Positions 1 to 64,000 are shown, counted from the first letter of the stretch. The stretch: 64,000 nucleotides of DNA from Lingula anatina (GCA_051362555.1 CM120643.1:5332001-5396000), one strand, 5' to 3'. Notes: generated by a model from the sequence alone, not told the origin. A program made the numbers and translations.

Positions 1-1704
1 TTGCTTATTCTAAGAACAATATGTCAATAAAAAAAACATTTACCATTTGCAAACTTGGTCATCCTATCATTTATGTGTTATCTTCTTCGCTTTCATAGTA
101 TCTAGCCCAAGCAACTGTTACAGTTCCTCATATAAATTAACTCACTGAGTGATAGCCAATAAATATTTTGTTAGTTCTTCCTATCAATAATCTATAGCAA
201 AACTTATTAAATGATATGCTTAATTTAATGCTGTGAAATAGTTTGTCATGTTTTGTATATTGTAGTGTATAACCAATGCTGTACAACATTATAAATCAGA
301 TCCAACATGTATGTTGTGTTCTTGTTTATTTATAACCTTTTGATTTTGCATTCGGCAACTTTTGTGATAAAGATTTTAAGGTTAGCATAAATAATAATAA
401 TGATATAATTACAGCAACATCTGAGTACCATTACATAAAGTATTTGTACTTTATTTAATTTTTTCCTTTGCCCTTTCCTGGTCAGAATACCCAAAAGGCC
501 TCCCTGTAAACTGAGTAAATTTTAAATAGTTCTATTTTCAATTATTTTTAACCAATCATCTCAAAATTTGACAATTTAATGCAGGGCAGTCATAGCAGAC
601 AGCCTGAAATTCAATACTCTTCATTCAATGCTACCGGTAACTGTTTTTAAAAAGTGAAGATGACTTTCATGACAGAAATTTGGATGAAACTTTGCACCAA
701 AAATGATATTTGTATTATTATTATTATTTTTTTTTTTTTTTTTTTTTTGTTAGATTGATTTTTTAATTGAAAAACCATTATTCCTTCTAAATTTTTTTGC
801 ATTATGTCTTCAGTGAATACCAATGGGACTCCATGAAAATTTACGTCAAAGGTAATAATTTAGAAAAAGAAAAATTAGGCAAAATTGAGAAATACAGTAG
901 TGGTATTACAACTAATTGTAACAGTGAAAATTTCAAGCCATATCAATGAAAAATATAGATATTACCATTCTATTGCAGAATGGCAATTTTGCAGATTGGC
1001 AATATAATGGTAATATAGATATTACCATTATATTGCCATTCTGCAAAATTAATTATTCATCAATTAATTAATGGATCATGAACGGAATTGGTGGTCGTAT
1101 CGGGGTATCAGTACAACAATAAAAAAATTTTAAAAAAGGAAAAAATCATCACCAAAAAAAAAAAAAAAAAAAATCAAACAATTTCTTCCTTTGTTCATTT
1201 CTGACCTATCCTGAAAATTGCATGAAATTGGCCATTTGTGAGGACTGAGATATCCTAAACATTTAACTATAAATTAATGGAATATCGCCAAAACCTAATC
1301 ACTTCTTTCTTAGCTCATTTGTGACCTATCCAGTGAATTTCATCAAAATCTATACATAATTGATTATTCAATTAACTAATTTAAAATTAATTAATCAATA
1401 TCACCAAAATTTGTTCGTCAGGTGCAGGCACCCCGTACAATGATTCACAAAAAATTGGAACTATGATTTCTGTGTTCTGCGCCAGAAAGAGTACATAAAC
1501 ATACAAAACAAGCAAACAAACCAACCAACCAACACACTTTTATATCCCCCCAAGGGATTTTGCAATAACAAACATACAAATGGTTACAAGGACTAAACCT
1601 TTCTTGGAGTAAATTAAAAACTGGTGGTGATAAGATACAATAAGATGCTGATGATGAGCTTGAGGGAATTAAATCAATTGGTTGACAATGTCACCATACC
1701 TTAC

Positions 1705-2007
1705 CTGAAATGTTCATCCAGGAACAAAGTGGCTGCATGGTAAACCCTGGGACAGGAGAACCTCTCTGCAAACTCCTGAACCCCCAGAACATTCTGGACA
1801 GAGATACACTGTTCCAAGTAGTCACAGCACAAATCCTTCAGGTCAGCCATCAGCAAAATATCTGCTGCCTGTAAGATATCCTGGATGTTCTCTTCATCCA
1901 TCATGATGACAGAGGTGTAGATGTAGTCCAGTATCTGTTCAAATATTTCTGGATCCATTTCATTGATGTCCACTGCTGTCCCCAACTGCTGGTAGCTGTA
2001 GACAGCC
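1705..2007 (-). CDS. GAN: Gigaxonin-like BTB-Kelch protein, coding exon 2 (BTB C-half/BACK start); gene continues left of window
   Basis: Acceptor ttctctcctag at 2008, donor gtaagg at 1704; peptide IQDILQAADILLMADLKDLCCDYLEQCI...ATLFLDEHFR resembles gigaxonin as I recall it; phase 2 matches exon 1. Confidence 0.85.
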
Positions 2008-2457
2008 CTAGGAGAGAACACACACAAGTATTCTGGGTTAGCAGTAGGATCTGAGCTCAACTTGTATTTATTAAAACTGGCTAATAATGTATTAAGTATT
2101 TAATTTCATAACAGGAAAACTGTCCTCAATGAAATGATTGAAAGATAAATATTTTCAGATTGCCAGGTAGTTTGCAATATCATAAAAAAACACATTTATT
2201 ATCCACTAAACCCTGCAATGGCAGACCCAGGATATCAAGAGAAAGTGGGAGTGCAATTTCTTAGGAAATATGATACAAATTGGGATCTTTTACAAGATTC
2301 CTAATCACTATTTCTCAGTAATGGAGATTTCTTCTCTTTCCTTTACAACTTGAGTTTACTACACATACAGACAAGCAAGACTATGACGAAGTCTGCTATA
2401 TATGTATGCCAAGGGTTCACTATGCTGAAGGTTCCCTATGATGAAGGTTTGCTATTT

Positions 2458-2703
2458 CAGGCCTACCCAACTACCAGACTCGGCACCGAATGATCCTGAA
2501 TTCACCGGTAGATGAGACCACACTACCCGTTTTCAAGGTGTGTGTCAGATCGTATTACACAGTATCAGACGCGACACCACTCTTGCCTAGTACGTGATAT
2601 GATAGTGACGATTCTCAGCGGGGTTGAAAAGCATTGTATCACCACTCAAAATTTGTTCAGGGTATGATACTGTGTAATGCGATCTGGTAGTTGGGTAGGC
2701 CTG
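2458..2703. mobile_element. hAT-like MITE with 5-bp TSD
   Basis: 21-bp TIR caggcctacccaactaccaga; tattt on both sides. Confidence 0.75.
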
Positions 2704-3541
2704 TATTTCAAATCACACATACAAAGAGCGCAAAGACTTTGAGGAAAAATACGCTTTATTTTTAATGTAAAATTATAATAATGTATTGATAAATTGCGTA
2801 ATATGTTTAACATACACATAAAATTTGTGTGCACCCCTGCACTTTATTAAATGTAAAATTAAAATTTTCATAAAATCATCTATCAGTTAATTGCCTAATA
2901 CATAAAAAAATACACGTTAAGCCTAGATTATTTGTAGTGCTATGTCCATATGGACATCATGGGACATCACTACCTTCATTTATCACAGAAATAGTACTGG
3001 GGAAAATCCATAAATCTTCCATTTGTCAATCTAGGATTTCATCATCAAACTCTTTCCATATGTCCAATCAATCTATGTTTTATGTCAAAAGGTTCGATAG
3101 AGATCAGGTGCCCTGAGGATGAGATAGTGGCATCATTTCAGCCTCCCCCTGAGAATGAAATAAGATAATGAAGCACTCTGAGAATTCAGCTGCCCTTGTT
3201 TAACTACTGTAAACTATTCACTTTGATCGAGACTGTGCTTGTCTTTTTTATCACTTTTAATTCCCCCTACTGATCAAAAACAAATACCTTTCCACCTCCC
3301 TCAATGTTATTTCAGGGTAATTTATTAAAGATGCAATGACACAGTTCAACTGAGCTCACGGAAAGAAATTGTCTTCCCCTTCAACCTGGGGACTGACTGA
3401 CTGAGGCTGACCTCAGTGAAGCCTGGTTCTACAAGATCTGTGCTTGCCAAACAAGGAAACTGAACTCTGATGTCTACGTGATTATGTAACACTTTTCAGC
3501 AGTAGACATATCCCAGGAGGGAATGTTGTGAATAAGAAGTC

Positions 3542-5076
3542 AATAAAGGGAACCGGAGAAGATCAGCATTGGTCACAATTGTGCCGGAAGTGACGTGCAG
3601 TGGTGTTAGAAACGAAGCTGAGTGGTCATTTTAACATAGAGGTGAACGGCAGTGAAGACGGGTTGCCGGAGGAAAAAGAAGTTTTCTAAACAACATGGTA
3701 AGATAACACTTTTTCTTTACGCATTTTGGGCAGAGAAAACTTGTAGAAATAATAAATGCATGATATGAAAACGTGACACGGAACCTGAAGGTGCAAAATC
3801 GTGCTTAATTGGCGGTCAACTTGTTTTAAAATGAATGCTGCATCGACCGCCATTGCGACAAAGAGTGTAAATGGAAAATAATTCCCGGGAGGCTGTAAGT
3901 CGTTGCCATGTGGAAATTTGGCATTAATATAATCCGATATGTCCATATCTAAGTATTTTTGGGGTGTATGAGCTGCAATTAGAACGAAGTTTTAGAGGTC
4001 TTGAAGGACCTTGTGAAAACAAGGAAGTAGTTCGTAACTAACAAGTGAAATGTACCGATCTCCGACTGCTGTGTACAGCTGTATCTTTTTTTTAATATAT
4101 TGACGAATTTTTGTCACAGGACAAATAAAACATTTCACTGACAAGATCTTCCCAAAAAGACAAAAAGAGAATTCAGGTGAGCTGACAGGTAATTAAGACT
4201 AGCTCAAAGTACTAATAATTGACATAATTATGCAATACTCAGTTGGTAAAACGATTCTCACAGGTAGATAACATGTAACATGACCAATTTCTATAGGCTA
4301 ATGATTGCCAGCCTGAGGAAATTGATTGCCAGTCTCTTTTGTCTGTGATTTTTAACTCAGATAAGAGGCTGTCAGAATGTCACCTTTGTCTTGGCATTTG
4401 TCACTGATTAGCGCCTTGTCACTGATATACCAGTGTAAAAGGTATATCAGTGTGGTCATGTGTGTGGAATTTCATGCCAGATGGACATATAAAGATCTAA
4501 AAATTCGTCAATATATTGAAAAAAAGATACAGCTGTGCACAGCAGTCGGAGACCGGTACATTCCACTTGTTAGTTACGAACTACTTCCTGGTTTTCACAA
4601 GGTCCTTCAAGACCTCTAAAACATCGTTGTAATTGCAGCCCATACCATAAAACACCCAAAAATACTTAGATATGGACATATCGGATTATATTAATGTCAA
4701 ATTTCCACATGACAACGATTTATAACCTCCCGGGAATTATTTCCCCTTTACGCTTTTTGTCGCGCTGGCGGTCGACGCAGCATTTATTTCTAAACAAGTT
4801 GACCGCAAATTAAGCACGATTTTGCACCTTCAAGTTCCGTGTCACGTTTTCATATCATGCATTTATTATTTCTACAAGATTTCTCTGCCCAAAATGCGAA
4901 AAAAAAGAGAGTTATCTTACCATGTTGTTTAGAAAACTTCTTTTTCCTCCGACAACCCGTCTTCACTGCCGTTCACCTCTATGTTAAAATGACCACTCAG
5001 CTTCGTTTCTAACACCACTGCACGTCACTTCTGGCACAATTCTGACCAATGCTGATCTTCTCCGGTTCCCTTTATT
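3542..5076. mobile_element. Foldback-type non-autonomous element with ~570-bp inverted arms
   Basis: 3542-4112 is the near-identical reverse complement of 4499-5076; CpG-rich versus flanks. Confidence 0.88.
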
Positions 5077-5573
5077 AAGATCTAAAGATACTGACAGTGC
5101 CAATATTCTGTGTTTTACAGAAGCTGGTCTAGAACCATGGCCTGGGATGACTTCCACAGCAAAAGTGATTCCAGGTCACAGGAAATTATCTGAAGATAAA
5201 AACCTTATGACATTAAATTATACAAGTCCCTGCCTCTGATCGACTGAGTAATTTGATAAAATAGAGTAATGCCAGTTCTTCTTGATGTGCTTTAATGATT
5301 TTGCTTTTCAAACTGCTTCATCGATGTATCTGCATTGTTTGCATGATAGAGTGCCAGGACAAACAATTTATAATTATACTACATCAAGGTATTGCTTCTG
5401 CTTCAGAAAATCAGTTGCATATATTGTCTACTACAGCTTCTTTTACAGGTGTTCTGAACTGGACTTTAATGCCAAATCTTATTTTTCTAAAAGATAAACA
5501 TGTAACGACTGTTTGTTAACAAAAAAAAAAAAAAATCCTGGGGCAGACTGATTTTCCCATACTTCTAATTACC

Positions 5574-5980
5574 TATGGTTAATGAATCCATTCCATTTTT
5601 CCTATATTCAGAGTTTGTCCATTGGTATTTTTCTAAAACTTTTTTTTCTTTGTAAAAATCTCTTATTTTATAACAAAGGTATAGTCATCTATGAAGTTCC
5701 ATGTGGTTTGATGGCAAGCACAGACTGTGGTGGTAAAATGGAGTTTATTACATTTCTATGACAATTTTTCAATATTAACCAATGGTTAATGAACCTGTTC
5801 CAACATTCAAAAATAGTCCCTGTTTTTTTCCCTAAAAGGTTTGGCTGTTTTGTAATCTCTTAAGAGGAGGTATAGCCAGCTATGAAGGTCCATGTGGTCT
5901 GATATGGCAAGCACAGATTCCAGAACAATTGCAAAAACCCCTGTTTTGTTGGTAAAGTGGAGTTTATAATATTTCTATGA
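5574..5980. repeat. ~200-bp diverged tandem duplication
   Basis: atggttaatgaa...ctatgaag(t/g)tccatgtggt...ggcaagcacaga...tggagtttat present twice. Confidence 0.75.
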
Positions 5981-6811
5981 GTTGTTTACATTGTTTTATT
6001 GTGAAATATGGACTTCATACGAAAGGTTGTCATCCCTTTAAGACTGACCTGAATTATTAGTTTACAAGCTTCACTGATCATGCAGAAATAAAATAAAATT
6101 TATCACTTTGTCTATGCTTTTATAGTATTAGATACAAAAAAGAACAGAGATTGCTGCAATGGTTACTAGTCCACATTTAATATTTATCATTATGATTTTT
6201 GATAGTCTGTTGGTCAAAACTAATGTCATTAAAGGGATGAGAAAACTTCATATGAGGTTCAAGTTTCCACAATAAAAAAAAGCATTGTAAACAACACATA
6301 AAAATAAAATAAATTCCATCTTTATCACCAAATCTCTTTAGAGAACATACTTTAAAAAACTACAATGACTAACTTTGAATGAGTAACTTTGGTAAATATG
6401 GGAAATCTGTTGTTTACCCTAGAAAAATCTGTTTTCTGGCACTTTTCCTGCCAAAATGGAAAAGTTTTTAACCCCCAAAGTTGTGTGCAGCACTGTATTC
6501 GATAATTTGTCTATACGTTCATCCCTATCTCCACAAACATTTTGGGTAATATTGAAAGAGTGTGTGATGGAAATGACGAGATGATGAGAAAAGATGCCTA
6601 TAAAAGCTGCCTTTAGAAGTGATATGTTAAAGATGACTTCAAACATTTCACAACTCTGATAATGCCAAATGAGCATTGAGACACATCTATTGGCCAGTGC
6701 TAAGAGTACCATAAAACTGAAAATATTTTCTACCACCTCCAGTCCCTTTAGGAATATTTCTTGGCCATAAGGCCAAATTGTTCCTCCATTTGTATGAAAA
6801 CCTGATATCCT

Positions 6812-6855
6812 CACACACACACACACACACGCACACACACACAAACACACACACA

Positions 6856-6897
<42 letters not shown>
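6812..6897. repeat. (CA)n abutting (TG)n microsatellite
   Basis: Direct reading. Confidence 0.95.
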
Positions 6898-6901
<4 letters not shown>

Positions 6902-7351
6902 TATCAGGTGTGTGATAAAAATCTAACCCTCAGCAGTTTGCCTTTTATCGTGTTCCACAATAACAAAACAACAAAATTATACTTCTCTGCATAAATTATA
7001 TGCCCAATATCCCTTAAATGAACTCTTAAAACACGATGATAATCTATGCTACATGTAAGTAAGAAACTCAAACATTTTTACATGGTACTATTCATACACG
7101 GGTTATTAAAGGCCCCTGTACTCTAAATCTATATATATTTAAATGAGATGTAAATGCTCCGTCATGAACTTTACTTCGGGACACTGGTGTCCAAGACAGC
7201 CGTCCAAACAATGATCACGATCAGTTGCAGTATGAATCAGTATTTTCTTAGCCAAGACTTATTATAAGCAGATAAGATACGTGTCGCTCCCTAAGAGTGA
7301 CATCAGCTGATTAAATGAAATTTTCATCTGGTCATGGTGACCTCAGCTCAC

Positions 7352-7542
7352 CTGAAGTACGGACTGGCTGCAGCCAAAACGTTTTTCTGCACTGCTATTT
7401 TCCTGCCTTTTATGACAACTGTCCCATCGCACAGATGTGGATTCCATCGGCCATCATTGAGCGCTTTCAACAAATTCGAAGCGTGGAGAGGATGAGAATT
7501 TTTAAGGCTTTTTTCATCCACGCCTCCTTCTCTTCGAGCCAT
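7352..7542 (-). CDS. GAN: Gigaxonin-like protein, coding exon 1 (BTB N-half)
   Basis: ATG at 7542; HPLHASNLLKAL...LCDGTVVIKGRKIAVQKNVLAAASPYFR, with the gigaxonin-type VQKN(I/V)LAAASPY motif; donor gtgag at 7351. Confidence 0.85.
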
Positions 7543-7830
7543 GATTATCTGACCGGGCACCCGCTTCACAACAGCCTCAACTGAGCATGCGTGTTGTACG
7601 ACTTCACCTGGAACAAATTACATAATGCATTGTGTTGCAAAAAGGAGTTTTCTGTTGTAAACTTAAATGACCAGTGCTCAACTAGCCTTTTCAAGAAACA
7701 GAAGCTACTTAAGAAATACAGAAAATGACAAATGTATGGAATTGTGCTCATGAAATAAGGTGATAAACGAGAAAGAACGAGACGTCGAACGAGAAGAGCA
7801 GAAGAACAGAAAGTTGGTGTCGTAAGTGAG
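7543..7830. promoter_or_regulatory. Putative bidirectional promoter GAN/NPEPL1 with a candidate non-coding first exon of NPEPL1
   Basis: Local CpG enrichment; plus-strand donor gtaagt at 7822; acceptor attttag at 9597 just before the NPEPL1 ATG. Confidence 0.5.
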
Positions 7831-9057
7831 TCACTCTGTTGGTGAATGTGGTAGTTGGTGGACAGACTACTAAAACCGATTATCATATGACCCAACATGA
7901 TGTCTTTCCAGCCACAATTTGTGTTATTAAGATTCTGTTGGGAGTCAGCTTGTATCCAATGCTCCACTTGCATGCGCTAAAATCTAGGGCCCACCAAACA
8001 ACATAATTAAATAGTAGCTACCCAGTAGGGTCCACACATGATTTTTTCTAAATTAACTAGAGACTGGAAATTTTACACACAGATAGCTTCATATTTAAGT
8101 GTGAATAAACAGTTATTTTTTATCTACCTTGTTTACAACAAGTCTAATTTTTTTTAACGCAACTTAATTTATAAAAATTAGTCAAAAGTTTAATCCCACT
8201 TGATTTTCACCTCCTAAATAATGCCATATAGGAACTTAAAATTTGTCACACAATAAGTAATGGAGCTAGCCATAAGTACACAATTTCAAATTTTGATTCT
8301 AGGATTTTTCCAAGTAAATTAATGATCATGTGAAGTAGGTGGCAGAAGTGGGAGAGAAGATTTTCAATCTATCTATATATAGCACCAACAGACAACAGCT
8401 AGTGCAAATTACATAAAGTAATTTGAATGCTGTCATAAATTCTCTTTTCCACATTTATTGATATACAAAACACATGTTTTCTGTAAGTGTATATAAAGTT
8501 AGATTTATGCACAAGATGTCAAACTTTTACAGAAAAACATCTGAATTATTAATGCTTCAAGTCATCAAGGCATCCCAGCCCCTAAAAGAAAGATCAGTCC
8601 TTTATTGAAAAATATACTTTCACCAGATGAAATTGAATGAATAATTTTTTTTCTTTTTTTTTTTTTTTTTTTGAAAAACAGGGCATCTTATTTAATTTGA
8701 TGGAAAATATAGATTTGCCATATGAATAACATATCAAATTTCAGATTTAGTGATAAAAATATGTGCATTTGTGTAAGTACAGCCACCATGTTTCATTTCA
8801 GCTCTTTAGGATGCTGCCATATTGGATATTTCTATTGAACACTGTTTCGAAGTCTTAAGTAGTTTGTCAGAGAGTCAAACAACAACGTGTCAGTTTAGTC
8901 TTACCGCCAGTACATGCATTCACTTAGCCACACTGTTGTTATCAACAAATGTCTCCCACCAAATGGTATCCACTTTCAAATCGAGAGTCAGAAATTGTTG
9001 TCAAAAGCTGTAAAATGGTGACAGTTGCTCGAATTTGACACTTCCTCGACACTGTCA

Positions 9058-9193
9058 CATATCATAGCACAGCATAGCATAGCATAGCATATCATACCCC
9101 CTAAACTTCAGTACTAAAAACCTAGCATAGCATAGCATAGCACAGCATAGCACAGCATAGCACAGCATAGCATAGCACAGTGTCATATAGCAC
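9058..9193. repeat. (TAGCA/CAGCA)n pentanucleotide repeat, interrupted
   Basis: Direct reading. Confidence 0.9.
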
Positions 9194-9605
9194 AGGTATT
9201 CACTGCAACCTAGATGAGCAGAACCAAAGATTGGCCTTTCTTCTCTCATTATAATGAAGTGCAATGAAAATCCCTCAGTCTAACTGATTTGCTCTAGAAT
9301 TTTACAGAAAAAAACTTTTGGGTCGTAGAATCATATATTGGGAGAATTGTTACATGAAACAATGTACAGATTATGCTCTAGATGTTTTTAGCTCAATAAA
9401 ACTCAAACTGATGCTTTGCAGTGTTCATTTAAGCTCTCCTATGTGTTATTGTCCCTGCCAAATAAAATATTGTCCCAAAAACTCACTAATCATTGTTTAG
9501 ACCTACATCATTGGCTTTCCCAGATGACAATTAAGTCATGAATGACAAATTATTCAAGATGTTTAATAACACTTCTATATTTCCATTCTAATTTTAGTTT
9601 CTTTG

Positions 9606-9755
9606 ATGGCCATGGCGACTGTGAAGTTCTCTGCTGATCTGACCCCGTCTGACCCCCAGCATTATCCAGTGGTCATCATTGGTCAGCTGACCAACCTGGT
9701 ACAGGTCAAGTATGACACTATCAAATGCAAATTGGAGCCGAGAGTCGATAGAGAG
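9606..9755 (+). CDS. NPEPL1: Probable aminopeptidase NPEPL1 (M17), coding exon 1 of 12
   Basis: MAMATVKFSADLTPSDPQHYPVVIIGQL...KLEPRVDRE; donor gtaagc; start could also be ATG 9612. Confidence 0.9.
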
Positions 9756-10017
9756 GTAAGCTGTAAGAACCTGTTATTACATAGAACAAAACTTTTACTC
9801 TGTGACTATGTATTGTGACAATATGGTGATTGTCTCAACCAAGTAGTAAACTATAACTAAGATATTGCACTTTCTTCTGTTAAAAGAAGTGGTAGGGAAT
9901 AGGATGAAATTAATGTTTACAACAGACGTGCATCATCAGTTGCACAGATGGAGTCATCCATTTCATTTACTCTGAGCATCACTGCATGTGAAAATTACAT
10001 AAAAACAAATTGCATTG

Positions 10018-10402
10018 TTAAAGGTACATACTAACCGAGCATCGGTGGAGCGTGGATTCCCAATAACACATGTTAACCACTTCTACTAGTTTCTTATACG
10101 ACTCAAATAAATTTGACATGCCTAGGGATAAACTGAATAGATCACTCTATCAGCCATAAAAGTGCTTTAGGCTGCTCCTTTCTTTAAATTTTTGGTCGGA
10201 AATTTAACCTACTTTCGTGACCTACTTTTCTGCCCCATTGACATACAGCATAGAATGCTAGCAGAAAAATCTGTTCAAACATCATTTTGGGGTCAAATTA
10301 AACAATGCCTTTTGGTAATTCTCTTAGTTATACTACTTGAAACTATATGCTGACATTTGGTTGGTTTCTGTGGCAAAAAATCGACTTTGTATGCATCTTT
10401 AA
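10018..10402. mobile_element. TTAA-flanked MITE (Kolobok-like), copy 1
   Basis: ttaa-aggtacatac ... gtatgcatct-ttaa; reverse copy at 38451-38835. Confidence 0.75.
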
Positions 10403-10925
10403 AAGAATAGCTTCAATGGACATAAGACTTTTTATCTTCAGACTTACAAGAGTGATTTATGGCACTAAAATACAGGTCAGGTTTGAATAGAAGCTTCATT
10501 GTATTATTACCTCTGTCAATGGGGTTATGTTTACAGTCCTGTTACTTTGTTTGTTTGTCTGTTTGCAACATTTTGCAAAAAAATTATGGACAGATTTGAT
10601 GAAATTTTCAGGAAAGGTCACAAATGGGCCAAGGGACAAATGATTTGACTTTGGGGGTTAAAGGGATTAACACTGAAATGAGCTTTCCATCTAAGTAACA
10701 CTAAACGTACATGTAAATGTACATCTGGACCTGTTTTAATGGTAAAAGTCACATACATTATATACTGTGACCTAACTTCATGAACCACAAGTCACACGGA
10801 AACATGCTCTGCATCGAATCTTGTACGTAAGTCATAACAAAAATAGGTAAATACTTGTAAAGTTTCCTTGGTCTTATAGTAGTACAATAAGTCAAGTGAT
10901 AATAACTGATCTTTTTATCTTTCAG

Positions 10926-11108
10926 ACCTACAATGCAGCTCTGAACAGCCTGCACCCCTCCCCCACCGACTCCTGCGCCCTGTGGCTATCCAGTGCCACA
11001 CTGGCAGCACTACCCACCAACTGCAGCCGCCACAACAGCCCATCACGGGCACACTCACTGACCAAGATTGTCAAAGGATGTACCAGTGGAGGGGATGAGT
11101 ACTTTGTG
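10926..11108 (+). CDS. NPEPL1: NPEPL1 coding exon 2
   Basis: LHPSPTDSCALWL...LPTNCSRHNSPSRAH; ag/gt borders, phase 0. Confidence 0.9.
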
Positions 11109-11404
11109 GTTAGATTCTTTTCTGTTTTCATGCAGACATCCCTCATCTCAGACTTTCTTTATCCTCTTTCTATGTTGTGCCAATGGCAAAATTTTACCAA
11201 TTCCACTTAACCAATTTGTTTTCTAATGTTGTTTCTGATGTCCTATCTTTCTCAGTATATCTTTTACTTATATTTATAAATATTCAATTATTTTTTTGAG
11301 TTTTCCTATTGATTGCCTTTGAAGACATTGCAGAAGTAATTTTTATGTACAGATAGATGTGTCTGAACATGAGCCAGTACCTGTGTCTGTTGTTGTTGCC
11401 CTTG

Positions 11405-11578
11405 CTGGGGTAGCGCTAACACTCGCCAATTTAGCCAAATGCTAAAACTGACTTAAATTGGCTAAAGAAAAATGGCTTGATTTGGCTTGTTTTAGTCAAA
11501 TTATAACCATTTGGATAACAAATTGACAAAAAAAGTGGTGATTTGGCTAAGGGAAAAAAATTGCTAGCGCTACCCCAG
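11405..11578. mobile_element. hAT-like MITE with 5-bp TSD
   Basis: TIR ctggggtagcgcta; ccttg on both sides. Confidence 0.75.
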
Positions 11579-12140
11579 CCTTGTCATGCACTTTATCCAC
11601 CATTATACAAATAAGATGCATATTTTGCTTTGAAACTTGCAGGTCCAATTCGTAAGCCTTATATACATACTGAATTTAAAAATTAGCTTGACCGATTTAT
11701 TTTTGTTGAAGTTATGTTGTGTTTGTATATAAGTGTTTTTTATCAACCATTATACTGTTGGTATTTCTGTGCCATGGAAGGATAGACAATTTTAATTTTT
11801 GCATAAAGTTGCAAGATGTCAGGGCTTGGACCTTTTAACAGGCTAAAAAGGAAGTAATGACATTGGGTACAGTTCACATAACCTTTTAGATAGGGGATTT
11901 TATCATTTTTAAGGTTTTAGACAAGATAAGATTTACAGAATAAAAAAAAACTGCTTGTGGGAAATTTTTTAATGTGCCAAGGTTCTTTAAGAATAGAGAA
12001 GTAGGCCTTAATAAATGGTAAGAGAAAGTACTTTTGTCAAAGAACTTGTCAAATCAAAATTGGCTACTTGGAGTGGTGTATCTGTACCCTGTGTTGTACT
12101 AGGTGAGTAAAAAAAATAAGACCACATCTGATCTTTACAG

Positions 12141-12395
12141 ATTGTTTGTGAACACAGCGATGTTTTTGCATCCGGCTGTGCCATTGCCCGTGCATTCCCC
12201 CTCTACCTTCAAAAATCTGGAACAGGCACCAAACGTGTGGTCACTGTGGAATTTATCCTGGTTGGTCAAGGGAGTGACCAGCCCCTTTGTGACAGTGAAC
12301 TGGAATGTTTGACCAATGCAGCCTATGGGGTGAGGCTTGCTGCCAAAGTAGTGGATATGCCCTGTGCTGAAATGAACACAACGGCTTTCTTAACA
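12141..12395 (+). CDS. NPEPL1: NPEPL1 coding exon 3
   Basis: VFASGCAIARAFPLY...VTVEFILVG...GVRLAAKVVDMPCAEMNT; ag/gtaagt. Confidence 0.92.
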
Positions 12396-12690
12396 GTAAG
12401 TTGGGAAATGTTTTATCTGATGTTTTGTTTTAAGTTGCACCTTGTAGACTTTTTGCTAGTGTGTGTAGATCTACTCAGTTAATTTTTTACGTATTTCAAA
12501 CACTTACTAACACTTTTTTGCCAATATTTCATTTCAACAAATTTCATTAAATTTAGTGACTCACTGATTCAGAAGCATTATCTCACTCTCAGATACTTGT
12601 ACATACTCATTTTTCAGAACTGTTAAAAACTTTGGAGTGAATTGTAGGGGACAGTTGTTAACATTTGTAGACATAGTTTTAAATGATGTG

Positions 12691-12810
12691 ATTGACTGTG
12701 AAGACTCTAATCTATTCTTAGAAAATCTTATTGACTATGAAGACTCTAATTTATTCTTAGAAAATCTTATTGACTGTGAAGACTCTAATTTATTCTTAGA
12801 AAATCTTATT
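12691..12810. repeat. 39-bp tandem repeat x3
   Basis: attgactgtgaagactctaatctattcttagaaaatctt. Confidence 0.92.
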
Positions 12811-12874
12811 AGATAGATGGCATACCCTATTGATACATGGGCGAAAGCATTCCGGTTTATGCCATACTTCCAGA

Positions 12875-13410
12875 TTTACAGACACATCTGTGTCTGTACA
12901 TATAGCCGTCACCTGCGTTTGTCGTCGCCGTCGTCGTGCACTTTCACCGATAACACAATAAGTGAAAATCCTTTTTACCTTTTGGCTTGAAACTTACAGA
13001 ACTGATGAATATTCATAATATGCAGGTCAAGCTCAAAAATCAGCATGATCGGCCATTTTTATGAAAGTTATGATGTTTTTTCACTTTTTTCAGCATATGT
13101 GCAACACCAATAACACGATAAGTGAAAAACTGTTTTACCTTTTGGCTTGAAACTTACAGAACTGATGAATATTTATAATATGCAGGGAAGTTCGAAAATC
13201 AGTGTGATCGGATCAATTTTATGGAAGTTATGCTGTTTTTTCATTTTTTTCAGCATATATGCAATACCGATAACACATTTAAAGGAAAATCAATTGGCCA
13301 GTTGTCTTGAAATTCACTGGGGTGATCTGTCTTACTGAAATACAGATTAAGTTCGAAAATAAGTTCGATCAGTTCAGTTTTGGTGAAGTTATGCCTTTTT
13401 TTTTTGTATA
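12875..13410. mobile_element. Helentron/HINE-like dispersed repeat with ~160-bp internal tandem units and terminal hairpin
   Basis: Hairpin tacagacac-atct-gtgtctgta; units start near 12951 and 13111; related reverse copies near 39690-40005, 53150-53600, 56690-57232, 58320-58650. Confidence 0.6.
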
Positions 13411-14284
13411 TAAGTGTTTTTTTCCTCAGATTTAATTCTTAGGCATGTCAACAATCTCATTTGTGAAATAATTAAATATGGTGTTCTTTTGACATTTTCT
13501 GCATCTTAACAATATTGTTAGTTGATTATATAAAAATGATGGTAAACCTGTTATTGTGTATTGTGTAATAAAGTGTCAAAATTGGAAATAAACTCGTATC
13601 TTTACAGTTTGTCAGATACAATCATTCACCATGTTCAGAATCTCAGAATGGAGCAAATTGGACATTTAAAATTGTTCTATTGATTTTTTTTTCCTATGTC
13701 AACAATTTTCTTAGTTGATCATTATTTAAAAATGACAGTAAATTGATCTTTTTGTTATATGAAAAAAAAGTGTTGAAAGTGGAAAGAAAATCATTTCAGT
13801 ACAGTTATCTCTTGTTTACATTTTGGCATTTTGAAGGTGACTCTGAATTTCCATGGCCTTGAATACCTTTCCATGTCACATTTTCTGAATATCCATGATA
13901 CTTTTATTTTATTATTAAAAATTGATGGTCATTATGCTGTTGAGCATTATGTAATATTGCATCAAAATTGAAGGCAACCCCATTTTAGACAATGCCTCCA
14001 TAGTGACCATTAAAGGAAAACCAAGTCACTTACTCTTATCAAACTTACATAGGACTAAAACATATCTTCAGTTGGAAAACCTGTTACATCAGTTAACTTC
14101 CTTGGAAATTATACAGTTTTTTGTTAGAATTAAAATTTTCACATATGGACATTTTTAAGGTGTGACTTAGTCTTTGAACTTCCATTGGCTTGAATACCGT
14201 TGCTAGTCACATTTTCTGAATATCCATGATACATTTATTTTATTATTAAAAATTGATGGTCATTATGCTGTTAAGCATTATGTT

Positions 14285-14650
14285 ATATAATGTAATATTA
14301 TTTTATGCACTGTCATCTTTATTCAAATATTGGGATTTGCATTATATGAATTTGAACTCTCATGGTCCTGAAACTGTAATTTTATTGCAGGGGCAGATTG
14401 AGGTCGTCTTCTGGGTCTTCCAGATGACTGTCAGATTTTAAAGTTTATATTGACAGGTATCTATTCTTTTCTTTTGGAAGACCATCAAAAATGGAGGATG
14501 GATCAACAAAGATAATTTGCAATACTGTCAGAAAATATCTCTGGATCTGCTCCTGTTATTGACCATGTTACCTGTTGTGCATGATTAAAATTCAGTGTTG
14601 ATTGACAGTGCTATTATAAGCATTATTTATTATTGCATCAAAATTGACCA
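14285..14650. repeat. Dispersed repeat; reverse-complement copy at ~50095-50455
   Basis: Long shared blocks, e.g. aatactgtcagaaaatatctctggatctgctcctgttattgaccatgttacctgttgtgcatgattaaaattcagtgttga. Confidence 0.8.
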
Positions 14651-14823
14651 AATGACCCATTTTCTGTGTTCTTATTTTCTGTTTTTTTCTGTACATTTGA
14701 CAGTTTGCTGCCTTGTTCATTTTAATTTGGGTTGACCCCTGGCCCCCAGCTACATTTTCTGGATTATAGGTTTTTATAGCTTTCATCCATCTTGATAATT
14801 AGGATTGCTATGTTGTTTTACAG

Positions 14824-14905
14824 GAAATCAACAGAGTTGGTTCCAAGCTTAAGATTATCCCCACTGTAATAGAGGGTGAGGACTTGCAGACCCAAGGATT
14901 TGGAG
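14824..14905 (+). CDS. NPEPL1: NPEPL1 coding exon 4
   Basis: EINRVGSKLKIIPTVIEGEDLQTQGFG; ends phase 1. Confidence 0.9.
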
Positions 14906-15123
14906 GTACTGTTGGGAACTGCCTGGCATATCCTTTTGAGTATTCAGTAACCAAATATACAGATCAAATATATACACACATATACATAGTAAAAAGGCTG
15001 TATGATACTGCATCTGCAAATACATGCCATCGTTCTGTAAATACAGATGCCCAAAGTTCTGTACCAAACTTCGTGGACATACCTGTCTGTACAGTATAAT
15101 TTCATTTTTCTATTCTTTTCCAG

Positions 15124-15266
15124 GTATTTATAATGTAGGAAAAGCAGCTAGTCATCCCCCTGTTCTGGCTGTTCTTAGCCACACACCCCCTGGGGCCACC
15201 AAGTCTATAGCCTGGGTTGGTAAGGGGATAGTCTATGATACTGGAGGACTCTGTATTAAAGGAAAG
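15124..15266 (+). CDS. NPEPL1: NPEPL1 coding exon 5
   Basis: GIYNVGKAASHPP...WVGKGIVYDTGGLCIKGK (M17 metal ligands). Confidence 0.93.
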
Positions 15267-15467
15267 GTAAGTACTAATTCCCCCTTCCTGTTTCTTCTCT
15301 GCCAACATAGATAAGTAGTCTAAGATTAATTTTCAATCATTACCTCTTCTCACAAGATGTCTGTGTTAAGCACTAGCCATGCACACACTCAAAAATTGTA
15401 CTTGGCCAATGTTTCTACATTTCTTCTCACTAAACTAACAAGGTGCTACATCCTTAAGTGTCACTCT

Positions 15468-16773
15468 CAGACTTTACGAAAGGCCAAAAAACCTGTCAGA
15501 CATTCGGTCTGACAAGCTTGAAAATTCTGTCAGACCGAAACAAAATCTGTCAGACGGAAGTAAAATAATAGAAATATGAACCATTATTGATGTTTTCATG
15601 TGTATTTTCTAACGTTTTAAATCACTGACATTAATTCAAATATTAATTTTTTGATATATATTTATTTGTAAAATAAGAAAGAAAAACAAAAAAAAAAAAT
15701 AGACAAAAAATTACTTGCATAACAAGTTGTTTTTTATTTAATGAAAAAGACGCTGTGGAATGACACAAGGACTAAAAACAACACAAGTATGAAAAATGTG
15801 TAGCTAGTAATATCAAATGTATGTCCATAAAAACGTCTGTTATTGTTAATTTCACACCTTGTTTTTGGCAATAACATATGCATATTGAAACAGCACAATA
15901 AGGCAGTCTCTTTCATCCAATTGAAGCTTTGACAGGGACTGTCCAGCCCGAGTCTAAGTTCCTTCTTCATTTTATTTCTTTTTTATAAAAAGAAACTCAA
16001 ACTGTGAGCTTTCATCAAGTTCATGTGCACTTTCTCCAACTCGTGGTGAACGGTACATGCAAATACGAACATATGTTCCATAATTTAAGAACCCGTAATA
16101 AATCTGTGACATTTATGTTGCTATTGATCAAAATGATAACTTTAGTACTCCTGACACTCGGCACACACTATTTTCCTCACCTACAGATCACAAGTCCGCC
16201 AGGGCCTACCTTCTTTCCAATTTTAGTAAACTTCCGAAGTTCCGTTTCTCTTCCTCACTTCGTTTTCATTTTTGCCACGCTTTGCAGCAACGAAGTGTTT
16301 AAAGTTCAACAACATCATTTTCTAAACAAAAGGCTAATCCATGAGTACTGTGTACGACTGATAATGAAGAAACAGAGGATCAAGTCTGTAAAAACGCAAA
16401 TAGCACGAGCACATGTGTTGCGGCCATTTTGTCGTGTAGGGGTATTACGAAGCGAAAACGAGACTGTACATTACATCATCCAGGAATCCCCCAACTTCAG
16501 CCAGTCACAAAATAGTATTTGTGAGTGAAACTGAGGTTAATAAATTATGTATAATTAGCTGGGAACTCCCCGAGATTTCACTCCGTCTCTCTTTTCGAAT
16601 GTAGTAAAATATATTGTCCAGAAAAGAAACAACAACGTATTCCTTATATTTACACATTCCCAGTCGGTTTGAAAACTCGCCGAACATACGGTCCGACGAT
16701 ACAGGATTTTTTATCGGACCGAGACGAAATTTGCCAGGCATGTCCGACAGTCCGACGCCTTTCGTAAAGTCTG
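15468..16773 (-). mobile_element. Internally deleted hAT-like DNA transposon with 6-bp TSD and relic transposase N-terminus
   Basis: 16-bp TIR cagactttacgaaagg; cactct on both sides; decayed minus-strand WKEGRPW...CAEC...HELEKVH resembles a TTF-type Zn finger. Confidence 0.78.
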
Positions 16774-17111
16774 CACTCTGTACAAGGTTCATGTGTCATT
16801 TGTGTATGTGTGGCTTTTTATAAATGTAAATTTTAGACTACATGCTCTATCAATAGCGTTTGTAAATTGTGGATCATGACACTTTATCTGTGGGTGACTG
16901 ATTGCAGGTGCACAGATTGAGTATTTACAGGATATTCAGACTCTTGTTATTCATTTTGTAATCCATGCAACATATCTGCAAAGAAAAAATAAAACTTTTT
17001 CAAATGTATAACTCTCTGAAATTGATTTTTTTTTCTGGTCAGTCTTTCACCACATGCATTTTTCAATTTTGTAAAATAGGTATGTCTCATGTAAAAATGT
17101 GTTGTTCTTAG

Positions 17112-17189
17112 GTGAACATGTGTGGTATGAAGAGAGACTGCGGTGGTGCTGCTGCAATACTTGGGGCTTTTTATGCTGCTGTAAAACAG
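17112..17189 (+). CDS. NPEPL1: NPEPL1 coding exon 6
   Basis: VNMCGMKRDCGGAAAILGAFYAAVKQ. Confidence 0.93.
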
Positions 17190-17224
17190 GTAAAGAAGTG
17201 GAATTACAATCAGTATATTTGCTT

Positions 17225-17835
17225 GATTCTATTAATCAATGGGATCAAAGGTGAAGCCCTTGAACTTCTTCTCTCCTGTCTCAATGGCAGAACACAGTTG
17301 ATGTCATTTGAGGAAAGCTCATCTAGTCTGTCGGAGTTAGTCCATGGTGTCCCCCAGGGAAGTGTACTGGGTTCTTTCTAGTTTTGTATCTACACATTAC
17401 CCCTTGTAAAACCACACACTTCCACTGAATTGACTTTCACTCTTATGCTGACGATACTCAGCTGTATACTCCCAGTTACATCAAGAATGCTGAAATTTCT
17501 TTAATGTAAATGAAAAGCTGTATTTCCGATCTCAGGGCTTGGATGGCAAAGAACAAACTTATGATAAATGACAGCAAGACAAAATTCTTGGTCATCAAAC
17601 AGCGTCATAACAAATCCATTGCAGAAACCCTCAGTATCAAGATTGGCAAAAGTGTGGTCAATACTTCTCATGCAAAAAATCTTGGTGTATACCTGGACAC
17701 CTCTCTGTCTATGGACAAACAAATATCGCAAGCTTCTTAGTCATGCATGTTTCATATCAGGAACAGCTTCATTGAAAAACCATCTATAACGTGACTCCTC
17801 TACAGCTGCTATTGTACATGCACTTGTTACATCAG
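17225..17835 (+). mobile_element. Decayed CR1/L2-clade LINE reverse-transcriptase fragment
   Basis: GVPQGSVLG, YADDTQLY, WMAKNKLMINDSKTKFL, KNLGVYLD, with stops and frameshifts. Confidence 0.85.
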
Positions 17836-17936
17836 TAAAATTATTTGATAATTGTGAACAGAGTGTTGCAAACATCATGGAGGTTGCAATAGTGTTATCT
17901 GTTCCAGGGGTTTACTGACAATGTTGTTTGTTCCAG

Positions 17937-18037
17937 GGGTTTACTGACAATCTGCATGCTGTGTTCTGTCTGGCAGAGAATGCTGTAGGACCAGACGCTC
18001 TCAGGCCAGATGATATTATAACCATGTACTCAGGAAG
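17937..18037 (+). CDS. NPEPL1: NPEPL1 coding exon 7
   Basis: GFTDNLHAVFCLAENAVGPDALRPDDIITMYSG; donor gtaagg. Confidence 0.92.
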
Positions 18038-18059
18038 GTAAGGACTTCAGCCTGATGTT

Positions 18060-18061
<2 letters not shown>

Positions 18062-18129
<68 letters not shown>

Positions 18130-18148
18130 ATGATGATGATGATAATAA
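18062..18148. repeat. (TAT)n + (GAT)n microsatellite
   Basis: Direct reading. Confidence 0.95.
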
Positions 18149-18628
18149 ATCTGCCAATTCAAAAAGATGTTGGATGGATACATAGACATAAGGGACATTC
18201 AGATAAAATTACTAAGTGAATTACTAAATGATAAAGATAAGAGCAAAGAACATTGCTAAATACTAAAACGAAGACAAGTTTCCACTATATAAATTAAAAC
18301 AGGTTAAAGAACTAATTCTTTTAAAAGTTATAACAATGTAAACATAGGGCGTAATCATTACCTTCTAGTATATTTACTGATAATGTAAACTGCTATTTCA
18401 TATTATAGGTAAGTATCCAGGAAGGTATTGGTTAAATTTTACAGAAGTGCCTCTTATCCAAATCACTTTGGTTTTAATGTATCCACTGTTTAGAAATACA
18501 TTTTCCATTTAAACAGCATTGTTGACTGTCATTATGGGCATTTATTTCTTTCATATTCATCAGTTACTTTAACTTGATATTTTGCTACCTCATTAGTCGA
18601 GCTTATGTGTTTAATACCATATTTTCAG

Positions 18629-18683
18629 AACAGTAGAAATCAACAACACAGATGCTGAGGGGAGGCTGGTATTGGGGGATGGG
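18629..18683 (+). CDS. NPEPL1: NPEPL1 coding exon 8
   Basis: TVEINNTDAEGRLVLGDG, containing the M17 signature NTDAEGRL. Confidence 0.93.
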
Positions 18684-19654
18684 GTAAGTTGGAAAAAAAC
18701 GCAAAGACCTGTAATCTAAAACCCCTGTAACTTACACTCACAGAGTTCAACTCCACACTTCATTATGGTGGTGAGTGCAACTCTGATCCTATTATTATTA
18801 TTATTATTATTATTTAACCAGTTATGAACTAGTGGACAGGAGTTATTCAACGCATATTCATTTTATTTGTCATTCTTAATTTTAAGGGTCTCATGTTTAT
18901 TATAATTTTATTAACAGATAAAATCTTTTTACTATGGCGTAAGTTGCAACTTTTAAGAAATTTAAAAATGCTCTTTTCTGGTGGTGTCATTTTGCAACCA
19001 TTCAATAGTACAATTCCCACAATGGCATCTCCAGGTCCATTGGCTGGCCTCTGCTTTATCTCTAATTGATCCCTTTAGGCTCCGTTCACATGAAAAACCT
19101 AAATTCGAAAAATCTAAATATCCATTGGTGGTATCTAGTGATGTCAGTCTGTGCCCTGAATACCCTGCGACGTAATTGACTATCAGCGCGAGGGAGTCGT
19201 TTCCAAAGCTGTAATCAATTCTTGGCTGCGCTCAGAGGAGATTCTGACGCCTTAGTTCTCGGTTCTTGCATGAATGCACAGCTGCCTTGAATGTATTTCA
19301 TAATTCCAAATGGAGAATGTTCATAGTTGAGCTGGAAGGAAGCCCACTTGATTTTTATGGCCTTGTTATAGTTGAGTATAAGAAAAGTCTTCCAAGGGTG
19401 CTTTACAATACAACTCTCCAAGCTGCAGAAAGGCATACCTGAAATTTAAAACTAAGAATGTCATGTGATCATAAGATGATAAACATAGGGTTTCATGTGT
19501 TTCTGAAATGGAAACATCAGGTATTCATGATTTATAATTGGAAATGTTTATAGTTGAAATAATGGTTTCCAGTAGGAACAGCAAAAATACAAAAACAAAA
19601 TCCCCTTTTAATGGCCCAGTCTTTAAGGTCTGTTCTTGTGTATTTCTATTATAG

Positions 19655-19736
19655 GTGATGTATGCCAAGAAAGATCTAAAAGCTGATATCATTCTGGACA
19701 TGGCCACACTTACTGGTGCACAAGGCATAGCAACAG
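19655..19736 (+). CDS. NPEPL1: NPEPL1 coding exon 9
   Basis: VMYAKKDLKADIILDMATLTGAQGIAT. Confidence 0.93.
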
Positions 19737-20037
19737 GTAAGAGAGCAGTCTGTGCAAAATACATCATATTGCATAAAGAAGAAAAGGTCACTTTTTGAAT
19801 GTCATCGAAGAAATAAAAGTATTCACTACAACATGGCACATAAAAATGCAAACAAAAATGAAAACTAGAACATTAATTGTTAGGTTGAAAATTGCTTTAT
19901 CATCCATCTGTTGACTTGTGCTTCCTTGGACCACACTAAAGCCTATATAAACTGTTGAAATCTCTCCTTTTGGTTGCTGCTGTTGAATACTTATGGCAAT
20001 TTCATTGATGTTGATGTCTTTGCATTTTGCTGTTTAG

Positions 20038-20201
20038 GTCGGTATCATGGAGCATTTATAACAAACCGTGCAGACTGGGAGGTGATGTGTGTGCAGGCTG
20101 GCCAGAGCTCAGGGGACCTGCTCCACCCAATGCCTTACTGCCCTGAGCTGCACTTCAGTGAGTTTGCCAGTGCTCTGGCTGACATGAAGAATTCAGTGGC
20201 T
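20038..20201 (+). CDS. NPEPL1: NPEPL1 coding exon 10
   Basis: GRYHGAFITN...YCPELHFSEFASALADMKNSVA. Confidence 0.93.
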
Positions 20202-20727
20202 GTAAGTTCTCTATGGCAGTTTACTTCAGTATGGCACTGAGTCAAACAATACAAATGATGCCATCAAACTGAACAATTTACTAAAATGATTTTTTCTATG
20301 CCCATACATTTACAACAAATGTTGATATCATGCCACTGTAATTTTTTGTTGTTTTTACTGTATCATCTAGCAAGATTCTGTGCATTTCAAAGCCAGTGAA
20401 TAGATTCTACATGCCCTGTTACACTTTTAACACCTCTTGTTAGAAGTGTATTTGGCAGCTTTATTTGGTTGTTTGGTCTAAAGTTGTGCTCTTGATTAGT
20501 ATAATACCCATATAAAGCCAGGAAATCAACTTGTGTATTTTGAATGCATTTTAATGAAGAGAGACTATGTGTCTGGTCATCACAAATCTGGTGCATGATG
20601 CTCAAGTTTGGGAATGCACACAAAGGTTGACTTTACCATATTAGACTCTGGCAGACATTGTTGAGCACATTTATTTTACATGTAACATCCTTTGTAACTC
20701 TGCATAAATCATTTTGTTCTCCTGCAG

Positions 20728-20838
20728 GACCGCAGTAATGCGCAGGTGTCTTGTGCTGGTCTCTTTATTGGCTCTCACATTGGGTTTGACTACCCGGGTG
20801 TGTGGGTGCATGTTGATATGGCCTTCCCTGTGCATGTG
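20728..20838 (+). CDS. NPEPL1: NPEPL1 coding exon 11
   Basis: DRSNAQVSCAGLFIGSHIGFDYPGVWVHVDMAFPVHV. Confidence 0.93.
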
Positions 20839-21145
20839 GTAAGTATCAGGTTGTGCATTTGAACTTAACTGAACACTTTACAGCAATCCCTTAAATAATG
20901 TTGTATTTCATGTGACCTCAAATTCAGATCTGTTGTTTATTCTCTCAAAGAAGAAAGCAAAGACCTGTGTTGATCCAGGTCAGACGCTTCATGCTTTTTA
21001 TAAATTTAATGCTCCAGTCATTCAAAAATATAGACATAGAATGTAAAAAGAAATTTATCTTAATAAATAACATTTATAATGAAAAAAATTAGAATGTTTG
21101 AAGTTGGACAAAGTTGCAAGTGTTGTTGTCTATGTGACATTCCAG

Positions 21146-21313
21146 GGTGAGCGTGCCACAGGGTACGGAGTGGCGCTGTTACTGGTGCTGTTTGGTCAGA
21201 TGTCCAGCACCCCCATGTTACAGGTACTGTCACCATCTATAGGAATGTGTGATGTCAACCACCAGCAGAATGAGAGTGCTAGTAAAAGGATTAAACTCAA
21301 TGCTGACATTTGA
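21146..21313 (+). CDS. NPEPL1: NPEPL1 coding exon 12 (last)
   Basis: GERATGYGVALLLVLFG...SKRIKLNADI*; the 12 exons sum to 1572 nt = 523 aa + stop with all phases consistent. Confidence 0.92.
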   Translation, partial: GERATGYGVALLLVLFGQMSSTPMLQVLSPSIGMCDVNHQQNESASKRIKLNADI

Positions 21314-24300
21314 TACAAGAGCAACAGAACACGTTTATAGGAAATTTTATATTACTGTCCTACTTGACATGATTATTATCAGGTTTTCCTGGTCACAGCA
21401 TGTTATGTCATCCTCCATCTCTAACTTTCCAAAATGCCAGTGTGTCTATTATAACTAGTTGAGATTGAATGTATTTGTATATATAGGTTAAAAGTAGTGG
21501 AATGACAAACAAAAGTAAATAGTCATTCATTAGATTAATAGATAGGTGATGTTATAAACAGAAACTTATCTAAACCAGATTAATAGCATTTCAGGAGTGA
21601 TTTGGTTCAACAGTAATGACCCAGATCTTTTCATTGGGAAAATTTTTTTGATCTTTCAGATAAATAATTGTGGTGCAGTTACTGTAGAAAATGGAACTGC
21701 TTTTCAGTTTGGTTGCTACCACTTGGTAGGAATATTCTTATTTTAAGAATTTATGTCTAAAAAAAATACAGTATCTGTAAAGTTCACAATTTCCCCCATT
21801 GAAAAGATGGGCACATTAACTGTGCTATCAATCTATAAAATAAAAAAGATATTTGATGTGTACTCTTTTCTTATCTTTAAAACAAGCTCTGGTATATAGG
21901 TTACAACTTTACTGCCATATTCATTCTCCAAATGTTTTCAAGCAATTTACTTATTGAATTTGCTTTTTGTATTACTTGAAAATTTTACAGACCATAGGAT
22001 GGTTAGAAGGGACTGTAATACCAGCTCTTCTGTACCTAACAACTGATAGTGTTTTCAACAGAACTGCAGCTATAATGATTTTATGGTGAAATGGTTACTG
22101 CATTGTTACATTTTGTCTAGATGTGCTTGCAGTGAATGAATTTTGAAATTGTGAACAATATTTGCAGATTCATCATAGCTTTGGCTGGTTCTCAGCTGTT
22201 ACAGTAAATCAAACTGAGTTAGCCCTGTTAATGTTTCTTTTTAAAACTTGAGCTGAAGATTTCTGCTGATCTCGGTATAAGTACACAAACAACTGAAGTA
22301 GTCTGCTCCCTGATGATGGTCTGAATGGCTGGCATTTAGGAGGCAAGCCAGAAAACACTTTTGTTGTTGCAGAGACCATGTTGTAAGCAGGCTGCAGTTG
22401 GACAACAGTCTTCTCAGGTTAAAATTGACCAATGTTAGTTCATCCTGGTTTTTCAGGGCCTTGGTGTGGAAGTTATTGCATATACCACAATTGAAGAGTA
22501 TATATGCAAAACACAGAGGGTTAAGAAAATGACTTAACTGTTAACTTTTACTGCATTGATGCCTTCACCAAGACTGTCATATAGACACATGAATATTGTA
22601 GTTGTTGATAGCAGTTCAGGTGAGAGAGATCTGTTTGAAATGGAAAACAAAATTCACCACGAGTGTCAAGAAGTTCAAATTACCAAATTCACCCCAGTAT
22701 ATTTTTAATCTGACAGCATTATTTAAAAGCATGACAATGATTTTTCTGCATTATATAAGGAAATAGATCTATACTTATTGAACAGTGCATTTGGTCATAT
22801 TGACCTTGGTACATGTATTCAATGTGATTTAAGATTTGTACGCTATTTAAGGCAATGTTATTTACTACTTTTCAACATGAAGTGCACATCGAATATTTAC
22901 CAGACTTTACATCTCCACAACTAAAACAGATACACCCATAACTACCATTTAACTTGCCTAAGGTTCGTCTCCCTGGTGGTAGTTTCGTCCCTGAGATCCT
23001 CTAGTTCAAAATGTTTCTGTAATTTCAAATACTTATTTTGTCATGTTTTAAGAAGAGCATATGTAACAAGTACATGAACTTGTTGGTCTCTAGAAATATT
23101 CACACTACAATATCCTGTGGAGAGCTACTAGTAGAATCAGGACCAGATAGTTGTATTATTAGTTAACAGTTATTTTAATCATTTTATTTATTACTTCTTT
23201 CTTTGACCAATTATAATAAAATTACAATAAAAGAGAATTTTAACTATTTATGACCATTGAATTGAATCTTTTGCAAAAAAAAATTCTTTTAATAGGTCAA
23301 CTGCACCAAGAAGTTTTTGACAGAATCTGGCGATTGCAGGGACAACAATATCCTTTTTCATGCAAAATGCCGCAAAGTGTGATACCAGCTAAGGCAGATG
23401 TTGACCTGCATTACGTCTCTGCCAAACCGTCTACTATAATTCATATTTTAAATCGGACAGCGAAGATGACATATGTATGTACAGACAGTTTACAGAACTA
23501 AACAATAAAGCTGGCAAATAGATGTCCAAGGTAAGATTGAAGTCCAGGGAGATTTTAAATCCATCTAGGTCAGATTACATTTCACTGTTGCCAAGGCCGA
23601 TTTAAAGATGCATTTGAAATTAGTTTTTTTGCTTCAAAACTCCACCAAATGCCATCATATAATTTAAAAAGAGTATAATTTAGAGAAATAATAAAGGGTA
23701 TCAATTCATATTTCCCAAAAATGATATTTAAACAGATATTTTCTGCCAACTTTCTGTGCTATAAATATATACCCCTCGGCAGTGTTCTTTGAATAAGTGC
23801 TCTGGGTTTCTCAGCCAGAGAAATAAATGTAGAAAACAATCAGATAGCAGCTGAACTCGGGGGGGAAAGTGTTCGTCCTCCATGCGTACCTGCCACAGCA
23901 ATAGGCTATGCAGGAGATGTCTTAAATGTCCACACAGTGTCTGTTGGTGAGAAGTTCTACAATTGGCTAGCTTGAAAATGACAACAGTGATCCTCTGCAG
24001 CAGGTTATCTATACATCTTTATACGACAAACGACTTAAAAAAGTCAATAGATAAAATTTTAATAAACATCAATCCAATCATACATTTAAATGGCACATCG
24101 AGTTTAGTATCTGCATATTTTCTTCACATAGGAGAAGAATCTAGTAAAACTTGATAGTCAATGGAAAAACTGTACAAGCCCAGCAAACACACATCATCAA
24201 ATTATGTGAAGTACAGATACATTCCTCTTGTCTGAAAGTTTTATGAAAAACAACCATAAATTATCTTCAGTACCCCAGAATAAAAACATCTTTCTAACAA

Positions 24301-26109
24301 ATGTAAATGGACTTATTGGCAAAAAGAGTGGCAAAAACACTGATATATAATTCACTCACATTAAAATAGGCAGTGGTTTTACAAATCTAGTTTGTAACTG
24401 TCTGGCTGAAGTGGTTAAAATGTGAACTTCCAGTCAATCACTTGTTTTGATGCAATTCAAGTCATTAATCTTTTAGTTACGAACAGCACAGTTCACTCTC
24501 TATAACTGTTTTTCTTTTCTTTGAGAATGGACGTTCAAGTTTTACAAACAATACAAAAGACCTAATGAAGAAAATTAAAGAGTGATCCATTTTCAGTAAG
24601 ATGAAAATACTTACACAAGTCCAACAAGAATACTTGTTACTGCAACAAAATTGTAAAAAAAAAAACTTCATCTTTGACTTTAACATATTGGTATAAACAG
24701 AGCAGTAATTTGGCACAGACAAAATAAATGCATGCCGGCAAATATTAAGAATTGTTTTTCATAAAAAAACATTATCAGTACCTTAAACATCCAGCTATTG
24801 AACAGACAATTCTTTGTCAGTTATTGAAAAATAATTTGGTTAATCATGAGTTCACACCTTATTTTTAAAAATACTTGAGAAGCTAGAATTTATTTAAAGA
24901 GGTAAAACTTACAATTAATTATTTACATGTCATGTGAAGAAATTAGACATCGAAGATGGCATATATACAGACATAAAAGAAAGAAATTCAAATAATTGGC
25001 TATGTCCTGATAAGATGAATGGTGAAAGAGTTCAATTAAATTCTCAAATATTTTAACATATTTTAAATGTAACAACAGGGATGGTCTGTCCTAATAAAGG
25101 TAAAGGCAATGCAATTCACTATCTGCAATCTCTACGGGTTTGCTGACCAACCATCAGTACACAATAATACACACAGCTGTATGGAACACATGGTCCGCAT
25201 ATCTTCACCTGGACACTTCAGTTCATAGAACACTTGCAATACCATATATAAGTAAGCCATGAGTTAACTAATAACAGAAATTTCACAGTATATATAAGAG
25301 AGAACCAACCCCAACTTTCAGACAAATATTCAGCTAAAGTGCCTTTAAAGAAGGAATGCACATTGCTGTTTAGAGAGACAAATACTCAAAGAAACCACAT
25401 AATGCTTCCTTTTACCTAAACAAAATACAGCTTTTAACACATCACAACCCCTCACCTAGCCCAGTATATTGGGTTAAAAGAGCAATGGGCAGCTGTATGA
25501 AACATCACCAGTTTACAAAAATTGGGAGATAAAATTTCATTACAACTGTAATGTTATTAATAATACATGTAAAAATAACCTGGCCATGCTGATTTTCGAA
25601 GGAACCTGCCTTTCCACAAAAGCTCATTTGAAGTAAAACAAAAATATGGCACTTAAGGGGCAAATGTCACTATAACACATGCCAAAAAAAAATTGCTGAT
25701 ATTCAAAAGAGTCCAGTCTTTTCAACAAACAAAGGCAGTCAGTGTGTCATTTGAAACAAAAATATGATTCAGCAGTTGGATGGCGATAGCAACAAAAATG
25801 ACTTGGACAGACATTGATAAGCATATAAACAGACACATACAGTAGTGTCTGTATATAAAAAACTAGAAAGGTCTTATACCAAGCTGTTACCTTCAGGTCA
25901 TTATTAACTTAAACTGTCTGTGTCCAGACATCATCGACATTAACATTTTGATGTTATGGCTCTTATGCATGATTAAGCAAAAGTTAAAAAATAAGATTTG
26001 GTACCCAGTTTTCAACATTAAAAGCAACATAACAAATATCTGTTTAAACATTAATACAAACAAAAATATGTGAATACATGGCCTGAGACATGTTCAGGTT
26101 CAGTAGCTT

Positions 26110-28859
26110 TCAGACTCTTGTAATTTCTCCATTCTGTTGCTGCTGCAAGGCCTTACAGTAATACTTCTTGTGAGCAATAAATGTGGCTAAATACAAAAAG
26201 GTAATGTCACACTGCTTGCAATACTTTGGACTATTTTTATCATTCTTCAATGCTACCAAGTCCATCAAAGCCTCTGTGGATTTGTGGTTTTGATTTGTAT
26301 CATTTAGTTGACAAAGTAGAGAATCCTTTTTTCCTTTCTCCTTCTCCAAAATCTCAGTATTATTACCTTTAAAAATGGAAGAACTGTTTGAAACATTTTT
26401 ACTTTCAAACGTTTCAGCATTGTCTCCTTCCTCATCTAATGTCTCCATTTTTATATTTTCAGCTGAATCTTTGGCAATACTGAGTGAATCATGGTTATTT
26501 TCAGTTGGAGAACCTGAAGATTCTGCTACTTCATCTTCTTCCATGGTTGGCGCTCTCTCCTGACTTTGTAAATCTTCACCCATGTTCATGCCATTGTGTA
26601 GACTACTACCATCTTGAGAGTCAGTCAGACAGCCACTCAATTCTGGTTCTATCTTTATAACTAACTGCTCAGCATCATGATTACCTTTGTCATTCAATTG
26701 GCCATTTTCAAAAGAATTCTCATCTTTTTGACCTTCATGTGTGATTTTGACATGGTGCACAAGGTCACACTTGGCATTAGTCTTGAAATCACATGATTTG
26801 CAAGTGTATGTTGAAACTTCATGACTCCTAACGTGTTGGCGAAGTTTGCTGGTATCAGGAAAAACTTCCCCACATATTCCACACTCATGTGGAGGTTGCT
26901 TCCTCATTGGCTGTGGGAAAACATTCTGCTGTGCAACAATGTCATCAACCTTCTCATAGGCCTTCCTGGACTTTCTCCTTTTATATGGCTCATTTTTCAA
27001 TCGTAAGAGTTCTTCTTCTGAAATATCAGCTCTATGAATTGGACCCTGTGCGGCATGATGGAGTTGCTTTGGAATTTGGGGTGGTTCTTCAAATTCAGCC
27101 ATATTTTCATCTGTAAACTCTTCACCATTTTCAATATGCATTCTCCCATGCATACGCATGCCTCGCACAGTATTGCCACGATAACCACACAGTGTGCACT
27201 TAAATACTTTTGACGGTTCATGTGCTTTCATGTGTTCAATCAAACGATTGTCAGAAGGTCCAATGTAATCACAATACGGACACTGAAGGATTACAAGTGT
27301 TGAGGGATCAGATAAACAGGCATGCACAGTAAGCTGACGCTTTGAAGCAAAAACCTTGCCACAGATTCGACAGAATACTGGGTTATCATTGGTCTCACTT
27401 TGTGCACTCTTTGGACTGGTTTGCTCTTCTGGGTCTGGGGTGGTTGCTTCCTGGTTGACCTGAGTCTCACGGTATGGGCAGTAGAACTGCTTATGTGCAT
27501 CCAGCGTATCCATGCTGCTGAACCTGATCTTGCAGGGCTCACACAGATATTGTAACAGTCTTGCTGAGGTTCTGGGTGAAGTGTGATTTCTGATGGACTG
27601 AACTGACTGAACACTTTTGCCACCTTCCTGGTCTTCAGATTTAGATGCTGAACTTGGCTGGATGATCCTTTTTTTATTTGGTGATTTTGCAGGGATAGCT
27701 GGCATTACGATTTGGCCTATGGGCACTCTGGCATGGCGTTCTGAACAATAAAATTGCTTATGGGCAACATAATTCTCAAATTTATAAAAAACGATGTTAC
27801 AGTCCACACATTTGCACATGCCTGCCTTAAGCTGTATGGGTGAGGGGATTCCTGTGGGTGATCCAGGATGCCCACTTGTTGTTGCCAGTGAAGTATGCTG
27901 TTTGTTTCCCTCACTTAAAGACTCTGAAGATTTTTTAAGGCTCAAATCTTGTGGCTGGTCATCAGCTGTAGATAAACCTGATAAATTTCTGCTGCTAGAT
28001 TGCCTGCTCAAATTGAGGACATCAACATTTTCCACAGCACCAGGGCTTTCACCTGCTTTTTTTATGCTCAAATCTAATGGCTGTTCATCCCCCGACCCAT
28101 CTTCAGCTTTCTTGAGAGCCACCTGATTCTGGTGAGCTTGGACAGTGTTCTGCATGGCAGGCAAGCTGGGTACAAACACAGGCTGCATAATGACTGTAGC
28201 ACCAGACCCAGGCACCAATGGTGCTGTAAGCACCACTGTGTGAGGAGACATTCCAGTTGATGTGGGTGTTGCTATGGTGATGGTTGTCCCAGGTGACAGA
28301 AGAGGGTGACCTGGTATTAGATTGGATATATCTAATGTCGGGGGTGCAGGTGAAGCACCAGTGGGAGATGGCTGACTTCCTTGTTTCATGCGTCTTAAAC
28401 CACAGTAATACATCTTGTGTGCTTGGAATGTATCATACGATGTGAACTGGATATTGCACTCTTTGCAAAAACTGTTATCTTTTGGGGATGCTTTACCATC
28501 ACTGTCACTGCTACCACTGGTGCTGCCATCTTGCGCTGGCGACCCGTGTAACACCATATGGCGTTGTATTGCACTCTCAGTGTCTGCCTTAAAGGTGCAT
28601 TTCCCACACTCATACATCTTTGCACTGGGCGACCTTGATGCTGGTGACCTTGACCCTGAACTGCCACGACTGGACAACCTTGGTGATAAATTGCTGATGG
28701 GTGGCTGGCTGGGTATAATAATCATAGGGGGTGTGGGTGTTGTTGGTGCTGACATAAGAGGTGATGAAACTTCTCTCTTGATAATTTTTGTACTGGGTTC
28801 AAGGAGATCTTGAGAGGTTGCCATTCTCTTGTTTGGATTATTTGGCAGTGTTGACACAT
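26110..28859 (-). CDS. ZFPM: Friend-of-GATA/U-shaped (ZFPM1/2-like) zinc-finger protein, large terminal exon
   Basis: Four FOG-type CCHC fingers (CxxCxIxF...AHKxxYC), several C2H2 fingers incl. CGYRGNTVRGMRMH, CtBP-binding PLDLS and PQDLS, basic KRRKSRKAYE; acceptor ttcttccag at 28860. Confidence 0.93.
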
Positions 28860-29523
28860 CTGGAAGAATAAATAATTAACACTTAGAGTAAGTTAGAAAA
28901 ATACACTTTAAAAACCTGCCAACAGTAAAACATGCCCTTTAGTGAATTGTTCTGATTTATTTTTCTCAAATAATTTACCACCAATAAACTTGACAGACCT
29001 GAAATAAGAATAAAATCAGCCTTTTTTAAATATTCTATCTACAGGGTTTTAGCTAGCTGTTGTTTATATCCAGCAAAGCATGATTTTTATACCAATTCCA
29101 ACTATTACTAAAAACTATCTGAATTAAGCTCTGCAATTCCAGTCTTAAAAACCATGGTGCATTTGACACTGTGTTAAGTGCACAAAAATATAGCCAAAGA
29201 AAAATGAAAGTTAATTTGTTTACAGCAATTGAGTTGTTCAAAGAGAATCCCCTTACAATATAGTTAATATAAATGTCATTTTTACAATGTCCAACGGATT
29301 TATACTTTTAATACAACATTTAGCAAAACATTTCCAATATACTTTTTTACAGACACCAGGGAGCAAATTAAATCAAAAAAACTAGATGGCAAACACCAAC
29401 AGGCCTTGTCCTTTTCACCTCTTTGTTTATTTTCTAAAGTGCTCATTCCACACATCGTGACAAACATTTGATTCCTGTGCTTTACTATGGGGCAAAGGTA
29501 GTCTACATTCAACTCCTCCCTAC

Positions 29524-29661
29524 CTTCTGTGTGTTGCTGTGGTGACCTAGCAGGTGCTAGTGGTATTCTGGCTACTTTGGTACAGTAGAAGGTTTGGTGG
29601 GCCTCCAGTGTACTAGGACTGCTAAACCTCACACCACAAAATGCACACCCGTATATCAAGG
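29524..29661 (-). CDS. ZFPM: ZFPM/ush exon with first CCHC finger
   Basis: YGCAFCGVRFSSPSTLEAHQTFYC; phase 1/1, ag/gt borders. Confidence 0.9.
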
Positions 29662-29859
29662 CTGAAATAAACAACATTCATTGTAACTCAGGGTACAAAA
29701 AGTGGGTGAAATAGGTGCTTTGAAAAGAAAATACTTGCATAAAATAATATTTAGCTGCAAATTAAGTACTTACAGAGCAACTATTTTATGCCTGTTTATA
29801 TTCTGATCAATGTCTTATTATTTTGTTTACTATTGTTACACACAGTAGAAAGAACTTAC

Positions 29860-30141
29860 GATGAGCATTTTTTCCTGCAGCTGCTTTTGGAGACATTTTT
29901 ACTTTTATCACTTTGTCTGGACTAGACAGCTCCCTATTTACTGTTATGGTAGACATATTTGAACTTTCATCAACCTCTGACATTCCACCAGGCGTCAGTG
30001 TTTTATTTTTTTGCAAAGAACTAAGTTCTTCTTCTTCTTCTTCTTCCCCTGCTTCTGACAATGGAGAAGATGGTTGAAATATTCCAATCAATGTTTCATT
30101 CTCTTCAACTGGTTTGGTAAGTTCACACCATATCTGGCCAC
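29860..30141 (-). CDS. ZFPM: ZFPM/ush exon (end of PR-like domain + acidic linker)
   Basis: GQIWCELTKPVEENETLIGIF...; acceptor ttttcag, donor gtaagt; phase 1/1. Confidence 0.85.
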
Positions 30142-30524
30142 CTGAAAATTAAAGTTATGTAACAATTACTAGTTAATTTAGAACTGAAATAAATCTGTTA
30201 ATCTATTGAGCTAAACTTGTCAAATGTACAGACCAGTACCTCCAGGCAAAACAATACATAATACAAAAAGGATGTGTCACGGACATCTGCTTTAACTGCT
30301 TAAAAATCAGTTCAAAAAGTTTTGTCTTATGTCAAAATACCAAGGGTGAAGGCTATGTATTTGTATTTATATCAGTTTGTAGATTTGTTGTGGTTAATAA
30401 TGTTGTATGGTATTGTGTTACATAACATTTGAAAAATCAATGTTACACATGTAGTAATGTATTGCATGACACTGTATTTCTGCTTTGTAGGTTGTGCACT
30501 TTATTTTGCTGTGTTCATGTGCAA

Positions 30525-30797
30525 TGGGGGTCATGTTGATACTCCCCCGCACTGATACTCCCCTGCATCCATACGTCCCTGCACCAATAATCCCCCTTAG
30601 TAAATTTTTGTATTATGCGCATCGATACGACCCCACACCGATAGATCCCCGCTCCGATACTTCCCACACCGATACTCCCCCTCAGTAGCGATGAAGGGAA
30701 GCAATGATGTGGGGGAGTATCGGTGCGGGGAAGTATTGGTGTGGGGATGTACCGGTGCGGGGGAGTATCAGTGCGGGGACGTATAGGCATGTAACCG
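30525..30797. mobile_element. MITE-like inverted repeat built of ~16-bp subrepeats (ccgatactcccccgca)
   Basis: Tandem units on the left, reverse-complement units on the right. Confidence 0.65.
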
Positions 30798-32811
30798 TGC
30801 AATGTGCCTAGGTTCAACATACTAGTAATGTGTCACAGGAAGTTAGTATTGAAATTCAGGCATTTTTTAAAACTTATATTTAAATGCGGTAAAAATATGT
30901 GAAGCATTAATGATCAGTTACAGCAAAATCACAAACAAACAAACACTTAATTTAAAGAATAGAGAACAAATCCGGAAAAAATCACCCTTAAAGACCAATT
31001 TACTTGACCTGCATCATTTTGGTCTAGATTTAACTCATAATATATGGCAACAATTTTCTGAGTGCAAAAATATATTATAGATATATAGATACACTGTATC
31101 TAGATAGACAAACACATTTATCTCTAAACACATAAAAGAACCTATTTCTCTACTATTTAGTAAATATTATATACAAATCTAGCATAAAACATTTTTTTCC
31201 TTGTTATACACTTTAAGTGTTCAATTTCTACAGTTCATTGAGCTGTACCTAACAAAGTTTTTGATCACAACTGGATGTCACTCTGAAACTGAGCACATAA
31301 GCAAAGACGACTACACACTGTCAGATGAATTTTCATTAAAATTTTTTTTCTTTTCAATTTCTTATTAATTCCAGTTACCTTTTTATCCAAGGCCTGATAT
31401 ATGTCATCTTCCCACTTCAGTGACAGGCTGCAGGATGATATTTACTACATAAAACATGCATATAACTGGATGTCTGCATCCCTATCTTTATTTCAACCAT
31501 GTCTCTAATTACAGCATCTATCTATTTCCTGCTTGGATTTATCATATTTTCCAGTTCTCTGTAAATTGTGTACCCTGGGCTGCCACACAAGGGCCTATCA
31601 CAGCAATAATATTAATGTGTATTGGAAAGGGTGATAGATTGAAAGTTATCTGTATAGGCGGCTGTCTGCCACAGCTTCTAACACAATCAAGACAGAATTA
31701 AGTTTCATGCATCTCTGACGTGCAACAGATAGCACCAGGCGAATATGTCATTATCCAATATTTTTATCAAAGGAGTGCAGTGCTGGCCTCCCAGCCCTAT
31801 TGATCTCCGTCTCTAATACTTATTATAGCATCAGGTGGTTTATTTCAAATCCTGAATAATTTGTTTTTAGTTCAATTATCTCTCAATGTGATTACAATTT
31901 TGCGTATCAAAATTCACAGACTTCTGCTGAAGGATTTTCAACCAGCAAATGAGTAGAATAGTTTTTCTCCTAATCAGAATACTTGAAATTAAGCCATAAT
32001 AGCGCCAAATGCCATATACATAAATTCTTGTACTGAAGATAAATCTCATTAACAGAAGGTATCTGTATCAAAACAGAAGAATAACTCAACACAGAACTCA
32101 AATGAAAAATAATAATAATTCACTTTTCAGTCTGTCTCATCTAACACATTCCTACTAGTATGCTTTCCACAAAAGCAACACATATGATACCATTACTTCA
32201 GCAACTGAAAGAATCAATAAACTTTGCAGCAAGATTGTTTTAGCAAAAAATTGAAATCTAGCCTCTCCCCAATTATAAAGTACACAATTTCTAGCAAGAC
32301 AGCCATAAAAAATGGAGTGGTCCGGTAATTAGGTGCTGATCAAAAATGGCCATCCTATTCTATCTGATATCAGCCTGTCAATATTTGTGCAACTAAGACA
32401 AATTATCTTTTCTCTCTCTAGCAGAATTTCCAGGAATGAAAGAAATTGATTATGTCTAAAGCCTAACCTTTGGGGCATATTGACATATGTCACTGATGAC
32501 AAATGCCCTATCCTGAACTTAGATTAAAAGTTTTTCATACTAGTAATCTTTCATGCTTAAAATTTACATAGTTCTTACTATACCCCTTTACATTCTCACA
32601 TATATATAAACATACCAGTATTGCTGAACTATGTTAAGTGGATTTCTTAACAAGGCACTTATTTCACCTAAAGCCCAGGGTCTATTGTCATGTTTTGTGA
32701 TTACAAAATCATGAGCAGTTTCTGACATGTTGTACTAATATAAAAATTAAAATCTACCTAGGAATACTAATATCATCTTATGTGTGCTGTCCTAGACTTT
32801 TACAAAGCAAC

Positions 32812-32830
32812 TCCCTCTCTCTCTCTCTTT

Positions 32831-32866
<36 letters not shown>

Positions 32867-33307
32867 CCAAGACCTTCTCTCTCTCTTTCTCTCTCCTTAG
32901 ACTCCCTCCCTCCCTCTCTCTCTCTCTCCTCAGACTCTCCCCCCTCTCCCCTCAGACTCTCCCCCCCCTCTCCCCTCAGACTCTCCCCCCTCTCCCCTCA
33001 GACTCTCCCTCCCCCTCTCCCCTCAGACTCTCCCCCCCCTCTCTCCCCTCAGACTCTCCCCCCCTCAGACTCTCCCCCCCCCTCTCTCCCCTCAGACTCT
33101 CCCCCCCTCTCCCCTCAGACTCTCCCTCCCACTCTCCCCTCAGACTCTCCCCCCTCTCTCCCCTCAGACTCTCCCCCCAGACTCTCCCCCCCTCTCTCCC
33201 CTCAGACTCTCCCCCCTCTCCCCTCAGACTCTCCCCCCCTCTCTCCCCTCAGACTCTCCCTCCCCCTCTCCCCTCAGACTCTCCCCCCCCCCCTCTCTCC
33301 CCTCAGA
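32812..33307. repeat. (CT)n grading into a C-rich ~20-23-bp minisatellite (ccctcagactctccccccctct)
   Basis: Direct reading. Confidence 0.95.
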
Positions 33308-34009
33308 CAGAGACCTACACAGACATATGGCAGCATAATTATAATGCTCTTTCTTCAGAATTCAATAACTGGTTTAGTTCCTCAAAACTTAAAATGTTTG
33401 AGGCAAATGGCAATATAAAACATACATGTCAGACCTGTTCCAGTTGATAAGACATGTTACTTTGTTCTGACCCGTTGGCAACATTACCTAACACTGATGG
33501 ATGTGACACCGTGTTTCATTCAGTCTTGGATTACACCTCACTGTGATCATGAAAAACAAATGTCACTGATGAACCTTACCTTTTTTTTAAATTTTATGTT
33601 TGCCTCACCTTTTGTTGTGAAACCCTTCTAATGACCCTAACAATCTTAAACGATTACAAACATTCACACCATATTTTTCCCACCTGGTAAATTTCTGGCT
33701 ATTGTAATGTCTCCCTTGTTCCTCTTCTTCAGTGGACTAAGATCTTTTAACACTGACAGAAAAAAAGCATCAGTTCATTCATGCACTAGAATGTTTCTTC
33801 ACCAAAAAGGAAACAGGAACTGTCATTGGCACTCCTTCAGCCTCTGAGTACATATACATGCACATAAGGCTTTGTCAGTTTACAAGTATACCACAGAATC
33901 ACTGATTCACATCTGCTCTCTGAATCTGTTATCTATCACCACCCTCCAGTTCTACAACACATGATCATTGGTCCCAAATTTCTTGATATCCTAGTTACTT
34001 CTCATGTTT

Positions 34010-34710
34010 GAGCTTATCACTCAGTGGTTAATCAGCCATGTAGAACTTTTTCAATTATTACCGCCACATCTGTTGCCCAGAGATAAGGCAGCATGTACGA
34101 AGTTGAAAGATTCCAATGGGAGAAATGACTTGAAGTTGGCTCCTATTGGCAATCAGCAGGAAGGCACGCAAGCAACAGAGGGGGGATATCTCCCTCAGTT
34201 TGTTGAGTATCAGAGAAACGTCAAAAATCTGGTTGTCTAATAAACAAGCAACACACTGCAACTTTTGTGAGTCACTGCTGGCTTAGCTATCTTCCAGGCA
34301 GCAAATGAAGTATTAACACAGATAACAAGAAGCCATATCTGGAAAGATCATAGGGAACGCCTGTTCCATAAGACGTACATTTGCATAATCATCCACGATA
34401 AGCTGTTATGAAGATTGAAGATAAATAGCTGTAGTTGGACTCTGAGATAAGATAAAAGTTGAAGTGGATTTCTATCTTAAGAATACTGGTGCAGGCATGC
34501 ACGCATCCATCAAGATAACACTACTCCTATCGCAACTTCTCAACGTCAGAAACTTAGTAACCTGACAGCGCTTCTACGATAAGGCTGCTTTATCAGTGGA
34601 GCTACTTCAAGTCTTGATGAATACACAGCAATAAACTCACTCTAATCTTGTCCCACATAAATGCCACAGAGAGTCCGTATCTTAGTTTGGCAAGTCTTAA
34701 GATAATGAGT
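34010..34710. promoter_or_regulatory. Candidate intronic GATA-dependent enhancer of ZFPM
   Basis: About 11 WGATAR motifs (either strand) in 700 bp by hand count. Confidence 0.55.
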
Positions 34711-34909
34711 GGAAATACTCCTAAAAGAGACTAACATAAATTCCAACTATATGCATGCTATACATCATATATCTTCTTCTTTCCATTTCAATAAATTTCC
34801 TCACAAGTATCCTTCTAGCTCTCTACATAATCAATTGCAGATACATGTACCTTTCCCATAATTTAGTATTATCAAAATCAACTTTATCAAAAAGCAAACA
34901 TTGCAACAA

Positions 34910-34913
<4 letters not shown>

Positions 34914-34994
<81 letters not shown>
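34914..34994. repeat. (TA)n microsatellite
   Basis: Direct reading. Confidence 0.97.
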
Positions 34995-34997
<3 letters not shown>

Positions 34998-35722
34998 ATC
35001 ATTCAACATTCATTTGTGATGCATTACTGTTATTAGGTGTATCTTCTTTAAACTCTGTTGGATATCATGACAGTGGTATTGTGAAGTTCACCAAGCCAAG
35101 TGTTATCAACAACACCAGGGCTTCAGCTCTGTCATCATCAGAAGGGAGACATCTTTCTTCTCATCTGTATCACTGGAGTATCTATTAGGAAATCTTGGAA
35201 ATAAGGACCAAATAAATGCATGATGCTTATTCCTTTATACTCAAACAGGCAAACTTTAGATACATTAATATACCATGATCAGAATCTGATAATAGTTTGA
35301 GATATGGAGATTTGTTAATAAGTCATAAAGATAGCAATAATCTCAATTATCTTGTGTTATCTATTTCATGTTTTAATTTGTTTGTATTATCAATTTTCTT
35401 TGTTGACAACAGATGTGCTGTGCATTAAAAAAAATGTATCTAAATTTCATCATTATCTTGGAATAAAATGACAGTCAATTTGTACTCTCAAGGATATTCC
35501 TATGGATCATCCATTTTCTAGCTTATAGACATACAGGCTGTGAAGGAATCTCTGCAAAAACCTCACACTTAACTAATTTTCTGGGGTAAATGATATTTTG
35601 CTACATCTAACCAATTTATGATCCTTATTTTCTGACATTCACTCCGACTCCATAATAATCTGGACAAAATGAAATGTTCTTAGCACACATATGTGCACAC
35701 ACGCATGCACACACATACATAT

Positions 35723-35756
<34 letters not shown>

Positions 35757-37320
35757 GGGTGCAGTGAGGCACTGATCTTCTCCTCTACTATGTATACACA
35801 CCTATAACAGTTGTGGACCATCAACACATGCATTAAGCACTTCTGCTGTAGACCTTACCTTTGGCTGGATATCTTAATCCTATATAAATCCTACAAGGGA
35901 CTCTCACCTGCAATATCTCTTTAAATCTTTATTCCTCTACATTCCAACAGAACAAAAAGATTAAAAGCTTTTATAGTTCAAGTCCAAATAATCACCATGA
36001 TTCCAAAATTTCAATGTCAATTTCAAATAAGTAAATTTTCACCTATCTGGACTGACATCATTTTTACCACTGACATAATATTATATGTACATTGAGGCAC
36101 TGCAGGCTTCTTACAGTAATCATGATGCCACATTTCATTCCTTCTGCCTGGCCACTATGAGAAGTAGCCTAACACTGTCACCCTCTGGCCTTTTCTCAAT
36201 CTAAGTACAATTTTATTTATTGCATTTTATGGATTAGCACTGGGACACAATATAAAAAGTTGAAAATTTACTACTTAAATGGAATGACATCAAAATATTG
36301 CATCAGAATTATTGCTCCCTCCACAGTATCAGACTAATTATGTCTGGCTTTGCAGAGATAGGGATCAGGGTGATAAGTCATGTCAATTAGCTATCTACTA
36401 ATAAATGAAAAGTTTCTCCATCACAAGGAAAGTTCAATTTCATTTTCATACACTGCATGCAAGAATAAAGTATAAATGCATTCAATGGTCCACAGCTATC
36501 TTTCTCATCTTCTATATGTTGCACACACAAAACTATACATCTGTAACTTTAATTCAAAAGCAATTTTCAGCATCAGACATCGATTAGAATCAGATATGTA
36601 TACTTGATATATTCAAGATAAAGATTAGATTAAAAGTTTATTTCATCCACGATTCTAATTTGAAATGTTACATGTGAAAAATCCAGTACCCTTCATAAAA
36701 TTACTACTCAAATTTAACAAAGAGGAAGAAGCTATCTTAGACAAATTACACATAACACCTCAGTTATGCACACAAATAATAAACAGCAAAAAGTAATTGC
36801 TCACAGGGCAAGGACTTGCAAATTATAGCACACTTAATTCAACATCTTAGTTGCCTCACATAACTGATGTTTAACACACACTGCTGCAATGCACTCTGTT
36901 TTTTCAGGAATATGTGACAACTTGGATTTAAATTTAGCAGCAAGTTTTGTGCTTCTCATTTTTTTATTCCACAATAACCATAGAAATTAAATGAAAACCA
37001 AATAATGAAATAATAAAGTATTCAGAATCATCCACCCCCAGGGACAGCACAACCCCTTGGCAAACTAAATCCCACTCTGCCCATGCACACCCTTTATAGT
37101 AGGTCTGGAAATATCCAAAGTTTCAACTTCATTCACTCTCTAATCTAGAATTTAGCAGTTAGCATTATGAAAAAAATCTAGAAAAATCAACTCCCACTGC
37201 CTCCCTAAGGGACAGCCCCCAAGGTGCCCATGCACTAGTCTGATTATAATTCTATCAGTACCAAAAATCCTTCACCCTAATGGTATAAAAGATAGCAGAA
37301 ATTACCATTTAATTTTTTAA

Positions 37321-37535
37321 GGCTCTGTTCTCACAACTTTTAGATCGATCTATCACCGCGGGGAGTCTCACTAGATTACTGTCAGATAATCCCCCTTAAG
37401 TGTCCGTCCCCGCCTACTACAAGCTTTAAGGGGTAATTAACTTTCGTGTCCGCCCGGCTGACAGCTATTTAGCGTGAACTCCCAGGGAGTTAGGTCGATC
37501 CAATGTAGGTCGATCTAATCTATGAGAATGGGGTG
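37321..37535. mobile_element. PIF/Harbinger-like MITE copy 1 (215 bp)
   Basis: TAA on both sides, imperfect TIR, near-identical copy at 38836-39050. Confidence 0.78.
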
Positions 37536-38450
37536 TAAGAATTAAGAATCAGTTCCCCCCCCCCTCTCAGGGACAGCACAACCCGTTGTTGGACTAAAAA
37601 ATCAAATCAGTTCATTCTGCATCTATTATCTATCTATAAGAATTTTTTTGGCAAGTTACTAAGTATTTAAGGATTTCTTCTAAGACTTGTCTTCTTTCAG
37701 TATCATGTTCAAAATGAGCTGTTTTTAAGACTTTACTTGACACGTTTGATGCTGGCATAAGGAAGGGTGTAATATGCAGTGTGATCAAATTACTATTAGA
37801 GTTGCAGCATTTTTACCTACAACTGATTGCTTTTGGGTTCATCAAAAATTGGAAGATTTATATCATAAGGTACAATATCTATGCAGACTTTATCAAATAA
37901 AGTGAAGTCTGTTGCTCCCTAATTATGAGTGTACAAGCTGTCTCTAAAGTAGTTCCACTTCTAATCAAATCAGAATAAACACATCTCCTGACTTCTTCAT
38001 CATCCCATTTTAAAACAATAATAAGACATCACCTTTCATCAACATAGCATTCATACAACTGAGTTAATTATGATAGCCTGAAAATTAAAATTCATATCAT
38101 CTTTCACCAATCTGTCATTCATTTGGTTGAGTGTATCATAGCAGCCTGACAAAACATGAAATTGCCTATATGCTCTTTCCCCATAATATAATTTAATTGC
38201 ATTGAGACAAAAGGGTAACGTTTCTATACAAAATAAAACAAACAGCAAAGTTGTAAAATGTAAGGACCAAAAAGCAAATAATGATACACTGAATAGGTTA
38301 TTTTGTCAATTTGATGTAATTTCATATGATGCTTAACACAGAAATCAACACCAAATTTTAACAAGATTAAATGGGAGCTATGGAAGTATCTTCTTTAGTT
38401 GTAGAGAAATATGGGCCAGTAAATATGCAAAGGGCAATTAATGTTGAAAA

Positions 38451-38835
38451 TTAAAGATGCATACAAAGTCAATTTTTTGTCACAAAAACCAACCAAATGC
38501 CAGCATATAGTTTCAAATAGTATAACTAAGAGAATTACCAAAAGGCATTGTTTAATTTTACCCGAAAATGATGTTTGAACAGATTTTTCTGCTGGCATTC
38601 TAAGCTGTATGTCAATGGGGCAGGAAAGTAGGTCACGGAAGTAGGTTAAATTTACAACCATAAATTTAAAGAAAGGAGCAGTCTAAAGGTCTTTTATGGC
38701 TGATCGAGTGATCTATTCAGTTTATCCCTTGGCATGTCGAATTTATTTGAGTCATATAAGAATCTAGTAGAAGTGGTTTACATGTGTTACTCGGAATCCA
38801 CACTCCACCAATACTCGGTTCGTATGTACCTTTAA
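38451..38835. mobile_element. TTAA-flanked MITE (Kolobok-like), copy 2
   Basis: Diverged reverse complement of 10018-10402, TTAA at both ends. Confidence 0.75.
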
Positions 38836-39050
38836 GGTTCTGTTCTCACAACTTTTAGATCGATCTATCACCGCGGGGAGTCTCACTAGATTACTGTCAG
38901 ATAATCCGCCTTAAGTGTCCGTCCCCGCCTACTACAAGCTATAAGGGGTAATTAACTTTCGTGTCCGCCCGGCTGACAGCTATTTAGCGTGAACCCCCAG
39001 GGAGTTAGGTCGATCCAATGTAGGTCGATCTAATCTATGAGAATGGGGTG
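38836..39050. mobile_element. PIF/Harbinger-like MITE copy 2 (215 bp)
   Basis: TAA on both sides; abuts the TTAA end of the Kolobok-like MITE. Confidence 0.78.
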
Positions 39051-42000
39051 TAAGTCAAATGCCAAATGCGAGGTCATATTAAGATGCCCAATTTATTATT
39101 TAATACTCAAGTTCAATGCTAAATGTAGGTAGTTTTGGCGATTAAAGGGTCAGAAAATTTGCCAAGTTCAGTTCATGGTGAAAAGTAGGTCAAAGTTCAA
39201 ATTCAAATTAAATCATATTAAGATTGTCAATGCATGAATTGCTATCCAAGTACAATAGTAAATATGGGTGTATCTCTGCCATTTTGGGAGATATATGGGC
39301 CGGAAATTTGCAAAGTGCATTTCATGTTGGAAAATAGGTCAAAGGTCAAATGCAATTCACATTAAGATTGTCAATATTAGACTTCCTATCCAAGTTCAAT
39401 TGTAACTATGGGCATATCTCTGCTGGAAGACCCCAAGAGTAACTTCTCACTATAATATCAAAGCAAATTGGCACAAACAACTAATTTCCAAAGAAAATTA
39501 AAATTTTGACAATATTTTGGCCCATTTGACCTTGAAATATAGGTCTAAGGTCAATTAAAACCTTCACATATGGCTTTAGAGTCAAACTTTATACTAGCTT
39601 TTCCCATAATTCCCTTGGTTTGGGAGATATTTAGCATTTTCAAAACATTGCTGACAAAAATTATAAAACAGCGGTTCAATTAAGCTGAATTTTCAAATTT
39701 GACCAGTATTCTAGTGATATTGATCACTCCTGTAACACTGAAAAGGATCAAGACAACATGGCTGTCAGTTTTGTCAGAAATGTGAAAAGAACAATAAAGG
39801 AGCATAGCTTTCAGATAAATGGTTTGATCAAGCCGAGTTTCGAACTCAACCCACATTTTCTGAATATTTATCAGTTCTGCAAGTTTAAAGAAAAGAGGTA
39901 AAATGGTTTTCCACTCATTGTGTTATCAGTGAAAGTGCAGGGCGAAGATGACAGCAATGACGCAGATGATGGCTATATGTACAGACATGCTGTGTCTGTA
40001 CATAACAAGTACAATGTTACATTACAAATGAAGTCATGTCAGAAGTAGCTCACACTGACAACAAATGGTTAAATACAAGTTGGAGACTAACAGTATATCT
40101 TAATTAGAGAAAAAAATCTAAATGAATTTAATATAGTAACCAAAATATGAAAGGAGGATTGAGGATTCCATGTCTATATTTTAATCCTTATGCCTTCATT
40201 AGTACAAAGAAAATCTCTTGCACTAAAATCAATTGTTGTTATTTTTTCTTTTGCCTGACTGGTATAATCTGCAGCAAAAATGAGACAATGATGTCTTTAT
40301 GGAAAAAAAAGGATTAAATAGCGTATACAAAGCATATATAAACTTTTATCCAAGGCCATCCCAGTTCCCTGCCCCACCATCAAACCCACTCAACTGCCCT
40401 CAAAGTGACTGTCCCTGCAATAAAGCCTTGCTGCCGATAAGATATCTCAAAGATTATCTTATGTTTTGGCAAATGCCGCCCAGGAAATAAAACCCTGACA
40501 AAAGTTCAGGAAATGTCACTGATCTTAATGTCACCCATACTTTAATTAGTCAGACAAAGCATTTCCACTTTTTTTTGCCTGGCTTTTGCTGATAAGGAAC
40601 GGTATTATCTGTTGTTTTAGCATTAACCAGTATAACACTGTTATCTATGAACAGGCAAAGCCAAACTGTAATCCTGGCAATAAAAGTTGAAGACTAAGGA
40701 AATCCTGTTGACGCTATTGATATAACCCTATGCAGTAAATTATAAAATGCACCCTCACATATAACATATTTTGCAGTAGTATAATCTCTATGGTTTGAGT
40801 CTACTCCCTACTCAATTCCTTACCACTACCTGGGAAAATGTCAACTTAAATTTAATTGCATATCACAACAAATAGATCAGGAGCAACTTTATATATATAT
40901 ATATCCCTAGTCATTCTTTCATGATGACCTTTTTAGATATAAAATATATGCTAGAATGGAGCTTTTTTTCCACATAAGCTTGAAAAGTATGAGATAATAT
41001 GTAAGATTTCTTTAAACACAATATCAATATTCTGAGTACATTTGACCTAAAAAAAGTTATCAACAATTTTTCCTATATTAAGGAAATTCCCCCATCAAAC
41101 CCTACCTATCATATGAGAAGATAACAACCATAATTACATCAATTATGATATACTTTCAAATTAAACATTTGCCTCAAAACTTTATTTCTCTGATAATTCT
41201 AGCAGGCCATCTATGACTATTACTAATAAAAGATTGTTATTCTTGGGTTTTTTTTTTTTTTTTTTTTTTTTTTTTGTTCTTAATTATTTCATTATTAGTT
41301 GCAATTCTAATTACTAAATAAAACGAAGAAAAAACTAAACACTATTATACATACACATAAGCAAAAAAGCATTGTAGCAGTTGAAATCAGAAACTGCTCT
41401 TGTTTTTTCACATTCAACTAATTGACCAAATCTCTCTCATGTTAGCATCCTGTTCTCAACACACTTATCAACCAAATGTCCTTCATCTTCATAATCTGTA
41501 TATAAATATATCAATAGAAAATAACAAGACATGAGGCCCAAAATGTGAATTATGAACAATTCATACATGTGGAATTCAATAGAAGCTTTATCAATCTTCA
41601 GGCTGCTGGCATCAGTTCAGCCTGGATTGTATCAGATGAGACCAGGACATGGACAAACTAGAACTACTGATGAATGTGAATTATATTCTTCTGGTACTTT
41701 TCTGTAATAAAACAAATGTAAAATAGAGGTAAAATAAAGCTTATGGCAAAACCGTGATGGGCAACAAAACTATTCTATGTGCATTTATTATACATTTCTC
41801 TACTCCCTGTCCTCCAAAGTTGTTCAGTTCAGTTTCTGGGTCAACCCTATCTCCAGTTGAGTAAAACCAAAACATTTTTTATGAAATATTTGTGTTCCAA
41901 GTTATGTAGTCCCAGCTTATCCCTCTCTAAAGAAGCATTCACATTAGTGGTATTCATAAATTTGACTTAAAGGAATTCATCATGAAAAAACAGGTTAAAG

Positions 42001-42206
42001 CTATCATTAATGCCCCCAAAAGGAATTACTGATCAATTACAGATAAAAAAATGATTATATTTTGTTAATTTTTTTACACAGATTTTATACAAGTGTGAAA
42101 CTAGTTTAAGATATGCCTGCATGGTGGCACAGTGCAAGATAGGCTGTAGAGGTTGACTTCAAATGCATCTTTAAGTTAACCTTATCCACTGACCTTAACA
42201 GTTCAT

Positions 42207-42387
42207 TTAAAACCAGAACCACTATCGGGCTTAAAAGTTTATTAAACTACATAAAAGTTTACATAAAATTACATAACTACAGTAAACGTTAACTACTTCA
42301 ACACAGTACATCAACCCGTATGTTAATGAGTTGCAACCCTTAGATACAGGTAGCAATATTACTAATTGCAGCTGTTCAAAATTCCCA
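42207..42387 (-). repeat. Ngaro split direct repeat B2 (181 bp; copy B1 at 42706-42886), carries minus-strand AATAAA about 30 nt from the end
   Basis: Direct sequence match by eye; tttatt at 42238-42243. Confidence 0.95.
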
Positions 42388-43044
42388 TTTACTAAGCGCA
42401 AATGTTTAAAAATTAAATGAAGATCATGTACGCAAAATGTGTACAATGCAAATGTAAGATGCGCCTTCCGCCCATATGAGGGACGGGAGGGTGGGAAAAT
42501 CTTCTACGCTTATGCTTAAGCCGCTTTTAATTGAAGCAAAATGGGCTCGAGCGCCCTTACACGCTGTCCAGCTTTAACGGCTGCCAGGCTCTAACTGCCA
42601 ATTATTTTGAATGCGCCACGTGAGCTGGCTGACCAATCCCGAGCCCGCAGCCTAGGCGTCCCTCTAGTGGTGGTTTTAAATACCATTCCCAAAGGGAAAG
42701 GGTACTTAAAACCAGAACCACTATCGGGCTTAAAAGTTTATTAAACTACATAAAAGTTTACATAAAATTACATAACTACAGTAAACGTTAACTACTTCAA
42801 CACAGTACATCAACCCGTATGTTAATGAGTTGCAACCCTTAGATACAGGTAGCAATATTACTAATTGCAGCTGTTCAAAATTCCCAACCCAGAGTATGAG
42901 TAGGTGAGTGAAAATGAAAATAGACGTAATTGCACTTAAAAACTGCCATCTAGACATATAACAGTGGACCTCGTCTTTGGGGGCAGTCACAAGTTGTTAA
43001 TTTCCAGTCCACTACTTTAAGTTTTTCATAATTTAACTATAAGT

Positions 43045-44007
43045 TCAAACTTTCTTCAGCGCTCCCACCATTACATCGTATTTCATATCCGCCGAGGGTT
43101 TGATGTATTGGAATACCGCGTCACTAGACCAGTCTCCCATGGCCTTCACCATCGCTAAAGGAGTACCGATAGAAAGAAGCCACGTAGCTCCTCCCCTGCG
43201 GAGACTGTGAGTATTGTACGTCGCGGTGGAAAGTCCGATCCCTCGAAGTGACCGTGCAAGTTTTTGACGAAAGCCTGCCGATGTGAGGAGAGTGGTCTCT
43301 CCGTTGTAAGAAGTGGCAAGGAGCGGCGCAGATTCCGGGACGTCCATGGACATCTTCAGAAAATTTGTCAGCGCTGTTGTGGGGCATAAAGGGCTGCCGT
43401 GACGAAAGGGGAGTGTAACGATATGGGTTCTCTGGCCGTACTGATTGTTTTTCGATTTGGTTACTCTTAGGGTGCAAAATTGTAAATGTCAAGTCGCGGC
43501 GACATATAGATAGGCCGCTATCTGTCTGAGACCGGGCCGTAATATTGCTAACTCTGAGCATTCCAAAGAAAGCGATCAGACAAGCTGCCCACGTCTGTGC
43601 TTGTTCTAAATCGTTCAGGTTGAGGAATGATCGTAGGTTTAAAAGCTGTGGTGGTAGGATGGGTGCTTTCTGAGAGCCCGGATCTCCTTTGTGTCTCTTT
43701 ATACCACCTAGAGTCGTCTTCAGCTCCCACGAACACAGAGGGTTAGGAAGTCCGAAATCCGTGTGGATGATCCGGACGATATTTAGGTACTGCCGAAGAG
43801 ATGAGAAAGCGCACGATCGTGCCCGGTAAGCGGCGTATCTGCAGATGTTGGTGGGGGATATAGGAATCGGTTTACAGTTAATTTCCTCACAGAACTTGAT
43901 ATAAGCTCTTAGATGTGATCTATAAGTTGATTTAGTAGAGGGCGAGAAAAGTTGAGCTCTCCAGAAGTTCACTTCATTATCTAGTTGTTGTCTCAGTCTA
44001 TCGGAGC
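43045..44007 (-). pseudogene. Ngaro tyrosine recombinase, one frameshift near 43480
   Basis: Frame 1 has GMLRVSN; frame 2 has KSKNNQYG..LCP..HSLRRGGA..MGDWSSDAVFQY, so the R-K-H-R-W-Y catalytic set is present but split. Confidence 0.9.
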
Positions 44008-45629
44008 CTGGGATAAAGAAAAGAAAAAGAGGAATTAGTCATATGGTCTTGCAGAAAATACACTGGCGGCTGTCTGTGTAAGCTTAAATACCAGTGATGG
44101 ACTAATTCGAGGAAAAGAGAGCAATGTTCTGGCTCATGCATTCGTGACACGGAATCGGCCATTTTATTTTCTTCCCCGGCGATATGGATCGCATAAATTG
44201 AAAAGTCATATTTCAGCGCTAGGAGAGATAATTCCTTAAGAAGGTTGTTGCAGGCGGTGTTTGGCGAAGCCCCTTTGTTTAAAATGTTCATTGCCACTTC
44301 ACTATCAGTGTAAACAATGACGCGTTGTGCCTTCCACAGCGGGGACCACCTGTACGCAGCCAGGACGATGGATGCTAATTCCTTGACATTAATGTGTTCA
44401 CCCCCTAACTGGTGAGGAGCGTCCTGTATCCAGTTAGTGTAAAACCAATCTCCGCAGTAGAACGCTCCACCTGCTGTGATGCTGGAGTCGGTATACACCT
44501 GTTGAATCGGTCGCGCGTCCCATATGAGTTTTGTATTGTTTCCCGTGATGAGCCACTTGCTCCACCAAAGGAGGTCTTTACGTAATGGGTTTAGCTTGCA
44601 CTTATGACTGGCTCTTTTCAGTGAAGCTATGGAGTTAAATATATTTCGCACGTGTGTTCTACCCCATGGGATGACGTTCGATGCCCAGACTAACTTCCCG
44701 GCCAGGGATTCAAGCTGACGTCTGCTGGCGCGCACGCGGCTTTGAAATGTTTGGATCAAGCGGAGTAAGTCGCGAACTTTTTGTTCCTCTAAAGAGAGTA
44801 CGCCTTCAACAGTATCTATGACGATGCCTAGAAACGTTAGGCGAGTCGTTGGGTCACAGACTTTTTTCCAGTTGATGCCAAAACCCAGGAGTCTTAAAAG
44901 ATTGATTAATGTGCTATAAGCCTGCTTGCATCGTTCAAATGTCTCTCCTATAACCAAAAAGTCATCTAAATAAACTACGACGTGGAAGCCTCGTTTCTCC
45001 ATCATCCGCTTTACCGCTTGTGTTAACCGGTGAAAAATTTCGGGGCTTTTGCGGGCCCCGAATGGGAGTCTCGTGTCCACTAAAGTCCTTGGCTCAGTTG
45101 AACCAGCAAAGTTCCATTTAAGCCCAGTAAGGGTTAACTGGGAAGGGTGTAACGCGACAGTTCTATATGCTGAGTGGAGGTCAACTTTGCTGAGAAAATA
45201 TCCTGGTTTAATCTTATCCAGTGCCGACCGTATAGTCTCGTATCGAAATGTTTGTTTTGTTGCGTAATCGTTTACTGCTGCCCCTTCAGGTCTGCTGTAA
45301 TCATGAATAAGACGGATGCCGCCGTCAGGTTTTGGCACTGCGGAAATTGCACTAATTATCGTAGGCTGGAGTTCTGGTTCAATATAGTGACCCTCCTCTA
45401 TTTCTGTTTTTATTTGAGTCTCAACTTTATGCTTGAAAGCTTCGCAAGTGGCGGATCTACTGTTTTCTACTTCAGTTCTCGTGATGCGATCCAGATCTAA
45501 ATCGTCGACTATTCGGAAGCCCTCCCGAATACCATTAATTATAAAATCATAGTCTGTATCTCCTTGTAGTTCCTTTTCCCATTTTTCAATGTTTTTGTGC
45601 AGCGGAGATTCTTTTGCGGCGTGCGTTTG
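43998..45629 (-). CDS. Ngaro Pol (reverse transcriptase + RNase H), open from the gag stop onward in the same frame
   Basis: PKPDGGIRLIHD, KVDLHSAYR, LPFG, YLDD; RNase H YTDSS..HINVKEL..YTDS..NKMADSVSR; I translated the frame open for 97 codons upstream of the listed GTG. Confidence 0.92.
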   Translation of the reverse strand, partial: QTHAAKESPLHKNIEKWEKELQGDTDYDFIINGIREGFRIVDDLDLDRITRTEVENSRSATCEAFKHKVETQIKTEIEEGHYIEPELQPTIISAISAVPKPDGGIRLIHDYSRPEGAAVNDYATKQTFRYETIRSALDKIKPGYFLSKVDLHSAYRTVALHPSQLTLTGLKWNFAGSTEPRTLVDTRLPFGARKSPEIFHRLTQAVKRMMEKRGFHVVVYLDDFLVIGETFERCKQAYSTLINLLRLLGFGINWKKVCDPTTRLTFLGIVIDTVEGVLSLEEQKVRDLLRLIQTFQSRVRASRRQLESLAGKLVWASNVIPWGRTHVRNIFNSIASLKRASHKCKLNPLRKDLLWWSKWLITGNNTKLIWDARPIQQVYTDSSITAGGAFYCGDWFYTNWIQDAPHQLGGEHINVKELASIVLAAYRWSPLWKAQRVIVYTDSEVAMNILNKGASPNTACNNLLKELSLLALKYDFSIYAIHIAGEENKMADSVSRMHEPEHCSLFLELVHHWYLSLHRQPPVYFLQDHMTNSSFSFLYPRLR

Positions 45630-46739
45630 TCAATGCGAAGGATTTCTTGCTGTGGGACTGGTCCCTTGCTGCTTGTGCGTGTATTCCCCATGAGTAGTAC
45701 TGGAACAGGCTACACACGCGTGAGCATAACGGCAGTTCGGGAAAGAGCAGCCCTGGCGACCGTTAAATTTCATACAAATGGGTCGACCCGTCGCTGTGTC
45801 CAATTTTGTTTGTTTCCCTCTGGTTGTTGGTTGGGTTGAATTCGGTTTTAACAACACCTGCATGAGAAAGGGGCTGTCGGTTCCCCATGGAAATCCCATC
45901 TCGCTCTGAGATTTCCTATACTCTGCGTCGAAGCGTAAGACTGATTGCCAATTAAAAGATTGACCCATGCATGCCACCTTTGTCACGTAGCTGGTGTAGT
46001 CCATGACTGTTTGAATGTCCGCGCCGTCGTCGGCCACCATTTCCCTTAATATTTTCATCGACGCTTCTGTGTATTGCAGTGGGGAAATGCGCTCCAGGGG
46101 AAGTTTTCTGTCGGAGAGGGAAAGTTGTAAATCGCCAATACGGACTGGTGTGTCACTTTTCGCTTCAAATTTGTCTGCAAACATTACATAGCTACGTATG
46201 TCGCGATGCTTGTTAAGTTTTCTTTGTCTATCAGGAGTTGAAAAAGGATCAAAAATCCCCTTACCGTCGTGCTCTCTCTGATGAACTCTGTTTGGTTGAT
46301 TCCCATTCCCGTTCCCAATGTCTAGTAGTTGGCATAACCTGGTGTAATCGAGGTCCCCGGTGTTTCCTGTTTCAGTTTGCGCGCTGGGGGCCGCCATATT
46401 AGGGGTCCCGGATGTCCCTGGCAAGATGGCTGGGGCCTCGTCTTGGGTTTTCTTGTCTCCAGTTTCGGGAGTAGAGGTTGCAGCAGACACACTGTTAGAC
46501 GTAGCTGGACTCTGGTTGTTCTGTGGCTGAGCACTATGTTTTTGTTGTAGGGTAAGCACCGCATCTTGGAGAAGGAGGATCTGAGCCAGCGGTAGAGATT
46601 TACTGAAATGTCTTTGAATGAGTGGCTCTGTGAGTTTCTTGCAACTCCTGAGTGAGAAGAATCCTGCATCCTTTAAGATTTCTACCGTGTCTTCCGAGAG
46701 CTCGTTAGCCTCCACCCAAGACTGGAATTCTTCAGCCAT
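45630..46739 (-). CDS. Ngaro Gag-like ORF1
   Basis: 369 aa; C-terminal Cys/His knuckle CMKFNGRQGCSFPNCRYAHACVACSSTTH; WQSVLRFDAEYRK...W motif. Confidence 0.88.
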   Translation of the reverse strand: MAEEFQSWVEANELSEDTVEILKDAGFFSLRSCKKLTEPLIQRHFSKSLPLAQILLLQDAVLTLQQKHSAQPQNNQSPATSNSVSAATSTPETGDKKTQDEAPAILPGTSGTPNMAAPSAQTETGNTGDLDYTRLCQLLDIGNGNGNQPNRVHQREHDGKGIFDPFSTPDRQRKLNKHRDIRSYVMFADKFEAKSDTPVRIGDLQLSLSDRKLPLERISPLQYTEASMKILREMVADDGADIQTVMDYTSYVTKVACMGQSFNWQSVLRFDAEYRKSQSEMGFPWGTDSPFLMQVLLKPNSTQPTTRGKQTKLDTATGRPICMKFNGRQGCSFPNCRYAHACVACSSTTHGEYTHKQQGTSPTARNPSH

Positions 46740-46759
46740 TGTCAGGGAGAAAAGAACAA

Positions 46760-46969
46760 AAAATCTTCTACGCTTATGCTTAAGCCGCTTTTAATTGAAG
46801 CAAAATGGGCTCGAGCGCCCTTACACGCTGTCCAGCTTTAACGGCTGCCAGGCTCTAACTGCCAATTATTTTGAATGCGCCACGTGAGCTGGCTGACCAA
46901 TCCCGAGCCCGCAGCCTAGGCGTCCCTCTAGTGGTGGTTTTAAATACCATTCCCAAAGGGAAAGGGTAC
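46760..46969 (-). repeat. Ngaro split direct repeat A1 (210 bp; copy A2 at 42496-42705)
   Basis: Direct sequence match by eye. Confidence 0.95.
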
Positions 46970-47578
46970 ATAACACTGCCATTATCCTACATAAGTAAAC
47001 TATGTGCTAGCTCACAGTTTATATAACACTGGTATTATCCTACATAAGTAAACTTTGTGCAAACTAACAACAGAAATTGAATGTGAAAAAAACATCGTCC
47101 TTCATTTTATGACATAACACTTATTACTAACTAAATTAATCATCGAAAACTGGCCTGGTGAGAAGGAATGCATATTGCTTGTAAGTGACACAAATATTCA
47201 AGTCAGTCACCAAATTGGAAAAAGAAAGTTCAAGTAACCCTTAATAAAATCAAACATCATCCTGGTACAAATTTAACATTATGAAAAAAACATTTTGGAT
47301 TAGATGGATAAGATTACAAATAGCCGTAAAATGTTCACCATGCCTTTATTTGCACTCAACCCATCTTTTTATCAATGTAGCTTCCTAATAACTTTAAGTA
47401 AATAAAATGTTTTGGTACTTACAGGGCAAAAGTAACTTCCATAAAAATGGTTTTCAAACTAAGTCTGCGATTTTACCAAATGAAACTTCACATACCAGTG
47501 AATTAAAAGTAAAATATAAAATTTGGCAGTGGAGTTAAGAATTGTGTCAGATGACTATGGCAGCAGCAACAAACACAA

Positions 47579-48296
47579 TAGGTAATGTGAACATATACAG
47601 ACACACTAGAGCTCCGTTCACATGACAAGTCTATTTTCTAAAAATCTATTTTCTATTCGCGGTATCTTGTGATCACGTTCTGTGCACTGAATACCCCGTG
47701 GCGTAATTACTGGCAGCATGAGCCGGTTACTTCCAAAGCTGTAATTAATTCTCAGCTGCGCTCGGAGTGATCACAAGATACCACGAATAGAAAATAGATT
47801 TTTAGAAAATAGATTTTTCATGTGAATGGAGTCTAGGTATTGTGGACATATACAGACACACTAGGTAATGTGGACATATACAGACACACTAGGCGATGTG
47901 GACATATACAGACACACTAGGTTATGTGGTCATATACAGACACACTAGGTAATGTGGACATATACAGACACAGTAGGTTATGTGCACATATACAGACACA
48001 CTAGGTAATGTGGACATATACAGACACACTAGGTAATGTGGACATGTACAGACACACTAGGTAATGTGGACATATACAGACACACTAGGCGATGTGGACA
48101 TGTACAGACACACTAGGTAATGTGGACATATACAGACACAGTAGGTAATGTGGACATATACAGACACAGTAGGTAATGTGGACATATACAGACACACTAG
48201 GTATTGTGGACATATACAGACACACTAGGTCTGTGGACATATAAGGACACACTTGATGTAGACATATACAGACGCACTAGGTCATGTACAGACACA
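47579..48296. repeat. 28-bp minisatellite (gtaatgtggacatatacagacacactag), roughly 17 units
   Basis: Direct reading; no unique spacers. Confidence 0.93.
47610..47833. mobile_element. Harbinger-like MITE with ~65-bp TIRs inserted in a minisatellite
   Basis: TIR ctccgttcacatga...gtgatcac; tag on both sides; truncated relative at ~19057-19240. Confidence 0.78.
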
Positions 48297-49401
48297 TCGA
48301 ACATCTGTAGATAACTAGACATCCAAGATATCACATCAATAAATGAACACTAGTACCAAACAAATGTAGCTCAGTCTACAGTCTATAACAAAGAATAAAG
48401 GCCAAAGTGAGAGAAAAGAAAGCATTAAGTTCTAATAAAATGCAATATTTAATGATTAAGCCATGAGCAAGCTTACAACAAAAATTTCACAAGAGAGTGA
48501 GACATACACCAAACCAACACTAACTTCTAGACAACAAATATAACAACTAAATTATAAAGCTAAAATGGCCTTGTTCAGGAAGAATACACATTGTTCATCA
48601 GAAACAAATTTTTCAAGAAGTCAGGTAACTAGAAATGGTTACTCCCAGTACCCTGAAGCAAAATAAGTTTATCTTTTGATAAAATTAATAAGTCACAGCA
48701 CTGCAAGATATATAAGGGCAAAATGCATGAAGACATTTTTAGTAACTAATAAAACTTTTGTCTTTTTAAACTTGGTTGAAATCAGTGGTTCTATTTTCTC
48801 TGTCAATCAGGAATGAACATGTGGTAGGGAGAGTAGTAGAAAACCTTAACATACACGGTGGCCTTCCACTCTTAGTACAGTGTTTTGTGTAAAAAGCTGT
48901 AATTCATTGCTTTTTTTACTTGAGAAAAGGCATGAAGACAACAAAAATATGTTAAATTTGAATGAAAGTGTGATATAATATGTGTGAATATATGTGTGAT
49001 ATATGCTGAATGCAATATTGCACCCTTCCCCAAACACAACGTTAAAAAATTTTGATTCTGTATTGGATAAAGTGACTATATGTAGCCTAGGACAGATGCA
49101 GGTGTTGGCTAAATGTACAGACACAATCTGTATGGATATAAAAAAAGCTGGCAAATATACAGACACTAATACAGAGAATAATATCGTTACCATGCACTAC
49201 TTAGCACTGCTAATGTTAACAGGCATATAACAGCAAACAGTAATTTTTGTAAAAACATGGCAATATCATGCTGATTTTCAAAAGGATCTCTACCAAACAA
49301 AGTCACTTAGCAAGTTTGCAGTAAAAAACAAAAATATAGTAATGTAACTTTGGATTGGAAGTTGTCAAACTTGTTACTCAATATTATGACTGAATTCTCA
49401 C

Positions 49402-49522
49402 CTTTGTAAGTTATTGCCAAGTTTTCTGTGTCGGTGGTGTCAGGAGACCGTACATGCTGTAACCAGCCCCCTTCACTTCCAAACAACTCCACCTTGACAA
49501 CAGTTCCCAGCGCTGACAAAAA
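49402..49522 (-). CDS. ZFPM: ZFPM/ush exon (middle of PR-like domain)
   Basis: GGWLQHVRSPDTTDTENLAITYKG resembles the PR-domain WLxxVR..E.NL motif; phase 0/1 fits both neighbours. Confidence 0.8.
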
Positions 49523-49751
49523 CTAAAAAATAAAAATATTAATCAATATATCGTTCCTGAATTTAAAAAGAAATCAGAAAACAAATAATGAAAGTTATAA
49601 AAGTCCATTAAAACCAGATGTTTGAATATCATTATAAAGCCCAAAAGGTAAACATCAAAGCTAGTCAATTTCTCCTTGCAAAGAGTAAACAAGGCAGCAA
49701 AGCTGTCAAATGTACATACAAAAACAGAAAATAAAGATGCAAAATAGGTCA

Positions 49752-50091
49752 CACTAGTGGGCTAGATTTGGTCTTAAAGTGCAATTTAAGATCACAAATA
49801 ATCTAACACGGTCTTAATCATTACAGCAGTAGTCTTAAAATGGACTGAATCTGCTTTTAAGATCACAAATGATCTAACATCTACTTAAGTGGTCAAGTAG
49901 TTTCCTCCCCTCACAGTGGGAGATACCTCTCCACACAAAAGAGGGCATCCCTGCTCACAATAGGAGAATGTGTAAGGGGAGACAACTTAATTTGCTATCA
50001 GTGCAGAAATGGTTTTATTCATGGTTTAAGATCACATAAGACTATTTGTGATCTTATATTGCACTTTAAGACCAAATCAAGCCCACTAGTG
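49752..50091. mobile_element. CACTA/EnSpm-type MITE
   Basis: Begins CACTAGTGGG, ends CCCACTAGTG, ~50-bp TIR, 3-bp TSD tca. Confidence 0.85.
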
Positions 50092-50591
50092 TCATTTTGT
50101 CAATTTTGATGCAATAATAAATAATGCTTATAATAGCACTGTCAGTCAACACTGAATTTTAATCATGCACAACAGGTAACATGGTCAATAACAGGAGCAG
50201 ATCCAGAGATATTTTCTGACAGTATTCTTAAGTATCTATGTCGATCCATCCTCCATTTTGATGGTCTTCCAACAGAAAAAAAATAGATACCGGTCAATAT
50301 TAACTTAAAAACCTGACTGTCTTCCGGAAGACCCAGAGGATGGTCTCAATCCACCCCTTCAATAAGATTACAGTTTCAGGACCATGAGTGTTCAAATTCA
50401 CATGATGAAAGTCCCAAAATTTGAAAAATGATGACAATGCATAAAATAATATTACGTAATGTTTAAAGACATAAAAACCAATACAACTGCTTATGTGGAA
50501 ATACAGAAAATGTGCAGAGCCTCAGGCGAATGGGAGTGAAAAGTCACAAATGCCAGTGTTTGAGAAAAAATTAAAAAGGAAAACATAACAA

Positions 50592-50828
50592 AACTAGAAA
50601 AGCACTCCAAGAGTGCAGACCTCTGCCACGGCAGCAATTTTTGATTATAATTTATTATTGATTGATTACTGATCTGGACCACCCCCAAAAACTAATCATC
50701 TCCCCTTTGACCCACTTCTGACAGTTCCTGAAAATTTCACCGAAATCGGTCCATAACTTTTTGAGTTATGTTGATAACAGACAAACAGACAAACAGGGGT
50801 AAAAACATAACCTCCTTGGCGGAGGTAA
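50592..50828 (+). mobile_element. Helentron-associated (HINE/DINE-like) short element
   Basis: Subterminal IR acctctgccacgg/ccttggcggaggt, ACAG/AAAC microsatellite, 3' hairpin acctcc-ttggc-ggaggt; decayed reverse copy ~10505-10660. Confidence 0.7.
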
Positions 50829-52636
50829 ATATAATTCCAATGAAGCTGCTATTCAAACTTTTAATCTTTGAGTTTCATATATGTATATATATTAAAAACT
50901 TATTTGCAATATTAAACGAAATTTACCTGCATAATTATCACTGCTTCCATATTATGGACACTGTAATCTAGCAGAGAGCTTAACCTTTGGGAGGTTACAG
51001 GGAAATATCAACAAGTGTGCTTTATGTAATCTCATTTAATGGCCGATTAATTAGGCAAATGACTTTATAACTCTGTACTTAGCCTAGTGATACCCAAGGG
51101 AAATTTACAGACTGACACTCTCAAAGGTCTTCAGGCCCATAAGTCACACCTTAAGAAAAGCACAAAACAATAATGCACAAAATCAGAGACTACCCATCTG
51201 ATGAAATAATACATTATGTTTAACTGCACAGTCAACATTAAATTTTAATTATGCACAACAGGTAACACCGATGAAAGTAAAAGCATAAGGCTTCAGGCCC
51301 ATCAGAGTTCAAGATTACACTTAGAAAGTGCCAGAATGAGAAAAATGAAAATTTCACAAAAAAATGCATAAATTTAATAAAAACGAAAATCCAACAGAGC
51401 TGGTTTTCTAATATGAGCTGTATGTCAATCCTAAGAAACATTATTGTAAGTTTTCTTTCCATAACGTTAATGGTGGCAGTGCACAAAGTAGGTTTTTTGT
51501 CAATTTTGAAGCAACATTACATAATGATTAACTGTATAAATACCACCAATTTTTAAATATCTACTATTAAAAACATCAAGAAAATTTGATTGCCACTGGG
51601 CTTCATGCCCAAGGGAGCTCTAAATCCCACATTGAAAATTCCAATATGTGAAAGATAAAATTTTTCATAAAAAAACTGTATAACTTCCAGAAAATTAACT
51701 AATGAGACATATTTTCCAACTGAAGCTGTATTTCAGTCCTATGTTTCTTTTCTGTAAGTGTGAGAAGAGTAAGTGACATGGTTTTCCTTTCAAGGTTACT
51801 ATGGAGGCAGTGCCCAAAATAGGGTTTTGTTCAATTTTGATGCCATATTACACAATGCTTAACAGCATAATAACCATCAATTTTTTAATAATAAAAAAGT
51901 ATCATGGATTTTCAAAAAATGCGACTAGCCCATAGAGTTCAGAGTCAAACTTCGAAAATCAGATTTCAGTACAGAGTTACCTAATACAGGGCCCACAAGA
52001 CCCAAATTATGGGGAAAATATTGAAAAATTGAATAATGGGAACAAACCCAGTTTGAACTTGAGCATTATTTTAGAACAATGACCAACCTATGAGTTTGAA
52101 AACAAAATGGCAAGATTCATTTCCAGCTATTGCTGTAAAAATAAATGCTTCCTGCATCAACTAAGGATCTTGCCCTGGTGATGTGGTCAGAAAAAGGTGA
52201 TAGAATTAGGAAAAGAACTCATATGAAAACCAAGATAACTGTCACAGTTGGGCAATCACAATCACTAATTCCAACCTCCAAGTCACAAATGACAGTTATC
52301 ATTTATGAAGCCTGTTTTGCTGCTCTTACATGATGATTCTCTCCTGGAAAACTGAACATGTGTTGTTTTAAAAGACATTTCCCCGCTAGATATTATAAGC
52401 ATTGCTGCTCAATCATTATAGGGTGGTTTGCATGCTATGAGCTTACCTCACTGCTAGAAGATTATCATAATTCTTTAATATCCAAATTTTTATTCCAAAA
52501 GTGCACCTAATAAGGAAATATGGTTCATAAGAGACAGTAATGAAATGTCCTCTCTGAATATCAAATATGAATCAGTTTAAATGAAAAGGTAGGAATAAGC
52601 AGGTAAAAATTCTGAAGCAATCATTACTGTTGGTAC

Positions 52637-52920
52637 CTGTACTTTGCTCTGAGGTTCTCCTTGCATATCTTCTCCCTCTGCCACCACTCGGCCTTCATAA
52701 GGTCCAAAACTGCTACCCTCTGGAAGAGCCATCGCTGTAAGAATGCTCCTTGATCCTCCATTGTCAGCAGAGTCATCAAGGCGAAGGATGTCTGTAGGAA
52801 TGCACAGATTCTCTGACATACTTTCTAAAGTTTTTTCTGGCATCTCATCTTGGGGTTCTACAGCTTCTGCTGACTGTAGTGGGAATGATTTTTCTCCATC
52901 CTCTTCTTCATCTTCCTCTC
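52637..52920 (-). CDS. ZFPM: ZFPM/ush exon (acidic segment + start of PR-like domain); upstream exon(s) not found in window
   Basis: IPTDILRL...LPEGSSFGPYEG is a PR/SET-like FGPY.G motif; starts phase 1, ends phase 0. Confidence 0.8.
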
Positions 52921-53729
52921 CTATATTAAATATAATGATTCAACATGAAAAATGCCGTCAGGCAAGCAGGGTCTAAAAATTTACTAGCCCAAACCAAAAA
53001 GCACTAGCCCAATATAATTATATTAAAATACTAGTAATTAAAAACTATATTTAATTTTTTATTGGCATATTGATTAAAATTACAAGAACAATTTTACAAA
53101 TATAAAAAGTTAATTACTGATACTGTTAACATGTCTAAGAATTGAATCTGAGGAAAACCCATTTATATACAAAAAACAGCATAACTTCAACAAAAATAAA
53201 CTAATCAAGCTAATTTTTTAAACTTGATCTATATATCAGACCTTTGTATCAGTCCTGTAATTTTCAAAGCAAAATATGACATGGTTTTTATTTTATTTAT
53301 AAAACTGTGGATCAGATATGCTTACCCCCCCCCCAAAAAAAAAAAAAACGCATAACTTTCAGAAAAATGGTCCATCAAGCTGATTTTTAAACTTTTATGA
53401 ATTTTCGTAATTTATGAATATTCATCAGTTCTGTAAGTTTGAAAACAACATGTAGGGTTTTATTTTTATAACAGCAGATAAAATATGCTGAAAAAAAAAA
53501 CAGCATAACTTTCAGAAAAATGGTCCAATCTGACTTTCAAACTTGACCTGTATTTTATAAATATTCAGCACTTTTGTATAACACTGAAAGTGCATGGATT
53601 CACTTGAGAAACTTTTGTTCACATTTTTTCCAACCTAAGACATTGGTTAACTGGACTATATGAAGAGATAACAAATAAATTACACTGGCTTCAGAGACAA
53701 CAAACATTGTAGCTTTTTAAAAAATATTC

Positions 53730-54000
53730 TTATATCTGTGATTGTAGACAATTCAGACATCCGCCTTTTCAAAACTTATGTCTAGTCAACTCTTTAGTAT
53801 GGCTGCAAGTCTTGGACTTTGACAGCCAAAACTCAACACAACACTGAATCAGTTGAAATGTGGATCTACCAGCAAATGCTCCAAATCTGCCACATTGTTC
53901 AAAAAAATATCTCCTCAATATTGTTAGAGATAGGCAACTCAAGTTCTTGGACCATTCCATCAGAAAAAAGGGATTGGAGAATCTTAGCCTTAGTGGTAGT
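53730..54000 (+). mobile_element. Decayed RTE-clade LINE fragment (C-terminal to RT)
   Basis: IRLFKTYV*STL*YGCKSWTLT...VEMWIYQQML, then in a shifted frame LLNIVRDRQLKFL..SIRKKGLENL. Confidence 0.7.
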
Positions 54001-54192
54001 TATTTATAGTACCTAATCAATATTCATTAGTTAGTGAGACTGTATAAGCTACAGTGTGGGTTTTTTTTCAGCTGAGACACACCTACAACCTGGGTAGTCA
54101 AATTAAAGAGGGGGACAAAAAGACTGGTGACTGATATTTTTGACATTTTGCTGATTGTTTAAATAGGCTGTTGCTTTATAAAAATTTAATTT

Positions 54193-54592
54193 TTTTACTA
54201 GCCTGGTGTCATTTCAAGGCCCACTGGGCAATTGCCTTGGCCTAGTGTTTAATGTTGCAGGCTGCTGTATAACAACCATAAGTTATCTCATTCCCAAGTT
54301 ATTTGCCAACAGCAGCACCAACGCAACTGAGACAATTCAGATATCCACAAGGCTTCTCAGAAAAAAAATCTGCCATTTCTCATGATATAAAATTAAACTA
54401 TTTTACTAGCCTGATGTCACTTTAGGGCCCAGAGCAATTGCCTCAGCCTAGTGCTTAACGCCGCAGGCTAGTGTAACAACCAAAAGTTATTTCATTCCCA
54501 ACTAATCTGCCAACAGCAGCAACAATGCAACTGAGACAATTCAGATATCCACAAGGCTCCTCAGAAAAAAATCTGCCATTTTTCATGACATA
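54193..54592. repeat. ~200-bp tandem duplication (two diverged copies)
   Basis: ttttactagcctg...tctgccattt(c/t)tcatga present twice. Confidence 0.85.
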
Positions 54593-57418
54593 TCGCTGAA
54601 GGTCATCTATGGAGCCAAATACTCATTTAGACAAAAACAATTTTCCACTGCTTGATGAATGGGGGAGCTACTTCAACTACAATTGACTTCTGCCTGGACT
54701 TATAACATGTAAATTATGACCTGTCCATCAGGCCTCACATCAACATCTGTCAGCTTTATCAGCCAACTTCTGCCTGATGATCACAAGAGTATCAGTCTTC
54801 AATTCTTCATGCAAAAATGCAAGATCTATTGAGCCACAAAGGGGTTGGGAAAAATGAAGATACATAAGCCCCAGACATCAAAAGCAAATTTATTTGATCC
54901 ATACCCACACTGGAATGGCAAAGCGAATGTATCAACACAGAAAAGGTTAATTCTGACTTACTGACTCGGTCCTGATAAGCACAAATTTGTAATTTGATGC
55001 AGAAAGATGCACCAGACATTTTCTTTCTTGACTTGTCAATTGATTGTATCAGACGAAAGAATTTAGTCATCTGAGAAATTCAGAAATTTAAGCTACATGA
55101 AATGATATTAAATTACATGGCCCTTGGCCAAAAAGAAACATGTGATTTCATATGACTGGGGAAGATGCACCCTTGCTAGATTTCAACTTATTGTTCCTTT
55201 GTACTTAAACTTCAGAATGTCAAAACCCTAAGTATCAAGTCAAAACTAAACAGATATTCTGACAAAACAATATATGGCTTAAATCTCCAAGATTACCATT
55301 TCAACTCGAAATAAAGCACAAACCATCTTTTCATTGTGCACAACACATATGGTATACAGCCAACAAATTGCTACATAAAGAGTTTAAATGCATATGTAAA
55401 GTAATAAAAAAGACAGCCAAGCTGTCAGATGTACAGACTAAAAGCAAAAAATAATGATGTACAAAATAGATTTTTTGCAATAAGGGGGACTGAATCTGAC
55501 AAACTGTACAGATATATGCACTTGTTTCCATTTCTGACAATTTTTATTACACAATACATAATAACAGATGAATTGTCATATTTATATAAACAAGTAACAT
55601 AATTGTTAAGATGCAGTGAAGTCTTTTAAATATGTCATTAGTTCAATAATGAGACTGTTAACATGCCTAAGAATATGAGGAAAGGTGGTTATATACAAAA
55701 AAAAAAAAAAAAAAAACAGCATACCTTCAACAGAAATGAACTGATGAAGGTGATTTTTGAAACTGATCTGTATATTATGCCTATCAATCAGTCTTTTAAG
55801 TTTCAAAGCAAAATATGACAATTTACAATATATTTGTATAATGGTGGATGGAGTGTGCTGAAGAAAGAGCAAAATTACTGTAGGTGTTACCTATAATGTA
55901 ATTGATTTCATTATGCTTTGTTGGACTGTTGAAAATTACACCATTTTCCACAGCACCAGTGATGAGTAAACTTGAAGAAGAAGTACAATTTGAATCACTG
56001 CACTTATGCCAAAGCCAGGAGGACATTTAAGTTCATACTGAGCCAACTTAATTAATTTTAAGAGTAGTCAACCTATCTAATTTTCTTCTATAGTAACATA
56101 TAACTGTAGCCTTATTGCACTGCTTTCTCCTTACCCTATGGTACTGGCTGGATTAATCTAAAATAAAGCAGACTGAAGTACTAAAGGGTATTCATAAACT
56201 GTACTCAACCTTTCTGAATACAGTGCGGAGCTCATAACAATTACATGCAATGAAAAACGGTAAATATCAAAAGGCAGTTGTACTTACCTCATCAACTTCA
56301 TATCCCCTTAATGAGCATCCTCATTTTGATGTTAAAAAGCACCATTACAAATTTAAACTTTTTCAATCTTCCAGAAAAAGAAACCAAACTAGTTGGTTTT
56401 CTAACTAAACCTGTATTTTAGTCCTATGCTTCTTTTCTGTAAGTTTGAAACTTATTATTGACATGTTTTTCCTTAAATGGTCAATATGGTGACAATGCCC
56501 AAATAGTTTTCATCAAATTTGAAACAATATTGCATTATACTTAAAAGCATAATCACCACCAATTTTAAATAATATAATAAAATTCTCATGGATATTTAGA
56601 AAATGTGACTTACAAAGGTCTTCAAGCCCATGAAAGTTCAAAGTCACATTCTGAGAATGGCAAAATGTGAAAAATTAACATTTCATATAATACTGTATAA
56701 CTTCAAAAAAAAAACAAACCAATCAGGCTGGTTTTCAAACTCAACTTGACCTGTATTTTAGTAATACTGATCACTCCTTTAAGTTTAAAGACAATAGGTC
56801 AACAAGATTTCCACTTATATGTGTTATCTGTATTGCATATATATATGTGATGAAAAAAAGGAAACAACAGCATAACTTTTGTAAAAATGGTCTAATAAAG
56901 CTGATTTTTAAATTTGACCAGTATTTTAGTAAGAGTGATCACTCCTGTGAGTTTCAAGACAATAGGCCTATCAGTGTTCCATGAAATGTATTACCAGTAT
57001 TGCATATATGCTGAAAAAAGCATAAAAAAGCATAACTTTTGATGGCAGATCATGCTGATTTTCTAACTCAACCTCTAAGTTATGAGTATTTATCAGTTCC
57101 ATAAGTTTGAAGGTGAGAGGTAAAACAGTTTTCCAATTATTGTATTATTACTGAAAGTGCACAGCAACAGCGACAGTGACAAAAGACACAGGTGACGGCT
57201 ATATGTACAAACACATCTGTGTCTGTACATAAAAAGTGTTTAAAATTATAACTACTAGTTTGCTGCATCTAATTTGCCAAATGAGAACTAAAGAGAACCC
57301 CTCTATAAAACAATGACTTTCAAATCTGCTTGCTTGTACAATGTCCTATAATCCAAACAAGATATTAAGATTTTTCCTATGTTTCTTATTCTTATATCCA
57401 AATATGCTATTCCCCCCC

Positions 57419-57449
<31 letters not shown>

Positions 57450-60400
57450 CTCCACCACCCTGCTACTCCATCTTTGCACCCAAACAGAGTGTAGAAAATT
57501 CCACTCCTAGTTGTGCTCAGGCCTTGGTAGATAGCAGTAAGGAATCAATAGCCCACGTTATCAGCGTTTTTATCAGCTCACAACCATATTGTATGCTATC
57601 ACATAGACAGATGCATGGATGCTACCAACTGATAAATCTACCGCTCCCATCCATCTTTATGTGTGTGTGTGTGTGTGTGTGTGTTTCTGTGTGTGACTGA
57701 TCAAGTAAGTTGGGTTGTTTTTTAACTGCCTGCAAACACCTTTTAAAGACCTCTTGCAAAATAAATAAATTAATTAATAAAAATAAAAAATAATAAAGAG
57801 GGCTATGCAGAAGGCAGACTATCTTCATTTGGGCACCTGGTCAGCAGCATACAATCATTCTGGCAACAGTTTACTTGTTTATGACTGCAAGATATGTAAG
57901 AAAACAGGAAAGATAAGCAGGTGGAAAGAGACACGATGCAGGAAAGCTGTAATACGGACAGATATACAAATGGCAAAAGTGACAATTTAAATCATCTTAA
58001 AATGAGCCAGCAATTTAATACGTCAAGGAACAGTACAGTATAGTACGGTACAGTACAGTACAGTATATACCTTAAAGAGTATAATCACTACCAGTTATAA
58101 ATATGTAATGCTGTTACTGTGAACATAAGAAGAATGTAACTGGCAAAGGGCTTCACACTTGGAAAATGACAATTTGTTAAGAAAGAAATGTACACATAAG
58201 ATTTCTTAAATTTTAAGAAAATCAATCCAATCAGGCTGGCTTTTGGAATAAAGCACTATAAATTATTCCTGTGAATTTGAGGATAATTAACATTGTTTAA
58301 TTTAAATGTGTTTCTGCTGGCTGGTTTTCAAACTCAAGTTGTATTTTAATCCTATGTTTCTTTGCTGAAAATTTAGAAAAATAAAAAATTTTCAAACTCT
58401 ACCTGTATTTCAGTAAGATTGATCACTCCTATGAATTTCAAGACAATAGGCCCATCAGTTTTCCTTGAAATGCGTTATCAGTATTGCATATATGCTGAAC
58501 AAAGGCCAAAAACATCATTACTTTTGCAATAATGTCCTGATCATGATTTTCAACTGTTAGTTTGAAGACTTAAGGTAAAATGGCTTTCCATATATTGTGT
58601 TGTCATCAAAAGTGTGAAGCATAGGCGACAATGACACTGATGACAGTTATAGATGGAAATTTTCTAGTCACTTAATCTTCAAACTTGTGTGAGATAGTAT
58701 AATTTTTAGAAAAACTACCAAACTTGTTTTATTAAGTACTCTAAATTCTGTGCAACAATATCTTTTGGGAAAAAAATTTGCCAAATGCCAGATTTATCAA
58801 TTAGTTCTCAACTAACTCACATTTACAGGGGAGTATCCAGCTAAAAGATTTCTGAAACAATACACCACTGCTCCATCAGCCATTAAAATCTGAACTTAAA
58901 AGCATCAAGAGAAAACCACTGAAAACAACTTTTGTGATAAATGAAACACTCAAGATAAATGAAGCCTAAAACTGTTTGAGCACATCTGTTGGTCCCTTGG
59001 ACAATTCTTGTCAAAGATGGGGGCAGGTTGAAAACTTCAGATAAGATTGTACTGCCGACTCTTGAGAAGGTTTCCTTATCTCTTCTTTGCAGCACATGTT
59101 AAATTTCAAATGGAAAAAGGTTACCAAAACCCTATGGGTGAAATTGGCTAAAATGTTTTCTGGAAAATCATTTACGATAAGAAAATGCCTTTCTCTCACA
59201 TGGCCCTCAAGTTATGTCTGGAGAGATAAGGATGAATTTTGGCTTGAAAAATGTCAAGTAGGAATTGAAGAGCAAAATTAGTTATTGTTTTCTGTCAATT
59301 TAGCATCATGATGATGTATCAGGTTTACTAAATACACGCTTCGTTTCATTCCTGAACTTAAATTTACAAAACGTACTAGTAAGTGTATTCACGAGTAGTA
59401 AAATAATTTCAAATTAAAGTGTCTTATCAAAGTTCATTTTACGTATTTCTTATCATAAATAAGCAAAAGTTACTTCACCTGACCTATGGTGCATAACCAT
59501 TATTACCAACTACAAAATTTCCATTTATAAGAGTATAACAATAATCAACAAGTGCATACAATAAAAACAAGCATTATTTTAAGTCTTTATTATTCAGGTC
59601 TAGGGAGATGAGGCTTTAGTGTCATCCAAGTTAAGGGCAATGAGAACTGAACACTTCAACAGTAAATGTCAAAGGAGAATGTCACTCTAAGGAGTGTTTT
59701 GGGACAATTTCTTCTTTTGTTATGATAGCTTTATCCCTGCCTGCAAAACAAAAAGATAGCAAGTAGCACAATTTTGTCCATACATTCAGCTCAATCCTCA
59801 ATTCCAAAAGAAAGAAAAAAATTAAATAGTTCATTTTCCAAATTTAAAACTTATTTCAACCTAACCATTTTCAAGTTTAAAAACTTAAATTCAATTAAGT
59901 TTTTTCACCCACCACATTTACTAGTGTAGACAAATTATGTAGACAAATAATGAACAAAATTAGTCTCAATTCTACCACATTCTTCCCATGTATCCCCTGG
60001 CAACACATGGTAAGCTCACACAAACCATCATTGACAGCAGATAAGACTGTCAATTCTATCTTTTGTTTAGCAGTCTAGCTAATCTGAATTTAATATCACC
60101 TCTTTGTTTGTGTAGGGTTAAGTGGTAAATTGCATTTTTGGTATTTTCCATTTTTTACAAAACCAGAGATGAATTAAACAAGGCAGTCAAGCTGTCAGAT
60201 AGGCAGACATATGTCATATATGGATAAAAGCAGTATAACTAAAAGGAAGAACAACTATTTTAATGACAAAAGAGCAAAAAAAACTTTTTTCTTAGTTGTG
60301 ATGAAAGTGGATTTTACATGAAGGTAATTCTGGGTTATTTGTCTGATGTTATACTGGTCACTTGGCTAGGAATATTCTCATCTGGCTAATTTTTTTTAAC

Positions 60401-62969
60401 TTACTAAACAAAATCATAGCACACTCCAGTTAAAACAACACTGCTTAATTACACCCTTAATATTATTTCACTTTGCAATTTTAATTATCAAAACAATTCA
60501 TAAAAGCTATTTACAAAAGACACGAGGATATATAAAAACATTTATGTCTCCCTAAAACAGGCTATATTTTCATGGTTTTGCTTCACAAAACACAGTCAAG
60601 TGCATTTATGCACATCATTACATTTATTAATATAAACAAGTATTCTAAGTTTCACCACTATCATAGGTATTAATGGAAAAAAACTTCAAATATAAGCCAA
60701 GGAAACAGATAAGCAATGCAGACACCCTGATGGCTATCATGGGGTTATCATCTAAAACCCCTGCGAGAGGGGTGTAGGGTGTCTTTTCTCTCTAATTAAA
60801 TTCTGAATATCTGCCGTCTCCTTCCCTTGAGGTGATCAGCAGTTTGATAACACTTGTTTCATCACCCCTGTAATTGAATTTTACAAATAATCTCAACAAA
60901 CGTCAAAAAGGTGCAAATTCACTTGTCATACAACAATCAAGTGATACATTTTTTTACTTTTGTTCTTTTTTAAGATAATTATAACAAAGAAGTGTTTTAT
61001 TTTATTTTTTTGTGTGTTCTATTGCTTAATTTGACTATTTGGGTCATTAGGAATTCATAGGAGAACATGGGGGCAGGATAATGGAGTTCAAATGATAATG
61101 GATAGATCAACCACTAACTATCATATATTATACACCTTCAAGGCCTTCTACTACTTACACTTCAGGACCAGGAACTTGCATACATAACATTTATACACTT
61201 TACAGGGCAAATGTAATATAATGAGAGGTACAGCAAGTTTTCTTATAATTTTGATGAGAGATCACAGTTAAATTCAAAATCACTACAAGACAAACTTCCA
61301 TCTTGTTCCTCTTGATTGTATCATTGATTTATCTCGTCTTGTCATCTTTGGTGCTAGTAAAGACCTGCCATTTCCTTGCCAATTCCGTCTCCAGTTAATC
61401 TGTTTAATCTGGACCTATGTTCCTTGCATGGAAAAAATAACATCTTGGCAGGAGCAGGATCTTATCACATCTTATCAAAACTCACTGGCGCCTTTTTCAT
61501 AAATTCTAAGGCGATAAAATGAAATATAATGTTATCGCAACCTTTAAGTTCTAATTTAAAAGAAAGCATGTGGATTTTTTGCTACTTATCAACAAGTATG
61601 ATTAGAATACTGAAATTAATAAATTCTGATTCAAAAGAGATTATGAGGGGATTTGAATAAAGTTTAGAGGAGTTGCCTTGCACTACTTGTAGCAGTAGTC
61701 ACCATCAAATAAAATCTCTCACATTTCTGCCAACAACAATTGAATGTGTTTTTGCTGTCAATAGATAACAGCAGAATAGCATGTTGTGGGTGGCATCAAC
61801 ACAAGCTTGTCAATGTTTGTCCCAGTCTTAAACACAAGTCCATGTTGTATGTAATAATAGTGCACACTACATTTGTTTTATTAAAATAAACAGGACATCT
61901 AACAAGACAGTGAAGCTGTCAAATGTAAAGACAAAAAGCAGAAAATAATGATGCACGAAATAGGTTATTTTGTAAATTTTGATGCAATGCAGTACATAAT
62001 TTGTAAAAACAAAATCAACACCAATTTTTAATTATGCACAACAGGTAACAAAGAAATTAAGAATATGTAACTAAGGTTTAAGTCCTATGAGAGTTCAAGT
62101 TCATACTTTGAAAATGCCAGAATGATAAAAATTACAATTTTACAAAAAACATTGCATAACAAAAATAATTAATCCAATCAACCTGGTTTTCCAATTATAA
62201 CTGAATGTCAATCTTAAGAATCATTCTTGAAAGTTACAAAATAATAAGTAACAAAAAAACAGTTTTATCCTAGAATAAGTTGCCATAGCATCAATAATTA
62301 CTTGGGTTTCCATCACTTTTTGAGTGATAACTTCAAAAATGTAAAAACAAAATTAAAAAAATCAGTTTCATGCTAAAACTAATCACCATAGCAACAAACT
62401 ATGCATGAGTACCTTACACTTTGAAAGCACTCCATCTGTGAAGAAAATTCAAAACAATATAAAAAGATATTTGAATTTCCCCTTGGGTTCTATAGTAATT
62501 GAATCCAAAATTCAAAACCACTATACATCAAAACTAACATGGGTGCTTTTCATTTTTTCAATCTTAATATGGATGCAATAGTGTCAACTATGCATGTAAA
62601 GATTTAAGAAAAACCTGTCAGAAAGAAATATCGTAAGGACATTACCTAAATCAATATCACAAAAAGAATCTACTAATTAAATGCAGAGATATAAACTGTC
62701 AGCAAAAAGAGTGCCTCTGGATGCAATACCATATCAGTTATCATTTCTACCCTAGTTGACTTATGATATTTTACCTTTCCCAACAAAATTCATTGTTATT
62801 GACTGCTGGTCAAGGTATCATACCTCCTATTGCCATTAATTAACCAGATCCATTTAGAACACATTTCCTATAGGTTCATGGCAAAAAAGGACATGAAAAA
62901 AATGAATGTAAAGAAATCCATTAGTGGCTTTCAGATTTCCACAATCTACTCAATAGCAACATTCTATAG

Positions 62970-63890
62970 GAAAAGATAGCGAGTGACTGAAAAAGTTCAT
63001 CACAGTCTTTGTGATGGCATGATAGCTCACAAAATATAATAAAGCCATTTGTTTGTCAGACAGAATAGTTTATCAGAACCTCCACAGAATGTTGTCTAAG
63101 TTAAAAAGGTTGAAATGCCCATCTATCTGTCAGTATCTGGCACAGCCACTGGGTCTTCCAGTTGATGTTGAAGTATTGATCTTATAGAAGTTGTGATCAA
63201 AAAGCCTTATCTCCTTTACTCCAGCTTGCAGTTCAGCCTGGTATAATTACTCTTGGCAGCAACTGTTGATAAGGAGTAGGCCTTATCTCCAACTAGCATC
63301 AGTTATATCATAGGCACCCATCTCCCTTCTAATGGATTAATACAACCATAATCTATCATTTCAGAGAGGTATTAATCTTCCCATCGGTAAATGTATAAAG
63401 AAGGCAGTGTATGACTGATTTTATCACACATTAGGCTTTGGACGTGGCCCTTCTGGTGCTGAGAGATAAGACTTGTATACCCACACGCCCAAAAAAGCAA
63501 TTACAGATCACATAGCTCTGTCAAATGCCAAAGCCTTTTTGCTGATACAGCTTGTGAAATGATCCAGAATAATAAAGTTTCAGCTTGTAGATTCATTTGG
63601 ACCATGCTGCTATTCTTTACCATATGTGCTGATGGGGAAAGGTGATAAGAAGTACATATGATACTTTAGATTTTATCTTTTCGTTTCTGTCAGCCTTTCA
63701 TTAGAACTTGCAATGCAGCCAAGTCTCTGATCTTTATCTCAGAGCTGGCCCACACAATAGATTAGAGTTACGACGCTTCTTAACAGGAAGAATCCAAAAG
63801 AAGATTGTTGGACCGCATACAATCCCTTCTTTATAAATCTAAGCAGAAGAATGTAACCTGATGATGAAGACTGGAGATCATTTATCAGTC
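62970..63890. promoter_or_regulatory. Candidate GATA-dependent enhancer in ZFPM 5' intron
   Basis: About 14 WGATAR motifs in ~920 bp by hand count. Confidence 0.55.
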
Positions 63891-64000
63891 AATGGAATTT
63901 CAGCTGAGATGCCCTCATTGAAAATTCTTTATAATAATGTTTTTATTTTTAAAAAGGGGAGAGAAAAACCAATGTTGAAAATACTTTCCTCATACTTGTC

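Follow-up and report, generated by a model that had tools for sequence, protein, structure and literature searches.

How does a Ngaro-type retrotransposon make its tyrosine recombinase (YR) when the YR reading frame has no start codon ahead of its catalytic core? The question is raised by a locus in a 64,000-nucleotide stretch of Lingula anatina DNA (GCA_051362555.1 CM120643.1:5332001-5396000), hereafter the window. Our answer, to which we attach a probability of roughly 0.8, is that the YR is likely made from a spliced RNA that would join the first 158 gag codons, in matching phase, to the ATG-less YR exon.

Structure of the Lingula anatina element

Positions 42209-46971 on the minus strand of the window hold a complete Ngaro-type element, consisting of A1, gag, pol, the YR frame and B1-A2-B2.

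46760..46971, minus strand: split direct repeat A1 (element 5' end), 212 nt, 1 mismatch against A2
45630..46739, minus strand: gag ORF, 369 aa, from ATG 46739 to TGA 45630
43998..45629, minus strand: pol ORF, reverse transcriptase (RT) plus RNase H, 543 aa (Pfam)
43045..44007, minus strand: tyrosine recombinase (YR) exon, frameshifted near 43476-43490 (Pfam and ORF reading)
42708..42886, minus strand: split direct repeat B1, 179 nt, identical to B2, with AATAAA at 42742
42496..42707, minus strand: split direct repeat A2 (repeat comparison)
42209..42387, minus strand: split direct repeat B2 (element 3' end; repeat comparison)

The traits of Ngaro elements found here are the A1...B1 A2 B2 split direct repeats, the order gag, RT/RNase H and YR on one strand, and a tyrosine recombinase in place of a DDE integrase. 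Passages in PMC8547959, PMC3266345 and PMC3783388 define Ngaro-like elements (order DIRS) as A1-[gag, RT/RH, YR]-B1A2B2 without a methyltransferase. The window element shares the split direct repeats, the gene order and the absence of a methyltransferase: at E<=0.01 no Pfam match to one was seen after RNase H, beyond which pol extends for about 45 aa. The Xenopus Ngaro element, as described in PMC9210276, has an SGNH hydrolase ORF, whereas the window element has none. Placement in the DIRS-like (DIRS1) superfamily, whose members carry inverted terminal repeats and a complementary internal region, was rejected, as no inverted repeat bounds the element.

The repeats are 99.5-100% identical (A1 and A2 differ at 1 of 212 nt, B1 and B2 at 0 of 179), indicating that the insertion is young. 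The gag ORF, for which the Pfam search returned nothing at E<=0.01, was assigned by its position and by the conservation of its homologues, and is laid out as a SAM-like N-terminus, a linker, a conserved core and a Cys/His-rich end. The pol ORF has no early ATG, its first Met lying deep within the RT, and is in frame with the gag stop (TGA CAA). The YR region matches Phage_int_SAM_4 (Pfam ID PF13495) in one frame and Phage_integrase (Pfam ID PF00589) in the other, both with E-values of about 5e-5 to 7e-5 that lie under the curated cut-offs, and its motifs HSLRRGG and W-x-S...Y align with those of 15 relatives.

Predicted splice sites in the window copy

The original prediction was that this YR frame lacks an ATG before the catalytic core and is closed by a TGA just upstream. 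Both points were confirmed, the TGA lying at 44041-44039 and the first in-frame Met being residue 159, within the catalytic part. The predicted exon and its signals are as follows (a slash marks the exon-intron boundary).

46265..46739, minus strand: predicted coding exon 1, 475 nt, 158 codons plus 1 nt counted from the gag ATG at 46739
46259..46267, minus strand: splice donor ACG/GTAAGG, phase 1, exon end at 46265
44008..46264, minus strand: predicted alternative intron, 2257 nt, containing the Gag core and almost the whole of pol
44008..44041, minus strand: CAG acceptor in phase 1, with its pyrimidine tract and a branch-like CTAAT

The acceptor reads ...CTAATTCCTCTTTTTCTTTTCTTTATCCCAG/G (CCCAG/G), with the boundary between 44008 and 44007, and enters the YR frame in phase 1. 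It had been described as a textbook 3' splice site ending the intron at 44008, and its CTAAT, its CAG and a tract with 18 of 19 pyrimidines, the richest among the five acceptor-like sites of the element, were all located. The consensus donor proposed within gag likewise stood, since ACG/GTAAGG closes the exon at 46265 in phase 1, after 158 codons and 1 nt, and is the single NNN-GT-R-AG match in the window gag.

The proposed fusion of about 158 Gag residues to the YR is supported by the sites, their phases and their conservation. The window YR is frameshifted near 43480, which had been overlooked. Because this YR passes from one frame into another near 43476-43490, a fusion made from the window copy would lack the catalytic C-terminal half, and this copy, its own YR being frameshifted though the insertion is young, would rely on other copies.

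Conservation of the acceptor

Using a YR alignment, the best 80 of at least 367 confirmed metagenome loci were fetched. With one locus lacking the YR N-terminus (L022) excluded and seven near-copies merged, the set comprised 73 distinct elements including the window. Two scans of viral contigs gave nothing in one case and two YR loci without pol in the other. The elements are distant from each other, the pairwise identity of Pol among the 36 gag-bearing ones having a median of 42% and exceeding 70% in 12 of 630 pairs. Splice sites were scored with a generic model built from textbook frequencies and untrained on these elements.

Among sites up to 75 nt ahead of YR helix 1, the best acceptor is in phase 1 in 71/73 elements and scores at least 5 in 49/73. 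Eight shifted control intervals reached this score in 0/60, 1/61, 2/64, 2/69, 3/73, 1/73, 17/71 and 2/70 cases, and none of them was fixed at phase 1 (highest 38/73). A model-free test found a phase-1 YAG in 72/73 elements; one control within the YR coding frame already gave 44/73, so that phase alone is partly a matter of coding bias. The pyrimidine peak and the AG exclusion are not attributable to this bias: the 19 nt before the acceptor are free of AG in 65/73 elements, compared with 27/71 controls. A branch motif is weakly enriched (43/73 versus 28/70). The pol stop precedes the acceptor in 12 of 63 elements, indicating that pol codons do not account for the pyrimidine tract.

Under the same rules, the acceptor of held-out loci, collected later, is in phase 1 in seven of the eight that bear pol, or 6/7 counted independently, L082 being a near-copy of L012 at the acceptor. 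The miss, L081, has by eye a phase-1 acceptor-like site 92 nt upstream, beyond the reach of the scoring rule. None of the four held-out YR loci without pol has an acceptor there (scores below 0).

Conservation of the donor and of the joined frame

Sufficient upstream DNA was available for 43 loci, which gave 36 usable gag ORFs, the seven lacking or broken ones being omitted. The best gag donor is in phase 1 in 33 of the 36, while 200 synonymous-codon shuffles gave 22.3±3.0 with a maximum of 30/36, and a pol control gave 14/36. The signal is sharper 90-180 aa ahead of a conserved Trp, a stretch picked after the whole-gag result and reached by 32 elements, four being too short: here the best donor is in phase 1 in 32/32 and strong in 27/32, with 500 shuffles of the same stretch giving 7.4±2.3 (maximum 15) and other gag stretches 1/32, 5/32 and 2/22. 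This post hoc choice was tested independently by two held-out donors alone, both in phase 1 with scores of 8.8 and 7.3; two more held-out gags were unscorable. The encoded residues differ at the donor site (G or S followed by K, E, R, T or N) while the GT is kept.

Coding frames do prefer phase-1 YAG and GGT-AAG, which could make splice-like signals appear by chance or as by-products of protein coding. The observed donor counts, however, lie above every synonymous shuffle, and the pyrimidine tract persists beyond the end of pol and in all pol frames, so this explanation is largely refuted and we give it next to no chance of being correct. The splice-site feature is real and deeply conserved among the relatives, and the check named in the original prediction, that donor, acceptor and phase be compared in related elements, thus returned all three in distant ones.

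The predicted intron measures 2173-2467 nt across the 32 elements. Past the junction, the joined frame runs for 320-344 codons in 26 of them and to the contig end in three, and it is broken in three (L031, L068 and the window).

A relative without pol

An intron-less processed copy was sought in the first 80 loci. None of these loci carries a precise exon-exon junction, and the search led to L075, in which a SAM-like Gag N-part stays open for 134 codons up to CAG/GTGAGC, a phase-1 site that is the best donor upstream of the acceptor of this element. A 634-nt gap is followed by a phase-1 acceptor and an intact YR, and joining the two parts would give 465 aa. Deletion has removed the Gag core and the RT, starting at most about 30 nt past the donor. 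What is left of pol in the gap is broken up over different frames, each with 6-16 stops. The YR of L075 shares 61% identity with that of the full-length element L042. The pattern matches what selection acting on the spliced product alone would predict. L075 is represented by one contig, and 20 codons ahead of helix 1 it has an ATG in frame; its ends are identical over 119 nt, which may reflect an A repeat or an assembly overlap.

Recoding signals between gag and pol and the junction of pol and YR

The frame analysis of the gag-pol junction suggests how the unspliced RNA could be used.

45627..45632, minus strand: gag stop TGA followed by pol in frame (TGA CAA), likely readthrough site

Retroviruses link gag to pol by readthrough or by a -1 frameshift, and the stop contexts UGA-C and UAG-G favour readthrough. 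An in-frame stop separates the two genes in 17 of the 36 gag-bearing elements (TGA-C in 9, TAG-G in 6, TGA-A in 2), a -1 overlap joins them in another 17 (13 with a strict slippery heptamer and 3 more with GGAAAAC), and two have a +1 overlap. On a quick tree of the fetched relatives, the mode switches at least five times on well-supported branches, with the splice signals constant. A stable RNA structure in the 100 nt past the window gag stop was not supported (z -0.26). In the proposed scheme, the unspliced RNA would act both as the genome and as the message for Gag, and Gag-Pol would come from the same RNA by likely readthrough of the UGA-C stop. We infer this readthrough of the gag stop, and equally that a splice occurs and joins the donor in gag to the acceptor before YR.

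For the YR itself, the mechanism in print is another one. PMC13003380, in a passage quoting Poulter and Butler 2015, has the Ngaro YR overlapping pol in the -1 frame and probably expressed by programmed frameshifting, and a -1 ribosomal frameshift in the short overlap would yield a Gag-Pol-YR protein. The YR frame does lie at -1 relative to pol, usually overlapping it, in 33 of 63 elements, but it lies at +1 in 24, the window among these, and in frame in six, and three more have no overlap. A strict slippery heptamer occurs at the pol-YR junction in 2 of the 33 -1 elements, against 13 of 17 (16 with GGAAAAC) at the -1 gag-pol junctions of the same elements. As a frameshift would also leave the fixed-phase acceptor, the donor and the pol-less L075 unexplained, we regard it as very improbable, and the evidence from the window and its relatives points instead to a spliced fusion of the Gag N-terminus (Gag-N) and YR.

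Independent translation of the YR, from an internal promoter or by internal initiation at an ATG or a non-ATG codon nearby, would make the splice-like sites incidental. It would suit the 22 of 73 elements, L075 included, that have an ATG in frame upstream of helix 1, and some YR gene calls that start with a Met just before this helix. The positions of these ATGs are scattered, however, and 51/73 elements have none, 39 of them lacking one even 20 codons into the YR protein; moreover, the CAG, the pyrimidine tract, the AG exclusion and the phase match would be left without a reason. We judge it to be as improbable as the frameshift. Two of the findings that the original prediction named as speaking against a splice, an ATG belonging to the YR frame or a frameshift signal leading into it, are thus mostly missing, since most elements lack the ATG (51/73) and a usable signal was seen in just 2/33.

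RNA and protein evidence

Seven of nine RNA runs from the same species were mapped, using 6-30% of each run and a threshold for a joint of 3 reads from 2 starts. The read placements numbered 224, with 122 at 90% likeness and 102 at 80% (run X7 being in both), and many of the reads derive from diverged copies. No splice joint was listed in the seven runs, where the donor was covered to a depth of about 1 or less, too low to decide for or against the splice. The intron side of the acceptor is covered by 3 reads in run X7 and 4 in run X9, from diverged copies, as expected of unspliced RNA. In run X1, 3-4 of 7 reads carry extra letters at 43476-43479, indicating that other copies differ from the window at the YR frameshift. 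Splicing at these sites is strongly inferred from the conserved signals.

A search for a fused Gag-N/YR protein found none among 15 YR matches, 17 Gag-N matches and the best 150 of 1383 Gag-N matches, where the matches with a listed source are mostly metagenome gene calls. One gene model in public data, P0058, departs from Gag at the donor residue and continues into RNase H, not YR.

These observations bear on whether a real acceptor might be joined to a different donor, in a 5' leader, in pol, in a host exon or on a trans-spliced leader. The P0058 model, the negative junction search in RNA at this low depth and a weaker donor-like CGT/GTAAGG in the A repeat would all be in keeping with such a donor. 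A non-coding leader, however, would not fix the phase of the acceptor (71/73) and would leave the YR without an ATG, the first ATG 3' of the acceptor in the window being out of the YR frame. A gag donor of matching phase is present in 32/32 elements, and L075 retains just Gag-N and YR. A different donor is therefore unlikely, if less so than the frameshift or a YR translated alone, and the donor in gag remains the preferred partner of the acceptor.

Comparison with known systems

Retroviral env and foamy-virus pol are expressed by pairing an unspliced genomic RNA with a spliced one that leaves out internal genes and gives access to the 3' gene. The Ngaro elements resemble them in combining a genomic RNA with a predicted spliced subgenomic mRNA whose donor and acceptor are conserved in matching phase. 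They differ in that the donor lies deep in gag, which would leave about 100-300 aa of Gag on the product, and in that the 3' gene is the integration enzyme. In Copia, splicing of the genomic RNA reportedly yields Gag without Pol. The likeness is that a retrotransposon's protein output is set by alternative splicing of its genomic RNA, whereas the predicted Ngaro splice would give a Gag-N/recombinase fusion without the Gag core. A spliced gag RNA of Ty1/Copia is treated in PMC5580714.

A spliced Gag-YR product of Ngaro was not found in the searched literature, whose scope did not include Goodwin and Poulter 2004, Poulter and Butler 2015 and Repbase, so that a prior mention is possible. Expression of the integrating enzyme of Ngaro was previously a guess (frameshifting), and the conserved splice offers a precise, testable junction. 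If the splice is true, the actual enzyme would be longer by 100-300 Gag residues, and annotation, biochemistry and engineering of these recombinases would otherwise start from an incorrect N-terminus. It would also add an independent case of a retroelement balancing spliced against unspliced RNA.

On a wider view, which we hold tentatively and with some doubt, animal Ngaro elements may follow a retrovirus-like programme of Gag, of Gag-Pol made by readthrough or a -1 frameshift, with repeated evolutionary switches between the two, and of a spliced Gag-N/recombinase, itself fixed, in which a SAM or coiled-coil head marks the integrase for packaging. Elements such as L075 might then form a pol-less, semi-autonomous class with its own integrase and a borrowed capsid and reverse transcriptase.

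The Gag N-terminus

The part of Gag that the fusion would retain begins with a predicted domain.

46530..46739, minus strand: SAM-like five-helix domain, Gag N-terminus (residues 1-70), AlphaFold pLDDT 93.5

The top 10 Foldseek matches in the PDB are all SAM domains with TM scores of 0.63-0.72, their E-values lying above 0.1 and none at or below 0.001. The Pfam SAM family gives weak matches, below the curated cut-off, in 5 of 14 homologous N-termini, and none for that of the window. On the YR, the SAM-like Gag head may act as a tag that brings the recombinase into the Gag particle with the cDNA, suggesting a route into the particle for an integrase encoded outside Pol. Several relatives have other Gag N-termini, and for this reason the packaging role stays a suggestion. 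The donor position falls mostly between the variable N-terminal part, which is often SAM-like, and the conserved Gag core.

Frame boundaries in the related elements

The gag-pol boundary, located at window 45627-45632 in the complete Ngaro element, comes in two forms across the 36 related elements with a usable gag ORF, a set that includes the window's own element: an in-frame stop (TGA-C, TAG-G) and an overlap in the -1 frame. The -1 overlaps carry A AAA AAC or G GAA AAC, and the junction mode, stop versus -1 overlap, switches repeatedly on the tree of the relatives. Two loci from metagenome contigs, L042 and L076, have the pol frame in +1 relative to gag, and their gag-pol junctions show no obvious recoding signal.

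At the other end of pol, the tyrosine recombinase (YR) frame of L027, L060, L068, and L078 comes in frame directly or nearly directly after the pol stop, and the phase-1 acceptor is nonetheless present in these four loci. In L041, a single open frame spans pol and YR, with the acceptor still being retained.

Derivatives and unusual sources

The related locus L075 (positions 1-2803) is a Ngaro derivative without pol, in which the exon for the N-terminal Gag part (Gag-N) is open, the donor and acceptor are kept, and YR is intact, with decayed pol remnants lying between the retained Gag-N exon and YR. It represents a candidate semi-autonomous class. Its nearest relatives among the fetched loci are the sister elements L042 and L076.

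A public cnidarian gene model, P0058, has a SAM-like Gag N-terminal part that breaks off at the donor residue and runs on into RNase H from its beginning, where the join is possibly a second acceptor, possibly a deletion, and possibly a gene-finder artefact.

The held-out loci L081 to L088 are animal-type Ngaro elements with splice signals on contigs assigned to bacterial MAGs, most likely owing to host contamination.

Other features of the window

1701-2099 (-), exon, presumably resembling a BTB/BACK kelch-family protein
26110-28875 (-), exon of 921 aa that encodes PLDLS motifs and zinc fingers (CCHC/C2H2)
32700-33450, long simple repeat, rich in C/T and strongly GC-skewed
47569-48308, 28-bp tandem repeat array enclosing the MITE-like element
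47612-47831, MITE-like element of 220 nt with 65-nt inverted arms

The tandem array with its MITE-like element sits just upstream of the Ngaro retrotransposon. Downstream of the retrotransposon, and on the same strand, lies the zinc finger exon, which we take to resemble Friend-of-GATA/U-shaped; the Ngaro element may be located inside or before the gene of this exon.
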